Translations under genes and position numbers: made by a program
Part shown: piece after piece, positions 1 through 38,734 of the stretch
Numbering within the stretch: position 1 is the first letter of the stretch
How the letters are laid out: each line of letters starts with the position of its first letter
Notes under the pieces: generated by a model
What the model was told of the DNA's origin: nothing
Databases searched by the model: none
The model's input: the letters and a program-made list of their open reading frames with translations, nothing else
Assembly: GCA_964544065.1 (NCBI GenBank)
Contig: CAZJBA010000003.1
Coordinates: 1,563 to 40,296 of the forward strand
Length of the DNA: 38,734 bases
From: an uncultured Anaerolineales bacterium
GTDB lineage: Bacteria > Chloroflexota > Anaerolineae > Anaerolineales > UBA11858
Direction of reading: 5' to 3'

Positions 1-1151
1 TCGCCGGTGACCGCGTTGATCCGGGTAATCGCGGCCTCGAATGGCTCCACCTCGTGAAGCAGCGCTTCGATCCCGACGATTCCCGCCACGGAAAGGTTTG
101 TCTCGAAGCGCCGCGCCAGCGTGCCCACGTAGTTGCCCTTGGCCGCTTCCAGTTCTTCGGCGGTGATGCCCTGCTGGCGCAGATCGAGCCAACCATCCAG
201 AATCTCGTCCTGGACGCCGGTCTGATCCTCGGCGTCACAGGCCGCGTGGACAGCCAGAAAACCGGCATCTTCGTATACCGATGAGACCGCGTTGAGGTTG
301 TAAACTAAGCCCAGTTCCTGGCGGAGACGGCGATACAAGCGCCCGCTTGCGCCCATGCCTAGGACGAGTTCGATGATCTTCAGCGCACTGCGGTGGGGGT
401 GTTTCAAGCCCACGGTGGGCACGCCCAGCAGCAGGTAGGTTTGCTCGCTTTTCCTGGCGAGATGGCCGCCGCGCGGCTGCCGGATGGGGGCTTCATCGAC
501 GGGCGTTGGGGGCTGCTCCAGGCCGGAGGGAAGATCGGCGAAACTATCTCCGGCGAGTGACATGGCTTCATCCGGAGCGACATCGCCGCAGATGGCCAGC
601 ACGGCGTTGCCACCGACGAATCGTTGTCGATGGAAGCCGCGCACCTGCTCGACGCTGGCGTCCCGCACCCCCGCGGGGGTGCCAATCACCGGGTTGCGGA
701 GCGGATTGTCTTGCCAAAGGTGTTGGATGAAATGGTCGTACAACGCCCCACTGCGGTCATGGGAAGCGCTCATTTCTTGAAGGACAACTAGTTTTTCTTT
801 GCGAAACGTCTCAGGATTGAACGCCGGTCGGATGGCGATGTCGGCCAGGCAAGATAATGCTACGGGAAGGTGTTCGGCCAGGGTGACGGTATGCAAAGAG
901 AGATATTCTCGCGTGGTGTGCGCGTTGATCTCGCCGCCGCGCGCTTCAATCACTGCGAAGATTTCTCCTGCACGTCGATCGGTGCTCCCCTGAAAAAGCA
1001 TGTGCTCTAATAGATGCGCCAGGCCGGGATGTTCCCCGTCGTAACGGCTTCCGGCGCGCAAGAACAACCGGGCTGCGACGGTGCGCGTCCCCGGGCGGGG
1101 GATGGTGATTACACGGAGGCCGTTAAAGATTGTTTCGGGATGAAGTTTCAC
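1..1151 (-). CDS. M16 (pitrilysin/insulinase) family zinc peptidase; C-terminal part lies beyond the left window edge
   Basis: Absent from the ORF track because it runs off the edge. Reverse-strand translation from GTG at 1151 reads MKLHPETIFNGLRVITIPRPGTRTVAARLFLRAGSRYDGEHPGLAHLLEHMLFQGSTDRRAGEIF... It stays open for about 383 codons to position 1. It has the inverted zinc motif HxxEH (HLLEH) and the NGLRV N-terminus typical of M16. Confidence 0.85.
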   Translation of the reverse strand, partial: MKLHPETIFNGLRVITIPRPGTRTVAARLFLRAGSRYDGEHPGLAHLLEHMLFQGSTDRRAGEIFAVIEARGGEINAHTTREYLSLHTVTLAEHLPVALSCLADIAIRPAFNPETFRKEKLVVLQEMSASHDRSGALYDHFIQHLWQDNPLRNPVIGTPAGVRDASVEQVRGFHRQRFVGGNAVLAICGDVAPDEAMSLAGDSFADLPSGLEQPPTPVDEAPIRQPRGGHLARKSEQTYLLLGVPTVGLKHPHRSALKIIELVLGMGASGRLYRRLRQELGLVYNLNAVSSVYEDAGFLAVHAACDAEDQTGVQDEILDGWLDLRQQGITAEELEAAKGNYVGTLARRFETNLSVAGIVGIEALLHEVEPFEAAITRINAVTG

Positions 1152-1167
1152 ATGCCTTGGTAGATGG

Positions 1168-1313
1168 TGAGTTAGTGGATTAGGGATCAGGAATCAGTGG
1201 ATCAGTGGATCAGTGGACCAGGAATCAGTGGGCCAGTGTTCCCAGTTTCCCGATCCCTGATACCTGATACTCTGATTCCTGATTTCCTGCTCCCTGATTC
1301 CCTGATACCTGAC
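1168..1313. repeat. Two opposed arrays of a 7-8 nt unit: about 9 x [T]GGATCAG-like units (1168-1236), then 8 x CTGAT[A/T]CC-like units (1257-1313)
   Basis: Direct reading. ATCAG-type units end at 1190, 1197, 1205, 1213, (1221), 1228, (1236). CTGAT-type units start at 1257, 1264, 1272, 1279, (1287), 1294, 1302, (1309). The two arrays are reverse complements of each other; for example GGAATCAG at 1190-1197 and 1221-1228 matches CTGATTCC at 1294-1301 and 1272-1279. The region fills the whole gap between the stop at 1314 and the M16 start at 1151. Confidence 0.9.
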
Positions 1314-1751
1314 TTACAACAACCCAGACTTACTAATCCTCTCATCCAGGTCAGTCATCCAATTCTCCAGGTTTTCGGGCTCCATCTCTTTGAGCGCGGC
1401 GATCTCAGCGGGGGTGAGTTGAAAACCAGCCTGCTGCAAAGTCGATTCTGGCGCGGCGAAGAAATTGGTTCGAAAATCCTCGTCGCCGATGAGGCGCTTG
1501 ATCACCTCCTGGATACGATCACTGATCGTCGCTTTGGGGCCGGAGAGTTCGGCCATGGCCAGGTTGCGGATGCGGGTGGCCAATCCCGGCGAGGGTTCGG
1601 CCTGGGCGGTGGCGTCCAGTTTGGCGACAGTTTGGAGCAGCGGGGCCAGCTTCCCTGCCTCGGCAGGGTCGATTTGTTCCCCGGCCAAGAGTCGATCGGT
1701 CAGTTCGGCAAATCGTTCCGCTTTTCGGGCTTGATCGTCTTTTTTGGTCAT
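1314..1751 (-). CDS. Hypothetical 145-aa soluble protein at the position where an anti-sigma factor is expected; its C-terminus resembles NHLP/Nif11-type leader peptides
   Basis: ORF track. ATG at 1751 with AGAGG 8 nt upstream, 55 nt downstream of the ECF sigma gene. No hydrophobic segment and no HxxxCxxC motif. The segment DEDFRTNFFAAPESTLQQAGFQLTPAEIAALKEM resembles the D-x-x-FR...P...L...G..L motif of NHLP leaders, recalled from memory. Confidence 0.7.
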   Translation of the reverse strand: MTKKDDQARKAERFAELTDRLLAGEQIDPAEAGKLAPLLQTVAKLDATAQAEPSPGLATRIRNLAMAELSGPKATISDRIQEVIKRLIGDEDFRTNFFAAPESTLQQAGFQLTPAEIAALKEMEPENLENWMTDLDERISKSGLL

Positions 1752-1806
1752 CTTAGGAACCTCTGTTTACGAACATAGTCTTGTCTACCAATTTGGTCGT
1801 CGAGAA

Positions 1807-2361
1807 TCAGTGAAAAGTAACATCATCTTGCAAGGTCTCGACCTTTTCTTGACAACTCTCGATGGCTCGATAGAAGCGCATCTTGGCGGCAGCGAGACTG
1901 ATATCGAGGTAACCGGCAATCTCTTTGAAGGGGAGGCCATCCGCAATCCGAAGCAGGATGACCTCGCGGTGGCTCTCGGGCAGGGCCCGTAGAGCTTCGC
2001 GGAGGAACATCTGGTCGGCGACGGCGTCAAAGGGGTTTTCCGCTGCCGGTTCGGGGACATCCTCGAGAGGGATCTTTTCGACCGTGCGAGATCGCTTGCG
2101 GTAGAAATCGGCCACCCGGCGTTTGACGATTCGATACACCCATGTAGAGAAGGAGGATCGCCCGCCAAAACTGTCCAGGGAGTGGGCAATCGAGATGAAA
2201 ATCTCCTGGGTGACATCATCGGCCGCATCGCGAGGGACCAGGCTGCAAACCCGTCCGAACACCTTGGGAAAATAATAATCGTAAATTTGACCGAAAGCGG
2301 CCTGTTCTCCCTGTTGAGCCGCTGCGATCAGCGTCTGTTCGTTCTCAAGTTGCCAGGTCAT
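1807..2361 (-). CDS. ECF-type RNA polymerase sigma-70 family factor
   Basis: Region 2 (DAADDVTQEIFISIAHSLDSF...FSTWVYRIVKRRVADFYRK) and region 4 (LPESHREVILLRIADGLPFKEIAGYLDISLAAAKMRFYRA) are recognisable. I prefer ATG 2361 (GGAAGGA 7 nt upstream) over the TTG at 2382. It overlaps the 3' end of the M50 gene by 17 nt. Confidence 0.9.
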   Translation of the reverse strand: MTWQLENEQTLIAAAQQGEQAAFGQIYDYYFPKVFGRVCSLVPRDAADDVTQEIFISIAHSLDSFGGRSSFSTWVYRIVKRRVADFYRKRSRTVEKIPLEDVPEPAAENPFDAVADQMFLREALRALPESHREVILLRIADGLPFKEIAGYLDISLAAAKMRFYRAIESCQEKVETLQDDVTFH

Positions 2362-3853
2362 AAAGATTCCTTCCCAGGGCAAGCAGCGTGGTTCCCACAG
2401 TCAAAGCAGTCCAAATCAGAGCTAGCAGTCCGTAGATTACGTATATTGTATCATCTCGGCGGAATGTTTCACGTTGAGAGAGTTTTTTCCACAGGCCTCG
2501 GCGGATGAATTTGAACGCCCGGCCCCGCAGCATGGGCATCTCCAGCCAGTCCATCAGCAGGTAGTAGCCATCCAGGCGAAGCAAGGGATTGAGGTTGATC
2601 AAAGCGAGCAGCAGATTGACAAACGCAAATTGAAACGCCAGCCCGGCGACCGGTTGGAGCGGGAGAAGCAGCGCGATCAGGCTGGCCAATCCGGCCAGAA
2701 AAAAGCTTGAGTAGGGCCCGGCCCAGGAGACCAGCAGGCGCGGGCGGCGCGGTTCCATCCAGATGTCGGTGGTGTCGACGAAAAAAGCGGGCATGCCCCA
2801 ATAGAACAGAAACCCGGCCCGGCGCACCTCCCGGCCAAAGTGTTTGCAAGTCAGTGCATGAGCGGATTCGTGTAGCAGGATGGCGAAGAATTGACTGACA
2901 TACAACCCCAGCAATCCCATCGACAGGCCACCGATCCCCGCGCTGAGAATCGAAGAACCGCCGTCGAGGAGCAAGATTCCAAAGCCGACCAGTCCGGCCA
3001 GGGCGATCAGGAAGATCAAAATCTGAGCCGGGAGCGTGAAGGCCAGAAAGCCGCCCGCCCGATAGAGGCTGGCGACAAACGAATCGATCCCCTCGAACGA
3101 AAAAGTGGTTTGGCGGAAGGTTTGGAGTAATTTTGCTCCTGCCCGTTTGAACCGGCCTTGGCCCAGGCTTTGGGCCGTGTGCTCGTACAGGTCCCTGTGC
3201 TCGCCAACCAGGAAACCCTTTTCTTGCAATTGCTCCAGAAAAGTGAGCAATTGCTCCACGGCCAGGGATTGGTAGCGGGCAAAATAGGCAACCGCGATAT
3301 CCTCGACGGAGTGCTCGCCGTCCATCAGGTTCCACAGGAAAACCTGCTCCTCGCTGAGGCGCAGATACGTTCCCAGGCGGGTGTTCTTAAGGATGTAATA
3401 CGATTGGCCGCCGCCGGTTGACAGCGGCTTCAGAGCCCAACCCAGGCGGCGGGTGGGCTTGCGTTGAGTCAGGGCACCGGATTGGGCTGCGGCGTGCCAC
3501 AAGCTGCTCTCGGTTGGGGCCAAGACGAGAGTCTCATCATCGAGTTGGTCCCACAGGCCCAGGGCTTGGCGCTGCGGCAACCTCGCCACTTGAAGTGCAT
3601 GCCACAAATCGTGTTCCGGTCGGATGATCAAGGTTTCATCGTTCAGTTCGGCCCAGATGTCGCCCCCTTGCTCGGTGATGACCAGCGTTTCGCCCCCAAC
3701 CTGTTCCCACAAACCGCCGGGACGCTCGCCCAGCGCCGTCCAGAGATGCAGGTCATCGTGATCCAGAACCCGGACCGGCTCCCGAACGACCTGCCGCCAG
3801 ATTCCACCGGCCTCACCCTGGCCGGATACCCGCGCCCAGACGCCTTTGTCCAC
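2345..3853 (-). CDS. M50 (site-2 protease) family membrane metalloprotease with an N-terminal Trp-repeat region and a PqqD/RRE-like domain
   Basis: HExxH (LLHESAHAL, nt 2858-2872). NLNPLLRLDGYY motif in a later TM helix. Several hydrophobic helices. Residues ~150-216 (SYYILKNTRLGTYLRLSEEQVFLWNLMDGEHSVEDIAVAYFARYQSLAVEQLLTFLEQLQEKGFL) look like a PqqD-family domain. GTG start 2 nt after the FHA gene stop. Confidence 0.85.
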   Translation of the reverse strand: MDKGVWARVSGQGEAGGIWRQVVREPVRVLDHDDLHLWTALGERPGGLWEQVGGETLVITEQGGDIWAELNDETLIIRPEHDLWHALQVARLPQRQALGLWDQLDDETLVLAPTESSLWHAAAQSGALTQRKPTRRLGWALKPLSTGGGQSYYILKNTRLGTYLRLSEEQVFLWNLMDGEHSVEDIAVAYFARYQSLAVEQLLTFLEQLQEKGFLVGEHRDLYEHTAQSLGQGRFKRAGAKLLQTFRQTTFSFEGIDSFVASLYRAGGFLAFTLPAQILIFLIALAGLVGFGILLLDGGSSILSAGIGGLSMGLLGLYVSQFFAILLHESAHALTCKHFGREVRRAGFLFYWGMPAFFVDTTDIWMEPRRPRLLVSWAGPYSSFFLAGLASLIALLLPLQPVAGLAFQFAFVNLLLALINLNPLLRLDGYYLLMDWLEMPMLRGRAFKFIRRGLWKKLSQRETFRRDDTIYVIYGLLALIWTALTVGTTLLALGRNLYDLAT

Positions 3854-3855
3854 GC

Positions 3856-4527
3856 TCAGTCCCTACCCTGGCAAAAGACCAAAACACCATGGCCGAAAAC
3901 GAGTTCGTCGCCGTCGGTCAGCTTGTGCGTCACACTGAGTCGCTCCCCGTTGACGAGGGTGCCGTTGGCGCTGCCCAGATCGCTGAGCAGATAGCCCTTC
4001 CCTTGGCGGACGATCTCGGCATGGGGGCGGGAAACAGCCCGGTCTTGCAGGTTGATGTCCCACTTGTCGCCGCGTCCGGCCCGCCCGACGACCGTTTTCG
4101 CCTTGACCAGATCGAAGCGCGTGCCCCGGCCTGGCCCTGTGCGGATTTCCAGATACGGATGGGCGGCCAGATTGGGGACGATTTTTGTGGGACGGGATTC
4201 CGCCGGGGGCGCGGAGTCCTCTTCCGAGGGAGTCTGAACCTCGAAGCGGATGGTCACCGGCCCGATTTGAAGTTGATCCCCCTGGTGAAGCGGGCGCGTG
4301 CTCTCCAGCCGTTCGCCGTTGAGCAGGGTGCCGTTGTAGCTGCCCAAATCCGAAATTAGAAACGCGTCCCCGTCAAAATAGATCTCCGCATGTTGGCGGG
4401 AGACGCGCTCATCGAGAATGGTGATGTCACAATCCCTGCTCCGCCCAATCACAAAGAGGTCTTTTTCGAGGGAAAGACGATGTTCCTGGCCAGGCGGAAA
4501 TTGCCAGTGGAGGTGAGCGGCTGGCAT
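3856..4527 (-). CDS. Tandem FHA-domain protein (two forkhead-associated domains)
   Basis: Two copies of the FHA signature: FVIGRSRDCDITILDERVSRQHAEIYFDGDAFLISDLGSYNGTLLNGERL and VVGRAGRGDKWDINLQDRAVSRPHAEIVRQGKGYLLSDLGSANGTLVNGERL. The ATG at 4527 overlaps the TGA of the upstream gene (TGATG). Confidence 0.9.
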   Translation of the reverse strand: MPAAHLHWQFPPGQEHRLSLEKDLFVIGRSRDCDITILDERVSRQHAEIYFDGDAFLISDLGSYNGTLLNGERLESTRPLHQGDQLQIGPVTIRFEVQTPSEEDSAPPAESRPTKIVPNLAAHPYLEIRTGPGRGTRFDLVKAKTVVGRAGRGDKWDINLQDRAVSRPHAEIVRQGKGYLLSDLGSANGTLVNGERLSVTHKLTDGDELVFGHGVLVFCQGRD

Positions 4528-4754
4528 CAGTCCAGGTAAGGTGTTTCCAACGGTTCGGGCTGCGGCTTACAAATCCCGCAAAAGATGGCATCGGCGACGA
4601 CCAGCGACTTGAGCACTTGTTTGCTGGTGCTGGGGTACACGCTGACGATGTAGTTCATCGTTTGGGCGTGTTCTTTGCACACACCGCGGCCGCAAAAGCG
4701 GCAAACGGCATCAGCGGTCTGGCTGCACTTCCAACAGTTCATCATGCGTTCCAT
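4527..4754 (-). CDS. Small Cys-rich zinc-ribbon protein (DUF2180-like), 75 aa
   Basis: I use the internal ATG at 4754 of ORF 4527..4952 (MERMMNCWKCSQTADAVCRFCGRGVCKEHA...FCGICKPQPEP). The longer N-terminus would overlap the cytochrome c gene and is Arg-rich junk. It has CxxC...CxxC...C..H...CxxC spacing. The family call is from memory. Confidence 0.55.
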   Translation of the reverse strand: MERMMNCWKCSQTADAVCRFCGRGVCKEHAQTMNYIVSVYPSTSKQVLKSLVVADAIFCGICKPQPEPLETPYLD

Positions 4755-4756
4755 TT

Positions 4757-5215
4757 CTATTCCGGTTCGGATTGAATGAAGGCCACCAAGGCTTCGATCT
4801 CTTCGGTGGAGAGTTTGTCTTCGAAAGATGGCATGCCGCCGCGGCCACTGGTGATGGTATCGATGTAAACGGAAGCTTCTTCGGTTAAGGTGTCTGGCAA
4901 CAGGGCCGGGCCGCGCCCGCCGGTACGATTGGTTCCATGGCATTTGGCGCAATTCTGCTGGAACAATTCTTCGGCTGCCACCGCTTCAGCCGGAGCTTCT
5001 TCTTCGGCGGTAGGCTCTACTTCCTCTTCTGTGGGTTCGGCTTCTTCTTCGCTGGTTTCTTCAACGGGTTCCTCCGTCGGCGCGGCGGTAGGTTCGGCTT
5101 CTTCCTCCACAGCGGGCTGCTCGGCAGGCGTTTCGGCCTCGCCACCTGCACAGGCTACGAGCATAAAACTCAAGGTGACGAGAAGAACGATCCAAATCAG
5201 CTTTTTACGAAACAT
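4757..5215 (-). CDS. Lipoprotein-type monohaem c-type cytochrome with an E/P/T/A-rich linker
   Basis: ATG 5215 with GGAGG 5 nt upstream. Signal peptide plus lipobox (MFRKKLIWIVLLVTLSFMLVAC). CxxCH haem motif (CAKCHG). Distal Met region (GGMPSF). Confidence 0.85.
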   Translation of the reverse strand: MFRKKLIWIVLLVTLSFMLVACAGGEAETPAEQPAVEEEAEPTAAPTEEPVEETSEEEAEPTEEEVEPTAEEEAPAEAVAAEELFQQNCAKCHGTNRTGGRGPALLPDTLTEEASVYIDTITSGRGGMPSFEDKLSTEEIEALVAFIQSEPE

Positions 5216-5253
5216 GATTACCTCCAAAACGGATAAGTTTAATTATAAACGAT

Positions 5254-6459
5254 TCAGCCGGTTATCAATCTACCTCCTTGAATCTGCCAGGTGGTCGCGT
5301 CTTGGACGAATCCCGGAGAGAAGAGATCCAGGTCGGTGGTGGTCAGCAGCACCTGTTCGATATCGTTGAGACGTGCGAGCAGGTCTACCCGACGCTGATT
5401 GTCCAACTCGGCAAGGACCTCATCCAGCAAGAGCACGGGCCAGAAGCCGGATTTTTCCTTGATCCAGTTGACTTCGGCAATTTTGAGAGCCAGCAACGTC
5501 GTCCGGATTTGGCCGCGTGAACCATAGGTGCCCAGGTCGATGCCGTTGCCCAAAAAATGGAGTTCATCGCGGTGAGGGCCAATCGTGGTCACGCCGCGGC
5601 GAATCTCTTCTTGTCGCAGTTCAATCAAAGCCTGCCGGAACCCCTCGGCAATCTCTTCCCGCGAGAAATTAGCGCGGTCGATGGGAGCATCCAGGGGCAG
5701 GGCGATTTGATTCTTGGGAGGTTGGTAAGGGTCATAAGCGGGACGATAGATCAGGCGAAGCACTTCTTCGCCGCGGGTAAGTTCGTGATGAACCAGGGCG
5801 GCCTGATGTTCGAGTTCTCGGATGGCGTGGATGCGCGCCGCGATGATCTTGGCTCCGGCCTGGGCGATTTGTTCATCCCAATAATCGAGTTGGCCCGGGT
5901 CGCCCCCTTGTTCGGCCAACATTTTGAGCAGCGCGTTGCGCTGGCTCGTCGCTTTATCATAGGCGGACAACGCCGCGGTATAAGGGGCGTCAATCTGTGA
6001 AATGGCCAAGTCAAGATAACGGCGCCGCTCTGAGGGCGACCCGTCGATGATGCTCAGCATCCGGGGCAGGAAAAGCACGGCATTGAAATGACCGATGGAC
6101 TCATTGATCGTGGTTTGAACATCATCCAGAAGCACTTCTTTCCGCACGCGGGTGGAATTACCTCTGCCGTTGGATTGCTGAATGATGCGCGTCTCCAAGC
6201 GATGCGACTTGTCCCCGCGCTGGTAGTCGGCCATAATCCGCCCGACAGCCAAGGGTTCGCGTCTGGCAATAAAATTAAGCATCTCACGGTTGTGGCTGGC
6301 TTGAAACGACGTAAACGTCGAAATGAAATAAATTGATTCTAGTAAACTGGTTTTCCCTTGAGCATTATCCCCAACAATCAAGAGAACGCCGGCAGGTACA
6401 TCGACGTCCAGGCGAGTGAAATTGCGAAAATTGGTCAGCGATAGGTGAGATAATTGCAT
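5254..6459 (-). CDS. recF: DNA replication and repair protein RecF
   Basis: N-terminus MQLSHLSLTNFRNFTRLDVDVPAGVLLIVGDNAQGKTSLLESIYF (Walker A). C-terminal LLLDEVLAELD signature. Length 401 aa. Confidence 0.95.
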   Translation of the reverse strand: MQLSHLSLTNFRNFTRLDVDVPAGVLLIVGDNAQGKTSLLESIYFISTFTSFQASHNREMLNFIARREPLAVGRIMADYQRGDKSHRLETRIIQQSNGRGNSTRVRKEVLLDDVQTTINESIGHFNAVLFLPRMLSIIDGSPSERRRYLDLAISQIDAPYTAALSAYDKATSQRNALLKMLAEQGGDPGQLDYWDEQIAQAGAKIIAARIHAIRELEHQAALVHHELTRGEEVLRLIYRPAYDPYQPPKNQIALPLDAPIDRANFSREEIAEGFRQALIELRQEEIRRGVTTIGPHRDELHFLGNGIDLGTYGSRGQIRTTLLALKIAEVNWIKEKSGFWPVLLLDEVLAELDNQRRVDLLARLNDIEQVLLTTTDLDLFSPGFVQDATTWQIQGGRLITG

Positions 6460-6483
6460 AGGCTGTCTAGAAAGTTCTCAGGC

Positions 6484-6574
6484 ATCTTCTCAACAAAGCG
6501 GGGACGAACGTTGTTCCTGAGGGCAAAACGAACAGATAGCAAATCCTGACGAAGGAACGGTATTCGTTTTCCCC
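6484..6574. repeat. Copy A of a ~90-nt structured intergenic element (22-nt TCTTCTCAA..CGGGG motif plus a 15-bp-arm hairpin)
   Basis: About 80-85% identical by eye to 10655-10746. Arms are 6504-6518 ACGAACGTTGTTCCT and 6553-6567 AGGAACGGTATTCGT. It lies between the cNMP-protein stop (6590) and the recF start (6459). Confidence 0.8.
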
Positions 6575-6589
6575 AAGTCGAAAATGGGC

Positions 6590-8266
6590 CTAATTGAAAT
6601 CTGGTCTGTGGCCGGAGCTTTTTCCATTCTGGGCTTGTTCGTGATAGATGCTTAACCACTCCGCCATTTGATCGCGTTCCCTTTGAGCTTTTTGTTCTTC
6701 GACGGTTTGCTGGCGACTTTGAAAACGTTGGAACACTTCTTGTTGTACCATGGTGGGATTGTACACATTGTCGAAGGTGAATTCTGCTTCACCGACATTA
6801 ATCAACACGGTGCCGTAGTTGAGCAGCTTTTGGATAAAATTTTGTTCAACGCTGGTGTTGAGCACCCGTTCCAGAGGCGCCGATTGTGTCCTTTCCCTGC
6901 CGAGCGGTTTGCGGTCGATATCAAAAATCTTCTTATCGGTGACTTTGTAAATATCGTTACTCCAGTCTATCAGATGGTAAAGCCACCAAGGCGACGAAAG
7001 CAGCAGGAAGATTCCCATAGCGGCGAGGGGCATAAGGGCTTTCTGGAGCGGATTTTCTCCAGATGCATAAGCCAATCCCACTTGCAAGACGAGATAGCCG
7101 GACAATCCCAAGAAGATCACAACAATGAGCCAGATTTCTCGCAACAAGATAAACCAATGTTTACGGTAGATTACGTCTCCTTCTTCTTCGATATGAGTTT
7201 TGAGCAAGTTGGAAAACCATTTGGTCAACTTGGAATTCTTTTTTGTAGGTTGGCTTGAGTCCTTGCTTTGCTGTTCAACTTCTGGGGGTTGTTGAAGGCC
7301 AATTACGGTGCGAATCGTCTCGACTCGTTTTTGATGAGCTTCTTCCTCAGCATATAGCTCTAAGCGCTGCCAGTACGCGTTGATCATGGCTTTAAACTGT
7401 TCAGGCCTATCGACGTTTTCCATCACAATGTCCCCCTTGAGCGTTCTAACAACGACATCGGCCGACTTCCAAAGCTTTTGAATATAATCCTTGTTGGTGT
7501 CGATGGATATAATTGCGTTCAGAGGAGCTTCGTTGCGACTCTCGAATAGCATAACAATTTTTTCCAACCAGATCACCCGTTTGTTGGTGACAATATAAAA
7601 GTCGTTGCCCCAATCAACCCATTTCCAGATGGCCCAAAAGATGGAAGGGACAGCGATGAGCAAGCCAATCACCTTGAGGAGAATTCCACCGATTTTTCCT
7701 GGGGATGCTGCCAAGAACCCAGAAGCCACGAAGATAGCCCCAATGGCGAAAAGTGTAAGGCTTGGCAGCAGGGAAGATAGCAAGACATAGATATGTTTTT
7801 GTGCAATCATGTGGATGATTTCCCCCTCCTCCATCCAATTGAATTGTTCCTTTCTGGCAATCCGGTAGCTTCGGGCCAAGATTTGTAGATCGTCTTCTAT
7901 TTCCGGGAAATCCAGGAGCATATGCTGGAAATTCTTTTTTTCTAAGACGAGTGCTTTCGCCCCTCCTCGACATACCCCTGTTATTTTGTGCTTATGGTTG
8001 TATAAGAGGCTTTCGTGTCCTAAAATATCCCCTCTTATCAACGTGCCCACATATCTTTTTTCCCGCCCACGGCCGCGCTCTAGCTGGACTTGACCAGATG
8101 TGATAACATAAAAGTGTTCTGCTGAAGTGTCTTCTGAGCAAAGGACTTGTTTATCAACAAACGTTTTAACCTCGAAAAGTTTGGCGAGATCACAACGCTC
8201 GTTTTCGTCGAGGTCTCTAAAATGCGGAATCGTATCGAGATAATTGGCAATTTGATTGACGTCCAT
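6590..8266 (-). CDS. Membrane protein with an N-terminal cyclic-nucleotide-binding domain and two YdbT-like bacterial PH (bPH_2) modules
   Basis: cNMP-binding-like N-terminus (FRDLDENERCDLAKLFEVKTF...GDILGHESLL...AKALVLEKKNF). Two repeats of a TM hairpin followed by W.DW.ND.Y.VT.KR/K.I (WVDWGNDFYIVTNKRVIWLE and LIDWSNDIYKVTDKKIFDID). Confidence 0.8.
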   Translation of the reverse strand: MDVNQIANYLDTIPHFRDLDENERCDLAKLFEVKTFVDKQVLCSEDTSAEHFYVITSGQVQLERGRGREKRYVGTLIRGDILGHESLLYNHKHKITGVCRGGAKALVLEKKNFQHMLLDFPEIEDDLQILARSYRIARKEQFNWMEEGEIIHMIAQKHIYVLLSSLLPSLTLFAIGAIFVASGFLAASPGKIGGILLKVIGLLIAVPSIFWAIWKWVDWGNDFYIVTNKRVIWLEKIVMLFESRNEAPLNAIISIDTNKDYIQKLWKSADVVVRTLKGDIVMENVDRPEQFKAMINAYWQRLELYAEEEAHQKRVETIRTVIGLQQPPEVEQQSKDSSQPTKKNSKLTKWFSNLLKTHIEEEGDVIYRKHWFILLREIWLIVVIFLGLSGYLVLQVGLAYASGENPLQKALMPLAAMGIFLLLSSPWWLYHLIDWSNDIYKVTDKKIFDIDRKPLGRERTQSAPLERVLNTSVEQNFIQKLLNYGTVLINVGEAEFTFDNVYNPTMVQQEVFQRFQSRQQTVEEQKAQRERDQMAEWLSIYHEQAQNGKSSGHRPDFN

Positions 8267-8318
8267 GAACTCATTTTAACATAAATTTACAGCAAGACTC
8301 AAGATAGGAGTATAAAAT

Positions 8319-9779
8319 ATGCCCATAAATTTTGGAACAGACGGTTGGCGTGCGGTTATTTCGGATACCTTTACGTTTCATAATTTACGTCTGGTCGTTC
8401 AGGCCATTGCTGATGCTATCAATTCGGGAGACTGGCAAGTGGACAAATCTACTCGCCGCAGCATTGACCCTAGAAAGGTTGTGGTCGGCTTTGACACCCG
8501 CTTTCTTTCGGATCGCTATGCCGCCGACGCGGCCCGAGTTCTGGCGGCCAATGGATACACGGTCTTTTTAGCCCAAGCGGATGCACCTAGCCCAGCCATT
8601 TCGTACGCTGTGCGTCATTTGGGTGCCATTGCCGGTCTAGTGATTACGGCCTCCCACAACGCGCCGCGCTACAATGGCATCAAGCTCAAGGCTGCCTACG
8701 GCGGATCAGCGCTACCGGAGCAATGTCACCGTGTCGAGATTTACTTGAATGATAACGAAGAGCGCGGCCGTGGTCCCAACATGATGGATTGGAGACAAGC
8801 GCGCAAATTAGGCATGATCGAACGTTTCAACCCGATTCCGGCGTATTATGATCACCTGCGTACCTTAATCGACTTTGACAAGATTGCTGAGAATCCCCCT
8901 CGTGTGATCGTTGATTCCATGCATGGATCGGGGCGCGAGATTATCAAAGGTATTTTAAAGGGGACCGGCTGCGAGGTTCATGAAATCCGTGGCGAGATGA
9001 ATCCTGGTTTTGGCGGCACCCACCCTGAGCCGATCGAGAGCCATTTGGGCGCCTTAGCTGGCGCTATCAGTACTGGCATAGGCGATCTAGGCTTGGCCAG
9101 TGATGGCGATGGCGACCGCATTGGCGCCATGGATGGGCGCGGTAATTTTGTCGATCCACACAAAATCATGGCTCTGGCGCTGCGCTATCTGGTGGAAGAG
9201 CGCGATTGGCGCGGGCCGGTTGTGCGCACTGTCTCCACAACACGCATGATCGATCGTTTGGCAGCAAAATATGGTTTGCCGGTCTATGAAACCCCCGTGG
9301 GTTTCAATTACATCGCTGATCATATGCTCAAAGAAGACATTTTGATTGGCGGCGAAGAATCAGGCGGGATTTCCTTCCGCGGCAACATCCCTGAGGGAGA
9401 TGGTTCTCTGATGGGATTACTGTTGATCGAAATGGTTGCCTCCTCTGGTACTTCGTTGTTTGATTTGGTTCAAGATTTGCTCAATGATGTCGGGCCTGCC
9501 TTCTACGAGCGCGACGATTTACGCCTGAGCCATCCCGTGGCCAAAGATCGGATGGTCCAATTGCTGCTTGAGGAGGCCCCCGAGCGGATTGGCGGTGAAT
9601 CGATCGAAGACATGCTTTCCGTCGATGGGGTCAAATATATCATGGGGGATGACTCCTGGTTGTTGATTCGCCCCTCGGGGACGGAGCCGGTCTTGCGCGT
9701 CTACGCCGAAGGCCGCACCCCAGAGATGGTTGATTCGTTATTGTCCTACGGTAGGGATGTCGCCGTCAACGTGACTTAG
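8319..9779 (+). CDS. Alpha-D-phosphohexomutase family enzyme (phosphoglucomutase/phosphomannomutase)
   Basis: Active-site loop ITASHNAPRYNGIK. Metal loop ASDGDGDRIG. GGEESGG sugar-binding loop. AGGAG 8 nt upstream of the ATG. Confidence 0.9.
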   Translation: MPINFGTDGWRAVISDTFTFHNLRLVVQAIADAINSGDWQVDKSTRRSIDPRKVVVGFDTRFLSDRYAADAARVLAANGYTVFLAQADAPSPAISYAVRHLGAIAGLVITASHNAPRYNGIKLKAAYGGSALPEQCHRVEIYLNDNEERGRGPNMMDWRQARKLGMIERFNPIPAYYDHLRTLIDFDKIAENPPRVIVDSMHGSGREIIKGILKGTGCEVHEIRGEMNPGFGGTHPEPIESHLGALAGAISTGIGDLGLASDGDGDRIGAMDGRGNFVDPHKIMALALRYLVEERDWRGPVVRTVSTTRMIDRLAAKYGLPVYETPVGFNYIADHMLKEDILIGGEESGGISFRGNIPEGDGSLMGLLLIEMVASSGTSLFDLVQDLLNDVGPAFYERDDLRLSHPVAKDRMVQLLLEEAPERIGGESIEDMLSVDGVKYIMGDDSWLLIRPSGTEPVLRVYAEGRTPEMVDSLLSYGRDVAVNVT

Positions 9780-9804
9780 ACCGGGGACGATCTGAATGAG
9801 AATC

Positions 9805-9844
9805 AAAAAACGTGACAGCCAAAAAAACGACTGTCACGTTTTTA
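9805..9844. terminator. Bidirectional Rho-independent terminator between convergent genes
   Basis: AAAACGTGACAG (9807-9818) pairs with CTGTCACGTTTT (9831-9842) around a 12-nt loop. An A-run lies on one side and a T-run on the other. Confidence 0.8.
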
Positions 9845-9867
9845 CTTTGCTACAAGCGTTCAAAATC

Positions 9868-10611
9868 CTAGAGGAGCATCTCTTTCATTTTCTTTTCGTC
9901 CCAATTGACCACAATAGTGCCGTTGATGTCAAAGGTGGGGGTAACGAGCTTGCCATTGGCCCACTCGCGCACCTTTTCGGCCGCGTCCATGTGGCGAGTC
10001 ACGTCTACCTCGACGTACTCAATACCGTGATGCGCCAACCAGGCGCGCGCTTTTCGGCAATCGGGACACCACCGGTTGCAATACATCGTGATGTCGGCCT
10101 CTTCGGGTACCTCTTGCTTTTCTTGTTGCTCGATCGGTGTCAGTTCTACCTCCGGCTGGATGCGATCAATTTCAGCGAAAAGGACCTCATTGCTGGGTTG
10201 ATCATCAATATCGTGAATGTCGATGTATTGAATGATGCCCTCTTTGTCGATGATGAAGATCGCCCGCTCGGTGTATCCCTCCGAGCGAAGCACGCCGTAC
10301 AACTTAGCCACCTCGCCGTGGGGCCAGAAATCGCTCATCAGCGGGTAAGAAATCCCGCCGAGGCTATCGGCCCACGCTTGTAAGCAGGGAATATGATCTA
10401 CGCTGATGCCCAGAACCTGGACATTTCTTTCCGCAAACTTGGCATAGTCTGCCTCGTAAGACGGAATTTGGTTCGTTCAAACCGGAGTCCAGGCCAAGGG
10501 GAAAAATACCAGCACGGTGGTTTTTCCCTCCAGGTCGCTCAAAGTCACGTCCTTATCCAGGTGACTGGATAAGGTGAAATCTGGGGCTTTGTCGCCCACG
10601 TTTAGTGTCAT
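9868..10611 (-). CDS. AhpE-like 1-Cys peroxiredoxin fused to a glutaredoxin/NrdH-like domain; in-frame TGA (10477-10479) at the peroxidatic position, predicted selenocysteine
   Basis: The ORF track shows only the part after the TGA (9868..10338). Translating from ATG 10611 gives MTLNVGDKAPDFTLSSHLDKDVTLSDLEGKTTVLVFFPLAWTPV[TGA]TNQIPSYEADYAKFAERNVQVLGISVDHIPCLQAWADSLGGISYPLMSDFWPHG..., in frame with the listed ORF. The TGA is codon 45, where Prx proteins have the catalytic Cys (FFPLAFT..C). The C-terminal domain has MYCNRWCPDCRKA (CxxC). Confidence 0.75.
10429..10466 (-). promoter_or_regulatory. Candidate bacterial SECIS hairpin downstream of the in-frame UGA
   Basis: On the mRNA, the lower stem is UUCCGU (10466-10461) with GCGGAA (10434-10429). 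The upper stem is GGCA (10453-10450) with UGCC (10444-10441). The apical loop GACUA starts 28 nt after the UGA and begins with G. Hand-folded only. Confidence 0.4.
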
Positions 10612-10635
10612 AATAGTTACCTTTCTTGGCTTGAA

Positions 10636-10665
10636 TTTTTACCAATATCTTCAGTTTCTTCTCAA
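10636..10665 (-). promoter_or_regulatory. Putative promoter of the peroxiredoxin gene (TTGAGA - 18 nt - TGgTAAAAA)
   Basis: On the minus strand: TTGAGA (10665-10660), an 18-nt spacer, and extended -10 TGG TAAAAA (10644-10636). AAGAAAGG lies upstream of the ATG at 10611. The -35 lies inside the 22-nt repeat motif. Confidence 0.4.
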
Positions 10666-10746
10666 AGAAGCGAGGACGAACGCCGTTCCTGCGGGCAAAA
10701 CGAGCGGATAACAAATTCTGATGAAGGAACGGCGTTCGTTTTCTCC
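10655..10746. repeat. Copy B of the ~90-nt structured intergenic element
   Basis: Perfect 15-bp arms: 10676-10690 ACGAACGCCGTTCCT and 10725-10739 AGGAACGGCGTTCGT, followed by TTTTC. It lies between the rsmG stop (10774) and the peroxiredoxin start (10611), in the same orientation as copy A. Confidence 0.8.
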
Positions 10747-10773
10747 AAAATATTGAGATGATGCTATCTGCTT

Positions 10774-11484
10774 TTACAAAGGTCGTTTCGACGGAATCCC
10801 CACTCGGCGGGGATATTTGTCCGGCGTAGTCGCCACTTTTTCGATCACCACCAGGTAGCGTTGCTCCACCACGCCCGGCAACGTCACAGGGATCAAACGT
10901 TGCAAATGGCCTCCCAACATGCTGATGGCCTCTTCGGCCGAGTGGGCTTCGGCGGGGCCTGTTTCACCTTTCATGGCCAAGACGCCGCCGCCCACCCGCA
11001 CCAACGGGAGCAGATACTCCATCAGAATGGGCATTAGAGCCACGGATCGGGCAATGGCCCAATCAAATTGTTCTCGAAAAGCGCTGTCCTTGCCTACTTT
11101 TTCGACACGCTCCCGGACGATCTCAACCCCCTCCAGCGAGAGGGTTTCGGTGATGTGTCGGCAAAAGTCGACTTTCTTGGCGACCGATTCGACCAATGTC
11201 AGCCTGATTTGGGGGCATAAAATTTTCAGCGCCAGCCCGGGGAATCCGGCCCCGGTACCCACGTCCACAACATGTTGCATAGGTGTATCCCGCAAGGCCA
11301 GGTAGGCGCTGAGCGAGTCTAAAAAATGCTTGATGCGCACTTTTTCGGGATCGTCAATCGCGGTCAGGCTGTAGCGCTGATTCCATTTGCTTAACTCTTC
11401 GGCGTACACCCGCATGGCTGCCACTTGCTGATCGTTGAGATTGATGCCAGCCAGGGCTTTGAATTCGGGGATTAATTCCTTCAT
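10774..11484 (-). CDS. rsmG: 16S rRNA (guanine527-N7)-methyltransferase RsmG (GidB)
   Basis: MKELIPEFKALAG...NLTAI-type segment (RYSLTAIDDPEKVRIKHFLDSL). SAM motif VVDVGTGAGFPGLALKI. I use ATG 11484 rather than 11517. Confidence 0.9.
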   Translation of the reverse strand: MKELIPEFKALAGINLNDQQVAAMRVYAEELSKWNQRYSLTAIDDPEKVRIKHFLDSLSAYLALRDTPMQHVVDVGTGAGFPGLALKILCPQIRLTLVESVAKKVDFCRHITETLSLEGVEIVRERVEKVGKDSAFREQFDWAIARSVALMPILMEYLLPLVRVGGGVLAMKGETGPAEAHSAEEAISMLGGHLQRLIPVTLPGVVEQRYLVVIEKVATTPDKYPRRVGIPSKRPL

Positions 11485-11490
11485 GAGACA

Positions 11491-11519
11491 ATTATACTGG
11501 CTGGGGGGATGAATCACAA
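11491..11519 (-). promoter_or_regulatory. Sigma70-like promoter placed for a leaderless rsmG mRNA (TTGTGA - 17 - TATAAT - 6 nt - ATG)
   Basis: On the minus strand: -35 TTGTGA (11519-11514), a 17-nt spacer, -10 TATAAT (11496-11491). Then TGTCTC and the ATG at 11484. There is no Shine-Dalgarno sequence. Confidence 0.55.
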
Positions 11520-11605
11520 CCGGAAACGGAAGCCGCCTCGAGGGGAGTCCCGTTCATCCGGCCCGGAGAATCAGACTCCCTCGCAGCAGGCTTCCGTTAA
11601 AAGGA

Positions 11606-11635
11606 CGATCCGACTCCCGTGGGGGAGCCGGATCG
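11606..11635 (-). terminator. Rho-independent terminator after the DUF4349 gene
   Basis: CGATCCGaCTCCC / GGGAGcCGGATCG forms a 12-bp stem with one mismatch. On the minus-strand RNA it is followed by UCCUUUU. It starts 12 nt after the stop at 11648. Confidence 0.6.
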
Positions 11636-11647
11636 CGTCGCTTTCGA

Positions 11648-12610
11648 TCAGTTCTCATCCTCAGGTTCGGGATTCTCCTGCTCCTGATCGTTTTGTTTCT
11701 TCTTCTTGCTTCGCCGGAACAACCAAATCACGCCGCGGATGAACAGCCAGATGGGCACGCCGATCAGGATCAAAACGGGCGCCACGAAAATGATCAGCCA
11801 AATGGCCGCGTTGATCAGGAATTGGACCGCGTTGATCAGGGCTTCGAGCGCGTTTTTGACTACCCCGACCGGTTGCCAGCCGCCAATCTGGAGGGGCTGG
11901 TCGGCCTCATCGGCGATGATGTCAACCTGGATGGATGAAAAGGCGGCAGCCTGCTCGTAATATTGCATCTGCCCCTTGATCACTTCGATTTCCTCGCGCA
12001 CCTGGACGAGATTATTGTAAACCTGGAGAACATCCTCGGTCTTGCGGGCATCCTCCATGATCTCGGTCAACTGGGCTTCGGCGGCCTCCAGATTGCGCAG
12101 TCGAGACTGTAAGTCGGTGTATTCGCGGGTGACATCTTCGCCGGAGACGTTTTCCGAGCGCACGGTGCCCGCGCCGGTCTTGATTTGATCCAGGGCCTCG
12201 TCGAGATATTTTGCCGGAACGCGTATGGTCACAGATGCCTGTGGCACGGTGGCACCGCCTTGGAGCGTGGTTTGCCAAAGGTTGGACGAGACGACAAAGC
12301 CATCCATCTCCTCGGCCATAGCCATGATCTCATCCAAGGTTTGGGCCGGGTCTTTGACCACAATCGAGAGGTTGGCGTTTTTGATGACCATACGATTGGC
12401 CGCGGCGGTGGAAGTATCGTCGGCTGACCAGGCTGTGTCTCCTTCCGGAGCGGCGGGCGCTTCCATCTCAACGGAACTCTCTACAGCCGCGTCACCTCCA
12501 TAGCCGGCTACTTCTTCTCGGGCCACCATCGGCTCGGCAGCGTATTGGGCCGCTCCGCATCCGGTTAAGAGCAATAAGGCCAAAGATAGGGCAAGAATCG
12601 TTTTTTGCAT
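11648..12610 (-). CDS. DUF4349-family lipoprotein with coiled coil and C-terminal TM anchor
   Basis: Lipobox LLLLTGC. RMVIKNANLSIVVKDP...VTIRVPAKYLDEALDQIK...GEDVTREYTDLQSRLRNLEAAEAQL is typical of DUF4349. There is a C-terminal hydrophobic helix. GGAG lies upstream. Confidence 0.75.
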   Translation of the reverse strand: MQKTILALSLALLLLTGCGAAQYAAEPMVAREEVAGYGGDAAVESSVEMEAPAAPEGDTAWSADDTSTAAANRMVIKNANLSIVVKDPAQTLDEIMAMAEEMDGFVVSSNLWQTTLQGGATVPQASVTIRVPAKYLDEALDQIKTGAGTVRSENVSGEDVTREYTDLQSRLRNLEAAEAQLTEIMEDARKTEDVLQVYNNLVQVREEIEVIKGQMQYYEQAAAFSSIQVDIIADEADQPLQIGGWQPVGVVKNALEALINAVQFLINAAIWLIIFVAPVLILIGVPIWLFIRGVIWLFRRSKKKKQNDQEQENPEPEDEN

Positions 12611-12707
12611 TTTCGTACTCCTTCTTTCAGAACTAGGTACCGAATCGTCATCCTTATAACGTCAAAAATGGGAGAAAAGTTCCCAAAACTCGATCCAATC
12701 TTGTAAC

Positions 12708-13436
12708 CTACCAACCTGCGCTCAAGCGGTCGATATGGCGTTGAGGCAGATTAACCTCTCGCATTCGTTCCTGGACGGCGGCAATATCATAGGCAACCCG
12801 GCGAAACTCGATTGTCTTTTGTTCGTTGTCGACAAGGGCATAGGCCGACCTGGGATTGCGGTCACGAGGTTGCCCCACCGAGCCAGGATTGATGATCATA
12901 CGGTCTTGTAACTCGATGGTTTGATTCTCTTCCGGAATGATCAATTCGACACGCGAGTCGTTGGATTCGGTTCGAAAAACGGTGGGAAGGTGAGAATGGC
13001 CTACAAAGCTATACGGCGTCGATAGGAAATTGAAATTCTCCCATGCGGTGCGTGTGTTGATGATGTATTCCCACACGGGCTGGCGGGGACTGCCGTGAGC
13101 CAGGGTGGTGTCCCCTTTGACGGCATGGGTGGGCAACCCGCGCAAGAACTCCAAATTCTTGGATGAAATATGCTTTTGCGTCCAACGAAGCGCCCGGCGT
13201 GCTTCGATATTGAAGGTGTCGATCTCGATTTTTCCCATGGTGGCCATATCGTGATTGCCGACCAGGGCTGTCAGGTTAGACAAAGAGCGCACCCGCCGGA
13301 TGCATCGGTTGGGGTCCGGGCCATAGCCAACCAGGTCTCCCAGAAACCAGACGGCATCAAACGAGCCAGCATCGTCCAGAACAGCTTCCAACGCGGTCAA
13401 GTTAGCGTGAATATCGGAGAGGAGCAATACCTTCAT
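12708..13436 (-). CDS. Metallophosphoesterase (calcineurin-like, YfcE/MJ0936-type)
   Basis: Motifs MKVLLLSDIHAN, FLGDLVGYGP, GNHD, GHSH and a GSVGQPRD-type C-terminal motif. Confidence 0.85.
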   Translation of the reverse strand: MKVLLLSDIHANLTALEAVLDDAGSFDAVWFLGDLVGYGPDPNRCIRRVRSLSNLTALVGNHDMATMGKIEIDTFNIEARRALRWTQKHISSKNLEFLRGLPTHAVKGDTTLAHGSPRQPVWEYIINTRTAWENFNFLSTPYSFVGHSHLPTVFRTESNDSRVELIIPEENQTIELQDRMIINPGSVGQPRDRNPRSAYALVDNEQKTIEFRRVAYDIAAVQERMREVNLPQRHIDRLSAGW

Positions 13437-13591
13437 GCGTATAATGTTAACACAAAATTAAGCGAATGGGAGTTTTTTTCCACGGGAAGGCGAAATTCCG
13501 AGCTGTGCATCCTCCGAATTTATTGTCCGAGAAAAGCGCTGCGACGAAATGTATACCTAAATCACGCTTTACCTTGGCGGTGCTTCGCGTT

Positions 13592-14509
13592 ATGATCAAG
13601 GACAATGATGAAAAATGGAGTATCGGTTTGAAATCACATCCCGCCCCTAATATCCTCTTGCTTGGTACCTTGTTCGGCACGACCCTGGTCGCCTCTCGAT
13701 TCAGCATCGGCTTGATGGCCCCGTTGACCTACGTCGGCTTGCGGCTCGGCTTTGCCAGTCTTCTGTTTATGGGCATCTACTCCCTATCCATTGGAGGCCG
13801 CGCCTGGTCTCGCGACCCCCTGCTCTGGCGAAGGGCTGTCATCCTGGGCGTTTTTGGAACCGCCGTACCGATGATCTCTTTCACCACGGCGATGCAGTAT
13901 CAGTCCAGCGGCGTCACCTCGGTGCTGATCACGGTTTCACCCGCGCTTACGGCCGTGTTGGCCCATTTCATGCTGCCCGATGAACCCCTAGACTTGCGCA
14001 AAGGGATAGGTGTCGCCTTGGCCTTTATCGGCGCCTTGATTCTGGCCATCCGCGGTGAAAGCGGCTTGCCGGGATTGTCCAAAGCCAGCCCGATCGGTTA
14101 CGGACTGGTCTTCTTTGCGATCACCTGCACCAGTTCGATGAACATCTTCATCCGCAAAAAGATGCGCGAGTATTCTTCTTTCGATGTGGCCGCCATCCGG
14201 ATTGTCACCGCAGCCATCATTATTCTGCCTTTGTCCGTGTGGTTGTCTCGCTTCGACATTTCCGGCGTCGGTCAGGGCGGCTGGGTGATCGTTCTTTATG
14301 CCGCTGTCGTCGGGACATTTTTTGCCATGCTGCTAGATTTTGCCAACACCAAACGGTTTGGCGCCACCGTGGCGGTGATGGTAACCTATGTGATCCCGAT
14401 TGTGACCCTGCTGATTGGCGCGTTGATGCTCGACGAAGCCATCACCATGGTGATGGTCATCGGGATGAGTTTCATCATCGCTGGTATCTGGCTGATCACC
14501 CGCAAGTAA
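13592..14509 (+). CDS. DMT superfamily (EamA-type) transporter
   Basis: About ten hydrophobic helices in two EamA-like halves. I chose the start at ATG 13592 so that about 20 aa precede TM1. The ORF-track start at 13466 is possible but adds a non-hydrophobic basic leader. Confidence 0.8.
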   Translation: MIKDNDEKWSIGLKSHPAPNILLLGTLFGTTLVASRFSIGLMAPLTYVGLRLGFASLLFMGIYSLSIGGRAWSRDPLLWRRAVILGVFGTAVPMISFTTAMQYQSSGVTSVLITVSPALTAVLAHFMLPDEPLDLRKGIGVALAFIGALILAIRGESGLPGLSKASPIGYGLVFFAITCTSSMNIFIRKKMREYSSFDVAAIRIVTAAIIILPLSVWLSRFDISGVGQGGWVIVLYAAVVGTFFAMLLDFANTKRFGATVAVMVTYVIPIVTLLIGALMLDEAITMVMVIGMSFIIAGIWLITRK

Positions 14510-14536
14510 AACCACCCGAAAATAGCGACTCGATTG

Positions 14537-16672
14537 ATGTTAAACCGGATTTGGAAGAAGACATCCTTTTTCTTCACCCGCCCGATTTCTTTATTGGGGA
14601 GCTACCCCTGGGAGAACTTGCGCCCTGACCTCACCGCGGCCCTGACCGTGACGATCGTCTTGTTGCCGCAAGCGCTGGCCTACGCCATGATCGCCGAACT
14701 GCCCCCCCGCATGGGCCTCTACTCGGCAATCGTCGCCGCGGTCGTCGGGGCGCTATGGGGCTCATCCAACCATCTCCATATAGGCCCAACCAACACCATC
14801 GCCCTGCTGGTTCTGTCCGTGCTGGTGACCATCGCGGAACCCGGCTCACCAGAATTCATCGCCGCGGCCAATTTGATGGCCGTTTTTGTCGGTATCTTCG
14901 TCCTGATTTTAGGATTGGCTCGTTTGGGCTTGTTGGTCAACTTCGTTTCCGATTCGGTTATAATCGGCTTCACCGCCGGGGCCGGTGTTCTCATTGGAGT
15001 TAATCAACTGCACTCCTTACTCCGCCTGGACATCCCCAGCAGCCACTCGTTCCTGGTCACCCTGCGAGCGATCGTAGAGAATTTCGGCCAGAGCCACTTG
15101 CTCAGTCTATTATTTGGCGTTTGTTTGATTCTGTTCATCGCCTTGCTCCAGTATTTTCGTCCAGACTGGCCCGTCCATCTGCTGGCCATGATTCTGGCGG
15201 GCGGTATTGTGGCCACATTTGGGCTCCAAGAACATGGCATCGAAGTGGTCGGCAAATTGCCCCGCACGCTGCCCCCGTTGTCGACCTTTTCCGTTGATTT
15301 GGCTCTCCTCGGCAACGTTGGCATCGGGGCATTGGCCGTCGGGGCAATTGGACTGGTCGAATCGGCTGCGATTTCGCGCTCGATTGCCAGCCATTCGGGC
15401 CAGCGATTGGATAGCAATCAAGAATTTGTCGGTCAAGGGTTGGCCAACATCGCTTGTGGGCTTTTCTCCGGCTTCCCCGTCACCGGCTCCTTCACCCGCT
15501 CGCAAGTCAATTACGAAGCGGGCGCCAAGACATCCCTGGCTAGCCTATTTTCGGGCATCTTCGTCACCGTCGCCGTCTTGATCTTTGGTCCCCTGACCGC
15601 CTATGTCCCTCGTACGGCCCTGGCCGCTGTGCTGATGGTCACGGCCTACAGCATGATCGACCGCATCGAAATCGCCCGCATCTGGCGGGGCACACCCAGT
15701 GATGCCTTCATCATGGTGGTGACTTTTTTTTCAACATTGTTTTTGTCGCTTGAATTCGCCGTACTGACGGGTATTTTGAGTTCCCTGGTCATCTACATCT
15801 ACCAGACCAGCGCTCCCCGCGTTGTTCCCGTCGCCCCCGCCCGGGATTACCACCACTTCACTCACCAGCCGGAGAAAGCCCCTTGCACCCAACTGGCGGT
15901 CTTCAACATCCTCGGCGATCTCTACTTTGGCGCCACCAACCATATCACCGAGTCGATTCGAAAATATATCGAAGAACATCCCACCCATCGGTTTTTGTTG
16001 CTGCGGATGAACAGCGTCCACCAGGTCGACATCAGCGGGATTCATGCCCTGGAGACAATCGTCGAGATAATGCGAGAACGCGGCGGCGATGTTTACATGA
16101 TGCGGGTGCATAAACCCGTGCTGGAGACAATGAAAACGACCGGCTTTTACGACTTCCTCGGCGCCGACCATTTTTTGCGGTATGAAGACGCCGTCTCCTT
16201 TTTGTTTCATCACGTCATGGACCCGGCGGTGTGTATCTATGAGTGTGACCAGCGCGTCTTCAAGGAATGCCAGAATTTACCCCGACCGATCGAGCATCCC
16301 CTGGAGATGCCCATCCAAACGGAGCTTCCCACCTATCAGGTGCCCAGCGTCCCCCCGCGCCAATTGTGGCAGGCGTTACAGAGCGAGAATCCACCCCTGG
16401 TGGTCGATGTGCGCGAGCCGCGCGAATTCGACCAAGGCCATATCCCCGGAGCCATCTCAATGCCACTCTTCAAGTTGCTCTCGGATCCCAGCCAACTTCC
16501 CCGCGATGAACCCCTCGTTTTCGTCTGTCAGAGCGGACGCCGCAGCAAACGTGCCATCTATCTGCTCTGCAACCAGGGCTACAAAAATGCCAAATTCCTC
16601 GAAGGAGGTCTTTTGGCATGGGAGGCAGCAGATTTATTGACAGCGATAGAAAAGCAGGCCAACGATGCATGA
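14537..16672 (+). CDS. SulP-family anion transporter with STAS domain and C-terminal rhodanese domain
   Basis: SulP core (LTAALTVTIVLLPQALAYAMIA..., GLANIACGLFSGFPVTGSFTRS). STAS-like segment (FNILGDLYFGATNHI...LLLRMNSVHQVDISGIHALE). Rhodanese with active-site loop VFVCQSGRRS. Confidence 0.9.
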   Translation: MLNRIWKKTSFFFTRPISLLGSYPWENLRPDLTAALTVTIVLLPQALAYAMIAELPPRMGLYSAIVAAVVGALWGSSNHLHIGPTNTIALLVLSVLVTIAEPGSPEFIAAANLMAVFVGIFVLILGLARLGLLVNFVSDSVIIGFTAGAGVLIGVNQLHSLLRLDIPSSHSFLVTLRAIVENFGQSHLLSLLFGVCLILFIALLQYFRPDWPVHLLAMILAGGIVATFGLQEHGIEVVGKLPRTLPPLSTFSVDLALLGNVGIGALAVGAIGLVESAAISRSIASHSGQRLDSNQEFVGQGLANIACGLFSGFPVTGSFTRSQVNYEAGAKTSLASLFSGIFVTVAVLIFGPLTAYVPRTALAAVLMVTAYSMIDRIEIARIWRGTPSDAFIMVVTFFSTLFLSLEFAVLTGILSSLVIYIYQTSAPRVVPVAPARDYHHFTHQPEKAPCTQLAVFNILGDLYFGATNHITESIRKYIEEHPTHRFLLLRMNSVHQVDISGIHALETIVEIMRERGGDVYMMRVHKPVLETMKTTGFYDFLGADHFLRYEDAVSFLFHHVMDPAVCIYECDQRVFKECQNLPRPIEHPLEMPIQTELPTYQVPSVPPRQLWQALQSENPPLVVDVREPREFDQGHIPGAISMPLFKLLSDPSQLPRDEPLVFVCQSGRRSKRAIYLLCNQGYKNAKFLEGGLLAWEAADLLTAIEKQANDA

Positions 16673-17642
16673 AAATATATCTCCCAATTTAGGGCTGGAT
16701 TTGGTCCGTGCCACCGAGGCGGCCGCGCTAGGCGCGGGCCGCAGTATGGGACGCGGTAATAACACAATCGCCACCCGCCAGGCCACAACCGCGATGATAA
16801 AAGAGCTCAACAGCCTCGATATCGATGGGTATGTCGTCATCGGGGAAGAGGGGCGGATCGGCTCGACCTCGATCTTGAAAAGTGGTACCCATGTTGGTAC
16901 AGGGAATGGCCCTCCCATGGATGTGGTAGTGGATCCCATTGATGGCACCGAATTTTTAATCAAAGGGCGCGCCGGCGCCATTTCGGTCGCAGCGGTAGCC
17001 CCTCGCCATGCCATGTGGACACCCGCCCCGGCGGTCTATATGCACAAAATCGTCGTCGGAGCGGAGGCCGCCGAGGCGCTCGTGCCCGAGTGCATGGACG
17101 CGCCCGCGGCCTGGACTCTCGCCCTGGTTGCCCGGGTGATGGACAAACCTGTCCGTGACCTGGTTGTCTTCATGCTCGACCGGCCCCGACACGCTGATCT
17201 AATGTCCGAGATTCAATCGACAGGCGCGCGGGTGATGGCCCGCGATCATGGTGACATCGCCGGAGCCTTGATGGCGCTGAATAAAGATGTCAATGTCGAT
17301 ATTCTCATGGGGATCGGCGGGGTTGCCGAGGGAATCTTGGCAGCCTGTGCCGTAAAAACCCTGGGAGGAGCAATGTTAGCGCGCCTGGCCCCCCAGTCCG
17401 CCGAGGAGCGGGCGGCGATCAAGAACGCGGGCATGGATGTCGGCCGCATCTTGAGCAACGACGAACTCGTCAGCGGGGGCAACACTTACTTCTCGGCCAC
17501 CGGCATCACCGATGGAATTCTCTTCGCCGGGGTCAGTTACCGGGGAGAGTTTGCTGAAACAGAATCGTTGGTCGTGCGAGGCGATACCGGCACCCGCCGC
17601 GTCATCCGGACCGAGCATCTCTTGGTCGGTGGTGTGGAATAA
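16665..17642 (+). CDS. glpX: Class II fructose-1,6-bisphosphatase (GlpX type)
   Basis: LVRATEAAALGAGRSMGRG...DVVVDPIDGT...; GlpX-like throughout. The ATG overlaps the SulP stop by 8 nt. Confidence 0.9.
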   Translation: MHENISPNLGLDLVRATEAAALGAGRSMGRGNNTIATRQATTAMIKELNSLDIDGYVVIGEEGRIGSTSILKSGTHVGTGNGPPMDVVVDPIDGTEFLIKGRAGAISVAAVAPRHAMWTPAPAVYMHKIVVGAEAAEALVPECMDAPAAWTLALVARVMDKPVRDLVVFMLDRPRHADLMSEIQSTGARVMARDHGDIAGALMALNKDVNVDILMGIGGVAEGILAACAVKTLGGAMLARLAPQSAEERAAIKNAGMDVGRILSNDELVSGGNTYFSATGITDGILFAGVSYRGEFAETESLVVRGDTGTRRVIRTEHLLVGGVE

Positions 17643-17835
17643 CGAACAATTCGCGGGATTCCTTGCCGCCCGTTTGAGTGACTTGGCCCAAGGCGATGAT
17701 GTCTGGTTGAGCAAAGCTGTGATCGAAGATCCGCACGCGCGTAAAATAGCCGGCGAATTACATGGCGACCACGATGAGAAGGTAAACTTGCGCGGTATCG
17801 CTGGCGAGGTGGATGTTTGTCGGTTGCAAATCTGA
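17632..17835 (+). CDS. Possible small ORF (about 67 aa) filling the glpX-mutS2 gap; the start is uncertain
   Basis: This is the tail of ORF 17512..17835. From GTG 17632 it reads WNNEQFAGFLAARLSDLAQGDDVWLSKAVIEDPHARKIAGELHGDHDEKVNLRGIAGEVDVCRLQI. Composition is protein-like and not Arg/Pro-rich. No family recognised and no clear RBS. Confidence 0.25.
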   Translation: MWNNEQFAGFLAARLSDLAQGDDVWLSKAVIEDPHARKIAGELHGDHDEKVNLRGIAGEVDVCRLQI

Positions 17836-17843
17836 ACGTCAAA

Positions 17844-20255
17844 TCATGACTGGCGAATCTCCGCCACAGTGACGCCATTGCCGCCTTCATTGGGTTTGCC
17901 CGCCTGGAAGGATTGGACTTGGGGGTGTTTGTCCATGGCTTTGCGCACCACCTGGCGCAATTTGCCGGTACCCTTCCCGTGGATGATTCGCACCCACGGC
18001 AGCCGGGCCAGATAAGCCTGGTCGATATAGCGTTCCAGCGAAGAGAGCGCCTCTTCGGAGCGCTGGCCGCGCAAATCGAGCTCGACGCCGGGCGATTCGT
18101 GCTTGTGCTCCACGGCTCGGCGTTCGCTTCTTTGAACCTCTATTTTCTCCCCGGAATCAGCTTCCTCGTCCGGCTTGGAACGCACGATCAAGTCAGATAG
18201 TTTGGCCTTGACCCGCAATCTGCCCACCTGAACCTCAGCCTTGTTCTCACCAATCGTCTGAACGATGCCCTTCTTGCCCAGGCTGCGTACCTCCACTTTT
18301 GCGCCCAGCCGCAGCGGGCCTTGATGGGGGATCATCTCTGGCTCGGGGGCCCGGCGTTCCACCGGCTCTTCGACCTCTTCGGCCGCGGCCTCGATTTTCG
18401 CTTCGGCTTCTTCAATCGCCTCCAAAGGTTGCCGGGCTTGGAGCAGTTCTTTTTTCAAAGCGCCGATCTCTTCCCGGATCGTCTCCAAATCTGCTTCGGC
18501 TTCTTGGCGTGCATCCTCAAGCACCTGGCGGCGTTCATCCTCGATCTTGACCAGGCGTTCTGCCAGCTCAGCCCGCATCTGCACAGCTTCATGTTTGGCC
18601 CGTTCGGCCCGCTCCCTGGCCTGATCTGCGCGCTTGCGCTGTTTGTAAATCTCATCGAGTAAGTCGTCGGCCTTCAATTCGGCCGGATCGATTTTTTGGC
18701 GCGCCCCCTCGATGATGTCAGCGGGCAGGCCCAGCCGCTCGGCGATGGCGAGGGCGTTGGAACGCCCCGGCAGCCCGATGGTCAGGTGATACGTCGGTCG
18801 CAGCGTTTTGAGATCAAATTCCATGCTGGCATTGACGGCGCCTTTGGTGGCATGGGCATAGGCTTTCAGTTCGGGGTGATGGGTGGTCACCAAGGTGGTG
18901 ATTCCCCGCTCCAACAGGTAGGTCAACAACGAGCGGGCCAGGGCAGCGCCCTCCTGGGGATCGGTACCGGCCCCCAATTCGTCCAGAATCACCAACGACT
19001 GGGCGTCGGCCTGCTCCAAAATGTGGATGATGTTGTTGATATGGCCCGAAAAGGTCGATAACGATTGCTCGATGGATTGCTCGTCGCCGATGTCGGCGAA
19101 AATCTTCTTGAACAGGCAGATCTCCGATTGGGGATGGGCGGGGATGTGCAAGCCGGACTGGGCCATCAGGGCCAGCAATCCCACCGTTTTGAGGGTCACG
19201 GTTTTTCCGCCGGTGTTCGGCCCGGTGATGATCAGGGCATAGTTCTTGGCGAAGAGCTCCACATCGACGGGCACGACCTCACCAGGATCGAGCAGGGGAT
19301 GGCGAGCCTCGAACAGGCGAATCCGGCCCTGTTTGGGGCGAATCTGTTCCCCACCCTTGGCGACACGGATCGGGTGGAGGGTTGGTTCCGCTGCCCGGAG
19401 CACTTCAGCGTACTTGGCGCGCGCCAAGGCCAAATCCAAATCGGCCAACGCCTCGATCATCTCGGACAAAACCGGCGCGTGCTCGCCGACCTGGGCCGTC
19501 AAGGCGGAGAGAACCCGCCGCTCTTCGTCGCGCTCGTCCAATTGAAGCTGGCGATATTGATTGTTTTTCTTGACGATGCTGGCCGGTTCGATATACAACG
19601 TCGCCCCCGAGGCCGATTGGTCGTGAACGATGCCATCGATCTGTTTTTTATCGTCCGCCCTTACCGGGACGACGTAGCGTCCATCCCGCTGGGTGATGAT
19701 CGCCTCTTGCAGGTAACGGCTCATCTGGCTGCTGTGCACCATCCGCTCCAATTGTGACAACAGGCGATCATGTTGGGTCTTCAGTTCCCGGCGGATGCGG
19801 GCCAATTTGGGCGAGGCCGAATCGAGGATTTCACCCCGGTCGGATAAGGTCTGGCTGATGGCGTCGACCAGGCCGGTAGACGTTGGGAATCCCAGACTGA
19901 TCTCAGCCAGGTAAGGGAATTGATCTCCCCGGCGCTCGAAAATCCGGCGCAAATTGCGCGCCGCGATGAGGGTATATTTGATATCAAGAAATTGATTTGC
20001 CTGAAGCACATCGTGGCGGACAGCAGCTTTCAGCGAGGTGCGGATGTCGCGCGTGCCGCCGATGCTGATCTCCGGTTTCAGTTCCAGCAACTCGCGCGCC
20101 TCGCCGGTTTCGGCCAGCGCATGGCGGACGTGGTGGAGCTTGTTCATCGGCCGCAGGGCACGCGCTTTCTCCGCCGAAACGGGAAAGTCGCAATGGGCGG
20201 CCAATCGCTCCAGAATTTGATCGTATTCAAGCGTTTTGAGTGATTTTTGATCCAT
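17844..20255 (-). CDS. mutS2: Endonuclease MutS2 (MutS domain V ATPase plus C-terminal Smr domain)
   Basis: Walker A ITGPNTGGKTVTLKT. ILDELGAGTDPQEG. K/E-rich coiled coil. C-terminal Smr (ELDLRGQRSEEALSSLERYIDQAYLARLPWVRIIHGKGTGKLR). Confidence 0.95.
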   Translation of the reverse strand: MDQKSLKTLEYDQILERLAAHCDFPVSAEKARALRPMNKLHHVRHALAETGEARELLELKPEISIGGTRDIRTSLKAAVRHDVLQANQFLDIKYTLIAARNLRRIFERRGDQFPYLAEISLGFPTSTGLVDAISQTLSDRGEILDSASPKLARIRRELKTQHDRLLSQLERMVHSSQMSRYLQEAIITQRDGRYVVPVRADDKKQIDGIVHDQSASGATLYIEPASIVKKNNQYRQLQLDERDEERRVLSALTAQVGEHAPVLSEMIEALADLDLALARAKYAEVLRAAEPTLHPIRVAKGGEQIRPKQGRIRLFEARHPLLDPGEVVPVDVELFAKNYALIITGPNTGGKTVTLKTVGLLALMAQSGLHIPAHPQSEICLFKKIFADIGDEQSIEQSLSTFSGHINNIIHILEQADAQSLVILDELGAGTDPQEGAALARSLLTYLLERGITTLVTTHHPELKAYAHATKGAVNASMEFDLKTLRPTYHLTIGLPGRSNALAIAERLGLPADIIEGARQKIDPAELKADDLLDEIYKQRKRADQARERAERAKHEAVQMRAELAERLVKIEDERRQVLEDARQEAEADLETIREEIGALKKELLQARQPLEAIEEAEAKIEAAAEEVEEPVERRAPEPEMIPHQGPLRLGAKVEVRSLGKKGIVQTIGENKAEVQVGRLRVKAKLSDLIVRSKPDEEADSGEKIEVQRSERRAVEHKHESPGVELDLRGQRSEEALSSLERYIDQAYLARLPWVRIIHGKGTGKLRQVVRKAMDKHPQVQSFQAGKPNEGGNGVTVAEIRQS

Positions 20256-20562
20256 GGTTGATAAGAGAGTCTACCACATCGCTATCATGCAGCGTAGATG
20301 GGGGAAATCGTGGGATAATGTGGGATAAGTTTGGATAATCGTATGTTCCAGTGGTTGAACTTTTCCGCTAATGGTGTATATAAGGAATACGAAGAGCGAG
20401 TGCCAACGCTATGGAATGAGCGCAAAACACTGAAAAAGTTCAATTCCTCCCCTTTGTACGGATAATCCCAAATTTAACCCAGAGCCGTAGAGTGTGTGGG
20501 CAGGCACACTTAATTAAAAAAAACACGCATAGTATTTTGCCCCTCAAGGAGTTCTGCGCAGT

Positions 20563-21180
20563 TTAATCGAGCGGCTGCTTATCCATGGCGTAGATGCAGT
20601 CCTCGTCCCCCATGGCGTGACACTTGACTTCTTGGATACGAAAATGTTTCTCGGTGGCCCAGAAGGAGGCCGCTTTGAGCACCCCAACGCCCAGGTGGCA
20701 GACCGGTTCTTGCGCTTCTCGCTCCCAACACATCGGGCACCGCTCGATCACCCAGTACCAGTACTCATCATCTTCGCCGATGCTGACAACCTGGTCGCTG
20801 ACTGTGTTGAAGAATTTGGAGAAAAATTGAAGCCCCAACTTGGCGCGCATTTGCAAGGTGCCAACTTTCATCGCCGCGCGGGCAGCTTTCTGCACCTTGT
20901 CGTATTTGTGTAAGCTGTGCTGAAAGGTCTCTTCCCCTCCGCGGGTGGCAAACACACGGGCGCCCTTGGAGCCGTACATATCGTAAAGCGCTTGTTGAAT
21001 CTTGGCCACATGGGTGAACGGAAATGCTTTCTTGATGTTGTCGGGTGGATATTTGTCAATATACTCTTGCAATCCGGCCAAATTTAAGATGGCGTTGACG
21101 CCATTTTTACCTAAGATATCTTCTGCGGAGGTAATGATACTGCGGCCCCAGATGTTGGGGTAGAAATATTGATCCGTCAT
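20563..21180 (-). CDS. V4R-domain (COG1719-like small-molecule-binding) protein
   Basis: The C-terminal WVIERCPMCWEREAQEPVCHLGVGVLKAASFWATEKHFRIQEVKCHAMGDEDCIY matches the V4R Cys pattern. I prefer ATG 21180 (AGGA 7 nt upstream) over GTG 21249. Confidence 0.7.
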   Translation of the reverse strand: MTDQYFYPNIWGRSIITSAEDILGKNGVNAILNLAGLQEYIDKYPPDNIKKAFPFTHVAKIQQALYDMYGSKGARVFATRGGEETFQHSLHKYDKVQKAARAAMKVGTLQMRAKLGLQFFSKFFNTVSDQVVSIGEDDEYWYWVIERCPMCWEREAQEPVCHLGVGVLKAASFWATEKHFRIQEVKCHAMGDEDCIYAMDKQPLD

Positions 21181-21416
21181 ATTGTCGTCCTGATAATCGA
21201 TGTAGATGGGTTTCACTACGATTTTAAGATAAAGGCGGTGAATTGTCACTTTAATCCACGTACCTGCCCCAATTTATAAAAGGCACGCTATAACCATATC
21301 AAAAAACCGCATTTTTTGGAAGAGGAGACCACAAAATAGCATAAATTTGGTATCATTGTTTGTGAATAATTTGATTCCCCATCCCAAGGTACAAAAAGTT
21401 GATCATGGAGGTCACA

Positions 21417-22295
21417 ATGCAACCCGATCTAACCTCAGAGCTTCTTGAATTGGTACGACTCGCCTCGACGAGCTTGCCCCCCGACGTGGAGCGAACGTTA
21501 TGCGCTTGCATGGAAGAGGAAGAATCAGGCTCGGCAGCCCGCGGCGCGCTGGAAACGGTTCTCCGCAACGTCGAGATGGCGCGCCAGAATTCTACACCCA
21601 TCTGCCAGGATACCGGTACGCCCATTTTTTACGTCCAAATTCCCCAGAATTGGAGCCGGCGCCAGTTCCGGGAGCAGATTGAAGCTGCCGTCGTCCAGGC
21701 TACTGAAAAGACCTATCTGCGTCCTAACTCGGTCAACGCTGTCACCGGCAAGAACACGGGCGACAACACCGGCGATGAGCATTATCCCACCGTCCACTTC
21801 GAGGAAGTCGATCCGAGTGAGCCGTTGGTCGTCGATTTGATTCTCAAGGGCGGCGGTTGTGAAAATGTCAGCGCTCAGTATAAGTTGCCCAATAGCCGTC
21901 TGGGCGCGGGGCGCGACCTCGAGGGGGTCCGCAAGGTGGTGCTCGATGTCGTCAATCAAGCCCAGGGTAAAGGCTGCGCGCCGGGGGCATTGGGTGTTGG
22001 CATCGGCGGCGACCGAGGCTCGTCTTACCTGGCCTCCAAAGAAGCGCTTTTCCGCCAGCTTGATGATACCAATCCTGATCCCGTTCTGGCCGAGTTGGAA
22101 GAACACATTACCACGGACGCCAATCAATTGGGCATCGGCCCGATGGGGTTTGGCGGCAAGACGACGGTACTGGGTACCAAAATCAAAGGGTTACACCGCC
22201 TGCCCGCCAGCTATTTTGTGTCTGTCTCCTACATGTGCTGGGCTTACCGCCGCCGAAAAATGGTTTGGGACGGCGAAGAAGCTAGCTATCAGTAG
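21417..22295 (+). CDS. Fe-S type hydro-lyase alpha subunit (class I fumarate hydratase / L(+)-tartrate dehydratase alpha)
   Basis: ARQNSTPICQDTGTPIFYVQIP and GGGCENVS are typical of the N-terminal (alpha) domain. ATG 21417 has GGAGG 5 nt upstream. No beta-subunit gene follows. Confidence 0.85.
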   Translation: MQPDLTSELLELVRLASTSLPPDVERTLCACMEEEESGSAARGALETVLRNVEMARQNSTPICQDTGTPIFYVQIPQNWSRRQFREQIEAAVVQATEKTYLRPNSVNAVTGKNTGDNTGDEHYPTVHFEEVDPSEPLVVDLILKGGGCENVSAQYKLPNSRLGAGRDLEGVRKVVLDVVNQAQGKGCAPGALGVGIGGDRGSSYLASKEALFRQLDDTNPDPVLAELEEHITTDANQLGIGPMGFGGKTTVLGTKIKGLHRLPASYFVSVSYMCWAYRRRKMVWDGEEASYQ

Positions 22296-22320
22296 ATTTC
22301 GGAGTGGTTCCTAATTCAAG

Positions 22321-22657
22321 ATTCTCTACCGTACAACTATATCCTGCGGCGCAAAAATAGACCGCGGATGACGCGAATCAGGCGGATTTTCACGGATTTT
22401 TCTTGTTTTATCGTATCTTCTCAATATTTCGGGGTCTCCAAAAACGTTCAGAGAAAGAAATTGAACTTTTCCGCCAGGGCGTGCATACCCAAAGGGTACA
22501 CCGGGCGAAAACTAAGGCAGAATGCGCGGGCGACATCGAAAAAGTTCCACGCCGGAGGCCGTCTCCCCAGCTTTTTGAGAAGATACGTTTTATCTGCGAA
22601 AATCCGTTAAATCCGCGTAATCTGCGGTCCATTTTCACAGATGTACGGTAGAGAAAT
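22321..22657. mobile_element. Foldback, MITE-like non-autonomous element with imperfect inverted arms of about 100 nt
   Basis: Outer ends are TCTCTACCGTACA (22323-22335) and TGTACGGTAGAGA (22642-22654). The arms share AAAAT[A/G]GACCGC[G/A]GAT[G/T]ACGCG...CGGATTTTC...GTATCTTCTCAA. The central part (22437-22562) is unique. There is no transposase and I saw no clear target-site duplication. Confidence 0.6.
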
Positions 22658-22658
22658 T

Positions 22659-22734
22659 GTATCTTCTCAATACTTTGGGGAAACAGATTTGAGGGTTTCT
22701 ATACCCCGTGGAGTATCTTCTCAATAAAGCGGGG
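22659..22734 (+). repeat. Two solo copies of the 22-nt motif GTATCTTCTCAATA...GGGG (22659-22680 and 22713-22734)
   Basis: GTATCTTCTCAATACTTTGGGG and GTATCTTCTCAATAAAGCGGGG lie directly after the foldback element. Confidence 0.85.
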
Positions 22735-22817
22735 TAAAGCCTCAAGCGTGTCATTCTTGCCGCGCTGTGCGTGCCCGCCAGGGGAAGCGCGGCGAGAGTG
22801 ACATGTCCCAAGCTTCC

Positions 22818-22839
22818 CCCCTATTTTTTGAGATGATAC
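22818..22839 (-). repeat. Degenerate inverted copy of the 22-nt motif, 29 nt upstream of the MFS start
   Basis: CCCCTATTTTTTGAGATGATAC compared with the consensus CCCCGCTTTaTTGAGAAGATAC gives about 18 of 22 matches. Confidence 0.6.
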
Positions 22840-22868
22840 CACTCAGAGACCAAAAGGAGCGCGCTTTC

Positions 22869-24230
22869 ATGCAAACAAACATCAACCCTCGTGAAAAGAC
22901 CACCCGACGACAGCGTTGGGCCTGGTATTCTTTCGATATTGGCAATTCCGCTTATGCCGCCGTGGTCATCTTGGCGATTTATGCGGCCTATTTCAAAAGC
23001 CATGTCGTCGGCGGGGTGGAGGGGACGCGTCTGTGGGGCATATCCGTTGGAATCGCCATGCTGGTTGTCGCCCTGACTTCCCCTGTGCTCGGCGCGATTG
23101 CAGATTTTTCCGGGGGCAAAAAACGTTTTCTGCTCGCTTTCACCGTCTTGGCCTGTGTCGCCACAGCGCTGTTGTATTTCGTCCAAAAAGGGGACATCTT
23201 CATCGGGATGCTGTTTTTCATCCTCGCCGAAATCGGCTACCGCGGCGGCCAGGTTTTCTACAACTCGCTGCTCCCCGAAGTCGCCGAACAGGATGAAATT
23301 GCCAAGGTCTCCGGCATCGGCTGGGCCATCGGCCTGCTCGGCGGAATCGCCTGCCTGTTGATCGTGATGGCATTGGTCACGCTGAACGAGGGGGTCTGGT
23401 TCGTGCGCTTTTCTCTGGTGATCACAGCGATCTATTTCGCCGTATTCGCCACACCGCTCTTCCTCTGGCTGCGTGAACGCGCCGAGCCAGAAGCATTACC
23501 GCCAGGCGAAAACTATCTCACCGTCGCCTACGGACGCTTGAAAACCACGATCCAACAGGTCAAACATTACCGTGAATACATCAAGTTCATGATCGCCTTT
23601 CTAATTTACAACGACGGCATCTTGATGGCGATCAGCTTCGCAGCCATTTTTGGCGAAGTGATGTTCGGACTTGACCAGCAGCAGATCATCTTGTTCATGA
23701 TCCTGATTCAATTCACCAGCGTGATCGGCGCGTATGTCTCGGGCTGGCTGGCCCACCACATGGGTGGAAAGATATCTTTGTTGGTCTTTCTCGTCTTGAT
23801 GCTCGCCTCCGTGGTGGGCTTGTTCGTCAACCAGACCATCCCCGGCTTTTACATCGCCGGAGGCTTTGCCGGGTTAGCCCTCTCGGCGGTGCAGTCAACC
23901 AGCCGAGCCATGGTTGGGCTGCTGGCCCCTGAGGGAAAAAGCGCCGAATTCTACGGTTTCTTCGCCGTGGCCGGGCGCACCTCCTCGTTCATTGGCCCGA
24001 CCATCTATGGCCTGGTGGCCGCCGAGATGGCGCTTTGGTTCGCCGCGCGGGGGGATCAAATCTCCTTCTTGTGGTTCCGGGCCAATCCGCTGGGTGCGCC
24101 GTTCTCAGAACAATTGGGGCAACGCGTGGCGATTCTCTCCGTGATTGTCTTTTTGGTGGTCGGGCTGGTATTATTGGGTTTTGTCAACGAAAAAGAAGCC
24201 CGTTCCCAACGCCAAAACCATCCTTTATGA
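22869..24230 (+). CDS. MFS transporter, UMF1/Atg22-like family
   Basis: ATG 22869 with AAAGGAG upstream. N-terminus RRQRWAWYSFDIGNSAYAAVVILAIYAAYF is typical of UMF1-type MFS. About 12 TM helices. Confidence 0.8.
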   Translation: MQTNINPREKTTRRQRWAWYSFDIGNSAYAAVVILAIYAAYFKSHVVGGVEGTRLWGISVGIAMLVVALTSPVLGAIADFSGGKKRFLLAFTVLACVATALLYFVQKGDIFIGMLFFILAEIGYRGGQVFYNSLLPEVAEQDEIAKVSGIGWAIGLLGGIACLLIVMALVTLNEGVWFVRFSLVITAIYFAVFATPLFLWLRERAEPEALPPGENYLTVAYGRLKTTIQQVKHYREYIKFMIAFLIYNDGILMAISFAAIFGEVMFGLDQQQIILFMILIQFTSVIGAYVSGWLAHHMGGKISLLVFLVLMLASVVGLFVNQTIPGFYIAGGFAGLALSAVQSTSRAMVGLLAPEGKSAEFYGFFAVAGRTSSFIGPTIYGLVAAEMALWFAARGDQISFLWFRANPLGAPFSEQLGQRVAILSVIVFLVVGLVLLGFVNEKEARSQRQNHPL

Positions 24231-26614
24231 TCCAAAAAACACAACGCCGTTTCTTGCTGTTAGCCGCGCTCTTCTTGGGCCTCTACGCCCTGGCCTTGAG
24301 CCTATCCCCGGCTGTGATTGCCCGATCCTGGCAGGTCGATCTCCGCTGGAGCCACTGGATGGGCTATCTCGTCTGGTTGATCGGCTTCCTTCTGGCCCAG
24401 CGGGCGACCGGCCGATTTCTGTCCCGGCGAGACCCTCTCTTGCTGCCCCTTGTCGCTCTGTTGAGCGGATGGGGATTGATCACCGTCTGGCGCTTGTCGA
24501 TCTATTTTGGCCTGCGCCAAACCATCTGGCTTCTCATCGCCCTGGGCGCGTTGGTGGGCGGCTTGCGGTTGCAACAACCCCTCGAAACCTTGCGGCGGTA
24601 CAAATACCTTTGGCTCAGCAGCGGCTTGCTGCTCACCGCCCTGACACTGATCTTTGGGACCAACCCCATGGGCGCCGGGCCGCGTCTGTGGCTCGGTTGC
24701 TGCAACATCTATTTTCAACCCTCCGAACCGCTCAAACTTTTGCTGGTCGTTTACCTGGCGGCCTACTTTGCCAATTGGGGAACCTCCTTCCGCCCTGATC
24801 GATCTGAGGGGAACAATCAAGCGCGTCGCCTCCAAGTGCTCGTCCCCACGCTGATCATGACCGGCCTGGCCCTGCTCTTGCTCATCGTCCAGCGCGATCT
24901 GGGCACGGCTTCGCTCTTCATCTTCATTTATTCGGTGATGATCTTCCTGGCCACAGGTTGGCGCTTGATCCCCCTCGTGAGCCTCTTGGGGTTGGGCTTA
25001 GCCGGAGCGGGGGGCTATTTGCTCTTCGATGTCGTCCGCTTACGTGTGGATGCCTGGCTGAATCCCTGGCTCGACCCCAGCGGGCGTTCCTATCAGATCG
25101 TGCAATCGCTGATCGCCGTGGCCAACGGCGGCATTTTTGGGCGCGGCCCCGGGCTGGGGAGTCCCTCGGTGGTGCCCGTGGCCCACTCCGATTTTGTCTT
25201 CGCCGCCATCGCCGAAGAGACAGGGCTGGTCGGCGCACTGGGCTTGTTGATCCTGATCGCTTTGTTGACTCAGCGTGGCCTGCGTATCGCCCTACATGCT
25301 CAAGAGCCCTTCCACCGCTATTTGGCCGCCGGTCTGACCACCAATATCCTGGCGCAAAGCGTGCTCATCATCGGCGGCAATTTGCGCTTGTTGCCCCTGA
25401 CGGGGGTGACCTTGCCCTTCATTTCCTATGGCGGTTCCTCGCTGTTGGTTTCTTTTCTGGCCATCATGCTGCTCTTTCACATCAACCAGGCAGGCGATTG
25501 GCAGACGTCCCCAGCGACTGCGCTCGCTCCATCCAGCCTTGGCGCTTCATTACCCGCTTTTTTCCTGGCCTCGTTGGCGGCCGCCGCTCTCACGGCTGGA
25601 TGGTGGGGCTTCTACCGCGGCCCCGATTTGCTCACCCGCACCGACAATCCCCGCCGGGCCATTTCCGATCGCTACGTGCCCCGCGGCGCTATCTTCGATC
25701 GCTTCGATACGCCCCTGGTCGAAACGGAGGGGCAAACGGGCCAGTACAAGCGCTATGTCCACACCCCGGAGCTTGGCCCGGTGCTGGGCTACAATCACTC
25801 CATCTATGGCCAGGCCGGGCTCGAAGCCAGCCTCGACCCCATTTTGCGTGGCCTACAGGGTCAGGATGCGTTCACCATCTGGCGGCATCACTTGCTTTAC
25901 GGGCAGCCGCCGCCCGGCTTGGATGTGCGCTTGACCCTCGATTTGGAGTTGCAACAACAGGCCGATGCCTTGCTCGGCGATTACGCTGGGGCTTTGGTTT
26001 TGATGCGGGCGGATACGGGCGAGATTTTGGTCATGGCTTCGCACCCGTTTTATGACCCGAATCAAATGGAGACTCAGTGGGAATCCCTGATTCAGGATGA
26101 GCGCGCCCCGTTGCTGAATCGGGTCATGCAAGGGAGCTACTCGGTCGCGGGTCTGAGCGGGCCCCTGTTCCCGGAACAGATTCCCGCTTCCTGGCGGGAC
26201 GGCCTGCCGCTACGCCTGCCCGGAATCGATATCCCGCTATCGGAAACGGAAGCCAGCCCCATGGGAGTCACGTTGCTCGCTGCCTCCCTCGCTAATGAAG
26301 GCCTGCAAGCGCCTCCCCGCCTGGTCCAAGCTTATCGCCATCCCGAAGAAGGTTGGATTCCGATTTCGCCGCTGGGCCAATCCGAGCAAGTTTTTTCATC
26401 CACCCAGGCAAACGCGATCCTCACAGAGATGGAATCCGAAAATCGATCCGGATGGCATTTGGCTTTGACTCCCGAGGGCGAAGATGTAACCTGGTTTGTG
26501 GGGGGCAGCTTGGACGATGAGCCCGTAGTTTGTGTAATCGTTCTGGAAGAAAAAAATCTCCCCCTGGCGGAGGAGATCGGGTTGGAGATGTTGGCGGGGG
26601 CGGCGAGGCCCTAA
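24227..26614 (+). CDS. SEDS (FtsW/RodA/SpoVE) glycosyltransferase fused to a class-B-PBP-like domain lacking the catalytic motifs
   Basis: ATG 24227 overlaps the MFS stop (ATGA). SEDS motifs are present (FQPSEPLKLLLVVYLAAYF, HSDFVFAAIAEETGLVGA, LPFISYGGSS). The C-terminal half has PBP pedestal and transpeptidase flavour (GALVLMRADTGEILVMASHPFYDPNQ; SPMGVTLLAASLANEG), but I found no SxxK, SxN or KTG. Confidence 0.85.
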   Translation: MIQKTQRRFLLLAALFLGLYALALSLSPAVIARSWQVDLRWSHWMGYLVWLIGFLLAQRATGRFLSRRDPLLLPLVALLSGWGLITVWRLSIYFGLRQTIWLLIALGALVGGLRLQQPLETLRRYKYLWLSSGLLLTALTLIFGTNPMGAGPRLWLGCCNIYFQPSEPLKLLLVVYLAAYFANWGTSFRPDRSEGNNQARRLQVLVPTLIMTGLALLLLIVQRDLGTASLFIFIYSVMIFLATGWRLIPLVSLLGLGLAGAGGYLLFDVVRLRVDAWLNPWLDPSGRSYQIVQSLIAVANGGIFGRGPGLGSPSVVPVAHSDFVFAAIAEETGLVGALGLLILIALLTQRGLRIALHAQEPFHRYLAAGLTTNILAQSVLIIGGNLRLLPLTGVTLPFISYGGSSLLVSFLAIMLLFHINQAGDWQTSPATALAPSSLGASLPAFFLASLAAAALTAGWWGFYRGPDLLTRTDNPRRAISDRYVPRGAIFDRFDTPLVETEGQTGQYKRYVHTPELGPVLGYNHSIYGQAGLEASLDPILRGLQGQDAFTIWRHHLLYGQPPPGLDVRLTLDLELQQQADALLGDYAGALVLMRADTGEILVMASHPFYDPNQMETQWESLIQDERAPLLNRVMQGSYSVAGLSGPLFPEQIPASWRDGLPLRLPGIDIPLSETEASPMGVTLLAASLANEGLQAPPRLVQAYRHPEEGWIPISPLGQSEQVFSSTQANAILTEMESENRSGWHLALTPEGEDVTWFVGGSLDDEPVVCVIVLEEKNLPLAEEIGLEMLAGAARP

Positions 26615-26635
26615 TCCGGTGGTGTGAAATTGGTC

Positions 26636-26670
26636 AAAACCTCACAGGACTCAGACCCTGTGAGGTTTTT
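26636..26670. terminator. Bidirectional Rho-independent terminator
   Basis: AAAACCTCACAGG (26636-26648) pairs with CCTGTGAGGTTTT (26657-26669) around an 8-nt loop, followed by a T-run. It lies between convergent genes. Confidence 0.85.
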
Positions 26671-27922
26671 AAGGTGGTGTAGGCGTAAACGTGGGCGTGG
26701 TGCGGGGGGTTCGGCTGGGCGTGGGCGAGATGGTCGGCGTGGGGGTGAGCAAACCATCGGCCGTGATGATGACGTTGACGACCTCGCCAAATAGGCCCAG
26801 TTTGCCCAGTTCGACGTCATTGTAGGTCACGTAGAGGCCTTCTCCGTTGCCCGAAAGGATTTCAATGCTTGTTTCGCCGCCGAAGGTGTAAGCCTCGCCG
26901 GGGGCGACGCGCCCGTCGAAGGCTACTTCATCGTCGACAGTGACGCGCATGTAGGCGCGCTGACTTACATCAATTTGGGCGTGCACGGCGCCGGTTGTTT
27001 CTACCAGCGGGTTGGCTTCTTCTTCCGCTGGGGCGGCCTCGGCTGCTGTTTGGGTTTGGTCGGCCCCGGCCTCTTCCAGGGGGGCGAAAACCGTCTCGGT
27101 CGGCGTCGGTGCCAGCGACTCGGTCGGGGAGGGAAGCAACACCTCGGCGATGGAGGGAACGGTCGGTACCGGCGTTTCCTGCGAACGGGCCGAAGAGATG
27201 CGGATACCCGCCCATAACGCGAACAGGATCAAGAAAACGATCAAGGTTCCACCCAGGAGCAATTCCTTGGAGAAAAAGCGTCCAGCTGGGGTCACTTCTT
27301 TGGGCTTTTTGCGTTTTTGCTCTTGTTGGTCGGGTGGTTGCGCCTCTTGCCGTTCTTGCCATTGAGCTTGTAAGCGCTCGGCAAATCGGAGCAGCAAGGG
27401 TTCGGGATCGAGGCTGAGGAATTGGGCGTAGTTTTTGAGCATCCCGCTGCCCTGGGCCATGGAGGGCAGCGAATCGAAATCACCGTTTTCGAGCGCCTCG
27501 AGGTAATGTGTTTTCAGGTAGGTGTGTCGTTCTACGTCTTCCAGCGAAAGGCCTAGGACCTCTCTTTGGGTCTTCAGCGCTTCCCCAATTGATTGAAAGG
27601 ATGGTTCTGGTTGTTCGGGTTCTTCCGGCGGTGTTTCTTGTTCCACCTCCTGTTGGTTGGATTCCTTTCTGGCCGCGATCAGGTTCGTGAGTGTATCGCT
27701 TTGCAAGCGTTCGATCAAGCGGTTGCCGTCCAGGTTCAAAAAAGCGGCATAGGCGCGCAGAAAGCCGTGCGCCTGGGCCTGGGACGGAAAGGCATCGAAG
27801 TCCCCCGATTCCATGGCGCGGAGGTAGTGAGTGCGGATATGAGTAGCCTGCTCGACTTCTTCGAGGTTGATTTTTCGATCCTGGCGAGCTTGCCGAAGCT
27901 TTTTGCCAATGGCTGGTTTCAT
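26669..27922 (-). CDS. rodZ: RodZ-like cytoskeleton-associated protein with two N-terminal HTH modules, a TM segment, a DUF4115-like domain and a PT-rich tail
   Basis: Two HTH_25-like repeats: IGKKLRQARQDRKINLEEVEQATHIRTHYLRAMESGDFDAFPS and IGEALKTQREVLGLSLEDVERHTYLKTHYLEALENGDFDSLPS. TM segment LLLGGTLIVFLILFALWAGI. C-terminal MRVTVDDEVAFDGRVAPGEAYTF. Confidence 0.8.
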   Translation of the reverse strand: MKPAIGKKLRQARQDRKINLEEVEQATHIRTHYLRAMESGDFDAFPSQAQAHGFLRAYAAFLNLDGNRLIERLQSDTLTNLIAARKESNQQEVEQETPPEEPEQPEPSFQSIGEALKTQREVLGLSLEDVERHTYLKTHYLEALENGDFDSLPSMAQGSGMLKNYAQFLSLDPEPLLLRFAERLQAQWQERQEAQPPDQQEQKRKKPKEVTPAGRFFSKELLLGGTLIVFLILFALWAGIRISSARSQETPVPTVPSIAEVLLPSPTESLAPTPTETVFAPLEEAGADQTQTAAEAAPAEEEANPLVETTGAVHAQIDVSQRAYMRVTVDDEVAFDGRVAPGEAYTFGGETSIEILSGNGEGLYVTYNDVELGKLGLFGEVVNVIITADGLLTPTPTISPTPSRTPRTTPTFTPTPP

Positions 27923-27935
27923 ACTGGCAATTATA
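27923..27935 (-). promoter_or_regulatory. -10 element positioned for a leaderless rodZ mRNA (TATAAT - 7 nt - ATG)
   Basis: On the minus strand: TATAAT (27935-27930), then TGCCAGT, then ATG at 27922. No SD sequence. The -35 is poor. Confidence 0.45.
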
Positions 27936-28061
27936 CAAGATATTACGGATTTTTATGAGGAAGCCAGGAAACCTTGAATTCTGTAACCGTCTACCGAAGC
28001 TCCGCCTTGCGACGTCCCTGATAGTGTCCACATATTTCTGAACCATCCCCAAGGAAAATAC

Positions 28062-28093
28062 AAAAAACCGGCCTGTTGCAAGGCCGGTTTCTT
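28062..28093 (-). terminator. Rho-independent terminator of rplI
   Basis: AAACCGGCC (28065-28073) pairs with GGCCGGTTT (28082-28090). On the minus-strand RNA it is followed by a U6 run (28067-28062). Confidence 0.8.
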
Positions 28094-28115
28094 GGTTCAG
28101 GTCAAAAGGTGGGCT

Positions 28116-28721
28116 TTATTCTTCTTCGGGGGCTTCGTCCTCAAGGCCGACTTCGATTTCGTCTAAGTCATCCAGAACCTCGTCTTTGTAATCGGCCCAA
28201 CCGACGGACTCGGTTTCTGCCTGTTCGGCTTCTTCGGCCAGTTCTTCGGCCTCTTCGATCGATTCTTCGGGCGTCTCACCTTCGCGATAAACGACGACGT
28301 CGATCTCGGGGATCAAGTCGACGGTTAACCGGATCGGAACGGTGTGTTCACCGATCATGCGCAGGGGTTGGGCGTCAACCTGGCGATGGCTGAGTTCCAG
28401 GTCAAGTTCCTCGTTGACCGCTTCGGCGATCATGCGGGTGTTGACCGATCCATACAGGCGGCCTGTCTCGCTGGCCCGCACCGGGAAGGTCAGGCGGACA
28501 TCTGCCATCTGTTCGGCGATGCCGCTCATCTCTTCGTTGAGGATAGTGCGCTCTTTGTCGGCCACCTCGCGGATGTAATCGGCCCGTTGGACGGCGGCAG
28601 ACGTAGCCAGAACGGCGAATCCCTGGGGGATTAAATAGTTACGGCCGTATCCATTGGCAACTTTCTTGACATCGCCGGCACGGCCGAGTTTATACACGTC
28701 TTTCAGGAGTAATACTTTCAT
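28116..28721 (-). CDS. rplI: 50S ribosomal protein L9 with an acidic C-terminal extension of about 55 aa
   Basis: MKVLLLKDVYKLGRAGDVKKVANGYGRNYLIPQGFA is the L9 N-domain. I use the internal ATG 28721 of the track ORF. The tail is EGETPEESIEEAEELAEEAEQAETES...EDEAPEEE. Confidence 0.9.
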   Translation of the reverse strand: MKVLLLKDVYKLGRAGDVKKVANGYGRNYLIPQGFAVLATSAAVQRADYIREVADKERTILNEEMSGIAEQMADVRLTFPVRASETGRLYGSVNTRMIAEAVNEELDLELSHRQVDAQPLRMIGEHTVPIRLTVDLIPEIDVVVYREGETPEESIEEAEELAEEAEQAETESVGWADYKDEVLDDLDEIEVGLEDEAPEEE

Positions 28722-28796
28722 TTGTTCTCTAGCCCTTTCGTAAAATGGATTTGCTTTCTCGCCTCGGGCGAAGGGTACAACGCCCAAGCGGGGCAC

Positions 28797-28825
28797 ATTC
28801 TACCAAACTGCGGGGTAGGCGTCAA
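28797..28825 (-). promoter_or_regulatory. rplI promoter (TTGACG - 17 - TAGAAT)
   Basis: On the minus strand: TTGACG (28825-28820), a 17-nt spacer, TAGAAT (28802-28797). This implies a 5' UTR of about 70 nt. Confidence 0.65.
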
Positions 28826-28837
28826 TGTGTTTGCGAT

Positions 28838-28866
28838 TTGGCGAGACCTCCCCGTTTGGATATAAT
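28838..28866 (+). promoter_or_regulatory. Orphan plus-strand promoter (TTGGCG - 17 - TATAAT), back-to-back with the rplI promoter
   Basis: TTGGCG 28838-28843 and TATAAT 28861-28866. An ATG at 28874 lies 7 nt after the -10. There is no credible annotated gene downstream. Confidence 0.45.
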
Positions 28867-29006
28867 CGCGGCGATGCGACGATACGGTTGGCTGTTTCTC
28901 TGGTTTAGGACTTACGCAGCTCGCCGATTCGCTCTGCGTCCCCGTAGGGGGAAGCTTGTCGAAATCAGCGAACTGCGGCCGAAAAGCGTATTTCCGCGGC
29001 GTGGCC

Positions 29007-29987
29007 TCACAGCCACTCGATCTTTTCTTCTTCTCCCCACCGCATCCGCAGGTAGGATTCATACCGCGCTGGATGGACGCGCCCATCTTGCACGGCTTCC
29101 TTGACCGCGCAGCCGGGCTCCTGCATATGTTTGCAATTGCTGAACCTGCAATCGGCCACCAGAGCACTTATTTCGGGAAAATAACCGTCCACCTCCTCGG
29201 GATGGATGTCCCACAACCCGAAGGCCTTCAGGCCGGGGGTGTCGGCCACGTAGCCGCCACAATCGAGGGGAAACATCTGCCGGTAGACGGTGGTGTGGCG
29301 TCCCTTTTTGGTCGTTTCGCTGACCTCCCGGACGCGCAAGCCCAACTCCGGCTGGATCACGTTCAACAGGCTCGATTTGCCCGTCCCCGATGGGCCGGCC
29401 AACATGGAGACCTTGCCGGTCAATTGCTCTCGCAGTTCGTCGACGCCCTCGCCCGTGAGGGCAGAGGTATACAGCACCGGATAGCCGATCTTTTTGTAAT
29501 GGCCAAAGAGCTTCTCGGCGGTTTTGATGCCGACCAGGTCGACTTTGTTGAAAACAATGAAAGGGGGAATGTGCGCTTGTTCAGCCACGATCAGGAAGCG
29601 GTCCAACATGCGCAGGCGCGGCTTCGGATGTTTGCAGGCGAACACGACGATGGTCTGGTCGGCGTTGGCGATCAATATTTGCTGATACTCGCCCCGCGCC
29701 GTTGGCGCCATGCGCGCGAACATATTTTCCCGCTCTTCGATCTCCTCGATCATGCCGGTGCCCTCCTCTTCGTCGAGCAGGGTGATCTGGACCCAATCCC
29801 CCAGTGCAACGATATCTCCCGTTTTGGGGCCTTGTTTCAAGCGCCCCCTCAGTTGACAAACAACCGAGCCTTCTTCTGTCTCCACGGTGTAGAAACCCGA
29901 TTGCGTGCGAATAACCAATCCTCGCAGCGTTCTTTCTTCTTCCAGATCAATCTCCTTTCTGTGTTTGTAGTCAGTCACGCAGTGCAA
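29007..29987 (-). CDS. rsgA: Ribosome small-subunit-dependent GTPase RsgA (YjeQ)
   Basis: Circularly permuted GTPase order (FNKVDLV ... GPSGTGKSSLLN). OB-fold N-terminus. C-terminal zinc knuckle CRFSNCKHMQEPGCAV. Confidence 0.9.
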   Translation of the reverse strand: MHCVTDYKHRKEIDLEEERTLRGLVIRTQSGFYTVETEEGSVVCQLRGRLKQGPKTGDIVALGDWVQITLLDEEEGTGMIEEIEERENMFARMAPTARGEYQQILIANADQTIVVFACKHPKPRLRMLDRFLIVAEQAHIPPFIVFNKVDLVGIKTAEKLFGHYKKIGYPVLYTSALTGEGVDELREQLTGKVSMLAGPSGTGKSSLLNVIQPELGLRVREVSETTKKGRHTTVYRQMFPLDCGGYVADTPGLKAFGLWDIHPEEVDGYFPEISALVADCRFSNCKHMQEPGCAVKEAVQDGRVHPARYESYLRMRWGEEEKIEWL

Positions 29988-30033
29988 CGGAGTGACGTTA
30001 GCGTTCTTTAGCTTTTTTCAGAACGATCCATTT

Positions 30034-32310
30034 CTACGACTCCGGCTCTGGGGTGGCCTCTTCCTCTGGTTCAGGCTGGGCCAGCACACCCACCGAGGAT
30101 TCCCAGGGCAAGAGATAGGTGCGGCGGCCTTCGTAATATTGTTGTACCATGGCTCGGAAGATTGGGGCAGCCACTTCGGAGCCTTCGCCAGCGTACTCGC
30201 CGATCACGACGATGGCGATGTCGGGTTTGTCTTCACGGTTGCGGTCGGTGTAGCCCGCAAACCAGGCGTGCGAATCGCCGCCGCCGGATTCGGCTGTGCC
30301 TGTCTTCCCGGCGATGGGGATCGTATTGCGGCTGTAGGTGCCCATGACGGAATAAGCCGTGCCGCGGCGATTCCCCACCACACTGCCCATGGCATCCTGA
30401 ATCAGGGCCAGGTTATCCGGGCTGAGGGGTAACTCATCCTTGACGATGGCTTCAAACTCGCGCACGGGCTCCTCGCCGGACAGGCCAATCCGCGCGATGA
30501 TTTGGGGCTGGTAGATCGTGCCGCCGTTGCCAATCGCGGCGATGAATTGGGCTACTTGCAGCGGGGTCACCAAAGTAGCGCCCTGGCCGATGGCGCCATT
30601 GATGGCTTCAACTTCTTCGGTGGGATCTGGGATAAACCCAGGCTCCTCTTCCACACCTTCAATCCCCGTGATGCTCCCCAGTCCAAAGGCGCGTGCCATT
30701 TCGGAGATCGCGTCGGTCAGGCCCTGGCGGTACAAATCCAGGCCGATGTGCCAGAAATAGGGATTGCAGGAACGCATCAAGCCCTCCGGCAGCGTCAAGA
30801 TACCGCTGGGCTGAGTTATACATTCTCCCTCGGTGCGTAATTCTTCCTGGCAATGTTCCCAGGTCCAGTCATAGCGGGGCGAGATACCGGAGACTTCGGT
30901 GAATTCGTATTGGCAATCGTAGGTGGTTTCTGCGGTGTAGAGGCCGCTTTCCAAAGCTGCTGCCATGGTGATGATTTTGAAGACCGAGCCGAGCGGATAC
31001 TGTCCCTGGGTGGCCCGATTCAACAACGGTTGCCCGCTGTAGGGCGAATAGATGTCTTCCAGCAGGGCGGCTCTGTTGTAATTGTTGGGCTCGAACGCGT
31101 TGGGATCGAACCAGGGCGAGGAGGCCATAGCCAGAACGCGCCCGGTGTCCACCTCCATGATCACGACCGCACCGGCGTATTTTTGCAGGGCCGCCTCGGC
31201 TGCCATTTGCAAGTCGGCATCCAGGGTTGTGTAGATCGGTTGGGAGGGTTGTGCCGAGACATCGGCCATTTGGGTAACGACGTTGTTATCCTGGTCGAGC
31301 ACGTAGAGAGCGCCACCGCGATCCCCGGTCAGATATCCCTCGCCCCAGCGTTCAATCCCCTGGCGACCAACCAATTCGTCCCGGCTGTACCCGCGGCGCA
31401 ATAATTCTTCTTGCTCCTCGGCCTGAATGCGGGATACGTAGCCGATCGCTTGTGAAGCAATCCCATTGTTATGATAATAGCGGCCCTCATAGGGATACAT
31501 GATCAAGACACCGTCATCGTATCCATTTTCGATATTGTAATAACGCTCTACTCGCTCATAAAGCGCCTCCCCCAGCGGAAGGTACCAATCCACTCCCAAA
31601 GGAAAATCTTGGTACATCTTGGCGATCGCGTTGGGGTGCAGCCCGGTCAGCCATTGTAAGTCTTCAAGGAAATCTTCCTCTTGTTCCGGATCGATGTGTC
31701 CGGGCACAATTCCAATCGAAACGGCTTGGGCATGACTGACAAGAGCGGTTTCCTCGCGATCGTAGATATTGGCCCGGGCGGGGACATAGCGATCCATCCA
31801 CAGGGTGTTGCCCCCGGCCAGTTCGGGCAGGATCAAGTCATCCGTCCACTGGACGCGCCAGGCATTCTCTTCCAGGGTCAAATTCATGATGACATCGCGT
31901 TGAATCTCGCCCACCAAGACGCTGTGGAGCTTGATTTGATAGCTGACTTGCGCGCTGGATGTGTTTTCCACCAGGGAAGATAAAATTTCGTAAGATACCT
32001 CATCAATGGCCGCTTTGGACATCGCGTGGCGGTAGCGCTGGGCGAAGTCTTCTCCACTGACGGCATCCTGACTCAAGGGAGTCAGCATAGCGTACATGCT
32101 GGCGTAATCATCCTCGCCCCAGGCATCCAAATAGGAGCTGACGGTGTCCTCCGCGTCGGGGATGGGCGTGGGAGTTGGTTGTTCCGTTGGAGGGATTGGG
32201 GTTTGTGTGGCTCGTTCAGGTGGAGGGGTCTCGGTCGCCGCCGGGGCGATCGGGCGGCATCCGGCCAACATCAAGATCAAAAGTAGGAGAATCCAGGTTT
32301 GTCTTTTCAT
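30034..32310 (-). CDS. Class B penicillin-binding protein (PBP2-like transpeptidase) with lipoprotein signal and NTF2-like N-terminal domain
   Basis: Lipobox LAGC. SxxK (GSVFK), SxN (RSCNPYF) and KTG (GKTGTAE) are all present. The ATG overlaps the maf stop (ATGA). Confidence 0.9.
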   Translation of the reverse strand: MKRQTWILLLLILMLAGCRPIAPAATETPPPERATQTPIPPTEQPTPTPIPDAEDTVSSYLDAWGEDDYASMYAMLTPLSQDAVSGEDFAQRYRHAMSKAAIDEVSYEILSSLVENTSSAQVSYQIKLHSVLVGEIQRDVIMNLTLEENAWRVQWTDDLILPELAGGNTLWMDRYVPARANIYDREETALVSHAQAVSIGIVPGHIDPEQEEDFLEDLQWLTGLHPNAIAKMYQDFPLGVDWYLPLGEALYERVERYYNIENGYDDGVLIMYPYEGRYYHNNGIASQAIGYVSRIQAEEQEELLRRGYSRDELVGRQGIERWGEGYLTGDRGGALYVLDQDNNVVTQMADVSAQPSQPIYTTLDADLQMAAEAALQKYAGAVVIMEVDTGRVLAMASSPWFDPNAFEPNNYNRAALLEDIYSPYSGQPLLNRATQGQYPLGSVFKIITMAAALESGLYTAETTYDCQYEFTEVSGISPRYDWTWEHCQEELRTEGECITQPSGILTLPEGLMRSCNPYFWHIGLDLYRQGLTDAISEMARAFGLGSITGIEGVEEEPGFIPDPTEEVEAINGAIGQGATLVTPLQVAQFIAAIGNGGTIYQPQIIARIGLSGEEPVREFEAIVKDELPLSPDNLALIQDAMGSVVGNRRGTAYSVMGTYSRNTIPIAGKTGTAESGGGDSHAWFAGYTDRNREDKPDIAIVVIGEYAGEGSEVAAPIFRAMVQQYYEGRRTYLLPWESSVGVLAQPEPEEEATPEPES

Positions 32311-32963
32311 AACGTTTCTCTTAAAATTGTTTCATAGACCGGGCATTGATACTTCAAATCAGACTGGCAAGCAGCGGGAACGTCGACGTTGGGCTTCAGG
32401 CCCATGTGCGCCAGTGTGCGCGTCAGGTGGCAAAGGGGTAAACCAACCACGTTGGCAAAGCAGCCCTGTAAATCAGGCGCGGGGTCAAAGCCCTCATGTT
32501 GGACCGCGTACGCGCCGGCTTTATCGAGGGGATCGCCGCTTGCGATGTACATACGCATTTCGGCATCGCTGTACGAGCGCATGGGCACATCCGTGGCGCT
32601 GAGATCGGTCAACAAGCGGTCCTGGCCGGGTTGAAAAACGGCCAGCGCTGTGTAAACTTGATGCTCTCGCCCGCGCAGGCGACGCAACATCTCCTCGGCT
32701 TCTGCCTCGTCTTGGGGCTTGCCCAGGAGTTCATCATCATCATCGACGACGGTTGTGTCCGCGGCGATGATGACGGAATCGGCGTTCCGCTGTCCTCCGG
32801 CAGTGAGGGCCTTCCGCTCTGCCAGGCGCAGCACGTAGGCTCGCGGCGCTTCGCCGGGGAGCACATCTTCGTTCACATCGGTGGGAGCAACTTGAAAGTT
32901 CCAACCCATCAACCCCAACAAATAACGCCGTCGCGGGGATGTAGAAGCTAAGATGAATTTCAT
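32307..32963 (-). CDS. maf: Maf-like nucleoside triphosphate pyrophosphatase
   Basis: MKFILASTSPRRRYLL...DTTVV...GKP...DKAGAYAVQ. I use ATG 32963. It has a C-terminal Cys-containing extension of about 35 aa. Confidence 0.85.
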   Translation of the reverse strand: MKFILASTSPRRRYLLGLMGWNFQVAPTDVNEDVLPGEAPRAYVLRLAERKALTAGGQRNADSVIIAADTTVVDDDDELLGKPQDEAEAEEMLRRLRGREHQVYTALAVFQPGQDRLLTDLSATDVPMRSYSDAEMRMYIASGDPLDKAGAYAVQHEGFDPAPDLQGCFANVVGLPLCHLTRTLAHMGLKPNVDVPAACQSDLKYQCPVYETILRETL

Positions 32964-33139
32964 GTCTTTTTTATGGTGATTCTGTTGGTGCAAGGGTAAA
33001 ATGGTGCCTAGATGATTCTATCACATTTTGGCCATCCTTCTTTATAGTACAATCAACTCATCTTTTTATTGAGAAGTTGCTGGTTCTGACGGAATTTGTG
33101 GCGATCCCGACAGCTTTATTCCCCACAGCAGGAGGTTCT

Positions 33140-33709
33140 ATGGAAGCACTCAAAAAACGCATTCTCGCAGAAGGTCAAAATCTAGGCGACGGCATTCTCA
33201 AGGTCGATAGCTTTGTTAACCATCAGGTCGATCCTGCTCTGATGCACGAGGCCGGGCGGGAGTTTGCGCGCATCTTTCACGATGTGGATGCCACCAAAAT
33301 CCTGACCGCCGAAATTTCGGGCATCGCTCCGGCGGTGACAGCCGGGTATCACATGGGCATCCCCGTGGTTTACGCCCGCAAGCACAAACCCGTCACCATG
33401 CCCAACCAGGTTTTGCTCACCCTGGCGCCATCGCACACCAAAGGCCGTACCGTCGAACTGATCGTCTCGCCTGAGTATCTCTCCAACGGCGAGCGCGTTC
33501 TTATTATTGACGATTTTCTGGCCAGCGGCGCTACCATTCTCGGCCTGGTTCGCTTGGCCGAAACGGCCGGCGCGGTGGTGGTCGGCATCGGCACCTTGAT
33601 CGAAAAGGCCTTCGAGCCTGGCCGCCAAAAACTGGAGCAGTTGGGCGTCCCCGTGCGCTCCCTGGTGGCGGTCAAAGCGATGCACGGTGACGACATTGTC
33701 TTTGTTTAA
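33140..33709 (+). CDS. xpt: Xanthine phosphoribosyltransferase
   Basis: MEALKKRILAEGQNLGDGILKVDSFVNHQVDP is the typical Xpt N-terminus. PRPP loop VLIIDDFLASGAT. AGGAGG lies upstream of ATG 33140. Confidence 0.9.
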   Translation: MEALKKRILAEGQNLGDGILKVDSFVNHQVDPALMHEAGREFARIFHDVDATKILTAEISGIAPAVTAGYHMGIPVVYARKHKPVTMPNQVLLTLAPSHTKGRTVELIVSPEYLSNGERVLIIDDFLASGATILGLVRLAETAGAVVVGIGTLIEKAFEPGRQKLEQLGVPVRSLVAVKAMHGDDIVFV

Positions 33710-33712
33710 GCC

Positions 33713-35293
33713 ATGCACGACACAATCGCTATCCTCGATTTTGGTTCCCAATACTCCCAACTCATCGCCCGGCGGGTGCGCGAGCAGCACGTCTATTGCG
33801 AACTCCACCCCTGGGACACCCCCTCGGACCAGGTCGTCTCTCCCCAAATTAAGGGATTCATCCTCTCCGGCGGGCCTGCTTCGGTCTACGCGCCGGAAGC
33901 TCCCCAGATTCCGGCTTATGTGTTGGAATCGGGATTGCCCGTTTTAGGGATTTGCTACGGGATGCAGGCCCTGACTCACGCCCTGGGCGGAGATGTCGCC
34001 CCCGCGGCCGAACGAGAATACGGTCTCGCTCGGGTGAGGGTTCTGACCCCGAATCCGTTACTGCCCCCGGGAGAGCACGACGTTTGGATGTCCCACGGCG
34101 ACCGGATTGAATCCCCGCCCGCCGGATTCACGCCCTTGGCCGCCACCAAAAACGCGCCCATCGCCGCGCTGGGGGACGTCGGCCGCGGCTATTTCGGCGT
34201 CCAATTTCACCCCGAAGTCCGCCACACGCCCCACGGAGCGGAGATGCTGCGCCGCTTTGTGGTCGAGGTTTGCCAGGCTACCCCCGATTGGACTCCGGCT
34301 TCGATCATCGCCGAGAGCGTGGAGCAGATCCGCGCTCAAGTCGGCGACCGGCGGGTTTTGTCAGCCATCAGCGGCGGGATCGATTCCAGCGTGGCGACCA
34401 CCCTGGTGCACCGCGCCGTCGGCGATCAACTGGATGCCATTTTCGTCGACAACGGCCTGTTGCGCAAAGGCGAGCCCCAGCAAGTAGTAACGACCTTCCG
34501 CGACCAGATTGGGGTGCGCTTGCACCCGGTCAACGCGGTGGAAACCTTTCTGGACGAACTTGCTGGCGTCACCGATCCCGAGGCTAAACGGCGTATCATT
34601 GGCGAGCGTTTCATCCGGGTTTTCGAGCGGCAGGCCGAAAAGCTTGGCATGCCCGACTTCCTGGTGCAGGGCACCATCTATCCCGACGTGGTCGAATCCA
34701 GCGCCCCCGACCGGGCCCAGGCTGCCCGCATCAAAACGCATCACAACGTCGGCGGCCTGCCCGAACACATGCACTTCGAGTTGATCGAGCCGCTGCGTTA
34801 CCTGTTCAAAGACGAAGTCCGCGCTGTCGGCGAGGCCCTGGGCCTGCCCGACGCGATCGTCTGGCGGCAACCCTTCCCCGGGCCCGGCTTGGCCGTCCGT
34901 TGCCTGGGCGAGGTCATCTGGGAGCGCTTGGAACGATTACGCGCCGCCGATGCCATTTTCACCCAGGAATTGGCCGCTGAGGGCCTCTTGCGTATGCACT
35001 CGCCCGATGATTCCAACGCTGGCGGCGAAGAGCTGACCAGAGGTACGGCGCAGGCCTTCGCCGTGTTGCTGCCGATCCAATCGGTGGGCGTGATGGGCGA
35101 CCAACGCACCTACCAGGAAACGGTTGTCCTGCGGGCGGTCACCAGCGAAGATTTCATGACCGCCGACTGGGCCCGCTTGCCCCTTGATCTGCTTGCCCGC
35201 ACGGCCAATCGCATCGTCAACACGGTCGAGGGCGTCAACCGGGTCGCCTACGACATCACCAGCAAACCCCCGGGCACGATCGAGTGGGAGTGA
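33713..35293 (+). CDS. guaA: GMP synthase (glutamine-hydrolysing)
   Basis: GATase domain (GICYGMQ), PP-loop SGGIDSSV, and the C-terminal dimerisation domain ending PPGTIEWE. Confidence 0.95.
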
Positions 35294-35297
35294 TTTC

Positions 35298-35326
35298 TAG
35301 ACCCTCAACCCCTCTTCGGCTATAAT
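35298..35326 (+). promoter_or_regulatory. Promoter positioned for a leaderless trmD mRNA (TAGACC - 17 - TATAAT - 6 nt - ATG)
   Basis: TAGACC 35298-35303, TATAAT 35321-35326, then GCCAGC, then ATG at 35333. No SD sequence. Confidence 0.55.
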
Positions 35327-35332
35327 GCCAGC

Positions 35333-36073
35333 ATGCGATTTGATCTTTTTTCCCTTTTCTCCGAAACGCTGAAACCCTATCTGAGCAGCAGCATTCTCCA
35401 ACGCGCCCAGGAGAAAAATCTGATTCAGGTTCATCTGCACGACATCCGTGATTGGACCATGGACAAGCACCACGTCACCGACGAGCCTCCTTACGGTGGC
35501 GGTGGCGGCATGGTGATGAAGCCGGAACCGATTTTCGCCGCCGTGGAGGATATTGTCGGCGCACCGCCTACTTGCCCCGTGGTGTTGCTCACCCCTCAGG
35601 GACGGGTATTCAACCAGGTCATGGCGCGCGAGTTGGCCGTGCAGCCGCGCCTGGCCCTGATCGCCGGCCGCTACGAAGGCGTCGACGAGCGCGTCCGCCA
35701 ACATCTGGTCACCCATGAAGTCTCGATCGGCGATTATGTCCTCACCGGGGGAGAGCTTCCCGCCCTGGTGGTGATCGACGCGGTCACCCGCCTGATCCCC
35801 GGCGTGTTGGGCGACCCCGACGCCCCCAGCCAAGACTCCCATGCCGATGGTTTGCTCGAGCATCCTCACTACACCCGCCCGGCCAAATTCCGCGGCTGGA
35901 AGGTTCCCGATGTGCTGCGCGGCGGAGTCCACGCTCGCATCGAAAAGTGGCGGCGGCAACAATCGCTGCGACGCACCTGGCAACGCAGGCCGGAGTTACT
36001 CGAAGAGACCTATCTTTCTGAGGAAGACCTCGCCTTCCTGGAAAGCTTGAAGAACGAAGAGAGTAAAAAGTAG
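35333..36073 (+). CDS. trmD: tRNA (guanine37-N1)-methyltransferase TrmD
   Basis: [11 protein letters not shown]...; [17 protein letters not shown]; [10 protein letters not shown]; [14 protein letters not shown]. Confidence 0.95.
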
Positions 36074-36093
36074 GTAACCGCTCAGACGTGTAG

Positions 36094-36113
36094 GGCAGGT
36101 ATCCTTACCTGCC
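36094..36113 (+). other. Perfect 8-bp hairpin ending 4 nt before the rluA-family start codon
   Basis: GGCAGGTA (36094-36101), TCCT, TACCTGCC (36106-36113). Then GAAA and ATG at 36118. No U-tail and no SD sequence. Confidence 0.5.
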
Positions 36114-36117
36114 GAAA

Positions 36118-36792
36118 ATGCTGACCATGACCCCAAAGCCATCTATTCTATACCGCGATGAAGCCCTGTTGGTTGTCGCTAAACCGGCAGGATTGTTGTC
36201 TTTACCCGACGGCTACGATCCCGATAAGCCCTATTTGCAAAGCCTGCTGGAACCGGCGTGGGGGCGCCTGTGGATGGTTCATCGCCTCGATCGCCCTGCC
36301 AGTGGCGTGCTCGTCCTGGCCCGCAGCGCCGATGCTCACCGCCATCTCAATGGCCAATTTGCCCGCCGTCAGGTCAGCAAAATCTATCATGCTCTGGTGA
36401 CCGGCAAGCCAGCCTGGGAGGCCAACAAGGTCACGCTGCCGCTGCGGGCCAACGTCGGCCGCCGCAACCGCACAGCCGTGGATCACAGCCAGGGCAAATC
36501 GGCCAGCACCCAACTGAGGGTCTTGGAAACATTCAATCAGCACGCCCTGGTGGAAGCGTGTCCCGCTACGGGACGCCGTCATCAAATTCGGGCCCATCTT
36601 TACGCCCGAGGCCACCCGATCCTCTCCGATTCCCTCTACGGTACCGGAGAGATTTCACCGCTGATCGACCGCCTGGCGCTGCACGCCCGCTCCTTGCAGT
36701 TTAGCCATCCCCAAACCCAAGAGAGCGTTTGTTTCGAGGCACCCTATCCCGCCGATTTCAGCGCTGCCCTGCGCAAATTGGATTTCAAGTGA
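36118..36792 (+). CDS. RluA-family pseudouridine synthase
   Basis: ILYRDEALLVVAKPAGL and the catalytic HRLDRPASGVLVLAR. An alternative ATG lies at 36127. Confidence 0.85.
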   Translation: MLTMTPKPSILYRDEALLVVAKPAGLLSLPDGYDPDKPYLQSLLEPAWGRLWMVHRLDRPASGVLVLARSADAHRHLNGQFARRQVSKIYHALVTGKPAWEANKVTLPLRANVGRRNRTAVDHSQGKSASTQLRVLETFNQHALVEACPATGRRHQIRAHLYARGHPILSDSLYGTGEISPLIDRLALHARSLQFSHPQTQESVCFEAPYPADFSAALRKLDFK

Positions 36793-36916
36793 TCGTAACC
36801 CTAGACACGATTGATTTGGGACGCTGATTCACACAGATTTTCATGATCTTTTGGACTTTTTGCTTCGCTATTTCCCTCTTCTTGGATTCAACTGGTAGAC
36901 AACTTGTTAAATAATT

Positions 36917-36944
36917 GAGAGCCGGGTTTGCCAGCCCGGCTCTC
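36917..36944 (-). terminator. Strong GC hairpin, possible terminator for murJ
   Basis: GAGAGCCGGG (36917-36926) pairs with CCCGGCTCTC (36935-36944). On the minus-strand RNA it is followed by AAUUAUUUAAC. On the plus strand no U-run follows. Confidence 0.45.
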
Positions 36945-37151
36945 TCTAAGGAGGAGAAGAAGAGAAATTGCCCTTCGCTTATGATAATAGCAGGTTCTCC
37001 TCTGGCTTGCATGACGCAAACCCTACGACAGCCCTACAGAAACCCCACACGATTGTTAGAATCGCATAAGAAGGGAGAAAACTCGAAAATTTGGCCTCAA
37101 TTGGGCTTTTTCCTGTTCCAACCCGTCTTTATCTGTGGACAAAGATATAGA

Positions 37152-38734
37152 TCAAGCGCGGCCAATTAATCGAGCGACACGTCGTCGAACGATGGCAATG
37201 CCTTCGTGAACCTCATCAACGCCTAAAAACAAGGCGACCAGCCCATAAACAAGTCCCCCCAACGCGATTCCAACGACTGCCACGAACCAGACGGGAGCAT
37301 CTCCCATCAGGAATAACCAGCCCCATAAGGTCACAGCCATGGATGCGGCTGCGAAAGCAGCTTGCAGCCCGCAGCGTAGCACGCGCCGACCCTCGATCCC
37401 GTTCAGGCGGCGGCGCATTAAGACCAATAGGGCGACGGTTTCCAATCCGGTCGCCAGCGAGTTGGCCAGCGCCAGGCCGCCATGCGGCATCCAGCCGAGG
37501 CGCTCAAACAGGGCCGCGAAGGCAAAGCTGAAAATCACGTTCAGGCTCATCGCCGTTGCGCCCACCAGCACAGGCGTGCGTGTGTCGTGGAGGGCGTAAA
37601 AAGCGCGCGCCAGCACCTCCATGACCGAGTGGCCCACCAGGCCGGCGGCGTACCACAACAGCGCCCAGGCGACCAACGCCGTCGAGCGGGCGGTGAATTC
37701 GCCGTGTTGGTACAGCAGGCCAATGATCGGTCTCCGCAACAGAATCAGACCCACCGAGGCGGGAACGGAGAGCAACAACACCCCGCGCAGGCTGGAGGCC
37801 AATGAAGCGCGCACATCGTCGAGGGCGTCGCGGGCGTATTGGGCCGCCAGCGTGGGCATCGCCGCGGTGGCGATCGATTGGGCGATGGCCGCTTGGGGCA
37901 TCAACATGAGGATGAAAGCGAAGGTCACCCCGGTGACGCTGCCATCCGGCATTTGGGAGGCCAGCCGGATGTTGACCCAAAAGTTGAGTTGCACCACGGC
38001 CACCCCTAGCAGGCGTGGTCCCATCAACCGTACCACCTCCCGCACGGGGGCTAATTTGATCCCCAAAATGGGTTGATAGCGGAGGCCCTGTTTGTACAAA
38101 GCCGGAAGCTGTAAAAGCAAGTGTGCCGCGGCTCCCAAGACCACGCCCCAGGCCAAACTGTCAATGCCCATGCGCGGAGCCAACACTGTGACCCCAAAGA
38201 TCATCCCAATTTGATACATCGACGGCGTCAGCGCGGGGATGAAAAAGATCTGGTTCGAGTTGAGAATCCCCATCACCAGGCCGCTCAACCCGAAAATCAC
38301 TGCCGAGGGCAGCATCAGGCGGACGAGATGGATGGTCAGCGCTTCTTGCGCGGGATCGGCGGCGAAGCCTGGGGCCAGAATATGGCGCACAACCGGGCGA
38401 GCAAACACGGCGATCAGCAAGCTAAAAGCGGACAAAACGATGAAAACCCAGTTCCCCACCGCTGAGGCCAGTTGCCAGGCCTGCGCCCGCTTTTCTTTGG
38501 CCAGCAACCCGGTAAACGTGGGGATAAAGGCCGATCCCAGCGCGCCTCCGGCGACCAGGTTGAACAATGTCTCGGCGACGCGGTTGGCCGCGTTGAAGGC
38601 GTCCATCTGAGGGCTGGTACCGAAGGCGTTGGCGACCAGAATCTGGCGGACAAGGCCGGTCAATTGGCTGAAAATCAGGGCGACCATGACCAGCCCGGCG
38701 GCCCGGGCAATCTGGCGTCCGGCGGAAGGTTTTG
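37152..38734 (-). CDS. murJ: Lipid II flippase MurJ (MviN); the N-terminus extends beyond the right window edge
   Basis: The frame stays open upstream of the listed ATG 38687 (..KPSAGRQIARAAGLVMVALIFSQLTGLVRQILVANAFGTSPQMDAFNAANRV), which matches the MurJ N-terminal signature. About 14 TM helices. Confidence 0.9.
   Translation of the reverse strand, partial: KPSAGRQIARAAGLVMVALIFSQLTGLVRQILVANAFGTSPQMDAFNAANRVAETLFNLVAGGALGSAFIPTFTGLLAKEKRAQAWQLASAVGNWVFIVLSAFSLLIAVFARPVVRHILAPGFAADPAQEALTIHLVRLMLPSAVIFGLSGLVMGILNSNQIFFIPALTPSMYQIGMIFGVTVLAPRMGIDSLAWGVVLGAAAHLLLQLPALYKQGLRYQPILGIKLAPVREVVRLMGPRLLGVAVVQLNFWVNIRLASQMPDGSVTGVTFAFILMLMPQAAIAQSIATAAMPTLAAQYARDALDDVRASLASSLRGVLLLSVPASVGLILLRRPIIGLLYQHGEFTARSTALVAWALLWYAAGLVGHSVMEVLARAFYALHDTRTPVLVGATAMSLNVIFSFAFAALFERLGWMPHGGLALANSLATGLETVALLVLMRRRLNGIEGRRVLRCGLQAAFAAASMAVTLWGWLFLMGDAPVWFVAVVGIALGGLVYGLVALFLGVDEVHEGIAIVRRRVARLIGRA

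Follow-up and report, generated by a model that had tools for sequence, protein, structure and literature searches.

A conserved Chloroflexota operon suggests a proteolytic ECF sigma switch, probably under the control of threonine phosphorylation

The conserved Chloroflexota operon analysed here suggests an undescribed form of gene switching by proteolysis, probably gated by threonine phosphorylation, in which the inhibitor of a sigma factor appears to have exchanged its membrane anchor for a peptide leader. We read the locus as a regulated-proteolysis switch that faces the cytoplasm and acts on an ECF sigma factor, built from RiPP-maturation parts, and give this reading a probability of about 0.5. 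The earlier note had proposed a phosphorylation-gated intramembrane protease module that controls the sigma factor, processes an NHLP-like peptide, or both. The module is supported by computation only, by the homology of the N-domain of the 145-aa protein (p145) to membrane-anchored neighbours of sigma factors and by the strict co-occurrence of the FHA gene with a protease tail of invariant threonines. The two options merge, since the presumptive anti-sigma factor and the NHLP-like protein are one and the same. The three proposed interactions are without experimental or structural evidence, and binding, cleavage and phosphorylation are all inferred.

Layout of the operon

The window is the whole 38.7-kb stretch of DNA analysed. 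The features of the operon are as follows.

4757-4759, minus strand: stop TAG of the upstream cytochrome c gene, read from the minus-strand sequence
4527-4754, minus strand: Zn-ribbon gene, 75 aa from the first ATG at 4754
3856-4527, minus strand: tandem-FHA gene, 223 aa, stop TGA at 3856-3858
2345-3853, minus strand: gene of the RRE(PqqD)-fused site-2 protease (S2P), 502 aa, GTG at 3853, stop at 2345
3476-3853, minus strand: predicted disordered cytoplasmic tail of the protease, residues 1-126, with three W-x5-E-T-phi-phi-phi motifs
3686-3688, 3632-3634 and 3530-3532, minus strand: tail residues T56, T74 and T108, candidate pThr ligands for FHA
3209-3451, minus strand: PqqD-like RiPP recognition element (RRE), residues ~135-215, PF05402 match at 154-215
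2858-2872, minus strand: HESAH zinc-binding/catalytic motif in a TM helix, residues 328-332, read directly
2561-2596, minus strand: NLNPLLRLDGYY, the S2P NxxPxxxxDG motif with the third zinc ligand, residues 420-431
1807-2361, minus strand: ECF sigma gene, 184 aa, ATG at 2361, stop at 1807
1751, minus strand: ATG of the p145 gene, read directly
1527-1751, minus strand: N-domain of p145, residues 1-75, three helices, presumptive anti-sigma domain
1317-1523, minus strand: leader domain of p145, residues 77-145, Os1348/Franean1_4349 NHLP-type, ending DLDERISKSG, then LL
1174-1312, no strand assigned: long, imperfect repeat hairpin between p145 and M16, with repeat units of 7-8 nt
1-1151, minus strand: M16 (HxxEH) peptidase gene, HLLEH, GTG at 1151, truncated by the left window end

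The close packing described in the earlier note was found at each junction. The TGA of the Zn-ribbon gene overlaps the ATG of the FHA gene (TGATG at 4525-4529, read directly on the minus-strand sequence), and the FHA stop and the protease GTG are 2 nt apart. The 3′-end of the protease gene overlaps the sigma ATG by 17 nt (2345 versus 2361), and the p145 gene follows the sigma stop after 55 nt (1807 versus 1751). The M16 gene lies past the repeat hairpin as described, and its HLLEH motif was read. As RNA, the hairpin had a dG of -69.1 kcal/mol (z-score -4.9), and its repeat unit occurs nowhere else in the window. A second Zn-ribbon ATG at 4742 would give a 71-aa product, as called in the 98% relative L088. 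The promoters upstream of the operon look sigma-70-like rather than ECF-autoregulated, which counts against the main reading.

The protease, its tail and the FHA protein

The PqqD-like domain and Trp repeats claimed for the N-terminus of the S2P were both recovered. The Pfam PqqD match scored 29.3 bits, which exceeds its gathering score of 23.4. The Peptidase_M50 match (24.8 bits) fell just below its gathering score of 27.2, but HExxH and NLNPLLRLDGYY are invariant across homologs. The HMM check of the domains gave no failure. More than 385 full-length homologs of the protease were found. H328, E329 and H332 are invariant or nearly so, and alignment A1 shows no variation from N420 to Y430. The best NCBIfam match was the daptide intramembrane metalloprotease model (daptide_HExxH, E 1e-47), at 163 bits and thus far below the 300-bit equivalog cut-off. 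Foldseek on the AF2 model matched the RRE of TbiB1 (probability 1.0) and SpoIVFB (0.99). The RRE was modelled as three strands plus three helices, and its top matches were the lasso-peptide B1 proteins TbiB1 and 6jx3, both from structures with a bound leader peptide.

The tail has a pLDDT of ~30 in the AF2 model. T56, T74, T108 and five Trp residues were invariant among 17 sequences of 39-58% identity. Each tail carries 2-4 copies of the motif, and across 109 homologs the motif position was Thr in 291/291 instances and Ser in none, with Leu/Ile at +3 from the Thr. In the FHA signalling of Actinobacteria (FhaA/FipA-type FHA adaptors), FHA proteins recognise pThr-x-x-(I/L) sites in membrane proteins, as is proposed here. 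The coupled tandem-FHA gene of the earlier note held up: PF00498 matched its product twice (148.7 bits in total), the start and stop junctions were read, and both domains retain the pThr-binding residues GR, SRxH and NGT.

The tail was present in all 33 surveyed FHA-type loci (the FHA gene was seen in 32 and a contig end in 1) and in 0/51 proteases without an FHA gene within 1.5 kb upstream. This association may reflect one ancestral event. In sister clades, the protease has two cNMP-binding domains instead. No kinase or phosphatase gene was found in the 38.7-kb window; a Hanks kinase lies directly beside the module in three other loci (L009, L028 and L087).

The sigma factor and the chimeric protein p145

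The ECF sigma factor matched TIGR02937 with 85.3 bits (cut-off 42.9) as well as Sigma70_r2 and r4_2, and was 39% identical to the sigma factor of L037. The next protein, p145, contains zero Cys and zero His, and its maximum 19-residue hydropathy is 0.46, so it lacks both a TM helix and a zinc motif. A soluble protein thus occupies the anti-sigma position, as had been claimed.

Residues 79-140 of p145 matched the Os1348 NHLP clan model NF038399 with 69.4 bits against a cut-off of 40. PDB 6lk7 (Os1348) matched the leader domain in sequence (E 4e-5) and in fold (probability 0.94-0.97). Os1348/Franean1_4349 proteins (PF14407, NF038399) are NHLP-clan RiPP precursor-like proteins (PMC7726476) and fall in the LigA-like group of ECOD (PMC12353581). 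By HMM, 6lk7 sequence match and fold, the C-terminal domain of p145 is a member, but in p145 a 75-residue anti-sigma-type domain precedes this leader and only 4 residues come after it. The Os1348 cluster also differs in its enzymes, which are GNAT, HExxH and SagB-type rather than an S2P, with no FHA protein or sigma factor. The tail after the leader-end motif of p145 is SGLL only and near-invariant, and only 2-4 residues lie downstream of this motif. Stand-alone precursors encoded next to the same protease family share the leader domain and its end motif; such leader-plus-short-tail genes flank the family in ~30 surveyed loci.

A profile search with the N-domain retrieved P0165-P0170 (E 2e-7 to 7e-4; hhalign probability 97%). 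The family comprises at least 554 representatives, small proteins that mostly span the membrane twice. Among the top 150 relatives, 137 had two TM segments, 4 had one and 5 were NHLP fusions. The four family members examined are each encoded immediately behind an ECF sigma gene (1-4 nt away or overlapping it). The two sigma factors compared (L089 and L090), which are paired with membrane-anchored N-domain homologs, were 43-44% identical to the window sigma factor. The NCBIfam anti-sigma model NF052375 matched 37/60 family members below threshold. The members of this family look like anti-sigma factors. No curated anti-sigma model matched the p145 N-domain above threshold, and a structure search with its only moderately confident AF2 model (pLDDT 66.6) found no anti-sigma structure. 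On the combined evidence of sequence and synteny, p145 was shown to be a chimera of an anti-sigma-type N-domain and an NHLP/Os1348-type leader.

Proposed switch, conservation and alternatives

In the proposed switch, the N-domain would keep the sigma factor inactive, which is inferred without binding data. The PqqD-like RRE would bind the leader domain of p145, an inference that rests on the RiPP paradigm and on co-occurrence. This binding would bring the soluble anti-sigma factor to the membrane S2P, and a site-1 cut would not be needed. The S2P may then cut at or near the leader-end motif, between DLDERISKSG and LL, or elsewhere, and M16 and/or cytoplasmic proteases would clear the remnant and free the sigma factor. 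Access to the S2P, or its activity, would be gated through the disordered N-terminal tail: an unlinked Hanks kinase is presumed to phosphorylate the three invariant Thr residues, which the co-translated tandem-FHA protein would bind. In the sister clades, two cNMP-binding domains are fused to the same protease instead. S2Ps normally cut hydrophobic helices, and p145 has none and a tail of 2-4 residues, so the effect of such a cut is uncertain.

The 2-4 residues past the leader-end motif also leave room for a switch without proteolysis of p145, which we regard as possible but doubtful. The RRE would hold the anti-sigma-leader protein with its bound sigma factor at the membrane, and release would come by competition from free precursors or the N-terminal motifs of the protease, modulated by FHA/pThr, as a partner-switching mechanism. 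Possible competitors exist, since an extra leader-bearing gene was found in L008 (140 aa), L006 and L086 (568 aa), and the W-x5-ETLxL motifs could, by inference, act as pseudo-leaders. However, the sigma-type clade strictly retains the catalytic HExxH and NxxPxxxxDG motifs, and an active M16 peptidase always stands beside the sigma-p145 pair, which fits a degradative pathway. In all sigma-type loci, M16 follows p145 either directly or with one gene between them. The homologous loci L001, L086, L087 and L088 carry Peptidase_M16 and M16_C annotations, and M16 was also found in L037, L033, L055 and L058.

The earlier note had asked whether the gene order is conserved across genomes, and it is kept in other Anaerolineae genomes. 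The order Zn-ribbon, tandem FHA, PqqD-S2P, ECF sigma, ~145-aa protein and M16 was found in at least seven further distinct loci (L001/L002, L006, L007, L008, L086, L087 and L088), with protease identities of 43-98%, so that the arrangement is not due to chance. L037 (38% identity) has an FHA-less minimal form consisting of the sigma factor, p164, RRE-S2P, a stand-alone precursor and M16. A large clade carries Zn-ribbon, FHA2 and protease without a leader-bearing or sigma gene within 8 kb, which implies that the protease has other, unidentified substrates.

The operon might accordingly be two unrelated units, with the Zn-ribbon/FHA2/S2P trio acting on an unknown substrate and sigma/p145/M16 being an independent inserted cassette. 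The trio does stand alone in many loci (L004, L012-L032), and the L037 protease has neither an FHA gene nor the tail. This is unlikely, however, given that the sigma/p145/M16 cassette was seen only beside this protease family, in two protease architectures, that the C-domain of p145 is the leader flanking the family elsewhere, and that the end of the protease gene and the start of the sigma gene share 17 nt in the window.

Least probable is an ordinary RiPP cluster, in which p145 would be a long-leader precursor, RRE-S2P and M16 the leader peptidases and the sigma factor a pathway-specific regulator: NCBI names p145 relatives 'Franean1_4349 family RiPP', stand-alone family members are also short-tailed (3-20 aa), RRE-S2P is the leader peptidase in daptides, and the related loci L003 and L009 are genuine RiPP-like clusters that combine several short precursors with B12-radical SAM enzymes and a methyltransferase, but the window locus has no modification enzyme, the p145 tail is merely the near-invariant SGLL, the N-terminal 75 residues are homologous to sigma-adjacent TM proteins and not to leaders, and the N-domain-plus-leader fusion directly follows the sigma gene in the window and in 8/8 distinct surveyed loci carrying it (L001/L002, L006, L007, L008, L037, L086, L087 and L088).

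Regulated intramembrane proteolysis of ECF anti-sigma factors is classically represented by RseA/DegS/RseP and RsiW/PrsW/RasP. The proposed switch is similar in that the genes of an S2P-family protease, an ECF sigma factor and its presumptive anti-sigma factor occur together, with sigma release as the expected outcome. It differs in that the anti-sigma factor is soluble (no TM helix), no site-1 protease or PDZ domain is present, and the substrate would be recognised from the cytoplasm by RRE-leader binding. The best S2P fold match, SpoIVFB/pro-sigmaK (PDB 8vjl; probability 0.99), is regulated by BofA/SpoIVFA and a CBS domain. There too an S2P with a cytoplasmic regulatory domain and small protein partners acts directly on a sigma-related substrate without prior site-1 cutting of that substrate, but SpoIVFB trims a pro-sequence off the sigma factor itself, whereas the sigma factor of the window is an ordinary ECF protein of 184 aa and a separate anti-sigma-leader chimera would be cut in its stead.

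RseA of M. tuberculosis is phosphorylated by PknB and degraded by ClpC1P2. The proposed switch likewise links Ser/Thr phosphorylation to what becomes of an anti-sigma factor, but the candidate phospho-sites are on the protease and not on that factor, and the kinase is unidentified. Lantibiotic clusters hold the ECF sigma/anti-sigma pairs MibX/MibW and PspX/PspW, whose anti-sigma factors are ordinary membrane proteins, and PQQ biosynthesis pairs PqqD with PqqF (M16). The window also links an ECF sigma factor to RiPP parts and an RRE protein to M16, but those anti-sigma factors are not leader-fused and no S2P is involved.

The statement that the system is undescribed held in part. It seems to hold for the fusion of anti-sigma factor and leader and for the FHA coupling, but the RRE-S2P fusion is known from daptides, in which the leader peptidase MpaP is such a fusion and removes leaders (PMC10036551). 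As in MpaP, a PqqD-like RRE precedes a HExxH intramembrane metalloprotease, and adjacent genes encode a recognisable leader. The window protease has, in addition, the 126-residue Thr-motif tail and the partners FHA2 and Zn-ribbon. Its leader is of the Os1348/NHLP type rather than the daptide ELExMEAP type, daptide modification enzymes are absent, and the substrate-like protein carries a fused anti-sigma-type domain.

The Zn-ribbon protein of about 70 aa is an obligate partner of the protease, with no role assigned. Its ligand pattern is C-x2-C...C-x2-CGR-x2-C-x2-H...CG-x-C-P, and C7, C18, C21, C26, H29, C59 and C62 are at least 90% conserved in 52 homologs. Pfam matches (DUF2180, C5HCH) were weak. 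It is the commonest partner of the protease family, and its gene precedes FHA-type proteases but follows cNMP-type ones.

Gene layout and expression signals of the cassette

The earlier note claimed that the minus-strand genes of the cassette were packed with almost no spacing, and the junctions read from the sequence bore this out. The genes encode a Zn-ribbon protein, a tandem-FHA protein (223 aa), a site-2 protease (S2P, M50) fused to a PqqD-type RiPP recognition element (RRE), an ECF sigma factor, the 145-aa protein p145 and an M16 peptidase.

Junctions and elements of the cassette in the window, in order of transcription
4757-4759, minus: stop codon of the cytochrome c gene, read from the sequence
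4754, minus: first ATG of the Zn-ribbon gene; an alternative ATG at 4742 gives a 71-aa product, as called in the 98% relative
4525-4529, minus: TGA of the Zn-ribbon gene overlapping the ATG of the FHA gene, as TGATG
3856-3858 and 3853, minus: TGA of the FHA gene and GTG of the protease gene, 2-nt gap
2345 and 2361, minus: stop of the protease gene and ATG of the sigma gene, 17-nt overlap
55 nt past the sigma stop, minus: start of the p145 gene
1174-1312: imperfect long repeat hairpin between the p145 and M16 genes, RNA dG -69 kcal/mol, z -4.9
1151, minus: GTG start of the M16 peptidase gene (HLLEH), which continues beyond the window end

The hairpin at 1174-1312 is an array of units of about 8 nt (AGTGGATC / GGAATCAG) followed by its reverse complement, and the repeat unit has no other occurrence in the window. 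It could set M16 expression apart from that of the preceding genes, acting as a terminator or attenuator or by stabilising the mRNA.

A shared ECF-type promoter was sought upstream of the operons and none was found. Only sigma-70-like TTGACC-N17-TATACT sequences (L001, L007 and L008, homologous loci in other genomes) or TATAAT boxes (in the window, upstream of the cytochrome c gene) were present. Because the upstream regions carry these putative sigma-70-like promoters, basal expression of the operons looks constitutive. A further sigma-70-like match with an extended -10 (GTGAAA-16-TACAAT, TG upstream) lies at 2445-2472 on the minus strand, inside the 3' end of the protease gene and about 85 nt ahead of the sigma ATG. 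This might give sigma and p145 a separate transcript. The match rests on consensus alone, and such matches are no more numerous in the region than in shuffled sequence.

The gene ahead of the cassette (4757-5215, minus) encodes a lipoprotein-like c-type cytochrome (CxxCH, Cytochrome_CBB3 63.6 bits). It stands close behind recF and ends 2 nt ahead of the first Zn-ribbon ATG. The gene also occurs in the 98% relative, L088, and is absent from L001, L086 and L087, so the transcript probably carries it as a lineage-specific passenger. In L088, recF and the cytochrome c gene are separated by about 8 kb of additional genes (L088:476-8509), among them one for a single-FHA protein, one for a 1005-aa LysM protein and four without a Pfam match. 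In the window these two neighbours adjoin each other (5227-5254), so an insertion or deletion polymorphism lies right beside the module. The gene just upstream of recF in the window (6590-8266, minus) has no apparent relation to the module. Its product, a membrane protein of 558 aa, combines a cNMP-binding domain at its N-terminus with two bacterial PH domains (bPH_2/bPH_3).

The sigma factor and the 145-aa protein

The sigma factor met the criteria for an ECF sigma, having regions 2 and 4 only (Sigma70_r2 54 bits, r4_2 44.6 bits; TIGR02937 85.3 bits vs. a cut-off of 42.9). In each surveyed locus of the sigma type, that is, with the gene order of the window, p145 is the next gene after sigma, and the synteny/shared-domain criterion for an anti-sigma factor was met. 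As first proposed from the sequence, p145 is a soluble protein in the anti-sigma position: it has no TM segment (maximum hydropathy 0.46) and, lacking Cys and His altogether, no zinc motif. Its full-length homologs form 38 clusters of 142-163 aa.

A profile of the N-domain of p145 (residues 1-75) detected P0165-P0170, small proteins of 143-155 aa that carry two TM helices after this domain (profile E 2e-7 to 7e-4, hhalign probability 97%). All four of these TM relatives that could be placed on contigs start 1-4 nt past an ECF sigma gene or overlap it. Two of the four paired sigma factors were compared with that of the window and were 43-44% identical to it. Among 1.84 billion representative proteins the profile had 554 matches, and the best 150 of these comprised 137 proteins with two TM helices, 4 with one, 5 NHLP fusions and 4 truncated sequences. 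The NCBIfam model NF052375, named "anti-sigma factor", matched 37 of 60 TM members, all below its cut-off (best E 4e-7). L037, a minimal variant locus, encodes a 164-aa protein that shares the N-domain (31% identity) and a sigma factor 39% identical to that of the window. p145 itself matched no curated anti-sigma model or solved anti-sigma structure, and its N-domain alone matched no Pfam or NCBIfam family. The N-terminal 75 residues were predicted as three helices at low pLDDT, and Foldseek with this model found nothing for them.

The C-terminal half of p145 is the same leader domain as that of stand-alone RiPP precursors. Residues 79-140 scored 69.4 bits against NF038399 (Os1348 NHLP clan), above the 40-bit cut-off. 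The p145 profile had 6lk7 (Os1348) as its sole match among PDB sequences and Os1348 was matched by fold too, Foldseek returning only Os1348 and RiPP-precursor folds for this domain. Os1348 is a precursor-like protein from a Pseudomonas RiPP-like cluster (PMC7726476), and Frankia_peptide, NHLP and Nif11 fall within a LigA-like helical fold group (PMC12353581). On homology and synteny, we take p145 to be a presumptive anti-sigma factor of this ECF group, with the membrane hairpin swapped for a RiPP leader domain; binding to the sigma factor has not been shown.

The protease, its N-terminal tail and the FHA protein

Conservation in the protease (502 aa) was read from an alignment of 17 homologs of 39-58% identity. 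HESAH (residues 328-332) lies within a predicted helix (310-338), which satisfies the S2P criterion of an HExxH inside a TM helix, with H328 and H332 invariant and E329 at least 90% conserved. NLNPLLxLDGYY (420-431) is also invariant, and its NLNPLLRLDG (420-429) meets the NxxPxxxxDG criterion for the third zinc ligand. Because both motifs are invariant, the protease is judged from its sequence to be a genuine S2P-type enzyme. Peptidase_M50 (PF02163) scored 24.8 bits in the window, just under the gathering score of 27.2, and 38.7 bits in the L037 homolog. PqqD (PF05402) scored 29.3 bits at residues 154-215, above its gathering score of 23.4.

In the AF2 model, residues 1-126 are disordered (pLDDT about 30), residues 139-211 form a module with three strands plus three helices, and there is a TM core. 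In the RRE module, the strands fall in 139-166 and the helices in 168-211, which meets the winged-helix criterion. The best Foldseek matches were the leader-bound lasso RRE TbiB1 (probability 1.0, TM-score 0.67-0.72) and SpoIVFB with pro-sigmaK (probability 0.99); those of the RRE module were TbiB1 and a lasso B1 protein solved with its leader peptide. Binding of the cognate leader by the RRE is inferred; there are no binding data, and the only evidence is co-occurrence with leader-bearing genes.

The tail of the protease (residues 1-126) contains repeats with the consensus phi-W-x-(E/D)-phi-x-(D/E)-E-T-L-phi-(L/I). Across the alignment, T56, T74, T108 and five Trp are invariant. Among 109 homologs, 72 have three copies of the motif, 28 have two and 9 have four. 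Thr occupies the position between W-x5-[ED] and the three hydrophobic residues in 291 of 291 copies, and Ser or an acidic residue in none, vs. a background of 6.3% Thr and 5.0% Ser in the tail region. Work by Durocher and colleagues in 2000 is said to have found that FHA domains require pThr and read the +3 position, often Ile or Leu. The FHA protein has two PF00498 domains (148.7 bits in total), both of which keep the GR, SRQH/SRPH (SRxH) and NGT of the pThr pocket. The M50/S2P, PqqD-like and FHA assignments of the earlier note were all upheld, the first by its catalytic motifs and the SpoIVFB fold match though PF02163 fell below the gathering score.

A tandem-FHA gene lies immediately upstream of the tailed protease in 32 of 33 surveyed loci, and in the remaining one the contig ends. 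For tail-less proteases, an FHA gene occurs within 1.5 kb upstream in 0 of 51. The three invariant E-T-phi-phi-(L/I) motifs are candidate FHA ligands on sequence grounds, without evidence as yet that they are phosphorylated. In three loci (L009, L028 and L087) the gene next to the module encodes a Hanks kinase, which is not a regular member. None was found in the window by motif search or jackhmmer, and ten further large ORFs there were only housekeeping genes by Pfam.

Proposed switch, its alternatives and the range of loci

The best-supported reading has four steps, to which as a whole we assign a probability of about 0.5. The sigma factor would be held by the p145 N-domain. The RRE would bind the leader domain of p145 and bring p145 to the S2P, and cleavage and degradation of p145 would release the sigma factor. 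The gate would be pThr/FHA binding on the protease tail. Cleavage itself is the weakest step, because p145 lacks a hydrophobic helix and just 2-4 residues remain past the leader-end motif. A non-proteolytic tether or partner switch would require no cut; with the catalytic residues of the S2P conserved as they are, we regard it as unlikely.

Another possibility is that the neighbourhood is conserved and its genes are functionally unlinked. Full-length homologs of the protease number more than 385, most of them from Anaerolineae and other Chloroflexota, and species-representative genomes contain at least 578 relatives. The survey covered 80 of those loci and loci fetched by exact protein, with a jackhmmer profile of each window protein, and resolved four groups. 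Conservation of the gene order in Chloroflexota, a check that the earlier note had suggested, was found in the sigma type: the order Zn-ribbon, tandem FHA, protease, sigma, p145 and M16 recurs in L001/L002, L006, L007, L008, L086, L087 and L088, whose proteases are 43-98% identical to that of the window. L037 (38% identity) retains the sigma gene, the p145-like two-domain protein, a 433-aa RRE-S2P, a stand-alone precursor of 93 aa and M16. The module is widespread in Anaerolineae. The trio-only loci (L004, L012-L032) have the Zn-ribbon, FHA and protease genes, with no sigma or leader gene within 8 kb; as the genes downstream of the protease are not conserved in this clade, no substrate can be proposed for it. 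We consider a conserved but unlinked neighbourhood improbable.

The cassette could also be an ordinary RiPP cluster with a regulator sigma. The precursor-type loci (L003, L009 and L010) have the Zn-ribbon, FHA and protease genes beside several short precursors, and L003, with two B12-radical SAM enzymes and a methyltransferase in addition, is a bona fide RiPP-like cluster. The window locus has no modification enzyme. In stand-alone precursors, 3-20 or more residues remain past a terminal ...LDER(I/L/V)SK(x)G motif. p145 ends in DLDERISKSGLL, which is invariant across most of the family, with tails of up to 18 residues in divergent members. RiPP precursor criteria were not met by p145, whose leader domain is C-terminal with only SGLL past the leader-end motif. 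The absence of a core peptide is judged less firmly, because the tails of stand-alone members are also only 3-20 residues long. We give this explanation very little weight.

Classical regulated intramembrane proteolysis (RseA/RseP type) was rejected, since it pairs a site-1 protease with an anti-sigma factor that spans the membrane once and the window locus has neither, p145 being without a TM segment and no DegS/PrsW-like gene being present.

The preferred four-step switch recombines known kinds: the control of sigma factors by S2Ps, and leader peptidases that depend on an RRE. In daptides, the RRE-S2P fusion MpaP removes the leader (PMC10036551), so a fusion like that of the window protease has already been described. 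The daptide intramembrane metalloprotease model NF041824 was the top NCBIfam match of the protease (E 1e-47); its 163 bits fell short of the 300-bit equivalog cut-off, and membership of the MpaP family was not met. The window locus has no MpaB/C/D/M-like genes and no ELExMEAP precursors. Open-access full text contained no description of a PqqD, M50 and FHA arrangement or an FHA-coupled RRE-S2P, nor of a fusion between an anti-sigma factor and an NHLP or RiPP leader, although such absence is not proof.

The cNMP-type sister clade has neither the N-terminal tail nor the FHA gene. Its protease, often 740-1170 aa, has additional TM segments, with two cNMP-binding domains at the C-terminal end (Pfam 154-166 bits). 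The Zn-ribbon gene is usually immediately downstream and the precursors upstream. This architecture was seen in L033 (4108-7533), L036, L073 and about 35 other loci, and would be a cyclic-nucleotide-gated, leader-recognising intramembrane protease. That cNMP-binding domains stand in place of the tail and FHA protein argues that the protease family is generally signal-gated. We tentatively suggest, at a little short of even odds, that leader-RRE recognition was co-opted for signalling: the anti-sigma anchor was replaced by a leader, and the S2P, switched by pThr/FHA or, in the sister clade, by cyclic nucleotides, destroys or sequesters the anti-sigma factor from the cytoplasmic side without a site-1 cut.

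This recombination of parts is unexpected and directly testable, and the module of five genes is small enough for reconstitution in E. coli. If true, an S2P controls a sigma factor through a soluble, RRE-recruited anti-sigma factor, bypassing the site-1 cleavage of the classical pathway. This would be a new route of sigma activation and the first regulatory, non-biosynthetic RRE-leader pair, making leader domain and RRE a portable protein-protein targeting pair beyond natural-product biosynthesis. The pThr ligands of the tandem-FHA protein, on a bacterial membrane protease, would become concrete and testable. The proteins named "Franean1_4349 family RiPP" or "Os1348 family NHLP clan protein" by NCBI here would need re-annotation as anti-sigma factors.

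The Zn-ribbon protein (median 70 aa, seven Cys/His ligands at least 90% conserved) accompanies both FHA-type and cNMP-type proteases, with 52 matches across 85 surveyed loci and the window. Its function is unknown, though it probably serves the protease as a subunit or regulator. In L037 and all sigma-type loci, M16 comes after p145; it is also present in a few precursor loci. By analogy with PqqF, the M16 peptidase may degrade leader or anti-sigma fragments. A 440-aa gene after M16 in the 98% relative was considered as a second M16 subunit and rejected on examination.

The Os1348-type leader domain was also found fused N-terminally to a 568-aa protein (L086:7529-9235) and to a 273-aa SAM methyltransferase (L003:8675-9496), and with long low-complexity repeat tails in L041 (SAEQLSHMSAQQMA), L045 (GGEELTGVPAIDR) and L085. 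It seems to be a general targeting tag. Some sigma-type loci encode a second kind of leader-bearing protein (L008:9636-10058; L006:9644-10468, minus), of which the window has no copy. Its conserved C-terminal segment is VxAVWRDLNPGGLxYxLxxKIPxKxL, and it may be the real processed substrate or a competitor of p145.

Follow-up and report, generated by a model that had tools for sequence, protein, structure and literature searches.

How is an intramembrane protease fused to a RiPP recognition element (RRE) regulated? The question is raised by one gene cluster in the window, the 38,734-nucleotide stretch of DNA from an uncultured Anaerolineales bacterium. The N terminus of this protease carries a tryptophan-rich repeat with three E-T-L-[VI]-[IL] segments, and an earlier note had proposed that their threonines, when phosphorylated, dock the tandem-FHA protein encoded immediately upstream. 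That reading is supported by inference from sequence comparison: Threonine phosphorylation probably acts as a switch on the protease, because the conserved threonine motifs are found only in genomes that encode the matching tandem-FHA protein. For the specific claim that the phosphorylated tail motifs would be docked by this protein, thereby regulating the RRE-protease, our confidence is a little better than even.

The Protease and Its Gene Neighborhood

The protein joins a PqqD-like RRE to a membrane-embedded M50 core (Table 1), and its gene starts with a GTG codon 2 nt past the stop of the FHA gene. Pfam scores were 29.3 bits for PqqD (cut-off 23.4) and 24.8 bits for Peptidase_M50, slightly below the cut-off of 27.2. 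The M50/site-2 assignment draws on an HExxH motif in a transmembrane helix, an NxxPxxxxDG motif in a later helix, and the S2P fold; N420, L421, N422, P423, L424, D428, and G429 are invariant across a 70-sequence alignment. The closest Foldseek matches were SpoIVFB (8vjl; probability 1.0, E 0.015) and the lasso RRE TbiB1 (5v1u). The RRE itself, modeled by AF2 as three strands plus helices at pLDDT 83–89, combines the three-stranded sheet and winged-helix fold of PqqD-like RREs with a PF05402 match, and aligns with leader-bound TbiB1 and a lasso B1 protein at Foldseek TM 0.62–0.68.

The top NCBIfam match of the protease was daptide_HExxH (NF041824), the family of MpaP, at 163 bits (E 1e-47; cut-off 300). 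The protease is thus related to the daptide proteases without being a member, and the window holds no daptide-specific genes. Relatives of the protease lie in clusters with Frankia_peptide precursors and LanM, radical SAM, and YcaO genes; one relative (L087) keeps the same gene order, beyond which lie seven Frankia_peptide precursors together with a LanM-like gene (DUF4135 plus LANC_like). The protease is one from RiPP-type, that is, peptide-antibiotic-type, gene clusters, and the 145-residue Os1348 protein encoded nearby is likely its substrate or ligand. The small zinc-ribbon gene is conserved as a neighbor of this M50 family, whether or not the locus has the repeat. The C terminus of the zinc-ribbon protein, P-L-E-T-P-Y-L-D, was considered as a fourth site and rejected, the threonine being methionine in most orthologues.

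Table 1. Features of the locus, in window coordinates, with the evidence for each
Feature	Coordinates	Strand	Evidence
Soluble 145-aa protein with C-terminal Os1348/NHLP-clan (Frankia_peptide) leader-like domain	1314..1751	-	NF038399, 69.4 bits vs cut-off 40
ECF sigma factor; start overlaps the M50 3' end	1807..2361	-	Sigma70_r2, r4_2; TIGR02937, 85 bits
RRE-fused M50 (site-2-type) intramembrane metalloprotease, 502 aa	2345..3853	-	Pfam, NCBIfam, Foldseek
NLNPLLRLDG, residues 420–429, third zinc ligand of S2P proteases	2567..2596	-	Alignment
HESAH zinc-binding/catalytic motif, residues 328–332, cytoplasmic end of TM2	2858..2872	-	H328, E329, H332 invariant (70-sequence alignment)
PqqD-like RiPP recognition element, residues about 139–215	3209..3439	-	Pfam PF05402 at residues 154–215; Foldseek TM 0.64–0.68 to lasso B1 proteins with bound leader
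N-terminal tail, residues 1–137, predicted cytoplasmic and disordered; holds all Trp and ETL motifs	3443..3853	-	AF2, alignment
Span with four half motifs h-W-x-x-h lacking ETL (W19, W38, W84, W119)	3497..3799	-	Alignment
Motif 3, W101–L111, WDQLDDETLVL, candidate phospho-acceptor T108	3521..3553	-	W101 70/70, E107 66/70, T108 70/70
Motif 2, W67–I77, WAELNDETLII, candidate phospho-acceptor T74	3623..3655	-	W67 70/70, E73 63/70, T74 68/70
Motif 1, W49–I59, WEQVGGETLVI, candidate phospho-acceptor T56	3677..3709	-	W49 70/70, E55 69/70, T56 70/70
Tandem-FHA protein, 223 aa, FHA1 about 4–97, FHA2 about 125–219	3856..4527	-	Pfam PF00498
Inter-FHA linker motif T114-K-I-V-P, consensus G-T-L-[IV]-V-P	4174..4188	-	27 orthologues
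Small Cys-rich zinc-ribbon protein, DUF2180-like	4527..4742	-	Pfam DUF2180, 22.3 bits vs cut-off 22.2

Threonine Motifs in a Predicted Disordered Tail

The repeat has the layout that the earlier note described. Hydrophobic–Trp dipeptides stand at VW6, IW19, LW38, LW49, IW67, LW84, LW101, and LW119, with spacings of 18, 17, 17, and 18 residues from W49 to W119 (the claimed period was 17–18), and the segments GGETLVI, NDETLII, and DDETLVL place the codons of T56, T74, and T108 at nt 3686–3688, 3632–3634, and 3530–3532. Trp and ETL form a single motif, the tryptophan lying exactly 7 residues N-terminal of the threonine; the unit, 11–13 residues long and present in three copies, reads [GD]-h-W-x-[EQD]-[AVL]-x-[DE]-E-T-L-h-h, with h for an aliphatic residue. 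Across orthologues, W19 of the half motifs is invariant, W38 and W84 are retained in 69/70 and 68/69, and position 119 holds W or F.

Chance falls far short of explaining this arrangement, as had been argued: Among six-frame ORFs of the 3.1-Mb genome, W-x4-[DEGNK]-E-T-h-h-h matched three times, all in the protease ORF, against an expectation of 0.8 matches per 3.13 million shuffled residues. No direct repeats are present at the DNA level in 3440–3860, which rules out a recent duplication or an assembly artifact and indicates that the repeat is old and maintained at the protein level.

The motifs were compared across an unbiased set of 70 orthologues (38–84% identity). Both the threonine and the aliphatic residue at +3 had been expected to be the most conserved positions; the threonines, whose lack of conservation would have counted against the docking proposal, bear this out (Table 1). 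Within the first 130 residues, conservation is highest at Thr, Trp, and Glu −1, and serine occupies the acceptor position in 1 of 355 motif instances. An aliphatic +3 residue (L, I, V, or M) is found in about 63, 66, and 68 of the 70 sequences, but its conservation does not exceed that of +1 or +2, and in motif 1 all of +1 to +3 are aliphatic. Spacers between motifs vary freely in length and sequence.

An acceptor that is threonine rather than serine and an aliphatic +3 residue are the hallmarks of an FHA-ligand motif, and the tail motifs have both. Typical FHA ligands require only pT and the +3 residue, whereas +1, +2, Glu −1, and Trp −7 are here at least as conserved as +3; the motif therefore probably serves a second partner as well—a kinase, the RRE, or the membrane. 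The acidic residues at −1 and −2 could support a phospho-independent interaction.

In an AF2 model built from the 70-sequence alignment, pLDDT fell below 50 at residues 1–81 and 90–115 and reached 83–97 in the RRE and M50 core. The model has no strand or fold in residues 1–115, so a folded repeat domain is unlikely, and no docking of the tail onto the RRE. The low pLDDT fits short linear motifs, and that is what the three E-T-L-h-h motifs would be, set in a disordered tail. The tail has a pI of 5.0. Loops on the side of the N terminus contain 7 and 10 Lys+Arg, compared with 0 in the opposite loop; by the positive-inside rule and S2P/RRE topology, the tail is therefore predicted to be cytoplasmic, beside the RRE, and not extracytoplasmic, a location that would have counted against the docking proposal. 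The threonine motifs are thus predicted to be accessible and to share a compartment with the FHA protein and kinases.

Leader peptides bind to RRE domains by adding a β-strand, and leader-bound lasso RREs are among the fold matches of this one. The motifs might on that basis be pseudo-substrates that mimic the conserved L-D-E-R-I-S-K at the end of the Os1348/Frankia_peptide leader and block the RRE or active site until they are phosphorylated and captured by FHA. The Os1348 protein of the window's subclade indeed ends W-x4-D-E-R-I, which matches the tail motifs at Trp −7, Asp −2, Glu −1, and the aliphatic +1. We consider this reading very unlikely: A matrix built from 340 motif instances scores Os1348 proteins at chance (per-window P of 1e-3 to 1e-2 over about 100 windows per protein), the tryptophan is not conserved in other family members, and the modeled tail stays off the RRE.

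Co-occurrence with the Tandem-FHA Protein

The upstream gene encodes exactly two FHA domains, as had been claimed, with PF00498 matching in two stretches (E 6e-44; 148.7 bits vs. cut-off 20.7). Across 27 orthologues, G28, R29, S43, R44, N65, and G66 are invariant in FHA1, as are G148, R149, S166, R167, N188, G189, and T190 in FHA2, and conservation of H46 and H169 is 90% or more. Each domain thus has the canonical pThr pocket (G-R, S-x-x-H, N-G-[TS]). Both are modeled at pLDDT >90, and their nearest PDB relatives are GarA, OdhI, and FhaA (E 9e-12 to 3e-9); the protein falls outside the GarA/OdhI family, with 121 bits against 200 for NF041660 and two FHA domains rather than one. The linker between the domains (residues 105–119) has pLDDT <50 and a motif of its own, in which T114 is invariant and conservation of V117 and P118 reaches 90% or more; its T-L-h-V-P has the same T-L-h-h core as the tail motifs.

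Co-occurrence was assessed over 80 related M50 loci, 25 from one Chloroflexota clade and 55 others. E-T-hhh was found in 25/25 clade loci and 0/55 other relatives, and the tandem-FHA gene lay immediately upstream in 24/25 repeat loci and at none of the 55 motif-free loci. The 25th repeat genome carries the FHA orthologue (279 bits) on another contig, together with the Zn-ribbon gene, so that motif and FHA gene co-occur perfectly over the 80 loci. In ten genomes with motif-free relatives, no orthologue-level FHA-FHA protein was present (top match 147 bits). A search of 151 genomes of the class with the tail as a single sequence gave 2 matches, the query being too insensitive. The repeat-plus-FHA clade has a single evolutionary origin; motif and FHA gene were therefore gained once and then long kept together, and their co-occurrence does not stand for many separate events.

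The claim of a Trp repeat tied to the FHA protein needs division at this point. Its ETL-bearing units are specific to the clade, whereas 43 of the 55 relatives lacking FHA have one or two h-W-x-x-h half motifs ahead of the RRE. Because of this distribution the half motifs are ancestral, and the Trp repeat is in part an ancestral feature unrelated to FHA.

A single origin would also suit a purely structural role, in which the repeats are, for example, strands that fold only on oligomerization or membrane binding, without signaling, and the FHA link is merely inherited. The three aliphatic residues after the threonine resemble β-strand segments, and low pLDDT is no proof of disorder. We nevertheless judge this improbable. 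AF2 gave the repeat region no strand or fold, though the same alignment folds the remaining protein, and spacers as variable as those between the motifs argue against such an element. Joint retention argues against it too: Gene adjacency is maintained over path lengths >1.5 substitutions per site, and the M50 and FHA genes are both kept where the operon has split and where the catalytic Glu has been lost.

For phosphorylation, the window's genome encodes 7 Hanks kinases—the kinase type that the earlier note suggested looking for—and 2 PP2C phosphatases. Two loci (L008 and L085) have a Pkinase-FHA fusion directly upstream on the same strand, and a third (L025) has an adjacent, divergent Hanks kinase; none adjoins the 55 motif-free loci. 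A kinase adjoins the module in 3 of about 28 loci, and none is conserved within it. The window's genome has no evident orthologue of the L008/L085 fusion, its best match being a kinase (C25) whose alignment is limited to the kinase domain.

We hold it to be rather unlikely, if the most serious alternative, that the tail motifs belong to the same module without being direct FHA ligands, or that FHA binds the tail independently of phosphorylation. The partner of the tail might then be the membrane surface, the RRE or a substrate, the Zn-ribbon protein, or a kinase, with FHA docking elsewhere, for instance on the kinase or on T114; in the phospho-independent variant, the acidic D-E pair before the threonine would help FHA bind. 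Conservation of Trp −7, Glu −1, and three aliphatics beyond FHA needs is in its favor, as are the invariant threonine motif of the FHA linker and the FHA domain on the L008/L085 kinases, which offers other possible nodes of a phospho-network. However, a hydrophobic or β-strand contact would tolerate swaps at the acceptor position, where Val and Ile are absent and Ser is the rare exception noted above. The Zn-ribbon, present whether or not the motif is, does not account for a motif specific to one clade, and the AF2 model with its undocked tail and the invariant pThr pockets of both FHA domains likewise count against this alternative.

Proposed Regulation and Comparison with Known Systems

For the preferred reading, phospho-dependent docking, the proposed sequence of events is as follows. 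A Hanks-type Ser/Thr kinase would phosphorylate T56, T74, and T108, and the resulting pT-L-h-h sites, with their aliphatic +3, would be bound by the two FHA domains, as comparative genomics suggests; three sites and a bivalent reader would provide avidity. Binding would probably alter access of NHLP/Os1348-type leader substrates to both the RRE and the active site, or else cluster the protease. More speculatively, the linker T-L-h-V-P may compete intramolecularly, as in GarA/OdhI. We propose this pThr/FHA module as the regulatory input of the Chloroflexota clade. Long-form relatives from sister lineages lack FHA and carry tandem C-terminal cNMP-binding domains, which suggests that cNMP-binding domains and pThr/FHA are interchangeable regulatory modules on one protease core.

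What the switch would control is a more tentative matter, possible rather than probable: The tandem-FHA reader would gate leader recognition and cleavage multivalently and, with them, RiPP maturation. In the window's subclade, the protease would also cleave the soluble, anti-sigma-like Os1348 protein, freeing the adjacent ECF sigma factor.

Site-2 proteases are controlled by PDZ or CBS domains, inhibitor proteins, or prior site-1 cleavage, and RiPP leader peptidases are, to our knowledge, generally regarded as unregulated tailoring enzymes. In the literature searched, neither an FHA partner nor phospho-regulation was described for RiPP or site-2 proteases, and searches on FHA with site-2/intramembrane proteases or PqqD returned nothing relevant. 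If true, pThr-FHA docking would here control an intramembrane protease, and a RiPP leader peptidase, for the first time, and this control would be evolutionarily interchangeable with the cNMP-binding domains of the long-form sister lineages. A three-site pThr tail with a dedicated reader would bring Hanks-kinase signaling to the site-2 and RiPP protease fields and offer a compact model of multivalent pThr-FHA binding, in which two readers face three near-identical sites and one linker site that may compete. The pattern [GD]-h-W-x-E-h-x-D-E-T-L-h-h can serve to search for such clusters in Chloroflexota.

Among known FHA systems are the actinobacterial proteins GarA, OdhI, and FhaA. In the first two, an E-T-T-S phospho-motif within a disordered N-terminal stretch binds the protein's own FHA domain, a role that could fall here to the invariant linker T-L-h-V-P. 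Like both FHA domains here, those of GarA, OdhI, and FhaA have canonical pThr pockets; the present protein differs from GarA and OdhI in its tandem FHA domains and in its candidate ligand, the tail of a membrane protease rather than a metabolic enzyme. The FHA domains of GarA (Rv1827) and FhaA (Rv0020c) reportedly select a hydrophobic pT+3 residue, and Mycobacterium tuberculosis kinases favor threonines with hydrophobic residues at +3 and +5 (PMC3138270). The M. tuberculosis ABC transporter Rv1747 has two FHA domains and pThr sites with hydrophobic +3 residues in a disordered linker segment, phosphorylated by the Hanks kinase PknF (PMC3138270). It resembles the present case in its multivalent logic—two FHA domains with several pThr sites, candidates here, on a membrane protein—but unites domains and sites in one polypeptide with a transporter as output, whereas here they lie on separate proteins and the output would be an intramembrane protease.

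Among proteases, MpaP, which cleaves off leader peptides in daptide biosynthesis (bioRxiv 10.1101/2023.03.08.531785), and the YydH/LiaK-type RiPP M50 proteases share the architecture found here, a PqqD-like RRE with an M50 core. The daptide_HExxH match starts at residue 156 of the window's protein, outside the 137-residue Trp/Thr tail. SpoIVFB, with its CBS domain, and RseP, with its PDZ domains, are M50 cores dependent on a soluble regulatory module, as is proposed here; the module would in this case be a phosphorylatable tail together with a separate FHA reader.

A repeated tryptophan–threonine motif in the protease tail

The earlier note described hydrophobic-Trp dipeptides (VW6, IW19, LW38, LW49, IW67, LW84, LW101, LW119) and three Thr-bearing segments—GGETLVI (T56), NDETLII (T74), and DDETLVL (T108)—in the N-terminal tail of the 502-aa protease (residues 1–137); all are present, and the Thr codons lie where it placed them. 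Because a Trp stands exactly 7 residues ahead of each Thr, the "Trp repeat" and the "ETL segments" are a single unit with the consensus [GD]-h-W-x-[EQD]-[AVL]-x-[DE]-E-T-L-h-h-x-[RP] (h, aliphatic). The repeat does exceed chance, as had been proposed: The protease ORF holds three instances of the strict pattern and the rest of the window's genome none, against an expectation of 0.8 matches per 3.1 million shuffled residues. No DNA-level repeat was found behind the three motifs.

A search of a 5.8-billion-protein collection found 386 homologues; among the best 120 of these (38–100% identity), 100 of 117 anchorable sequences carry exactly three W-x6-T-h-h-h copies. W19, G47, W49, T56, W67, W101, and T108 are invariant in an unbiased 70-orthologue alignment, and T74 is kept in 68/70, so the candidate phosphoacceptors are conserved. 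Glu precedes T56, T74, and T108 in 69/70, 63/70, and 66/70 sequences, positions +1 to +3 keep their aliphatic class, and the spacers show almost no constraint; Ser replaces a motif Thr in 1 of 355 instances. Since Trp −7, Glu −1, +1, and +2 are also conserved, the alignment suggests that the motif has a further partner, the simplest candidate being the kinase.

An AlphaFold2 model built with the 70-sequence alignment gave pLDDT values of 83–89 for the RiPP recognition element (RRE), 85–97 for the membrane core, and below 50 for tail residues 1–81 and 90–115 (block means 33–42); Foldseek matched it to SpoIVFB and leader-bound lasso-peptide RRE proteins. We consider it improbable that the motifs are a structural element with a merely inherited FHA linkage: The modeled tail has one-turn helices only, mostly at Trp residues, and no strands at the ETL segments. 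By hydropathy and charge counts, the N-terminal 264 residues, and hence the tail, are predicted to be cytoplasmic; the TM1–TM2 loop has no Lys/Arg, the loops after TM2 and TM4 have 7 and 10, and HExxH lies at TM2's cytoplasmic end. Such a placement also suits the RRE, which has to encounter ribosomal peptides. Islands of 11 conserved residues within a variable stretch predicted to be unstructured and cytoplasmic are characteristic of short linear motifs.

Features of the window and of related loci (handles beginning with L) in other genomes
Feature	Position	Strand	Remarks
Os1348 protein, 145 aa	1314-1751	minus	
Protease, 502 aa	2345-3853	minus	GTG start
T108, T74, T56 codons	3530-3532, 3632-3634, 3686-3688	minus	
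PqqD-type RRE	protease residues 154-215		29.3 bits (cut-off 23.4)
M50 core, HESAH	protease residues 328-332		domain search
Tandem-FHA gene, 223 aa	3856-4527	minus	two FHA domains (domain search)
Inter-FHA linker motif T-K-I-V-P	4174-4188	minus	FHA protein residues 114-118
Zn-ribbon protein, 70 aa	4527-4742	minus	Cys-rich, DUF2180-like; orthologues in 60 loci
Kinase-FHA fusions	L008 3583-4914; L085 5613-6932		
Hanks kinase, 936 aa	L025 2027-4834		
Protease P0079	L089 8001-9650		HKSAH for HExxH
Long relatives, 730-1150 aa	L059 5833-9138; L034 5722-9087; L056 5914-8109		no Thr motifs or FHA

Linkage to the tandem-FHA gene

Scanning one genome per prokaryotic species yielded 80 related loci. Of these, 25 contain E-T-h-h-h and the other 55 do not; the 25 form one clade inside Chloroflexota (support 86/97). 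The tandem-FHA gene lies directly upstream of the protease in 24/25 motif loci and near 0 of the 55 motif-free loci, and Zn-ribbon, FHA-FHA, and protease are the sole genes conserved across the 25. In the window, the protease GTG begins 2 nt past the FHA stop codon, and the FHA product contains exactly two FHA domains, as the earlier note held. The sole exception, L010, has the orthologous Zn-ribbon–FHA-FHA pair (279 bits) elsewhere: In this one genome (L010 1–550 and L090), protease gene and pair occupy different contigs. A foreign-looking ORF (33% GC) precedes that protease; the split may stem from an insertion, or from a break in assembly or binning. No orthologue-level FHA-FHA protein was found in ten genomes with motif-free relatives (best match, 147 bits).

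Because the origin is single, this co-occurrence counts as one gain, with motif and FHA gene then kept together for long (path lengths exceed 1.5 substitutions per site), rather than as repeated convergence. One or two h-W-x-x-h half motifs precede the RRE in 43/55 FHA-less loci, which marks the Trp element as ancestral; the innovation tied to FHA is the ETL extension, with its multiplication. In the long relatives tested that lack FHA, tandem cyclic-nucleotide-binding domains at the C terminus take the place of FHA/Thr motifs; this domain content suggests that regulatory inputs can be exchanged on a single protease core.

Common membership of a module could also mean that tail and FHA protein make indirect or phospho-independent contact, a reading we hold to be rather unlikely. 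Phosphothreonine-pocket residues are invariant in both FHA domains across 27 orthologues, both have a confident predicted fold, and their nearest solved relatives are GarA, OdhI, and FhaA; the GarA and FhaA domains are reported to select hydrophobic pT+3 residues (PMC3138270). The predicted-disordered inter-FHA linker carries G-T-L-[IV]-V-P with an invariant Thr (27 orthologues; T114 in the window), sharing a T-L-h-h core with the tail motifs. By analogy with GarA/OdhI, this Thr may be an intramolecular competitor or autoinhibitory phosphosite.

FHA-bearing and FHA-less clades of this M50 family alike have the Zn-ribbon protein as a companion. Of its two arrangements, one puts its gene upstream of FHA and the other downstream of the long protease; the C terminus of the protein is conserved (P-E-P-[IL]-E-M-P-[YE]-L-D).

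RiPP setting of the protease

The top NCBIfam match of the protease is the daptide intramembrane metalloprotease (163 bits; cut-off 300). Its same-strand neighbors encode the small Zn-ribbon protein, an ECF sigma factor, a 145-aa soluble protein bearing an Os1348/NHLP-clan domain (domain search), and an M16 peptidase. A run of N (masked or withheld sequence; contig C3, ~1460–1560) breaks the M16 region just beyond the window's low end and hides the genes downstream of the cassette in this genome. L087 holds precursors and a LanM-like gene at the matching position; its order is Zn-ribbon, FHA-FHA, protease, ECF sigma, 150-aa Os1348 protein, M16, then seven Frankia_peptide precursors and the LanM-like gene (DUF4135 + LANC_like). 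Other module members likewise sit within clear RiPP clusters: L085 reads kinase-FHA, Zn-ribbon, FHA-FHA, protease, radical SAM, precursor, YcaO, and L089 has Frankia_peptide precursors and B12-radical-SAM genes around the module. Given this setting, the protease is most likely an RRE-dependent leader peptidase like MpaP, which serves daptides (bioRxiv 10.1101/2023.03.08.531785). P0079 of L089 has lost the catalytic Glu and kept the three Thr motifs, Zn-ribbon, and FHA-FHA; it may persist as a pseudo-protease with a scaffolding or regulatory role. The tail could itself act as a pseudo-substrate or leader mimic, but the motif matrix scores the leader no higher than chance, and we regard this as very improbable.

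Os1348/Frankia_peptide proteins (window, L005–L007, L030, L065, L087) close their leader-like domain with a conserved L-D-E-R-[IL]-S-K. Core peptides come after it in the short precursors; the 145–150-aa form beside the ECF sigma gene has an N-terminal extension and a near-absent core (SGLL), and so fits a putative leader-bearing anti-sigma-like protein, on which the protease may also act.

Candidate kinases and the docking model

The window contains no kinase; its genome encodes seven Hanks kinases, nine FHA domains, and two PP2C phosphatases. In L008 and L085, kinase-FHA fusions with a C-terminal FHA lie directly upstream of the module and share its strand, and in L025 a Hanks kinase divergently adjoins it; none was found near the 55 motif-free loci. 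Mycobacterium tuberculosis Hanks kinases are reported to favor Thr as acceptor, with hydrophobic residues at +3 and +5 (PMC3138270).

We lean, by a modest degree, toward a model in which a Hanks kinase would phosphorylate T56, T74, and T108, the tandem-FHA protein would dock on the phosphorylated residues, and the docked protein would control how substrates reach the protease or how the protease clusters. Phosphothreonine–FHA docking, multisite FHA systems such as Rv1747 and GarA, and RRE-fused M50 leader peptidases are each already known; the searchable literature yielded no site-2-type or RiPP protease that pairs a phosphorylatable tail with an FHA reader dedicated to it.

Follow-up and report, generated by a model that had tools for sequence, protein, structure and literature searches.

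A probable selenocysteine-containing AhpE-like peroxiredoxin fused to a glutaredoxin-like domain in an uncultured Anaerolineales bacterium

A gene on the minus strand of an Anaerolineales contig very probably encodes a selenocysteine (Sec)-containing AhpE-like peroxiredoxin (Prx) with a glutaredoxin-like domain at its C-terminal end. The gene lies within a stretch of 38,734 nucleotides, here termed the window, from an uncultured Anaerolineales bacterium (assembly GCA_964544065.1, contig CAZJBA010000003.1). An in-frame UGA occupies the position of the peroxidatic cysteine, is shared by relatives from many independent sources and is followed by a conserved stem-loop.

Gene structure and reading frame

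The minus-strand translation from the ATG at 10611 to the TAG at 9868 comprises 247 codons, and the sole internal stop is the TGA at codon 45 (Table 1). This TGA is found in the context ...VLVFFPLAWTPV*TNQIPSYEADYAKF..., where the asterisk marks the codon. The initial annotation had proposed that a typical Prx N-terminus continues in frame, across one TGA, into the open reading frame listed at 9868..10338, and the translation bears this out. The listed frame, of 156 amino acids, is what NCBI carries as a truncated call (P0018), and a second open reading frame at 10477..10611 (44 amino acids) represents the orphaned N-terminus of the same gene. From N- to C-terminus, the gene product consists of an AhpE-like peroxiredoxin, a linker of acidic character and a glutaredoxin-like domain; thousands of homologues have the same full-length Prx-redoxin architecture.

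Table 1. Coordinates of the Prx-redoxin gene and of associated features in the window
Feature	Position	Strand	Basis or remarks
Predicted selenoprotein gene, complete	9868..10611	-	247 codons; ATG 10611..10609, putative Sec-UGA codon 45, stop TAG 9870..9868
In-frame UGA, predicted to be read as selenocysteine 45 (peroxidatic, PxxxTxxU motif)	10477..10479	-	Aligns with AhpE Cys45
SECIS-like hairpin within the coding sequence	about 10427..10468	-	Fold and covariation; paired part 10466..10429, apical loop GACUA 10449..10445
Peroxiredoxin (AhpC/TSA) domain, residues 5-130, AhpE-like	10222..10599	-	Pfam E 9e-43, with U replaced by C
Cys76 codon, start of helix alpha3, candidate resolving cysteine	10384..10386	-	Conservation; helix 74-83 of the P0001 model
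Glutaredoxin/NrdH/mycoredoxin-like thioredoxin-fold domain, residues 174-246	9874..10092	-	Pfam Glutaredoxin, residues 174-233, E 2e-12
Redox motif Y-C178-N-R-W-C182-P-D-C185	10057..10080	-	Conservation in fusion proteins
Hairpin with A-/T-runs, probable bidirectional intrinsic terminator	9806..9843	.	Folding: MFE -24.9 kcal/mol, z -4.84

A stable hairpin is located 25 nt past the TAG, where the Prx and phosphomannomutase genes converge, and is probably a bidirectional intrinsic terminator; none of 200 shuffled sequences folds as well. It was revealed by folding and was missed by a promoter/terminator pattern scan of the DNA, which gave nothing meaningful.

The UGA codon at the peroxidatic position

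In alignment, residue 45 corresponds to Cys45 of Mycobacterium tuberculosis AhpE (FFPLAFTGIC), and the proposal that the TGA sits at the peroxidatic Cys of an AhpE-type Prx is thus upheld. Among 155 unique relatives, the codon-45 column is TGA or TGC/TGT in every case, and the tetrad formed by Pro38, Thr42, residue 45 (U or C) and Arg116 is invariant. In one relative (P0021, L169), codon 45 reads CGA.

The same TGA, followed by the same hairpin, is found in about 130 independent contigs and genomes that represent 118 unique proteins. It is present in five orthologue sequences from independent assemblies with identities down to 64%. Among 80 GTDB species genomes, 49 have TGA and 31 have TGC/TGT at codon 45; among 80 metagenome loci, the corresponding counts are 74 and 6. 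The TGA forms among the GTDB genomes include isolates, namely Ornatilinea apprima, Neobacillus and Schinkia azotoformans; complete or nearly complete genomes of carriers include O. apprima P3M-1 (NZ_LGCL01) and Neobacillus sp. D3-1R (NZ_CP197471). Within the Sec fusions, four Cys lineages are nested, and at least six switches between Sec and Cys are needed to account for the sample. A search of relatives for Cys/Sec pairs had been suggested as a check, and TGC/TGT counterparts are indeed found close to TGA forms, for example L090-92 versus L087-89.

One reading frame is under purifying selection over the full length of the gene. Values of dN/dS are 0.11-0.13 for the part upstream of the UGA, 0.05-0.24 for the 46 in-frame codons that separate the UGA from the annotated ATG, and 0.06-0.13 further downstream. 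At one Chloroflexota locus (L066), a TGA-form Prx gene is found 6 kb from an FdhA-type gene that has TGA at its canonical Sec position.

The SECIS-like hairpin

A conserved stem-loop is found immediately 3′ of the UGA, and throughout the family the distance from the UGA to the start of the apical loop is constant, with a median of 27 nt. In bacterial SECIS elements, the apical loop is positioned roughly 16-37 nt downstream of the UGA (the bSECISearch range). Numbered from the U of UGA, the family consensus occupies columns 12-53. A two-tier hairpin with a G-first loop 28 nt past the UGA had been described for this gene, and folding of the window sequence recovers the stems UUCCG.C/G.CGGAA, AC/GU and GGCA/UGCC and a GACUA loop that starts at the 28th nucleotide past the UGA. 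The GACUA loop has its G within the first two loop positions, a property displayed by only ~55% of the minimum free energy (MFE) folds of the family.

The folding energy of the window hairpin is by itself not unusual (z -1.2); the significance of the hairpin derives from comparative data. In the family alignment, 85.5% of cells are paired compared with 26-45% in slid controls, 8 of 15 pairs show two-sided compensatory changes, and none of 500 shuffles reaches the observed pairing. All 84 non-redundant Sec fusions have the hairpin, which is degraded in all six Cys fusions; the mean MFE is -18.1 kcal/mol for the former (n=84) versus -4.7 kcal/mol for the latter (n=6), and the two distributions do not overlap. 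A search of the whole window with Rfam at the gathering threshold gave no match, and a search of the region at E values up to 10 gave two chance matches only. We know of no curated bacterial SECIS model against which the hairpin could be compared.

The peroxiredoxin and redoxin domains

The N-terminal part of the protein displays the AhpC/TSA domain, the PxxxTxx[C/U] motif and the conserved active-site Arg of the peroxiredoxin family. In a phmmer search, M. tuberculosis AhpE is the top PDB match (E 6e-26), ahead of all other Prx classes. A structural model of the Cys homologue P0001, in which the linker is flexible, was used in place of the window protein, and a Foldseek search with this model aligns AhpE with a TM score of 0.93 and an rmsd of 1.4 A over 153 residues. 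Judged by sequence and by this modelled fold, AhpE is the closest characterised Prx relative. The LMSDFWPHG segment, proposed to be AhpE-like, aligns with LLSDFWPHG of AhpE.

Cys76 is a candidate resolving cysteine. It is kept in 83 of 88 Sec fusions (94%) and in all 7 Cys fusions, but single-domain relatives vary at this position and AhpE lacks it.

The C-terminal domain had been assigned to a glutaredoxin-like type with a CPDC motif. The Pfam Glutaredoxin match and the invariant cysteines support this assignment: C178, C182 and C185 (YCxxWCPDC) are present in all 95 fusion proteins compared. Among redoxin models, the generic Pfam Glutaredoxin alone passes its threshold. With residues 174-246 as query, all NCBIfam matches are below cutoff: YruB (GlrX_YruB) scores 59 versus 88.55, mycoredoxin 45.8 versus 89.5, Uxx-star 41 versus 66, GRX_bact 31.8 versus 90 and NrdH 24.2 versus 85.75. 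By analogy with the pairing of AhpE and mycoredoxin, it is reasonable to suppose that this domain may act as a built-in reductant.

Selenocysteine machinery and alternative readings of the UGA

ARAGORN detected no tRNA-Sec in the window or in 39 flanking loci. Likewise, tblastn searches with E. coli SelA, SelB and SelD queries gave no match to selA, selB or selD in the window and 1.5 Mb of flanks, which signifies only that sel genes do not adjoin the Prx gene. Chloroflexi, Acidobacteria and Bacillales are documented to include organisms that encode selenoproteins. When the window and the Anaerolineae flanks were scanned for other selenoprotein genes, with TGA read-through, a nearby Cys and a 3′ hairpin as criteria, 77 candidates emerged; all resemble off-frame noise in GC-rich DNA and were rejected.

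A pseudogene, or an assembly or sequencing error that turned TGC/TGT into TGA so that the full-length protein is not made, might be suspected since the gene is on a single contig of a metagenome-type assembly and is treated as truncated in public annotation; the CGA of P0021/L169 also indicates that point changes at codon 45 do happen. Yet an identical TGA at about 130 independent loci that span different phyla and projects, isolates among them, the purifying selection on both sides of it and a covarying hairpin present only with the TGA codon leave this reading effectively refuted, with a negligible probability. Reassignment of UGA to Trp (code 4) or Gly (code 25) is no more credible. It would place one of these residues at position 45, and W does appear in the codon-45 column in 28 related protein clusters of public sets. 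The W that was checked is a pipeline artefact, however: the codon of P0002 is TGA, and its contig translated under code 11 mismatches the deposited protein. No exact matches were found between the W-bearing proteins and the loci. In addition, neither Trp nor Gly at the peroxidatic position would permit catalysis, yet the remaining active site is invariant. The initial annotation had held that TGA is an ordinary stop here, and the 29 long non-overlapping open reading frames of the window terminate with TGA in 11 cases, TAG in 9 and TAA in 9. As TGA is a normal stop in the window, codon reassignment is excluded and this reading is already refuted.

Formation of two products without recoding, a 44-residue peptide from the N-terminal part and a C-terminal protein started anew at the ATG at 10338, matches the gene-caller output, and in Bacilli relatives a Met is found four codons past the UGA. 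This is nevertheless very improbable: the downstream start is not conserved (M92 in the window, elsewhere in L004 and at another site in L006), the 46 codons from the UGA to the ATG are under in-frame purifying selection, and neither fragment contains a complete Prx fold or active site. A UGA read as Cys, either by a SECIS-dependent SelB-like factor with an opal tRNA(Cys) (the selC*/SelB* type) or as a result of mis-charging when selenium is limiting, would yield an ordinary Cys-peroxiredoxin. Such tRNA(Cys)/SelB* systems are described in anaerobic bacteria; a conserved UGA, a hairpin and Cys homologues would look identical under Cys recoding, and no Sec machinery was found in the window or the 1.5 Mb of flanks. 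On the other hand, selC* tRNA(Cys) is reported from Firmicutes, Thermodesulfobacteria, Nitrospirae and Proteobacteria, not from Chloroflexi; repeated Sec/Cys exchange at the peroxidatic residue is the textbook pattern of a true selenoprotein; and a canonical FdhA Sec codon accompanies a TGA-form Prx in one Chloroflexota genome. Cys recoding is thus judged improbable, and incorporation of Sec at UGA45 is the preferred reading.

Proposed mechanism

In the mechanism proposed for the predicted Sec-containing protein, we infer the Sec insertion itself, the order of the relay, the part played by Cys76, the final electron donor and the substrate. A bacterial SECIS would be formed by the hairpin that lies 8-50 nt past UGA45. 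SelB carrying Sec-tRNA(Sec) would bind the hairpin and insert Sec at UGA45 in competition with RF2, such that a 247-residue protein of ~28 kDa would be formed in place of a 44-residue peptide. The U45 selenolate, within the site formed by Pro38, Thr42 and Arg116, might then attack a hydroperoxide to give a selenenic acid. This could be converted to a selenenylsulfide, either via Cys76 or directly via Cys182 of the tethered CPDC domain. Cys185 would close a disulfide in the redoxin domain, and an external reductase system may subsequently reduce the disulfide.

A broader proposal, to which we assign about an even chance, is that the protein represents an undescribed self-recycling selenoperoxidase in which the Sec-AhpE site hands its selenenic acid, possibly via Cys76, to the tethered CPDC redoxin, and that in Anaerolineae the Sec form predominates over the Cys form. 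If true, the fusion would rank with the more widespread clades of bacterial selenoproteins that annotation pipelines do not yet include.

Annotation and significance

All public records examined mis-call the gene, as a 44-amino-acid stub with a truncated open reading frame, as a code-4 protein with Trp or as an antisense shadow open reading frame. The mis-calls affect MAGs and Bacilli isolate genomes alike, and among 234 related protein clusters none displays a "U". The truncated, split or Trp-containing calls in public data agree with the expectation that such a gene would be mis-annotated as truncated. NCBIfam has no model that covers the AhpE-like/redoxin fusion clade. With a dedicated clade model, hundreds to thousands of records would be put right, and Anaerolineae, Pyrinomonadaceae and several Bacilli would gain an entry in their selenoprotein inventories.

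Abundant Chloroflexota of sediment, sludge and soil appear to employ selenium in their defence against peroxides. The fusion would represent a naturally occurring selenoperoxidase that carries its own reductant, and the close Sec/Cys pairs are suited to a direct test of the benefit of Sec over Cys in a peroxiredoxin. Current understanding is not overturned by a Sec-AhpE/redoxin fusion.

Comparison with known systems

Prx (PF00578/COG1225, TxxU motif) is an established selenoprotein family of Zhang/Gladyshev. Sec-peroxiredoxins, known since 2001, belong to the ten selenoprotein families most often found in bacteria; the family has abundant Cys homologues, and Cys and Sec are documented to have replaced each other repeatedly within it. 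The initial annotation stated that Sec-containing Prx proteins are known in some anaerobes; the TxxU family is long-established and common in bacteria. The experimental prototype, according to passages in PMC13188914 and PMC9312934 that cite Sohling et al. (2001), is PrxU of Eubacterium acidaminophilum. The window protein shares with the TxxU family the Pfam domain, the position of the putative Sec in PxxxTxxU and a SECIS-like hairpin immediately 3′ of the UGA. It differs from PrxU in that its Prx domain is closest to the AhpE subfamily and is fused to a C-terminal glutaredoxin-like domain. With the PrxU equivalog model NF040737, it scores 70.8 bits against a cutoff of 270, and it belongs to a Prx subfamily other than PrxU.

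In the literature searched for fusions of Prx selenoproteins, a Prx-PP2C phosphatase is the only one found described. No specific prior description was found of an AhpE-like/redoxin Sec fusion, of an AhpE selenoprotein or of Sec machinery in Anaerolineae. The protein is thus of a known kind, as a predicted Sec-Prx with the TxxU motif, and for the AhpE-like/redoxin fusion the literature searched gave no earlier account.

M. tuberculosis AhpE (Rv2238c; PDB 1XXU, 1XVW, 4X0X, 5ID2) is a 1-Cys Prx with ~33% identity to the window protein. Both display FFPLA(F/W)T..C, with U in place of C in the predicted window product, LSDFWPHG and a peroxidatic residue at position 45. AhpE, however, contains Cys and not Sec, is a single-domain protein and does not have Cys76 (AhpE ...PPPTHKIW...). 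The reductant of AhpE, mycoredoxin-1/mycothiol, is a separate protein.

The PGdx/hyPrx5 hybrids of Haemophilus influenzae and its relatives combine an N-terminal Prx with a C-terminal glutaredoxin fold that carries CxxC and forms a tethered reductant. They are of the Prx5 type, are Cys-based and have a CPYC glutathione-dependent Grx. The window protein likewise joins a Prx and a C-terminal glutaredoxin fold with CxxC in one polypeptide, but its Prx is AhpE-like and predicted to be Sec-based, and its redoxin has CPDC and an additional invariant Cys178. No hybrid Prx5 structure is found among the top Foldseek or phmmer PDB matches. With an AhpE-like Prx and a redoxin that scores below the Grx-model cutoffs, the protein falls outside the hybrid Prx-Grx class, to which its architecture is analogous.

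The redoxin of the window protein is nearer to YruB/mycoredoxin/NrdH-type redoxins than to classical Grx. Mycoredoxin, NrdH, YruB and Uxx-star provide the best NCBIfam matches of residues 174-246 and share with them a small thioredoxin fold and an N-terminal CxxC, whereas the window domain is fused rather than free-standing and carries Cys, not Sec.

Gene and protein

The peroxiredoxin (Prx) gene is one minus-strand frame whose internal TGA is flanked by VLVFFPLAWTPV and TNQIPSYEADYAKF in translation (see table). A mechanical ORF list cuts it into 44 aa (10477..10611) and 156 aa (9868..10338); the latter is P0018, the protein deposited at NCBI for the contig (100% identity). With the stop swapped for Cys, the Pfam matches are an AhpC/TSA peroxiredoxin domain (residues 5-130, E 9e-43) and a Glutaredoxin domain (residues 174-233, E 2e-12). 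The initial annotation had thus placed the frame, its TGA and the ORFs accurately, and its Prx domain with a C-terminal CPDC glutaredoxin-like domain is borne out.

Features of the peroxiredoxin locus and of a related locus
Feature	Position	Strand	Remarks
Prx-redoxin frame	10611 (ATG)..9868 (TAG)	-	247 codons, one internal stop
In-frame TGA, codon 45	10479..10477	-	sole internal stop, from translation
Cys76 codon	10384..10386	-	conserved in nearly all fusions, Sec and Cys
Antisense shadow ORF, 195 aa	9796..10383	+	overlaps Prx gene
Perfect 16-bp hairpin, A-run on one side, T-run on the other	9806..9843		25 nt past TAG; z -4.84
rsmG (GidB methyltransferase)	10774..11517	-	directly upstream of Prx, same strand
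rsmG-Prx gap, 162 nt	10612..10773	-
TGA exactly at canonical Sec position (HQARI-U-HSPTV) of FdhA-type gene	L066 4338-4340	+

The adjacency of rsmG and Prx is retained in the nearest relatives (L001-L004). The perfect hairpin separates the convergent Prx and phosphomannomutase genes and was not picked up by a consensus terminator scan; it is probably a bidirectional intrinsic terminator, and fits the end of one transcription unit there.

Pro38, Thr42, Sec/Cys45 and Arg116 are invariant in 155/155 relatives. In the fused domain, C178, C182 and C185 (YCxxWCPDC) do not vary either. Cys76, where helix alpha3 begins, occurs in 83/88 Sec fusions and 7/7 Cys fusions, and the position is variable in single-domain forms. 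Because conservation of this residue goes with the presence of the fused redoxin, a role for Cys76 in a redox relay is hinted at.

Conservation of the TGA codon

The nearest database proteins (75-100% identity) are all truncated, like P0018, in keeping with the proposed mis-annotation; full-length homologues reach at most 66% identity. The DNA behind the truncated matches (three JGI samples, NCBI MAG GCA_964644835.1, a Logan assembly and Ardenticatenia MAG GCA_003130875.1) has the identical arrangement, with TGA at the same codon and both flanks conserved in frame. The closest of these loci retain the order rsmG - Prx - convergent phosphomannomutase.

In the catalytic column, 81 of the best 120 protein clusters have C and 28 have W, the latter from short metagenome contigs. 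In the one W protein examined, P0002, TGA stands at this codon, and translating the contig under code 11 does not give the deposited protein; its W is therefore a code-4 mistranslation. P0106 has Leu in this column.

A scan with one genome per GTDB species gave 80 loci, with TGA in 49, TGC in 17 and TGT in 14, and so provides the Sec/Cys pairs sought among relatives. TGA is found in each of the 18 close fusion loci (L007-L024), among them an isolate, Ornatilinea apprima P3M-1, and MAGs bearing the labels Anaerolinea, Leptolinea, Longilinea and Pelolinea. The codon in Pelolinea submarina MO-CFX1 is TGC. TGA-form single-domain relatives come from Pyrinomonadaceae, Sulfobacillus, other Chloroflexota and Bacilli (Neobacillus, Schinkia azotoformans, Aneurinibacillus, Alkalihalobacillus). 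A metagenome scan returned 74 TGA and 6 TGY loci, though it was seeded with a Cys-form alignment. The combined set comprises 118 unique proteins of TGA form (88 fusions and 30 with a single domain) and 37 of Cys form; within the fusions, Cys lineages branch from among Sec ones.

RNA hairpin

The two-tier hairpin initially described, with a G-first loop (GACUA) beginning at the 28th nucleotide past the UGA, is present. Taken alone it is unremarkable (z -1.2), and the case for an RNA element is therefore comparative. A 15-pair structure covering columns 12-53 from the UGA was scored in 23 sequences of the fusion clade: 85.5% of cells are paired, compared with 26-45% after shifting the 3′ partners by 1-3 columns. 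Compensatory two-sided changes, which support the structure, occur in 8/15 pairs (34 cells); this covariation was reached by 0/500 column shuffles, and RNAalifold independently recovered the core. Folding energies of the region average -18.1 kcal/mol in non-redundant Sec fusions (-29.5 to -10.5, n=84) and -4.7 kcal/mol in Cys fusions (-7.1 to -2.3, n=6), without overlap. Because Cys lineages are also nested within the Sec group, the hairpin is, as judged from these sequences, maintained only where the codon is UGA. The UGA-to-apical-loop distance, alike in fusion and single-domain forms (median 27 nt), falls within the range of bacterial SECIS elements.

In a narrow clade (79-90% identity to P0011), three lineages have TGT/TGC without the hairpin (L087-L089) and three have TGA with it (L090-L092). 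The Sec/Cys switch here is very recent and could date how quickly a SECIS decays or arises. A fusion relative, P0021 (L169 65-808), known from a single 953-nt contig, has CGA (Arg) as its peroxidatic codon and an intact SECIS-type hairpin (-22 kcal/mol); this reflects a read error or else an inactivating T-to-C change that arose very recently in a Sec lineage.

Readings of the UGA codon

Comparison of the window with L001, L004 and L010 gives dN/dS of 0.11-0.13 for codons 2-44, 0.05-0.24 for codons 46-91, a stretch left non-coding by existing annotation, and 0.06-0.13 for codons 92-145. Gene callers pick different downstream start codons in different orthologues; with the constraint on codons 46-91, this excludes two separate genes. 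Of 29 long ORFs in the window, 11 end in TGA; the organism's code is therefore the standard one, and reassignment is ruled out, as the initial annotation argued. Together with the shared TGA, these results exclude a pseudogene and also a sequencing error, the identical TGA recurring in independent assemblies and isolates.

UGA45 is in all likelihood recoded as Sec, and the gene is very probably a genuine, mis-annotated selenoprotein gene. Selenoproteins are listed in Chloroflexi, Acidobacteria and Bacillales in the literature. For SECIS-directed insertion of Cys through selC* tRNA(Cys)/SelB*, reports exist from other phyla, not from Chloroflexi, and this alternative is highly improbable here. 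The window holds no tRNA genes, 39 flanking loci no tRNA-Sec, and 1.5 Mb of fetched DNA around Prx loci no similarity to SelA, SelB or SelD. Sec decoding is indirectly supported by L066, a Thermoflexales (Chloroflexota) MAG in which a TGA-form Prx lies 6 kb from the FdhA-type gene.

FdhA/FdnG-type formate dehydrogenase genes with TGA at the Sec position (HQAR[IVL]-U-HS..V) also occur in L063, L067, L074, L080, L081 and L083. In Syntrophales, Desulfobacterales and Thermodesulfovibrionia loci, the AhpE-like Prx beside such a gene has Cys, so that these carriers are probably Sec decoders that keep Cys in this Prx.

Annotation

The clade is invisible to annotation: U occurs in 0/234 related protein clusters. 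ORFs cut back to a Met four codons past the UGA make up 81 of the 114 clusters nearest to the Bacilli form, including entries from isolates named 'redoxin domain-containing protein'. The Bacilli single-domain form (DWTPV-U-GAQMPSYEDD) is found in L025, L031, L033, L043 and L047-L050 (proteins P0137-P0250). This Met accounts for the 109-111-aa calls, which lack the active site, in Anaerobacillus, Caldalkalibacillus, Ammoniphilus and Neobacillus, isolate and complete genomes included. In an identical Logan contig (L167), the shadow ORF, which has no Pfam match, was called in place of the C-terminal part of Prx, a second route to mis-annotation of a selenoprotein.

Proposed mechanism and known systems

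We infer the mechanism throughout, from Sec insertion to redox relay. SelB carrying Sec-tRNA(Sec) would bind the hairpin, and Sec would be inserted at UGA45. The selenolate would reduce a hydroperoxide, and the resulting selenenic acid would form a selenenylsulfide with Cys76 or Cys182; the CPDC pair would end as a disulfide, reduced by an external system. The acidic linker of ~30 residues suggests a mobile tethered reductant. AhpE-mycoredoxin pairing and Prx5-Grx hybrids follow the same logic.

Among selenoprotein families, Prx (PF00578/COG1225, TxxU) is an established one, experimentally verified in Eubacterium acidaminophilum, as cited in PMC13188914 and PMC9312934. Later surveys record 91 proteins from 78 organisms, and 253 GOS reads; a change from Cys to Sec has been inferred five times in the family. 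Judged as the field itself does, by the same domain and Sec motif, the window gene belongs to it and is ordinary in kind; its use is in annotation and as a naturally occurring Sec/Cys, tethered-reductant system. The combination of AhpE-like placement with a fused redoxin appears undescribed in Sec-Prx; in targeted literature searches, Prx-PP2C was the sole fusion found among Prx selenoproteins.

NCBIfam has no model for the protein as a whole, and the fused domain passes the generic Pfam Glutaredoxin model only, falling below the NCBIfam cutoffs of YruB, mycoredoxin, NrdH, Grx3 and Uxx-star. Against the model of PrxU, the known Sec-peroxiredoxin, the protein scores 70.8 bits (cutoff 270). Among solved structures, the entries closest in sequence are those of M. 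tuberculosis AhpE (E 6e-26), whose Cys45 aligns with residue 45, placing the UGA at the peroxidatic position as first proposed; the AhpE-like motif then noted is likewise shared (LSDFWPHG). The confident AlphaFold model of P0001, a Cys homologue of 64% identity (pLDDT 90.6, pTM 0.78), superposes best on AhpE (target-normalised TM 0.93, rmsd 1.4 A over 153 residues). The likeness to AhpE thus extends to fold, residue 45 and LSDFWPHG, whereas Cys76 of the fusion clade is missing in AhpE.
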